Shown: positions 1 through 24,000, counted from the stretch's first letter. The stretch: 24,000 nucleotides of DNA from an uncultured Actinomycetota bacterium (GCA_963810435.1 CAWENL010000001.1:1456276-1480275); one strand, 5' to 3'. Notes: a model not told the origin generated them from the letters alone. Made by a program: numbers and translations.

Positions 1-2
1 TC

Positions 3-803
3 GATTGGATCTCGACGCACTGGTCGGGTGCCACGTCCGCCGTCGCCAACGGCGTCACGGACGCGGTCATCAACAAGCTCCAGTACGTCCTGGCGGGTTC
101 ACCCTGGTTCGTGACCGGGCTGGCGATCCTGGCGATCGCGGTGATCGTGGGGGGCTGGCGCGCCGGGGTGGCTACGGTCGTCTGCCTGGCCGGGCTGCGC
201 TGGCTCGAGCTGTGGAACAACGCGATGATCACGCTGACCGCGACCCTGGTGGCGGCGATCGTGGTGATGGTTCTGGCAGCGGTCCTCGGGGTGTGGATGG
301 GACGAAGCGGGCGAGTCGACGGGATGATCAGACCACTGCTCGACGCTGGACAGACCCTGCCGCCGTTCGTCTACCTGATTCCGGTGCTGGCCCTGTTCGG
401 GCCCACCCGGTTCACGGCGATCGTCGCGGCGATCGCCTACGCCGCCCCGGCCGCGATCAAGATCGTGGCGGACGGCATCAAGGCGGTCTCGTCGACCACG
501 GTCGAGGCGGCTGAGTCGGCCGGTGCACTCACGATCCAGATCATCACCAAGGTGCAGATCCCGATGGCCCGCTCGGCGTTCACGGTGGCCACCAACCAGG
601 GGCTGCTCTACGTGCTGGCGATGGTGGTGATCGGCGGGCTCGTAGGCGCCGGGGCGCTCGGCTACGACGTCGTCGCCGGCTTCAAGCAACTCGACACCCA
701 GGGGCGCGGTCTGGCAGCCGGCTTCTCGATCGTGCTGTTGGGTGTGATGCTGGACCGGATCACCACGTACGCAGCACGTCGGGGGGAGGGGAGGTCTACA
801 TGA
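3..803 (+). CDS. ABC transporter permease, glycine betaine/proline type (ProW/OpuAB-like), 5' end outside the window
   Basis: The frame stays open back to the window edge (DWISTHWSGATSAV...), so the GTG at 111 is probably not the true start. The protein is polytopic and hydrophobic, with the typical permease core LPPFVYLIPVLALFG...IVAAIAYAAPAAIK...ESAGA. High third-position GC. The stop overlaps the next gene's start (ATGA at 800-803). Confidence 0.85.
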   Translation, partial: DWISTHWSGATSAVANGVTDAVINKLQYVLAGSPWFVTGLAILAIAVIVGGWRAGVATVVCLAGLRWLELWNNAMITLTATLVAAIVVMVLAAVLGVWMGRSGRVDGMIRPLLDAGQTLPPFVYLIPVLALFGPTRFTAIVAAIAYAAPAAIKIVADGIKAVSSTTVEAAESAGALTIQIITKVQIPMARSAFTVATNQGLLYVLAMVVIGGLVGAGALGYDVVAGFKQLDTQGRGLAAGFSIVLLGVMLDRITTYAARRGEGRST

Positions 804-1756
804 GGCTGCAAGGCTTGGTCGCTCCGCTGGCCGCGGTCGGGCTGCTGGTGGCTGCTGTGCTCCCCGGGGTCGGCAGCACGATCCCGCAGGCCGATGCCTC
901 CTCGCAGACCAAGTGCGGCGAGGTCAGCATCGCGGTGAACAACTGGGTCGGCTACGAAGCCGATGCTTTCGTGGTCGGACAGGTCGCCCACGACAAGCTC
1001 GGCTGCATCGTGAACTACGTGTACGTCGACGAGCAGATCTCCTGGCAGGGCTTCGCCAGCGGTCAGGTGGACGCGGTGCTGGAGAACTGGGGGCATCCGG
1101 AGCTCATCGATCTCTACGTCAAGAAGCTGCACGTTGCCCAGGACGCCGGCAGCATCGGCATCACCGGGCAGATCGGCTGGTACGTCCCCCCGTGGATGAA
1201 GAAGAAGTACCCCGACATCACCAGCTGGAAGAACCTCAACAAGTACGCCAAGCTCTTCCGGACCTCCGAGTCGGGAGGCAAGGGCCAGCTGCTCGACGGT
1301 GATCCCGGCTTCGTCACCAACGACGAGGCGCTGGTGAAGAACCTCAAGCTGGACTACAAGGTGGTCTTCGCGGGCAGCGAGGCGGCGCTCATCCAGGCCT
1401 TCCGCTCGGGGCAGAAGCGGAAGAAGCCGGTGATCGGCTACTTCTACTCGCCGCAGTGGTTCCTCTCCGAGGTACCGCTGGTCAAGGTCAACCTGCCGAA
1501 GTACAAGCCCGGCTGCGATGCGGACCCTGCCAAGGTGAACTGCGACTACCCGGACTACCCGCTGCACAAGATCGTCAGCACGCAGTTCGCAAGCTCCAAC
1601 TCCACCGGCTACCGGCTCATCAAGAGCTTCACGTGGTCCGACGACGACCAGAACACGGTGGCGAAGTTCATCACCGAGGACGGCATGGCTCCCGAGGACG
1701 CCGCGCAGAAGTGGATCGACGCCCATCCGGGCAAGGTCGCCTCCTGGCTGAAGTGA
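800..1756 (+). CDS. Glycine betaine/choline-type ABC substrate-binding protein (ProX/OpuAC-like), secreted
   Basis: N-terminal signal peptide (MRLQGLVAPLAAVGLLVAAVLPG...ADA). Family-typical segments NNWVGYEADAFV, ENWGHPEL, GQIGWYVPPWM, GYFYSPQWF. GGGGAGGGGAGG ribosome-binding site just upstream. ATGA coupling to the permease. Confidence 0.85.
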   Translation: MRLQGLVAPLAAVGLLVAAVLPGVGSTIPQADASSQTKCGEVSIAVNNWVGYEADAFVVGQVAHDKLGCIVNYVYVDEQISWQGFASGQVDAVLENWGHPELIDLYVKKLHVAQDAGSIGITGQIGWYVPPWMKKKYPDITSWKNLNKYAKLFRTSESGGKGQLLDGDPGFVTNDEALVKNLKLDYKVVFAGSEAALIQAFRSGQKRKKPVIGYFYSPQWFLSEVPLVKVNLPKYKPGCDADPAKVNCDYPDYPLHKIVSTQFASSNSTGYRLIKSFTWSDDDQNTVAKFITEDGMAPEDAAQKWIDAHPGKVASWLK

Positions 1757-1877
1757 CCCACCTGCGAAACCCGGATGCCGACCCACTCCCTGCGCGGCAA
1801 CGCCGCCTCCGAGGATTCGCGGCTGGAGTGGGCGACCGCCGCACGCCGCTGACCCCGATCTCCCCCGTCGCGCCTGG

Positions 1878-1907
1878 TTGACAGCCGCGGCAGGGGAGAC
1901 GCATGGT
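1878..1907 (+). promoter_or_regulatory. Candidate sigma-70-type promoter (TTGACA, 18 nt, CATGGT) for the dehydrogenase-etf genes
   Basis: Perfect -35 hexamer TTGACA at 1878-1883. Weak -10-like CATGGT at 1902-1907. It lies in the only lower-GC patch of the 212-nt intergenic region. No transcription start data. Confidence 0.3.
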
Positions 1908-1932
1908 TAAGCCTGTCTCATATAGCGCACAG

Positions 1933-1951
1933 AGTTGCGCAAGACGCAACT
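1933..1951. promoter_or_regulatory. 19-bp palindrome AGTTGCG-N5-CGCAACT, candidate operator or 5'-UTR hairpin
   Basis: Perfect 7-bp inverted arms (1933-1939 and 1945-1951). It sits between the candidate promoter and the GGGAGG ribosome-binding site of the 1969 start. Confidence 0.45.
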
Positions 1952-1968
1952 ACCGAAGGGAGGCCGCC

Positions 1969-4491
1969 ATGGCCTCGGTCCCGTCCTCCGCCCGCGTCGT
2001 GGTCATCGGCGCCGGCATCGTCGGCAACAGCCTGGTCCAGCATCTCGCCCGGCTGGGCTGGAAGGACATCGTCCAGCTCGACAAGGGGGCGCTGCCCAAC
2101 CCGGGTGGCTCCACCGGCCACGCCTCGAACTTCATCTTCCCCGTGGACCACAGTCGTGAGATCACGGACCTGACCCTCGACTCCGTCGAGCAGTACAAGG
2201 AGATGGGGGTCTTCACCGAGTCCGGCGGGTTCGAGGTGGCGCGCACGGAGGAGCGGATGGAGGAGCTGCGCCGCCGGATGTCCTCGGCCAAGGCCTGGGG
2301 CATCGACGCCGAGCTGGTGACCCCTGACGTCGTGACCGAGCGGGTTCCGTTCCTCGACGCCGACCAGATCATCGGCGCCTTCTGGACCCCCTCGGTGGGC
2401 GTCGTGGACTCGCTGCGCGCCGGCACCATCATGCGTGAGGAGGCGATGGCCTCCGGTGCGCTCACCGTGGTCCCCACCGTCGAGGTCGTGGGCCTCGACG
2501 TCGAGGACGGCGCCATCCGACGCGTCCGCACCACCGGTGGCGACATCGAGGCCGAGACCGTGGTCATCGCGTGCGGCGTCTGGAGCCCCAAGATCGGCGA
2601 CATGGCCGGCATCAGCATCCCGCTGACACCCGCCGTGCACCAGATGATCAGCGTCGGGCCGTGCCCGCAGCTCGCCGGTCACGAGGGGGAGATCTCCTTC
2701 CCGATCGTGCGGGACATGGACGCGCTCTGCTACGAGCGCCAGCACGGTGCCGACATGGAGGTCGGTTCCTACGCGCACCGGGCGATCCTGCACGAGCCCG
2801 AGGAGATCCCCTCCGTCGAGCAGGCCAAGCTGTCGCCGACCGAGATGCCCTTCACCTCCGACGACTTCGACCCGCAGCTGGAGCAGGCCTTCGAGCTGAT
2901 GCCGGAGCTGCTCGGCGCCGACGGCGCGGAGATCCGCTACGCCATCAACGGGCTGCTCTCGCTGACCTGCGACGGGAGCCCCATCCTCGGGGAGAGCCAG
3001 GTCGCGGGACTCTGGACCGCCTCCGCCGTCTGGATCAAGGAAGGTCCCGGCGTGGGACGCGCGGTCGCCGAGTGGATGACGTACGGCCAGTCCGAGATCG
3101 ACGTCTCCGCCTCCGACATCGCCCGGTTCTACCCGCACCAGATGCGCCGCGAGCACACCCGGCTGCGCACCACCGAGTCGTTCATCAAGACCTACGGCAT
3201 CGTGCACCCCGCCGAGCAGTACGAGTCCGACCGCGATCAGCGGCTGTCCCCGATGCACGACTCGCAGGTGAAGCTCGGTGCCCGGTTCTTCGAGGCCGTC
3301 GGCTGGGAACGTCCGCAGTGGTACGAGTCCAACGCCGACCTGCTCGAGGTGTACGGCGACGCCGTGATGCCGCGCGAGCACGAGTGGGACGCGCGCTGGT
3401 GGAGCCCGATCATCAACGCCGAGCACCTCCGGATGCGTGAGGCCGCCGGCATCATCGACCTGACCGCCTTCGCGATCTTCGACCTCACCGGCCCTGGGGC
3501 TCTGGACGCGGTGCAGCGCACGTGCGTGGCGCAGTGCGACGTCGCGGTGGGCAAGGTGATCTACACGCCGGTGCTCGACCACAAGGGCGGGTTCCGCTCC
3601 GACCTCACGGTGATGCGGCTCGGCGAGGACCACTTCCGCGTCGTCACCGGAGGCGCGCACGGGATGGCCGACCGCAAGTGGTTCGCCGACCAGCTGCCCG
3701 CAGACGGCTCCGTGGAGCTGACCGACCGCACCGACGAGCTCTCCACCATCGGGCTGTGGGGCCCGCGCGCACGCGACATCCTCGCCTCGCTCACCGACGC
3801 CGACGTGTCCGGCGAGGGGTTCGGGATGCTGACCTGCCGCGAGATCGACGTGGACGGGACCACGGTGCTGGCCTCCCGCATCTCCTACGTCGGGGAGCTC
3901 GGCTGGGAGCTCTACGCCCCGATGGAGCACGCCGCGGGGCTGTGGGAGCGGCTGCTCGAGGCGGGCGCGCCGCACGATGCCCGTCCGGTGGGGATCGGCG
4001 TCTACGCCACGACCGGACGGATCGAGAAGGGCTACCGCGCCTTCGGGTACGAGCTCGACGGCGAGCGGACCATCGTCGAGGCCGGCATGCAGCGCCCCAA
4101 GGTCAAGGCAGCCGACTTCGTGGGCAAGGCGGCCTACCTCGCGCAGCGGGAGGCGCTGTCCTCGTCGGGACCGGAGACGGTGCTGTGCACGCTGACCGTC
4201 GACGACCACACGTCGGGCGACGGCACGAAGCGCTACATGCTCGGCGGCGAGCCGATCCTCACCCGTGACGGAAGTCTGCTGACCGACGGCCACGGCCACC
4301 ACCCCTACGTGACCTCGGCCGGCTCGGCGCCCTCGCTCGGCAAGCACGTGCTGCTCGCCTACCTGCCACCGGCCGAGGCGCGGGTCGACAACCTGCTCGC
4401 GGTCTCCTACATGGAGCAGCTCTACCCCGTGACGGTCGTCTCGGCCGATGCGACCGCCCCGTTCGACCCCGGCAACGAGCGGATGCGCTGA
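1969..4491 (+). CDS. FAD-dependent oxidoreductase fused to a GcvT-like folate-binding aminomethyltransferase domain (dimethylglycine/sarcosine dehydrogenase or oxidase family), 840 aa
   Basis: Start chosen at ATG 1969 (MASVPSSARVVVIGAGIVGNS...), which has GAAGGGAGG 6-8 nt upstream and places the GxGxxG dinucleotide fold at the N-terminus. The track's 1903 start adds an unlikely leader. The C-terminal half has GcvT-like segments (ISYVGELGWELY, GIGVYATTGRIEKGY). The TGATG junction overlaps etfB. Confidence 0.85.
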   Translation: MASVPSSARVVVIGAGIVGNSLVQHLARLGWKDIVQLDKGALPNPGGSTGHASNFIFPVDHSREITDLTLDSVEQYKEMGVFTESGGFEVARTEERMEELRRRMSSAKAWGIDAELVTPDVVTERVPFLDADQIIGAFWTPSVGVVDSLRAGTIMREEAMASGALTVVPTVEVVGLDVEDGAIRRVRTTGGDIEAETVVIACGVWSPKIGDMAGISIPLTPAVHQMISVGPCPQLAGHEGEISFPIVRDMDALCYERQHGADMEVGSYAHRAILHEPEEIPSVEQAKLSPTEMPFTSDDFDPQLEQAFELMPELLGADGAEIRYAINGLLSLTCDGSPILGESQVAGLWTASAVWIKEGPGVGRAVAEWMTYGQSEIDVSASDIARFYPHQMRREHTRLRTTESFIKTYGIVHPAEQYESDRDQRLSPMHDSQVKLGARFFEAVGWERPQWYESNADLLEVYGDAVMPREHEWDARWWSPIINAEHLRMREAAGIIDLTAFAIFDLTGPGALDAVQRTCVAQCDVAVGKVIYTPVLDHKGGFRSDLTVMRLGEDHFRVVTGGAHGMADRKWFADQLPADGSVELTDRTDELSTIGLWGPRARDILASLTDADVSGEGFGMLTCREIDVDGTTVLASRISYVGELGWELYAPMEHAAGLWERLLEAGAPHDARPVGIGVYATTGRIEKGYRAFGYELDGERTIVEAGMQRPKVKAADFVGKAAYLAQREALSSSGPETVLCTLTVDDHTSGDGTKRYMLGGEPILTRDGSLLTDGHGHHPYVTSAGSAPSLGKHVLLAYLPPAEARVDNLLAVSYMEQLYPVTVVSADATAPFDPGNERMR

Positions 4492-5264
4492 TGACGAACG
4501 CCCTGGTCTGCATCAAGCGCGTGCCCGATCTCGGCGGCGAGATCACGCTCACCCCGGACGGCATGGGGGTCGACGACTCCTCCTTGGGCCACACGGTGAG
4601 TCCGCACGAGGACTGTGCGGTCGAGCTGGCCATCCAGACGGCGAAGGACACCGGTGGCCAGGCCACGGTGCTGACGCTCGGGTCCGCCGACGCCGTCGAG
4701 CAGCTGCGCAACGCGCTCGCGCTCGGGTGCAGCGGCGCGGTGCTCGTCGAGGCCGACGCGGCGTCGTACGGTCCGGCCGACGTCGCCGCGGCGATCGCCG
4801 ACGTGGTGCGCGCGCACGAGGCCGCCGGGACGACGTACGACGTCGTGCTGCTGGGCAACGACGCGTCCGACACCGGCGACTTCCAGGTCGGCATCCGGCT
4901 GGCCTACCTGCTCGAGCGGCCGGTGGTCGCGGGCATCTCGACGCTGAGCGTGTCGGGCGAGCAGGTGGTTGCCCGCGGGGCTGCCCCCGACGGCGGCACC
5001 GAGGTGTTCGAGGTCGCGCTGCCCGCCGTGCTCACCGTGATGGAGGGCGGCGTGGAACCCCGCTACCCGAGCATCCCGGGACGCATGAAGGCCAAGAAGG
5101 TGGCCGTCGAGACCGTCGAGCCCACCCGCTCGCCGGTGGGCTCCGCCCGTCGCCGGCTCAGGCTCCCGGAGGCGCAGCCGAGCCAGGTGACCATCCTGGG
5201 CAAGGGACCCGAGGCCGCCCAGGCCGTGGTCGACCTGTTCGAGAAGATCGGAGTCAGCCGATGA
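4491..5264 (+). CDS. etfB: Electron transfer flavoprotein beta subunit
   Basis: MTNALVCIKRVPD... N-terminus, typical length of 257 aa, C-terminal ...YPSIPGRMKAKK segment. Coupled to etfA by ATGA at 5261-5264. Confidence 0.9.
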   Translation: MTNALVCIKRVPDLGGEITLTPDGMGVDDSSLGHTVSPHEDCAVELAIQTAKDTGGQATVLTLGSADAVEQLRNALALGCSGAVLVEADAASYGPADVAAAIADVVRAHEAAGTTYDVVLLGNDASDTGDFQVGIRLAYLLERPVVAGISTLSVSGEQVVARGAAPDGGTEVFEVALPAVLTVMEGGVEPRYPSIPGRMKAKKVAVETVEPTRSPVGSARRRLRLPEAQPSQVTILGKGPEAAQAVVDLFEKIGVSR

Positions 5265-6229
5265 CCGGTGCGGTCCTGGTGCTCGTCGAGACCGACGAGG
5301 AGGGCGCCATCGAGGTGTCCCGCGAGACCCTGACGTTCGCGCGGAGCCTCGGCGGCGAGGTGCACGCGCTGCTCGTGGGCGACGGCCCGGCCGGGCTTGT
5401 CGAGCAGCTCGGAGCGTACGGCGTCACGGGGGTGCGGCACGCCAGCGGTGACGCATTCACCTCCTACGCCGCGGCCGCCTGGGCCGGCGCAGTGGTGGCG
5501 GCTGCGGAGGACGTGTCCCTGGTGATGGCCGCGGGCACGCAGCGGGGCAACGAGGTGCTGGCCCACGTCGCGGTCCGACTCGGCGTGACGATGGCGGCCA
5601 ACGTCGTCGCCGTCGACTCCACCGAGCCCCTGGTCGTGTCTCGACAGGTGCTCGGCGGTGCCGCGATGGAGGAGATGCCGCTGCCCGACGCGGTCGGCGT
5701 GCTCACCGTCGCCGGTCACGCCTGCGACCCGGAGCCGGCCCAGGTCAACACCGCCCCCGAGGTCACCCCGCTCGACGTCGTCGTCCCCGAGGCCGACCTG
5801 AGGGCCCGCGTGCTGCGCACCGAGCCGGGGGAGCCCGACGAGTCCGGAAGCCTCAAGTCCGCGCGGGTCGTCGTGGGTGCCGGCCGCGGTGCGGGCGGTG
5901 CGGGCGGCTTCGAGGACCTGCTGGAGCTGGCCGGGTTGCTCGACGCCTCGCTGGGTGTCTCGCGGGTGGTGACCAGCCTGGGCTGGCGACCGCACCACGA
6001 GCAGATCGGGCAGACCGGAAGCCGGGTCACTCCGGACCTGTACGTCGCCTGCGGCATCAGCGGCGCCATCCAGCACTGGGCCGGCATGTCGAGCTCGAAG
6101 ACGATCCTGGCGATCAACACCGACCCGGACGCGCCGATGGTGACCAAGGCGCACTACGCGGTGATCGGCGACCTGCACGAGATCGTGCCGGCGATCAACG
6201 AGGAGCTCCGCCGCCGGCGCTCGGCCTGA
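5261..6229 (+). CDS. etfA: Electron transfer flavoprotein alpha subunit
   Basis: Start at ATG 5261 inside the longer track ORF 4448-6229. The upstream part of that ORF is Arg/Gly-rich out-of-frame overlap of etfB. Signature FAD-binding C-terminus PDLYVACGISGAIQHWAGMSSSKTILAINTDPDAPM. Confidence 0.9.
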   Translation: MTGAVLVLVETDEEGAIEVSRETLTFARSLGGEVHALLVGDGPAGLVEQLGAYGVTGVRHASGDAFTSYAAAAWAGAVVAAAEDVSLVMAAGTQRGNEVLAHVAVRLGVTMAANVVAVDSTEPLVVSRQVLGGAAMEEMPLPDAVGVLTVAGHACDPEPAQVNTAPEVTPLDVVVPEADLRARVLRTEPGEPDESGSLKSARVVVGAGRGAGGAGGFEDLLELAGLLDASLGVSRVVTSLGWRPHHEQIGQTGSRVTPDLYVACGISGAIQHWAGMSSSKTILAINTDPDAPMVTKAHYAVIGDLHEIVPAINEELRRRRSA

Positions 6230-6255
6230 CCGGCGACAGGGCGGCGGCCCGGCGA

Positions 6256-6621
6256 GTGGACAGGCCGGCGACAGGGCAGACTGGGCGCGTGCGCCGACGA
6301 CTCGACCTGCTGGCGGTGATCTCGGCCGTGCTCACCTTCGCGGTGGTGGTCATGTACCTGTTGCTGGCGGCTCTGGAGGGGGCTCGTCCCACGGTCTGGG
6401 CCGTGGCGATGCTCACCGCAGCGGGTGCCGGCGCGGTCTACGCGAGCCGGCCCACCTCGCGGCTGCGCCGTACGGTCATCGGTCTCAGCGCGGGCATGCT
6501 GCTGTACCTCGGTTACCTGACGCTGTTCTCGGTCGGGCTGCCCCTGGTGCTCTCGGGGATGCTCTGCGTGGCCTCCGCGCTCGGGGCGGGGCCGCCGCGC
6601 GACTGGCGCGACACCGTCTAG
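6256..6621 (+). CDS. Hypothetical small integral membrane protein (about 4 predicted TM helices); start uncertain (GTG 6256 or GTG 6289)
   Basis: Strong third-position GC bias. Four hydrophobic stretches (LLAVISAVLTFAVVVMYLLLAAL, VWAVAMLTAAGAGAVYA, VIGLSAGMLLYLGYLTLF, LPLVLSGMLCVASAL). No recognisable family. Confidence 0.45.
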   Translation: MDRPATGQTGRVRRRLDLLAVISAVLTFAVVVMYLLLAALEGARPTVWAVAMLTAAGAGAVYASRPTSRLRRTVIGLSAGMLLYLGYLTLFSVGLPLVLSGMLCVASALGAGPPRDWRDTV

Positions 6622-8141
6622 GCGCGGGGCCGGGTGAGGTGCGCCGGCGCCGCGGGCGGAGCGGGCACCTTCACCGGATCCTGGGGCTCCGGGTGCGTCG
6701 GTCCGACGTGCATCCGCCGGTGAGAGGATCCCGGGGCGACGAACTGCCGGGTGCCGCGCTCCTCGGCCGACTTGGGCGTGTCCACCTCGATCGGGTGGGC
6801 CTTCGCATAGGCGTCCTGACGGATCCCCGTGACCTGCCAGGACACCTCCAGCCCCGCCGTGCCCCCCGCGATCCGGAAGCGGTTGTCCTTGACCTTGCTC
6901 GCGACGTAGACCGGCGCGTGGGCGCCGATCGGTGTCAGCTGGTAGCGATAGTCCCGGTTCAGCGTCGCGAAGTAGTCGGGAAGGGTGACGGTCGCCTCGC
7001 CCGCGTCGTCGAGGACGGCGTTGCCGTTGTAGACGTTCATCATGTCGGGGGACTCGACGAACGAGTGCGACAGCCAGCGGGTGTCGGGAGCCAGCGGGTG
7101 GTCGATCCGGAAGGAGCCTGCCGACTTCGAGAGCGTGCCGTTGACGGCGACGTTGCCGTTCGCGTACACGGCGAACGACGCCGAGTTCGACGCCTGCGCG
7201 TAGAGTCCGTAGGTCTGACCGGACGTGGCGGTGGCCAGCGCGTAGACGCCGAAGCTCGGGGCCTGACCCCAGACACCGACGTAGCCGGAGTCACCCCGAA
7301 CACCGGCGGTCGAGCCGCTCTGGCCCAGCACGCCGTACTGGCCACCGGAGCCGAGGACCCCGTTGCCGGAGTTGCCGGATCGGGACCCCATGACGCCGTT
7401 GGTGCTCCCGCTTCCGAGGACACCTGTGGGACCCGAGCCGTAGACCCCGTTCGTGGTCCCGCCTCCGTAGACCCCGTTCGTACCACCGGATCCGTACAGA
7501 GCCGTGGGACCGGAGCCGTAGAAGCCGATCGAGGACCCGATCCCGACGCCGCCGTAGAAACCCGAGCCGTAGAGTCCGTACGTCCCGCCGGTAGCGGACA
7601 CCCCGGTGCTGCTGCTCGAGAACTCGCCGCCGTAGATCGAGCCGTCACCGCGGACCCCGACGTTGTTGGTCGACACGCCGGAGACGCCGTAGCCGTCGGT
7701 CGAGATGCCTTTGACGCCGTTGCCGGCCGTCGTGCTGGTCCCTGTGACGCCGGACCGTTCGGTCGTCGTCGACGTCGACGTCGTGCGGCCGGCGATCCCG
7801 ACGGGCTGCGCAGTCGTGACGTCGAGCTGGGCGACGGGGGCCGTCTTGCCGATGCCCACCCGACCCTGCGGCGTGATGCGCATCCGTTCCGTGACGGCTG
7901 CGGTGGTGGACGTCCTCGTCTTGAAGATCAGGGGGGCCACCACGGTCGGACCGAGGAAGTTCGACCCGTCGGTCGAGACATCGGCGTTGCCGCCGAGCTT
8001 CCAGGTCGAGGTGGCTGCCCCGGCCGAGGCCGGGGAGGCGGACACGACCTGGGCGACACCCGCCGCCGCGGCCGTCCCGGTGAAGGCCAGCAGCAGCCGG
8101 CGGGGGAACCTGCGTTCGAGGTCGTCGTTGGCGGTGGTCAT
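6618..8141 (-). CDS. Secreted Gly-rich nonapeptide-repeat protein, tail-fibre-like, with a conserved-looking globular C-terminal domain (507 aa)
   Basis: Start at ATG 8141, with GGGGGAGA 5 nt upstream. The track ORF extends to 9062 only because it is open antisense to the aldo/keto reductase. N-terminal RR-containing signal (LERRFPRRLLLAFTGTAAAAGVAQVVSASPASA/GA). Neck motif ERMRITPQGRVGIGKTAPVAQLDV. About 20 repeats of a 9-residue G-V-x-G-x-S/G unit. C-terminal SFRIDHPLAPDTRWLSHSFVESPDMMNVYNG...YRYQLTPIG...RFRIAGG...VSWQVTGIRQD. Confidence 0.8.
   Translation of the reverse strand: MTTANDDLERRFPRRLLLAFTGTAAAAGVAQVVSASPASAGAATSTWKLGGNADVSTDGSNFLGPTVVAPLIFKTRTSTTAAVTERMRITPQGRVGIGKTAPVAQLDVTTAQPVGIAGRTTSTSTTTERSGVTGTSTTAGNGVKGISTDGYGVSGVSTNNVGVRGDGSIYGGEFSSSSTGVSATGGTYGLYGSGFYGGVGIGSSIGFYGSGPTALYGSGGTNGVYGGGTTNGVYGSGPTGVLGSGSTNGVMGSRSGNSGNGVLGSGGQYGVLGQSGSTAGVRGDSGYVGVWGQAPSFGVYALATATSGQTYGLYAQASNSASFAVYANGNVAVNGTLSKSAGSFRIDHPLAPDTRWLSHSFVESPDMMNVYNGNAVLDDAGEATVTLPDYFATLNRDYRYQLTPIGAHAPVYVASKVKDNRFRIAGGTAGLEVSWQVTGIRQDAYAKAHPIEVDTPKSAEERGTRQFVAPGSSHRRMHVGPTHPEPQDPVKVPAPPAAPAHLTRPRA
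7137..7751 (-). repeat. Coding tandem-repeat region, about 27-nt (9-aa) period, inside the secreted repeat protein
   Basis: Protein residues about 131-335: GVKGISTDGY / GVSGVSTNNV / ...YGSGGTNGV / YGGGTTNGV / YGSGPTGV / LGSGSTNGV... A perfect 17-nt duplicate, ccgtagaccccgttcgt, occurs at 7438-7454 and 7465-7481 (27-nt offset). Confidence 0.8.
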
Positions 8142-8348
8142 GGGTGTCTCCCCCAGCGCGCGCTGTCGAGGCCGGGCGAGGCTCGGCAGCGCACGTCGGA
8201 CTGAGCCCCGTCCCGGTGAGACTAGGCTGGTGCGTCGGGGGGCCGACAGGTCCGAGGTGACCATGTCGGGTAGCGTCTCCGCGCCGTCGCGCCGGGACCT
8301 TGACCATCGGGCGTCCACACATCTCGGCCGGCTCGCTAGGTTGGCAGC

Positions 8349-9413
8349 ATGGACTACCGACCCCTCGGACGCACCGGAATGCAGGTCAGCCCGCTCTGCC
8401 TGGGAGCGATGATGTTCGGGTCGTGGGGGGAGCCCGACCACGACACCTCGGTCGAGATCATCCATCACGCACTCGACGAGGGCATCAACTTCATCGACAC
8501 CGCCGACGTCTACAGCCAGGGCGAGTCGGAGACGATCGTCGGGAAGGCCCTGGCCGGTGGACGCCGCGACGGCGTCGTGCTCGCCACGAAGTTCCACGGA
8601 CAGATGGGTGTCCCGGTCGACGCCCCGATGGGCACGAAGGGAGACCCGAACCGGCGTGGGAACTCCCGACGCTGGATCGTCGAGGAGGTCGAGCACAGCC
8701 TGCGCCGGCTCCAGACCGACTGGATCGACCTCTACCAGGTGCACCGGCCGGACACCGCCACCGACCTCGAGGAGACGCTCGCGGCGCTGACCGACCTGCA
8801 GCGCTCTGGCAAGATCAGGGCCTTCGGCTGCTCGACGTACCCCGCGCACGAGGTCGTCGAGGCGCACTGGGTCTCGGAGCGTCGCGGGCTCGGCAGGTTC
8901 GTCACCGAGCAGCCGCCGTACTCGCTGCTGGTGCGCGGGATCGAGGCCGATCTGCTGCCGGTGGCCGAGCGCTACGGCATGGGGGTCCTGCCGTGGAGCC
9001 CGCTGGCCGGGGGCTGGCTGAGCGGTCGCCACCGCAAGGGTGAGGAGGCCCCGACCTCGCACCGGGCCGATCGGATGCCGGCCCGTTACGACCTCTCACT
9101 CCCGGCCAACCAGGCGAAGCTGGACGCCGTGGAGAGCCTCGCGCTGCTCGCCGAGGACGCGGGGCTCTCACTCATCCATCTCGCCCTTGCTTTCACGCTG
9201 GCGCACCCGGCGGTGACAGCGCCGATCATCGGCCCCCGGACCAAGGGCCACCTGACCTCGCAGCTCGGGGCCGCCGACGTCACGCTCTCCGCCGACGTGC
9301 TCGACAGGATCGACGAGATCGTGCCCCCGGGCACGACCTTCGCCGACACCGACAGGGGGTACGTCCCGCCCGCGCTCCAGGACCCCCGCCTGCGTCGCCG
9401 TCGTAGCGACTGA
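8349..9413 (+). CDS. Aldo/keto reductase family oxidoreductase (354 aa)
   Basis: MDYRPLGRTGMQVSPLCLGAMMFG..., INFIDTADVYSQGESE, LYQVHRPD, and SPLAGGWLSG are canonical AKR blocks. Confidence 0.9.
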   Translation: MDYRPLGRTGMQVSPLCLGAMMFGSWGEPDHDTSVEIIHHALDEGINFIDTADVYSQGESETIVGKALAGGRRDGVVLATKFHGQMGVPVDAPMGTKGDPNRRGNSRRWIVEEVEHSLRRLQTDWIDLYQVHRPDTATDLEETLAALTDLQRSGKIRAFGCSTYPAHEVVEAHWVSERRGLGRFVTEQPPYSLLVRGIEADLLPVAERYGMGVLPWSPLAGGWLSGRHRKGEEAPTSHRADRMPARYDLSLPANQAKLDAVESLALLAEDAGLSLIHLALAFTLAHPAVTAPIIGPRTKGHLTSQLGAADVTLSADVLDRIDEIVPPGTTFADTDRGYVPPALQDPRLRRRRSD

Positions 9414-9427
9414 GCGGCGGGAGCGGG

Positions 9428-9643
9428 CTACAGGTGCAGCACCAGACCCACGCCGGCCATCGTCATCGCGAGCGCGACCAGCCACGGCCGGAACCGGTTC
9501 GCGAGGGCCACCCGATGCCGAAGCACCCCCGGGATGGTCTCCACCGGCAGATGCCGCACGGCGTAGGCCTGGAGCAGCAGCACCGCGGCGATCAGCAGCC
9601 CGGACTGGAGCAGGACGGGTGCGGCGTCCGGCGGCACGGTCAT
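9428..9643 (-). CDS. Hypothetical 71-aa two-TM membrane protein
   Basis: ATG at 9643 with GAGGAG 7 nt upstream. High GC3. Two hydrophobic helices (VLLQSGLLIAAVLLLQAYAV, WLVALAMTMAGVGLVLHL). The track's longer 101-aa version adds an Arg-rich leader with no ribosome-binding site. Confidence 0.5.
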   Translation of the reverse strand: MTVPPDAAPVLLQSGLLIAAVLLLQAYAVRHLPVETIPGVLRHRVALANRFRPWLVALAMTMAGVGLVLHL

Positions 9644-9705
9644 GGGGTACTCCTCGTCCGGTGGCTCGGTGGTTCGGACGATAGGCAGCGGCCGACGTCG
9701 GTGAC

Positions 9706-9720
9706 GTCTCAATGTGAGAC
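9706..9720. promoter_or_regulatory. Palindrome GTCTCA-atg-TGAGAC (copy 1 of 3), candidate regulator binding site
   Basis: Perfect 6-bp inverted arms. It is intergenic: 29 nt downstream of the regulator stop (9750) and centred about 70 nt upstream of the 71-aa ORF start (9643). Confidence 0.6.
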
Positions 9721-9749
9721 GGCCCCGCCTCACGCCCTGAGTCGGGGCG

Positions 9750-11591
9750 TCAGCCCTGCGGTGCGACGACGATGCCGTAGTCGTGGATCTTGCGGTAGAT
9801 GGTCGCGCGGGACATCCCGAGCGCGCGAGCTGCCTGGACCTTGTTGCCGTCGGCTTCGGACAGGCTCCGCACGATGGCGTCCCGCTCCATCGACTCCAAG
9901 GGACTGAGCACCCGTCGGCTCACCGAGTGCGTCTCCGGGGGCAGGTCCTCGACCTGGATGCATCCCGTGCGGCGATGGGTGACGACCTCCCGGAGCAGCT
10001 GATGCAGCTGCTCGGCATTGCCTGGCCACGGCATCCGCATGAGCAGCCGGACGGCCGCCGGGGAGAGGCTGAGGTGTCCGCCCTGCTCGAGACGGGACAA
10101 GAACAGCGTCGCCAGCGGTTGGAGGTCCTCGACGTGCACCCGCAGCGGCGGGACGTCGAGGGTCCTGGGGAACAGCCGCAACAGCTGCCGGAGATCCTCG
10201 TGACGCCGGAGGTGCCCTACGGTGGCGGCGGCCCAGAGCGGCCGGGGGCGGTCCGCGGTGCGCGCCTCCTGCAGAGCGGCCGAGAGGTCCCGAAGAGCGG
10301 GGCCGTCCAGTCGGTCGGCGTGCCGCAGCACGACCGTGTCGGCGTCGCGGAGGATCGCCCGGCGTGCACCCGAGAGCCAGTCCCGGTCGGTTCCGGCCGC
10401 TGGCGGCTCGAGGACCACGAACCGGCCGACGGGCTGCCGCCGCAGCTGGACCGACCGCAGCAGTGCCAGCTTGCCGACACCCGGCTCCCCCTCGAGGACC
10501 AGCCACTCGCCGGAGCGGTAGGTGCTCTCGAGCTCGTGGCAGACGCGCAGCCACACGGGGCTGGAGCCGACCAGCCCCGGCAGCGGCGCCAACGGCTCCG
10601 GGTGCGAGGGCCCGCCGCTGCGGTGCCCGGCACCGTGATCCTCCAGCCGGACGTGGGCGACGACCCCGGCGAACCGCTCGCCGCTCTGGACGCGCCGGCA
10701 GTGCATCCGAGCGGTCTGCCCGGACGGCAGGTCGACACCGAAGCTCCTGCGGTGCCGGGGCACCATCGCCTCGGTCGCCTGCGCCAACAGGACCGCCTGC
10801 TCGGCCGGCTCGAGCACGGTGCGCGCCACGTCGTTCATCATCACCACGTGGTCGTTCACCGCGAGCACGACCTCGGTGCCGCGGCTGCAGGCACGCAGGT
10901 ACTCCTGGAACAGCTCCAGCTCACAGGCGCCGGCCTCGGCCAGCAGCACCTGCCGGATCTGCTCCGCCGTGGTCTTGGCGAGCGCGAGCAGCAGCGCGCC
11001 CGCGTCCTTGCGCCAGCACGTCAGGTCGACCGCGCCCACGAGCCGCCCGGACACCGGGTGATGGATCGGTACGCCCGCGCACGCCAGGTCTTCGAGGTTC
11101 TCCGCGTAGTGCTCGTGCCCGAAGACGTGCGCCGGCCCGCCGACCTCCAGGGCGGTCCCGATGCCGTTCGTCCCGACGAACTCCTCGGCATAGCTGAAGC
11201 CGGGGGCCAGCAGCACCCGCTCGAGGTGCCGCTCGAGGTCGCTGTCACCGGTCAGGCGACGGACCACCAGCCCGGACGGATCGGTCAGAATCACACTGAC
11301 CGACTGACCGTCCAGCTGCTGGCTCAGGCTGCGCAGCACCGGGTCGGCACTGCGGGTCAGCCGCGTGTCGAGCTCGGCGTTCTCGACGTACGGGAGATGG
11401 ATCTTGTCCGCCGGAACCTGCAGGTCGTGGGAGCGGCGCCACGACGCGAGAATCGGACCCCGCACCGCCCGCGGCTCGGGGGGCTCGTGGGTCAGGAACC
11501 TGACCCGGTTCTCCGCCACGTCGGCCTGATCAGCTATGACGACGCTCTCTCGCGTCCACGGTGCTTGCTTCACCTCGGACTCCAGCCCCAC
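9750..11591 (-). CDS. AcoR/MimR-like transcriptional activator: GAF sensor + degenerate AAA+ (bEBP-like) + Fis-type HTH
   Basis: GAF-type block FVGTNGIGTALEVGGPAHVFGHEHY...CAGVPIHHPVSGRLVGAVDLTC. P-loop remnant LVLEGEPGVGKLALL. bEBP C-terminal blocks DVPPLRVHVEDL, MPWPGNAEQL. HTH GNKVQAARALGMSRATIYRKIHDYGI. Divergent from a di-iron monooxygenase operon, as for mimR/prmR-type regulators. Start uncertain: GTG 11591, or GTG 11573, which has GGAG 6 nt upstream. Confidence 0.85.
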   Translation of the reverse strand: MGLESEVKQAPWTRESVVIADQADVAENRVRFLTHEPPEPRAVRGPILASWRRSHDLQVPADKIHLPYVENAELDTRLTRSADPVLRSLSQQLDGQSVSVILTDPSGLVVRRLTGDSDLERHLERVLLAPGFSYAEEFVGTNGIGTALEVGGPAHVFGHEHYAENLEDLACAGVPIHHPVSGRLVGAVDLTCWRKDAGALLLALAKTTAEQIRQVLLAEAGACELELFQEYLRACSRGTEVVLAVNDHVVMMNDVARTVLEPAEQAVLLAQATEAMVPRHRRSFGVDLPSGQTARMHCRRVQSGERFAGVVAHVRLEDHGAGHRSGGPSHPEPLAPLPGLVGSSPVWLRVCHELESTYRSGEWLVLEGEPGVGKLALLRSVQLRRQPVGRFVVLEPPAAGTDRDWLSGARRAILRDADTVVLRHADRLDGPALRDLSAALQEARTADRPRPLWAAATVGHLRRHEDLRQLLRLFPRTLDVPPLRVHVEDLQPLATLFLSRLEQGGHLSLSPAAVRLLMRMPWPGNAEQLHQLLREVVTHRRTGCIQVEDLPPETHSVSRRVLSPLESMERDAIVRSLSEADGNKVQAARALGMSRATIYRKIHDYGIVVAPQG

Positions 11592-11737
11592 TCGTGTCCA
11601 TACGGTTCCCGGGCCGGTACGCGACCCAGCCAGCGCCCCCGAGACACCGTGTGTCCACCCGCTGATTCCTTACCGTAAGCGCTCGGGACGCGGGGGTCGA
11701 GGGGCGCCGGTCGCCTGTTGTCGCAGCCTCATCGGCT

Positions 11738-11752
11738 GTCTCAGATTGAGAC
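11738..11752. promoter_or_regulatory. Palindrome GTCTCA-gat-TGAGAC (copy 2 of 3)
   Basis: Perfect arms. It lies in the divergent intergenic region, 147 nt from the regulator start and 80 nt upstream of the 82-aa ORF start. Confidence 0.6.
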
Positions 11753-11832
11753 GGCGGCCCGGAAATTCGGGCGTACCGTGCGCTTCAACTCTGGCTTGAC
11801 GCACCAGCACGCGAGACCTTGCGGAGGTACCG

Positions 11833-12081
11833 ATGACCGCGTTCGAGGACGCAGGAGCCGAGACCTACAACCCCTGGACCGTGGTGAACCTGGTCTTCTC
11901 GCACCTCGCCGAGCAAGGCCTGCATCCGACCCTGGGCGAGAGCGGTGACCCGGGCGAGCCGGCCCGTTCGCTGCTCGCTGCGCTGGGCATCGAGTCGTCG
12001 GCGGAGGGCAACCGGGAGGTGATGCGCGACGTGCGTCGACAGCTCGCGGAGATCCGCGCGGCGATGTTCGACGACGCCTGA
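11833..12081 (+). CDS. Hypothetical 82-aa acidic soluble protein between the regulator and the monooxygenase
   Basis: ATG with GGAGG 7 nt upstream. Very strong GC3 bias throughout. No TM segment and no family I recognise (MTAFEDAGAETYNPWTVVNLVFSHLAEQGLHPTLGE...REVMRDVRRQLAEIRAAMFDDA). Confidence 0.6.
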   Translation: MTAFEDAGAETYNPWTVVNLVFSHLAEQGLHPTLGESGDPGEPARSLLAALGIESSAEGNREVMRDVRRQLAEIRAAMFDDA

Positions 12082-12098
12082 CCGGTGCCGCGGGGATC

Positions 12099-12113
12099 GT
12101 CTCATTGTGAGAC
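12099..12113. promoter_or_regulatory. Palindrome GTCTCA-ttg-TGAGAC (copy 3 of 3), upstream of prmA
   Basis: Perfect arms. It starts 17 nt after the 82-aa ORF stop and is centred about 158 nt upstream of the prmA ATG, a position typical of an activator upstream site. Confidence 0.6.
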
Positions 12114-12176
12114 CTGACGAGCCCCCGTCATGGGCTTGCATGGTCTGTGAGCACCAACACGCAACACCGGACAGAA

Positions 12177-12197
12177 CACCTGCACCACCACCTGCAC
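12177..12197 (+). repeat. Tandem direct repeat CACCTGCAC-cac-CACCTGCAC (12-nt period) in the prmA leader/promoter region
   Basis: Read directly: 12177-12185 and 12189-12197 are identical 9-mers. They lie about 70 nt upstream of the prmA start. Confidence 0.5.
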
Positions 12198-12263
12198 AGG
12201 AACCACCCGCGTACCGACCGGACTCCATCCGGAAGCTGACTTGATCCAGGGAAGGACTTGGTG

Positions 12264-13916
12264 ATGACTCGCCAAAGCGTGGCCAAGGCTCACGAGAAGA
12301 TCCAGGAGCTGGCTTGGGAGCCGCTCTACCACGAGCCGGTGTCCCAGTACGGGACGGATTACACCTTCCAGAAGGCGAAGAAGAAGGACCCGCTCAAGCA
12401 GGTCCTGCGCTCGTACTTCCCGATGGAGGAGGAGAAGGACCACCGGGTCTACGGTGCGGCCGACGGGGCCATCCGGGGCAACATGTTCCGGCAGGTCCAG
12501 GAGCGCTGGCTGGAGTGGCAGAAGCTCTTCTTGAGCATCATCCCGCTGCCGGAGATCTCCGCCGCTCGCGCGATGCCGCTGCTGTTCCGCAACGTGCCGA
12601 ACCCCGAGCTGCACAACGGGCAGGCCATCCAGATGATCGACGAGGTGCGGCACTCGACGATCCAGCAGAACCTCAAGCGCCTGTACATGAACAACTACAT
12701 CGACCCGGCGGGGTTCAACAACAGCCTGCGCAACTTCCAGAACGACTACTGCGGCACGATCGGTCGTCAGTTCGCGGAGGGCTTCATCACCGGGGACGCG
12801 ATCACCGCGGCCAGCATCTACCTGACGATCGTGGCCGAGACGGCGTTCACCAACACGCTGTTCGTCGCGATGCCTGCCGAGGCCGCCGCGAACGGTGACT
12901 ACCTGCTGCCGACGGTCTTCCACTCGGTGCAGTCCGACGAGTCGCGTCACATCAGCAACGGCTACGCGACGCTGCTGATGGCTCTCGCCGACGAGGGCAA
13001 CCACCAGCTGCTCGAGCGTGACCTGAGGTACGCCTGGTGGAACAACCACCGGGTCGTCGACGCCGCGATCGGCACCTTTATCGAGTACGGCACCAAGGAC
13101 CGGCGCAAGGACCGGGAGAGCTACGCCGAGATGTGGCGTCGGTGGATCTACGACGACTACTACCGCAGCTACCTGGTGCCTCTCGAGAAGTATGGCCTGG
13201 TGATCCCGCACGACCTGATCGAGGAGTCCTGGAACCAGATCTGGAACAAGGGCTACGTCCACGAGGTCGCGCAGTTCTTCTGCACGGGATGGCTCGCCAA
13301 CTACTGGCGGATGGACCCGATGACCGACAAGGACTTCGAGTGGTTCGAGTACAAGTACCCGGGCTGGTACGACAAGTACGGCGCCTGGTGGGAGAACTAC
13401 GCCCGGCTCTCGGTCCCGAACGGGCACCACCCGATCGTGGCCGAGGACGTCGACTACCAGTATCCGCACCGCTGCTGGACCTGCATGGTGCCGTGCCTGG
13501 TCCGCGAGGACATGGTGATGGCCGAGGTCGACGGGCAGATGCGTACCTACTGCCACGAGGCGTGCCGGTGGACCGACGTGGAGGCCTTCCGGCCGACCTA
13601 CCAGGGTCGCGAGACCCCCAACATGGGTCAGCTGATCGGCAAGCGTGAGTGGGAGACGCTCTACCACGGCTGGAACTGGGCTGATGTCGTCTCGGACATG
13701 GGCTACGTGCGCGACGACGGCCACACGCTCGTGGCGCAGCCGCACCTGGACCTCAACCCGAAGAAGATGTGGAACCTGGACCACCTGCGCAGGATGGGCC
13801 CGCTGCTGAGCCCGAACGTGACGCTGAACGAGATGTCGGCGGACGAGCAGAAGGCGTTCCACGCGAACTACATCAAGGGCGGGCCTGCGGGCCGGCCGGC
13901 GCCGGCGGACGCCTGA
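12264..13916 (+). CDS. prmA: Soluble di-iron monooxygenase hydroxylase alpha (large) subunit, propane/acetone/phenol monooxygenase type (PrmA/MimA-like), 550 aa
   Basis: Both carboxylate-bridged di-iron motifs are present: E...DEVRH (EXXH) and AETAF...SDESRH (EXXH). Start taken at ATG 12264, 7 nt after GAAGGA; the track's TTG 12258 adds 2 residues. Gene order alpha-reductase-beta-coupling matches prmABCD/mimABCD. Confidence 0.93.
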   Translation: MTRQSVAKAHEKIQELAWEPLYHEPVSQYGTDYTFQKAKKKDPLKQVLRSYFPMEEEKDHRVYGAADGAIRGNMFRQVQERWLEWQKLFLSIIPLPEISAARAMPLLFRNVPNPELHNGQAIQMIDEVRHSTIQQNLKRLYMNNYIDPAGFNNSLRNFQNDYCGTIGRQFAEGFITGDAITAASIYLTIVAETAFTNTLFVAMPAEAAANGDYLLPTVFHSVQSDESRHISNGYATLLMALADEGNHQLLERDLRYAWWNNHRVVDAAIGTFIEYGTKDRRKDRESYAEMWRRWIYDDYYRSYLVPLEKYGLVIPHDLIEESWNQIWNKGYVHEVAQFFCTGWLANYWRMDPMTDKDFEWFEYKYPGWYDKYGAWWENYARLSVPNGHHPIVAEDVDYQYPHRCWTCMVPCLVREDMVMAEVDGQMRTYCHEACRWTDVEAFRPTYQGRETPNMGQLIGKREWETLYHGWNWADVVSDMGYVRDDGHTLVAQPHLDLNPKKMWNLDHLRRMGPLLSPNVTLNEMSADEQKAFHANYIKGGPAGRPAPADA

Positions 13917-13949
13917 GCAGCACAACCGCAGCAACCGGAGAACGAGGCT

Positions 13950-13979
13950 GGCGAGGGGCCGGCTGACCGGCCCCTCGCC
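13950..13979 (+). promoter_or_regulatory. Perfect 13-bp stem / 4-nt loop hairpin between prmA and prmB (attenuator or RNA-stability element candidate)
   Basis: GGCGAGGGGCCGG-ctga-CCGGCCCCTCGCC, with 12 G:C pairs and 1 A:T pair. It starts 34 nt after the prmA stop. It is followed by the pyrimidine-rich tccttctccc and has no clean U-tract. Confidence 0.55.
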
Positions 13980-14037
13980 TCCTTCTCCCGGGTGTCAGGC
14001 GGCACGTGAGTCGGTGACCAGCGTCGGGAAGGGCGGC

Positions 14038-15078
14038 ATGGGCGAGAAGCACGTCGTGAGGTTCGAACCCGTCGGCATCGAGATCGATGTCGAGGAGGAG
14101 ACCAACGTCCTGCGAGCCGCTGCGGAGCAGGGCATCACCTTGATGCACGGGTGCAAAGAGGGACAGTGCTCGTCCTGCAAGTCGTTCGTCCTGGACGGGG
14201 AGGAGCCGGAGCTCGACAAGTACTCGACCTTCGCGTTGCCCGACTTCGAGAGGGAGGAGGGCTTCACGCTGCTCTGCCGGGCGCACGTCTACGAGGACAC
14301 GACGATCGAGCTCCTCAACTACGACGAGGAGATGATCCGGTCCGGGCACCCGATCCAGGAAGCGGTCGCGGAGGTGGTTGCCAACGACGCGGTGACGCAC
14401 GACCTGCGCCATCTCGTCCTGAAGCTGGTCGAACCCACGGACATCGAGTACTGGCCCGGCCAGTACGTCGACATCGCGGTCCCGGACACCGAGGAGACCC
14501 GCTCCTTCTCGATGGCCAACACCACCAGCAAGGAGAGCGGTCAGCTCGAGTTCGTCATCAAGATCTACCCCGATGGGCTGTTCTCGAGCTTCCTGGACAG
14601 CAAGGTCCAGGTGGGCGACCGGCTCGACCTGGTCGGGCCGTTCGGAGTCTTCACCCTGCGCGAGCGGGACTCCGACATCGTCTTCGTCGGAGGCGGCGCC
14701 GGGATGGCCCCGATCCTGTGCCTCCTGCGGACCCTTGCCGAGCGGGGCAGCTCGCGGAAGGCGACGTACTACTACGGCGCCCGGGCCAAGCGTGACCTGT
14801 GCTTCGAGGAGGAGCTGCACGGTCTCAGCGAGTCGATGCCGAACTTCCGGTTCGTGCCCGCGCTGTCCGAGCCGGCCGACGACGACGAGTGGGACGGCGA
14901 GGTCGGCATGATCACCGACGTCGTCGAGCGACACGAGAGCGACCTCGCCGAGGTCGACGCCTATGTCTGCGGGCCGCCACCGATGGTCGAGGCGGCCGTC
15001 GATCTGCTCGGCGGGCTCGGAGCGTCCAAGAAGACCATCTACTTCGACAAGTTCACCACCACCGGGGAACCCACATGA
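14038..15078 (+). CDS. prmB: Monooxygenase NADH:oxidoreductase component (plant-type 2Fe-2S ferredoxin + FNR-like FAD/NAD domain), 346 aa
   Basis: 2Fe-2S motif C-x4-C-x2-C...C (GCKEGQCSSCK...LLC). Flavin motif RSFSMAN. NAD(P) motif VGGGAGMAPI. C-terminal YVCGPPPMV. Start at ATG 14038 after GGGAAGGG; the track start GTG 14014 is possible but has no ribosome-binding site. Confidence 0.9.
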   Translation: MGEKHVVRFEPVGIEIDVEEETNVLRAAAEQGITLMHGCKEGQCSSCKSFVLDGEEPELDKYSTFALPDFEREEGFTLLCRAHVYEDTTIELLNYDEEMIRSGHPIQEAVAEVVANDAVTHDLRHLVLKLVEPTDIEYWPGQYVDIAVPDTEETRSFSMANTTSKESGQLEFVIKIYPDGLFSSFLDSKVQVGDRLDLVGPFGVFTLRERDSDIVFVGGGAGMAPILCLLRTLAERGSSRKATYYYGARAKRDLCFEEELHGLSESMPNFRFVPALSEPADDDEWDGEVGMITDVVERHESDLAEVDAYVCGPPPMVEAAVDLLGGLGASKKTIYFDKFTTTGEPT

Positions 15079-15102
15079 GCACGAGAGCGAGGCGGATCTG
15101 AG

Positions 15103-16305
15103 ATGACGACGACCCACGAGGTCACGGACGAGACCACGGAGGAGACCGTGGAACGCAGCGTTCCGAAGCCGGTGTTCACCGACGCCGAGGCCGGCGCCCG
15201 GGAGTTCCCGGACTCCACCGCCCGGGTCCACAACTACTTCACCCCGAAGAAGCGGAAGGCCTCCCACTACGAGGACGTCACCGTCGAGGTCCAGCCCGAC
15301 CCCCGGCACTACCTGGCCCAGGGCTGGCTGTACGGCTTCTCCGACGGCCGCGGCGGATATCCCCTGGACTGGACGGCTCTCAAGGCCTGGGGTGTCGACC
15401 GGGGCGACCCGGAGCGCTACCCCGGCTCAGGGGGGAAGGGCTACGACTGGCCCGCGCACGGGTGGCACGAGTTCCGCGACCCCAACGAGGAGTGGGAGCT
15501 CACGATCTACCGCTACAACGCCAACGTGGTGCGGCAGATCAACCAGAACGTCGAGACTGCCCGACAGTCCAAGGCGTTCGACCAGTGGAACCCCAACTGG
15601 GTCACGTTCGTCGAGCGCAACGTCGGGGCCTGGATGCATGTCGAGCACGGCCTGGGGCTCTACCTCTTCGCGAACGCGCAGCGGCGCGCCCCCACGAACA
15701 TGCACAACAACGCGATCTCGGTGAACAGCATGCACAAGCTGCGCTTCGCCCAGGACCTGGCGCTCTACAACCTGACCCTGAGCGAGGAGATCGAGGACTT
15801 CGACGGCGCCGCGCACGTGGCCACCTGGAACGAGGACACCAGCTGGCAGGGGGTCCGCAAGGTCGCCGAGCAGCTGACCGGGATCGACGACTGGGGTGAG
15901 GCGATCTTCGCGGCCAACCTGGTCTTCGAGCCACTGGTCGGCGAGCTGTTCCGCAGCAACCTCGTGCAGCAGGCCTCACCGGGCAACGGCGACTACGTCA
16001 CGCCGACCGTGGTCGGCGCCGGTGAGCTGGACTACGCCACCCGCGACCTGCGGTACACCAAGGCGATGTTCGAGCTGCTGGTCAACGACAAGGAGTTCGC
16101 CGAGCACAACGTGAGCCTGATGGACCAGTGGCTCTCGGTGTGGGTCCCGCGATGCATCACCGCGGCGCGGGAGCTCCAGCCGCTGTGGTCCCAGCCCGAC
16201 TCGAAGCCGCCGCGGTTCGAGGACGGTCTGGACCGTGCGAAGAGCCGCTTCAGCGGCCTGCTGTCCGAGCTGAACCTGAACGAGCCGAAGGAGCTGGCCC
16301 AGTGA
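15103..16305 (+). CDS. prmC: Soluble di-iron monooxygenase hydroxylase beta (small) subunit, 400 aa
   Basis: Position and size fit the third gene of prmABCD/mimABCD. All-helical ferritin-like composition without the di-iron EXXH pairs. GTGA overlap with the next gene. Confidence 0.85.
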
Positions 16306-16703
16306 GCGCCTACAAGTCGACCTCGACGTCCTACAAGACCACCGAGAGCGCCTACAAGTCGGACAACACCGCCTCGAACAAGTGCGGCTTCACCCTGATG
16401 AACAACCAGGTCGGGGTCGTCGTGGCGGAGGTGATGAGCCAGGCGACGGGGGTGAAGGTGACGCACCTTCCGTCGATGATCCGGGTCGACGCCGAGAACA
16501 AGTGCGAGGTCGTCTACGACGACGTCTCCGAGGCGCTGGGGGAGGAGGAAGGCTTCTTCAACGCCGCCGAGTTCGAGGAGAACATGTCGACGCACTACGG
16601 CCGGATGATCCACCAGGACGACCGCACGATCATGTTCGCCAACCCCGAGGACGCCGCCGAGTACATCGGCTTCGACCTGACGGACCTCCAGAAGTCGAGC
16701 TGA
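16302..16703 (+). CDS. prmD: Monooxygenase coupling/effector protein (MmoB/DmpM family) with an unusual Ser/Thr/Tyr/Lys N-terminal tail
   Basis: The core from about [18 protein letters not shown] to EYIGFDL fits small cofactor-less effector proteins. GTG 16302 overlaps the prmC stop (GTGA). An alternative internal start is ATG 16398 (MNNQVG). Confidence 0.8.
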
Positions 16704-16739
16704 CCACCTGTCCGAGCCGGAACCCCCGAGGGAGCACAC

Positions 16740-17779
16740 GTGTACGAGAAGGACGGCAACAAGTACTTCATCGTTGACAGCCACATGCACTACTGGGACG
16801 CGAGTCCCGAGAACTGGGTCAGCGGTCACGAGAACTACGCCAAGGGCTGGATCGAGTGCTTCCACGCCTACCAAGGGCTCGGACCGCCCGAGACGCACTG
16901 GACGATCGAGCACTTCCAGAAGTACTCCGAGCAGGACCTGATGAAGGACGTCTTCGAGGACGGGTACGTCGACGTCGCGGTGTTCCAGCCCACCTACCTC
17001 AAGGAGTGGTACACCGAGGGGTTCAACACCACCGAGCGCAACGGCGCACTGTCGAAGAAGCACCCGGGCAAGTTCGTCGTGAACACCCGCTTCGACCCGC
17101 GCGAGGGGGCGGCCGGGCTCGAGGAGCTGGAGAAGAACGTCGAGCAGTGGGGGGCCACGGGCGTCAAGCTCTACACCGCCGAGTGGCGGGGCGACTCACG
17201 CGGCTGGACCCTGAAGGACCCGGAGGCCTACACCTACCTCGCGAAGGCGCAGGAGCTGGGCGTCAAGAACATCCACGTCCACAAGGGGCCGACCATCTGG
17301 CCACTGGACAAGGACGCCTTCGACGTCAGCGACGTCGACCACGCCGCCACCGACTTCCCGGAGCTGAACTTCATCGTCGAGCACGTGGGACTTCCCCGCA
17401 TCGAGGACTTCTGCTTCATGGCGACCCAGGAGCCCAACGTGTACGCCGGACTGTCGGTGGTGATCGGGGGGCTGATGTACGCCCGGCCGAAGTTCTTCGC
17501 GAAGGTGATGGGCGAGCTGCTGTTCTGGGTCGGCGAGGACAAGATGACGTTCGGGAGCGACTACGGCATCTGGGAGCCGAAGTGGCAGATCGAGGGCTTC
17601 GTGGACTGGGACTACCCGGGCGAGGAGTTCTCCGACTACCCGCGCGTCGACGTCAACACCAAGAAGAAGATCCTCGGGCTGAACGCGGCGAAGCTGTACG
17701 ACATCGAGGTCCCGCCCGAGTACCGGATCGCCACCGACGAGGAGGCGCCGGCCTCGAAGGACGACGCGGTGCTGGTGGA

Positions 17780-17783
<4 letters not shown>
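16740..17783 (+). CDS. Amidohydrolase-2-type metal-dependent hydrolase (TIM barrel), 347 aa
   Basis: HxH metal motif near the N-terminus (VDSHMHYWD). Later HVH/EH blocks (NIHVHKGP, IVEHVG) and FGSDYG. GAGGGAG ribosome-binding site 5 nt before GTG 16740. A gene of this type follows prmD/mimD in described actinobacterial clusters, as far as I recall. Confidence 0.85.
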
Positions 17784-21883
<4,100 letters not shown>

Positions 21884-21891
21884 GAGCAGGG

Positions 21892-23133
21892 GTGCACCGA
21901 CAGCGCAAGGGCCTCGCCGCCGTCGCCCTGGTGCGAGGGCCGCTGCCGCTGCTCGGTCCGGCGTTCGTCGCGGCGGTCGCCTACATCGACCCCGGCAACT
22001 TCGCCACCAACATCACCGCGGGGTCGAGCTTCGGGTACCTGCTCGTGTGGGTGGTGGTGGTCAGCAACCTGATGGCGATGCTGATCCAGTACCTCTCTGC
22101 GAAGGCCGGCATCGCCACCGGCCGGAACCTGCCCGAGCTGTGCCGGACCCACTTCCCGCCGGTGGTCACGCGGGGGCTGTGGGTCCAGGCCGAGATCGTG
22201 GCGATGGCGACCGACCTCGCCGAGGTGCTGGGCGGGGCGATCGCGCTGAAGCTGCTGTTCGGCCTGCCGCTGCTGACCGGTGGCGTGATCACCGCGGTGG
22301 TCGCCTTCGGGCTGCTCGCCCTGCAGACCCGAGGCGCGCGTCCGTTCGAGGTGGCGATCACCGGGATGCTGCTGGTGGTGCTGGTCGGCTTCCTCTACAG
22401 CCTGGTCGCGGGCGGGGTGGACGCCCGGGGGGTCGTCGGTGGCCTGACCCCGCGCTTCGGCGGGACGGACACCGTGCTGCTGGCCACCGGGATGCTGGGC
22501 GCGACGATCATGCCGCACGTGATCTACCTGCACGGAGCGCTCACCCAGAACCGCTTCCTGCGGACCACCGAGGAGCAGCGCCTGGGTCTGCTGCGCAGCC
22601 AGCGGGTCGACGTGATGCTGGCGATGGCGATCGCCGGCGTGGTGAACCTGGCGATGCTGGTGGTCGCCGCGCAGGTGCTGTCCGGAGGCAGCACCCCGGT
22701 GGAGACGATCGAGGCCGCGCACGCGGGCCTGCAGGTCAGCCTGGGACCCACTGCCGCCCTGCTGTTCGCGCTGGCGCTGCTCGCCTCCGGGTTCGCCGCC
22801 TCCGGGGTGGGGACGCTGTCCGGTCAGGTGGTGATGCAGGGCTTCCTGCGCCGGCGGATCCCGCTCGTGCTGCGCCGGCTGGTCACGCTGGCGCCCGCGC
22901 TGGCCGTGATCGCCGCCGGGGCGGACCCGACCCGGGCGCTGGTGGTCTCCCAGGTGCTGCTCTCCTTCGGCATCCCGTTCGCCCTGGTCCCGCTGGTGCT
23001 GTTCACGCGGCGCCGAGACGTGATGGGCGCGCTGGTCAACAAGCGGCTCACCACGTTGGCGGCGACCCTGGTCGCCGCCGTGATCACCGTGCTCAACGTG
23101 ACCCTGATCGCCCTCACCCTCACCGGCACCTGA
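21892..23133 (+). CDS. mntH: Nramp-family divalent metal (Mn2+/Fe2+):H+ symporter, 413 aa
   Basis: Signature metal-site motifs AYIDPGNFATN (DPGN) and ATIMPHVIYLH (MPH). About 11 hydrophobic segments. GTG 21892 with AGGAGC 4 nt upstream, only 8 nt after the preceding stop. Confidence 0.9.
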   Translation: MHRQRKGLAAVALVRGPLPLLGPAFVAAVAYIDPGNFATNITAGSSFGYLLVWVVVVSNLMAMLIQYLSAKAGIATGRNLPELCRTHFPPVVTRGLWVQAEIVAMATDLAEVLGGAIALKLLFGLPLLTGGVITAVVAFGLLALQTRGARPFEVAITGMLLVVLVGFLYSLVAGGVDARGVVGGLTPRFGGTDTVLLATGMLGATIMPHVIYLHGALTQNRFLRTTEEQRLGLLRSQRVDVMLAMAIAGVVNLAMLVVAAQVLSGGSTPVETIEAAHAGLQVSLGPTAALLFALALLASGFAASGVGTLSGQVVMQGFLRRRIPLVLRRLVTLAPALAVIAAGADPTRALVVSQVLLSFGIPFALVPLVLFTRRRDVMGALVNKRLTTLAATLVAAVITVLNVTLIALTLTGT

Positions 23134-23163
23134 CCGGTTTCCCATGGGATCGGGGGAAACCGG
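23134..23163. terminator. Stem-loop between convergent mntH and ybaK (10-bp stem CCGGTTTCCC/GGGAAACCGG, 10-nt loop)
   Basis: It starts 1 nt after the mntH stop. The arms are perfect. There is no U-tract, which is common for actinobacterial terminators. It could act in both directions. Confidence 0.5.
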
Positions 23164-23224
23164 CACCTCCCACGCCCAATTCCGCCGGAGCGGTGGAGGA
23201 GTCTCGTGGTGAGTCGTCCATGCC

Positions 23225-23719
23225 TCAGCGAGCTCGACCGATCGTCGCGACCGTGGCCCGGGTCAGCCGGACCAGGTCGCCCGGAGCGAGCCCGACGTCG
23301 AGACCGCGTCGACCTCCCGAGACGTAGACGGTCTCGAGCCCCAGGACGGTCGCATCGACCACGGTGACGTGCTGCCGGCGCTGCCCGAGCGGCGAGATGC
23401 CGCCTACGACGTACCCGGTGGCGCGCTCCGCCTCGGACGGGTCGGCCATCGTCGCCCGCTTGCCACCGACGGCCGCCGCGACCGCCTTGAGGTCCAGCCG
23501 TCCCTCGACCGGCACCACCCCGACGACCAGCCGCCCGTCGACGGAGACCATCAGCGTCTTGAGCACCTGGCGTGGGTCGAGCCCCAGCTGCTCGGCGGCC
23601 TCCACGCCGTACGACGCAGCCGCAGGGTCGTGGTCGTAGGCGTGCTCGGTGAACGGCACCCCGGCCTCGCTCAGCGCGACCGTCGCCGGCGTCGCGCCGG
23701 CGCTCCTGCGCCGAGCCAC
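23225..23719 (-). CDS. ybaK: YbaK/EbsC-type Cys-tRNA(Pro)/Cys-tRNA(Cys) deacylase, 164 aa
   Basis: ATPATVALSEAGVPFTEHAYDHD, QVLKTLMV, and GYVVGGISPLGQ...VYVSGGRRGLDV are typical YbaK-family blocks. GTG start at 23719. Confidence 0.85.
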   Translation of the reverse strand: MARRRSAGATPATVALSEAGVPFTEHAYDHDPAAASYGVEAAEQLGLDPRQVLKTLMVSVDGRLVVGVVPVEGRLDLKAVAAAVGGKRATMADPSEAERATGYVVGGISPLGQRRQHVTVVDATVLGLETVYVSGGRRGLDVGLAPGDLVRLTRATVATIGRAR

Positions 23720-23722
23720 GTG

Positions 23723-24000
23723 TCAGACCTCGACGGGGGAGAACTCGAGCATCGCGCGCCAGCCACCGTCGCCGCGCGCCCAGGCCCAGAGCAGGCCCTC
23801 GACCAGGGAGCCGTCCCCGATGCGCGCGGCGAAGTGCCCGTCGTGCTCGCGGTGCTCCACCGCCCAGGACCCGTCGTCGTCGCGGAACGTCTGGACGAAC
23901 GACGCGTCGTCGCGCGAGAGGTTCACCCAGTGGTAGCGGCCCTCGCGGACGTGCGTCATCACCTCGGTGAGGACCGCCCGGGTGAGGAAGGGCAGCTGCG
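23723..24000 (-). CDS. Hypothetical protein, 5' end probably outside the window
   Basis: The frame stays open from the window edge (..QLPFLTRAVLTEVMTHVREGRYHW...). Its stop lies 3 nt upstream of the ybaK start, and GC3 bias is present. No family recognised. GTG/ATG at 23962/23959 are possible internal starts. Confidence 0.4.
   Translation of the reverse strand, partial: QLPFLTRAVLTEVMTHVREGRYHWVNLSRDDASFVQTFRDDDGSWAVEHREHDGHFAARIGDGSLVEGLLWAWARGDGGWRAMLEFSPVEV

Follow-up and report, generated by a model that had tools for sequence, protein, structure and literature searches.

What recognizes the palindrome GTCTCA-N3-TGAGAC, and which genes would it control at an actinobacterial locus encoding a group-5 soluble di-iron monooxygenase (SDIMO)? 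We addressed this question in a window of 24,000 nt, the whole stretch of DNA that was analyzed. The exact palindrome is present in three copies in the window and nowhere else there. Dinucleotide-preserving shuffles of the window gave a mean of 0.01 copies, and 0 of 100 shuffles reached three. The three palindromes, which had been reported in a first-pass annotation of this DNA, are therefore real and non-random. Allowing two mismatches added a single site at 23201 (GTCTCGTGGTGAGTC); it falls within the chance expectation of 1.46, has no promoter context, and was set aside.

We refer to the three copies as boxes A, B, and C; none is assigned a strand. Box A (12099-12113, GTCTCATTGTGAGAC) is located upstream of prmA, 18 nt past the stop codon of a small open reading frame, orf82, in the gap between the orf82 stop (12081) and the prmA start (12258). 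Box B (11738-11752, GTCTCAGATTGAGAC) occupies the divergent region between the start of a regulator gene (11591) and the start of orf82 (11833). Box C (9706-9720, GTCTCAATGTGAGAC) is found between the 3' end of the regulator gene (stop at 9750) and the start of a second small open reading frame, orf71 (9643). The claim that all three copies are intergenic held after genes were called by third-position GC and homology. Mechanically predicted ORFs that run over the boxes (e.g., 9428..9733) were supported by neither codon bias nor homologues and were discarded. The distances of ~70, ~88, and ~158 nt originally given to the starts of orf71, orf82, and prmA are likewise correct when measured from the box center to the start codon.

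The predicted target of box A is a group-5 SDIMO operon (12258..21257, + strand) identified by Pfam matches. Its genes are prmA, a reductase, prmC, a coupling protein, an amidohydrolase, an FeS-assembly protein, a Zn-ADH, and a GroEL-like chaperonin. The SDIMO gene order is kept in related loci and in R. opacus, Gordonia, and Mycobacterium.

Distribution of the box in related DNA

The first-pass annotation had suggested that the motif be sought in related genomes, and in related DNA it was found beside prm and MimR genes. We compared 80 related loci, which were selected via the regulator (56–70% identical) and are phylogenetically related to one another; the box occurs with 0–1 mismatch in 80/80 of these, at the same three positions. 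The loci come from Nocardioidaceae, Microlunatus, Dermatophilaceae, Jiangellaceae, Streptosporangiaceae, Asanoa, Planosporangium, and other taxa. An equivalent of box A (0–1 mismatch) was detected in 75 of the 80 and box B in 79, ~150 nt upstream of the regulator; box C was detected in 20 loci, just past the regulator stop codon. Almost no copies are present elsewhere in the 948 kb that these loci comprise. In a census of all perfect 6-N(0–6)-6 palindromes in the same 80 loci, GTCTCA-N3-TGAGAC ranked first, with 135 copies and at least one in every locus, and the runner-up had 33 copies. Over ~90 loci, all 12 arm bases and the position of the box are kept, and the flanks are randomized. In one locus (L038) the regulator gene is displaced, and the boxes stay with orf82 and prmA. 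Cultured strains that bear the box include Nocardioides donggukensis MJB4 (L020), which has all three copies, Asanoa ishikariensis DSM 44718, and Nonomuraea solani.

Exact copies also precede prmA or mimA, as well as the regulator gene, in Rhodococcus plasmids, R. opacus PD630, Gordonia, and Mycobacterium; the regulators of these box-carrying prm/mim clusters in Rhodococcus, Gordonia, and Mycobacterium are ~40% identical to that of the window. The Mycobacterium mimR-mimA intergenic region contains two copies. A complete 146-kb R. aetherivorans plasmid has exact boxes nowhere but at the promoters of prmA and the regulator gene. In a metagenome scan that began from the motif itself, MimR, prm/prmA, or orf82 genes stood beside the match in 45 of 52 contigs with a GC content of at least 0.60 and in none of the 68 lower-GC contigs. 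Seven high-GC matches had no MimR or prm neighbors (L120, L141, L144, L163, L203, L205, and L208). The L120 match is intragenic in an ABC-type gene, and the other six are on short contigs.

A conserved Fis-like palindrome lying over the prmA −35 region in Rhodococcus BCP1 and its relatives is described, by sequence analysis only, in an earlier paper (Cappelletti et al., 2015; PMC4428276). The authors regard it as conserved among the promoters of RHA1, PD630, and M. smegmatis, liken it to a 15-bp Fis site, attribute it to a Fis-family regulator, and place it upstream of a TTGTAT −10 element and a mapped start site. The BCP1 palindrome is very likely identical to GTCTCA-N3-TGAGAC. The paper describes no box at regulator or small-ORF promoters or outside Mycobacteriales, and no fixed spacing; what is added here is how widely the box occurs, how it is spaced, and that two small proteins are among its predicted targets. 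The first-pass annotation had known of no published operator of this sequence for the regulator family. This stands insofar as our literature search returned no experimentally defined MimR or Prm operator, only the 2015 paper and a 2022 review in which group-5 SDIMO regulation is listed as "sequence analysis only", but a conserved palindrome at the prmA promoter had already appeared in the former (PMC4428276).

The adjacent regulator and its recognition helix

The presumed box binder is the MimR-family regulator encoded at 9750..11591 (− strand), which comprises a GAF domain, a degenerate AAA+ core, an AAA lid, and a Fis-type HTH_8 domain; its Pfam matches are GAF, AAA_lid_14, and HTH_8. The protein aligns end to end with a Mycobacterium MimR-type protein, P0111 (40% identity, E = 6e-129), which matches PF26965 (MimR_N), PF26961 (MimR), PF25601, and PF02954. 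Membership in the MimR family is assigned via this alignment. The gene also adjoins a group-5 SDIMO (prm/mim) cluster, the genomic context of the MimR family.

Two other identities were considered and rejected. A sigma-54-dependent enhancer-binding protein of the AcoR/NtrC type is not supported, since the GAFTGA loop is absent from the regulator sequence, no Pfam match to Sigma54_activat was obtained in it at E ≤ 1e-3, and no −24/−12 element (TGGCAC-N5-TTGCW) was found in the three promoter regions; over the window, this element was counted 69 times, compared to a shuffle mean of 69.7. The prevailing view is that Actinomycetota lack rpoN. Similarity to enhancer-binding proteins in Pfam, PDB, and NCBIfam is confined to the lid and HTH, with the PDB alignments extending over residues 464–607. 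Equivalog identity with DhaR or TyrR was discarded because the scores (126 vs 551 bits and 30 vs 576 bits, respectively) are far under the NCBIfam cut-offs.

The recognition helix, LG(M/I)SRATIYRKI, does not vary among the loci that bear the box. In paralogues whose helix reads ARSSLYRKI, the box is GTCC(G/T)A-N3-TGGGAC; it lies upstream of the paralogue gene itself and of an adjacent BVMO-like gene, and offset 27–28 is again occupied by an AT dinucleotide. At the level of sequence, box and recognition helix co-vary in this paralogue class, which is essentially the one contrasting class available. No recognizable box was found for paralogues with the helices ARSTLYRKM, GRATLYRKM, and SRSTLYARM, and the box code therefore cannot be extended past two classes. 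These observations bear on two proposals of the first-pass annotation, that the palindrome has the layout of a site for a dimeric HTH protein and that the adjacent AcoR/MimR-like regulator is the candidate binder. Both gain support: the 6-N3-6 dyad fits a dimeric Fis-type HTH, the box travels with the regulator family, and helix and box are both changed in the paralogues.

Promoter geometry and a candidate mechanism

The −10-like hexamer of prmA, TTGCAT (12136..12141, + strand), lies 22 nt past box A. In related loci, T-N-N-N-A-T starts at offset 23 from box A in 70 of 76 cases, compared to a background of 1.2 per offset; Mycobacterium (L088) has an identical TTGCAT, and the Gordonia (L087) hexamer is TTGTAT. 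The Gordonia promoter reads box-N22-TTGTAT, followed by 7 nt and then 56 nt to a TTG start codon. Primer extension at the prmA promoter of Rhodococcus BCP1 placed the start site 7 bp after a −10 element TTGTAT, with a TTG codon 55 bp beyond it (PMC4428276), and the Gordonia promoter matches this description base for base in spacing. Aligned with the mapped BCP1 start, the Gordonia promoter would have its box at −50 to −36, with the box center near −43. By the same transfer from one mapped homologous promoter (BCP1 prmA), on which all start sites given here depend, prmA transcription in the window is predicted to begin near 12149, leaving a 5' UTR of ~109 nt.

Similar hexamers flank the other two boxes. 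TACCGT (11774..11779, + strand) lies 21 nt past box B in front of orf82, a position at which close relatives read TAGCGT or TAACGT. On the orf82 side of box B, TANNNT is present at offset 22 in 23/80 sites and TNNNAT at offset 23 in 19/80. On the − strand, TATCGT (9678..9683) is positioned 22 nt from box C in front of orf71, and TANNNT occurs at offset 23 from box C in 18/21 sites, with the consensus TAGCGT. The regulator side of box B shows TANNNT at offset 22 in 39/80 sites, and −10-like hexamers are found on both sides of the box in 29/81 box B sites. For the regulator's own promoter in this window, no −10 element lies at the class-II distance from box B. No such offset hexamers were found on the non-promoter sides of the boxes. 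A promoter scan detected no consensus sigma-70 promoter in 9400-12400. The arrangement corresponds to that of class-II promoters, with a dyad site in the low −40s in place of the −35 element, no good −35, and a sub-consensus −10. The prmA −10 has the form TNNNAT, systematically without the usual A at position 2, and the identity of the sigma factor is therefore not certain.

In our assessment, GTCTCA-N3-TGAGAC is most probably the site recognized by the neighboring MimR-family regulator, which would function as a class-II activator on sigma-70-type promoters. The regulator would be a descendant of enhancer-binding proteins that senses through its GAF domain, retains a degenerate AAA+ core, and, as a dimer, could read both 6-bp arms with its C-terminal Fis-type HTH domains. 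A box spanning approximately −50 to −36 (center ~−43), 21–22 nt upstream of a weak −10 and with no −35 element, would allow the inducer-bound regulator to recruit or stabilize sigma-70-type RNA polymerase in class-II fashion, with sigma-54 presumably uninvolved. Three promoters in the window appear to be wired in this way, those of orf71, orf82, and the prmA monooxygenase operon. We infer physical binding, activation (as opposed to repression), the start sites in the host, and the inducer. DNA looping between boxes A and B was also considered and rejected, as their distances (276–528 bp) show no helical phasing.

The geometry could also be read with the sign reversed. The same regulator might use the box mainly as a repression operator, the unliganded protein occluding the −35 region, or as a dual repress-and-activate switch, a reading that we consider unlikely. 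The box does overlap the usual −35 place, and a site at −50 to −36 could serve repression. At Rhodococcus regulator promoters the box occurs twice in tandem, 17 bp apart, an arrangement common in autorepression, and E. coli DhaR, the nearest NCBIfam match of the regulator, autorepresses. However, the targets lack a −35 consensus and have weak −10s, features typical of activator-dependent promoters, and loss of mimR in M. smegmatis reportedly (work attributed to Furuya et al. 2011) abolishes acetone-induced mim expression, with no de-repression. It is very unlikely that the box is instead bound by an unlinked transcription factor conserved in Actinomycetota, such as a global carbon regulator, with the adjacent regulator acting elsewhere. 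CRP-like sites have been proposed in the same promoter by Cappelletti et al., and TGTGACA abuts the box in Rhodococcus plasmids, but the box is found only beside MimR-family genes or their target operons in ~1.2 Mb of actinobacterial DNA and a whole plasmid. The high-GC metagenome matches cluster beside MimR, prm, or orf82 genes, and the paralogues with a changed helix have a changed box at their own and BVMO-like promoters, a pattern that would not be expected for a global factor.

Two further explanations were considered. The promoter-proximal half, TGAGAC, might be a −35-type element for an alternative sigma factor and its palindromy incidental; the non-canonical prmA −10 hints at a sigma factor other than the housekeeping one. 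This is highly improbable, given that both arms are equally conserved, that the same box serves opposite directions at box B, that the 21–22 nt separating the box from the −10 exceed the spacing of a −35/−10 pair in the sigma-70 family, and that the box co-varies with the regulator helix. A nucleic-acid hairpin (terminator, processing site, or cruciform) seems scarcely credible as the source of the palindrome. An RNA copy could fold into a hairpin of 6 bp closed by a 3-nt loop (−6 to −14 kcal/mol with flanks), and boxes A and C come just past the orf82 and regulator stop codons, respectively. Nevertheless, the 12 arm bases are fixed over ~180 copies with no compensatory changes, and one-mismatch variants such as CTCTCA...TGAGAC break the pairing. 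No T-run follows the palindrome, the single terminator-like match in the scan is unrelated, the hairpins are weak or, as for box A (z = −0.34), no more stable than those of shuffles, and no Rfam match was found. Judged by the homologous mapped promoter, the boxes would moreover lie upstream of the start sites. Recognition by the MimR-family regulator thus remains our preferred reading.

Predicted targets and relation to known systems

The first-pass annotation had envisaged a small regulon that includes two uncharacterized mini-proteins, and the comparison with related loci argues for this proposal. The acidic 82-aa protein encoded by orf82 (11833..12081, + strand), predicted to be transcribed from the box B promoter, is present in 80/80 loci with 60–82% identity, apart from L065, in which only a 27-aa fragment matches; it stands behind a box in all 80. 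Its homologues form 759 clusters, are hypothetical wherever named, and include no cluster with a Pfam domain; orf82 itself has no Pfam or NCBIfam match. The alignment contains 27 invariant columns, and third-position GC is 0.88. An AlphaFold model of moderate confidence (pLDDT 69) has three helices, and no PDB match to the fold was found. The small ORFs flanking the PD630 regulator were examined as possible kin of orf82 and are unrelated. The second ORF, orf71 (9428..9643, − strand; 71 aa), would be transcribed from the box C promoter. It contains two hydrophobic stretches and is a putative membrane protein as judged by reading the sequence, not by computation; no Pfam or NCBIfam match was obtained. 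Homologues occur in 17 loci, 17/17 of which carry box C. Neither small ORF was found in the Mycobacteriales loci examined.

More tentatively, MimR-type proteins may be widespread actinobacterial descendants of enhancer-binding proteins that exchanged sigma-54 for a sigma-70-type polymerase, acquired paralogue-specific boxes, and in some clusters have the orf82 protein as a partner; we regard this wider picture as possible and somewhat doubtful. If it is true, such regulators would dock on a 6-N3-6 box at ~−43 that replaces the −35, at promoters whose −10s systematically lack the −11 A, and the box codes would be GTCTCA for prm/mim and GTCC(G/T)A for BVMO/esterase clusters. An individual box code for each paralogue would make regulons predictable from sequence, and the 82-aa protein would be a dedicated partner of the monooxygenase or the regulator.

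Group-5 SDIMOs oxidize propane, acetone, 1,4-dioxane, THF, and NDMA and are targets for bioremediation and biosensors. Conserved from Mycobacterium to Nocardioides and Nonomuraea, the box provides a ready operator for the design of EMSA and reporter experiments and allows regulon prediction in genomes and MAGs. A specificity swap would be simple in design, T4 to C with A12 to G in the box versus SRATI to ARSSL in the helix. The 82-aa protein, with its 759 homologue clusters, is flagged as a predicted co-regulated, uncharacterized component of clusters outside Mycobacteriales.

Among known systems, MimR of Mycolicibacterium smegmatis is said to be an acetone-responsive activator of mimABCD (attributed to Furuya et al. 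2011). The window's regulator shares with it the domain order and the location beside a group-5 SDIMO cluster containing a GroEL-like gene. In contrast to MimR loci, the window has a boxed orf82 between regulator and prmA, and orf71 has a third box. E. coli TyrR and DhaR, the latter being the best partial NCBIfam match, are sigma-70-dependent relatives of enhancer-binding proteins; they lack the GAFTGA loop and combine a ligand-sensing N-terminus with a C-terminal HTH that acts on dyad boxes near sigma-70 promoters. However, the AAA+ core of the window's regulator is more degenerate than that of either, and the TyrR box, TGTAAA-N6-TTTACA, differs in both sequence and spacing. Fis belongs to the same HTH_8 family, and the box resembles the Fis core in being a 15-bp dyad that begins with G and ends with C. 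NtrC, also of the HTH_8 family, has, like the box, an N3-centered site (TGCACCA-N3-TGGTGCA), but it acts from remote enhancers with sigma-54, whereas the box described here abuts the core promoter and is accompanied by no −24/−12 element. The closest parallel in promoter layout is with class-II CRP/FNR-dependent promoters, in which a dyad in the low −40s also replaces the −35 and the −10 is weak. The activator family is unrelated, and the center of the box, as transferred from one mapped homologous promoter, is at ~−43 rather than −41.5.

Box copies and their conservation

The 24-kb window contains just three exact copies of GTCTCA-N3-TGAGAC, at 12099-12113 (box A), 11738-11752 (box B), and 9706-9720 (box C). 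Dinucleotide-preserving shuffles of the window held 0.01 copies on average and never three, which bears out the three palindromes reported in the first-pass annotation. With up to two mismatches allowed, one more site appeared (23201), no more than chance would give. Genes were called from Pfam, third-position GC, and homology, yielding an aldo/keto reductase gene (8349-9413, plus strand), orf71 (9428-9643, minus; 71 aa with two hydrophobic stretches), the regulator gene (9750-11591, minus), orf82 (11833-12081, plus; 82 aa, acidic), and, from 12258 on the plus strand, a group-5 soluble di-iron monooxygenase (SDIMO) operon in the order prmA, reductase, prmC, coupling protein, amidohydrolase, FeS-assembly protein, Zn-ADH, and GroEL-like gene. 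On this map all three boxes are intergenic, as previously claimed, and the earlier box-to-start distances are correct if counted from box centres.

For an 814-aa ORF at 6618-9062 (minus), third-position GC is fairly high (0.83) and Pfam gave no match; the aldo/keto reductase gene, itself well supported, overlaps it on the opposite strand, so the ORF is at least partly non-coding. A mechanical ORF at 16382-16777 (plus), in the place expected for the coupling protein, shows no MmoB match and a third-position GC as low as 0.35, so the true prmD lies in another frame. The tblastn matches of this ORF reflect DNA conservation, not the frame of the ORF itself.

Anchoring on the regulator protein gave 80 loci from a genome collection (Nocardioidaceae, Marmoricola, Microlunatus, Dermatophilaceae, Jiangellaceae, Jatrophihabitantaceae, Streptosporangiaceae, Nonomuraea, Asanoa, Planosporangium, and Dactylosporangium), with regulators 56-70% identical to that of the window. 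Box B, with 0-1 mismatch, lies ~150 nt upstream of the regulator in every locus; box A follows another 280-530 nt upstream in nearly all, and box C is found directly past the regulator stop in 20/80. Outside these positions there are almost no box matches across 948 kb of related loci. In a census of all perfect 6-N(0-6)-6 palindromes in the 80 loci, GTCTCA-N3 ranked first with 135 copies in 80/80 loci, and the runner-up had 33. In anchored alignments each arm position carries ~2 bits and the flanks are practically uninformative, indicating that the intergenic DNA is saturated with change and that the box is kept by selection.

orf82 lies between boxes B and A in 80/80 loci (60-82% identity by tblastn; only a 27-aa fragment in one, L065). 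The order in non-Mycobacteriales loci is always regulator-orf82-prmA, with a box of its own ahead of orf82. All 759 homologue clusters are unnamed or hypothetical. The alignment has 27 invariant columns, including E10, YNPW 12-15, GLHP 29-32, GDP 38-40, and EGNR 58-61; the AlphaFold model (pLDDT 69) consists of three helices and had no match among PDB folds. Displacement of the regulator gene in locus L038 has left the boxes beside orf82 and prmA. orf71 was detected in 17/80 loci, and box C is also present in 17/17 of these. We regard orf82 and orf71 as real genes that are predicted to be co-regulated.

Two variations on this layout were seen. Between the regulator and orf82, L038 (7834-9406) carries an inserted GPR1/FUN34/YaaH-family (acetate-transporter-like) gene and an additional box at 8780 with one mismatch. 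In three other loci (L037 3456, L041 7916, L079 5792) a box with 0-1 mismatch lies downstream of the regulator and precedes, in place of orf71, an operon for a DtxR/IdeR-family repressor, multicopper oxidase, and ZIP transporter. The usual 22-nt spacing is missing at these downstream boxes; the arrangement could reflect a link to metal supply or coincidence.

Promoter geometry

Hexamers resembling -10 elements recur at fixed offsets from the boxes, against a background of at most 1.2 matches per offset, and none were found on the non-promoter sides. Toward prmA, box A is followed by TNNNAT at offset 23 in 70/76 loci, and box C by TANNNT at offset 23 toward orf71 in 18/21. Box B has TANNNT at offset 22 toward the regulator (39/80) and, toward orf82, either TANNNT at offset 22 (23/80) or TNNNAT at offset 23 (19/80). 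Hexamers flank both sides at 29/81 box B sites, where one box would thus serve two divergent promoters. The window has TTGCAT for prmA (12136-12141, plus), TACCGT for orf82 (11774-11779, plus), and TATCGT for orf71 (9683-9678, minus); its box B has a hexamer on the orf82 side only. Neither a sigma-70 consensus promoter nor a sigma-54 -24/-12 element was found in the region.

In the Gordonia prmA promoter, box-N22-TTGTAT is followed by 7 nt and then by 56 nt that lead up to a TTG start. PMC4428276 reports the Rhodococcus BCP1 prmA start, mapped by primer extension, as lying 7 bp past TTGTAT and 55 bp before TTG. Carried over, this start map would have the box run from about -50 to -36, centred near -43.

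The prmA hexamer is T-[T/G/C]-N-N-A-T in the 70/76 box A loci, never with the usual A at position 2, unlike the TANNNT of the orf71 and regulator promoters; the sigma factor or melting mechanism may differ between them. In the window, a small palindrome at 11671-11677 (TTACCGTAA) gives TACGGT on the minus strand; the hexamer lies 17 nt past TCGACC and ~80 nt ahead of the regulator start. Spotted by eye only, it is a candidate box-independent regulator promoter.

The regulator as predicted box binder

The regulator has GAF, AAA_lid_14, and HTH_8 domains with no Pfam match to Sigma54_activat; its sequence contains a Walker A motif and lacks a GAFTGA loop. Alignment to NCBIfam models and to enhancer-binding proteins of solved structure is confined to the lid and HTH, and the best partial match, far under its cut-off, is DhaR, a sigma-70-dependent relative. 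These features fit a sigma-54-independent activator.

The helix-turn-helix LG(M/I)SRATIYRKI is invariant in all box-bearing loci, even at only 40% overall identity. Paralogues with ARSSLYRKI on Rhodococcus plasmids pRHL2 and pN1 (L089 2835, L090 2836, L102 2509, L103 429) neighbour a BVMO-like oxidoreductase and a hydrolase. The standard box is absent from these loci; GTCC(G/T)A-N3-TGGGAC stands ahead of the paralogues and, at a distance of ~80 nt, ahead of the BVMO-like gene, and in both places an AT dinucleotide follows it at offset 27-28. This cluster may be an acetone-monooxygenase (acmAB-like) regulon. Streptomyces paralogues with the helix SRATMYRKM, beside an ADH, carry GTCTCAATGTGATAC, and no such box was found beside paralogues of more distant helix.

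The box is also specific. Across the complete 146-kb plasmid of R. aetherivorans, exact boxes were confined to the prmA and regulator promoters, and no one-mismatch copies occurred. A motif-first metagenome scan with GTCTCAACATGAGAC returned 120 stretches, and MimR, prmA, or orf82 homologues lay beside the match in 45 of the 52 with GC >= 0.60 and in 0 of the 68 with lower GC, as expected of chance 15-mers in unrelated organisms. Helix invariance, paralogue covariation, and specificity point to the adjacent regulator as the predicted binder, in support of the earlier proposal of a dimeric-HTH operator.

Two further observations concern box distribution. A copy with two mismatches, GAGTCATATTGAGAC, sits right upstream of a furA-katG operon beside the prm cluster on the R. 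aetherivorans BW2 plasmid (NZ_CP154794.1, 70266), probably by chance. In two metagenome contigs among the 45 (L139 4730, L162 11677), a gene for a MimR paralogue (46-49% identical) and an amidohydrolase-FeS-assembly-ADH operon are divergently arranged. The operon has box-N22-TGTGAT, and monooxygenase subunits are missing from the vicinity; the accessory module can thus be targeted by itself.

Other readings account less well for the box. A hairpin is unlikely: the arm sequence is fixed without compensatory change, box variants disrupt pairing, no U-tract follows the palindrome, shuffled sequence folds as well as box A does, and an Rfam search was empty. An alternative sigma factor that takes a half-site for its -35 element is hard to square with a box used in both directions, with both arms conserved alike and a gap of 21-22 nt. 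An unlinked global factor does not fit either, since the box is paralogue-specific. Repression by the same protein through the box is possible, but the box promoters look activator-dependent and, in work attributed to Furuya in 2011, a M. smegmatis mimR deletion reportedly loses induction.

Relation to known prm and mim clusters

The regulators of Rhodococcus, Gordonia, and Mycobacterium prm/mim clusters, now assigned to Pfam MimR_N and MimR, share ~40% identity with the window regulator. Exact boxes precede prmA on two Rhodococcus plasmids and in Gordonia, precede the regulator gene in Rhodococcus, and occur twice in the Mycobacterium mimA-mimR intergenic region. Tandem boxes, with a degenerate copy (1-2 mismatches) 17 bp after the exact one, stand upstream of two Rhodococcus regulator genes (L082 7925/7942, L086 9919/9936), an arrangement that the window and its close relatives lack. 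On the Rhodococcus plasmids, but not in the window, TGTGACA abuts the prmA-upstream box (L084 3890-3899; L085 3892-3901) and is probably the CRP-like site of Cappelletti et al. (2015). The Rhodococcus sp. JS3073 megaplasmid (L084) also encodes, upstream of prmA, a second MimR-like C-terminus (3184-3387, minus) with a degenerate HTH (VGHVPGTIHRKIRGFGI), which may be a decaying paralogue.

Cappelletti et al. (2015; PMC4428276) describe a conserved palindrome over the prmA -35 region in BCP1, RHA1, PD630, and M. smegmatis, likened to a 15-bp Fis site and tied to a nearby Fis-family regulator. Because position and spacing agree, this palindrome is very probably the box, and the element was thus not previously unknown. 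A 2022 review still gave the regulator's status as "sequence analysis only". The first-pass annotation knew of no published operator of this sequence; this is right in part only, given the probable precedent at prmA. New here are that consensus and its 12/12 invariance over many actinobacterial families, the -43 geometry, box use at the regulator and small-ORF promoters, the paralogue-specific variant, and two small-protein targets. The evidence supports reading the box as a predicted operator of a known regulator family; its practical value is solid and the surprise moderate.
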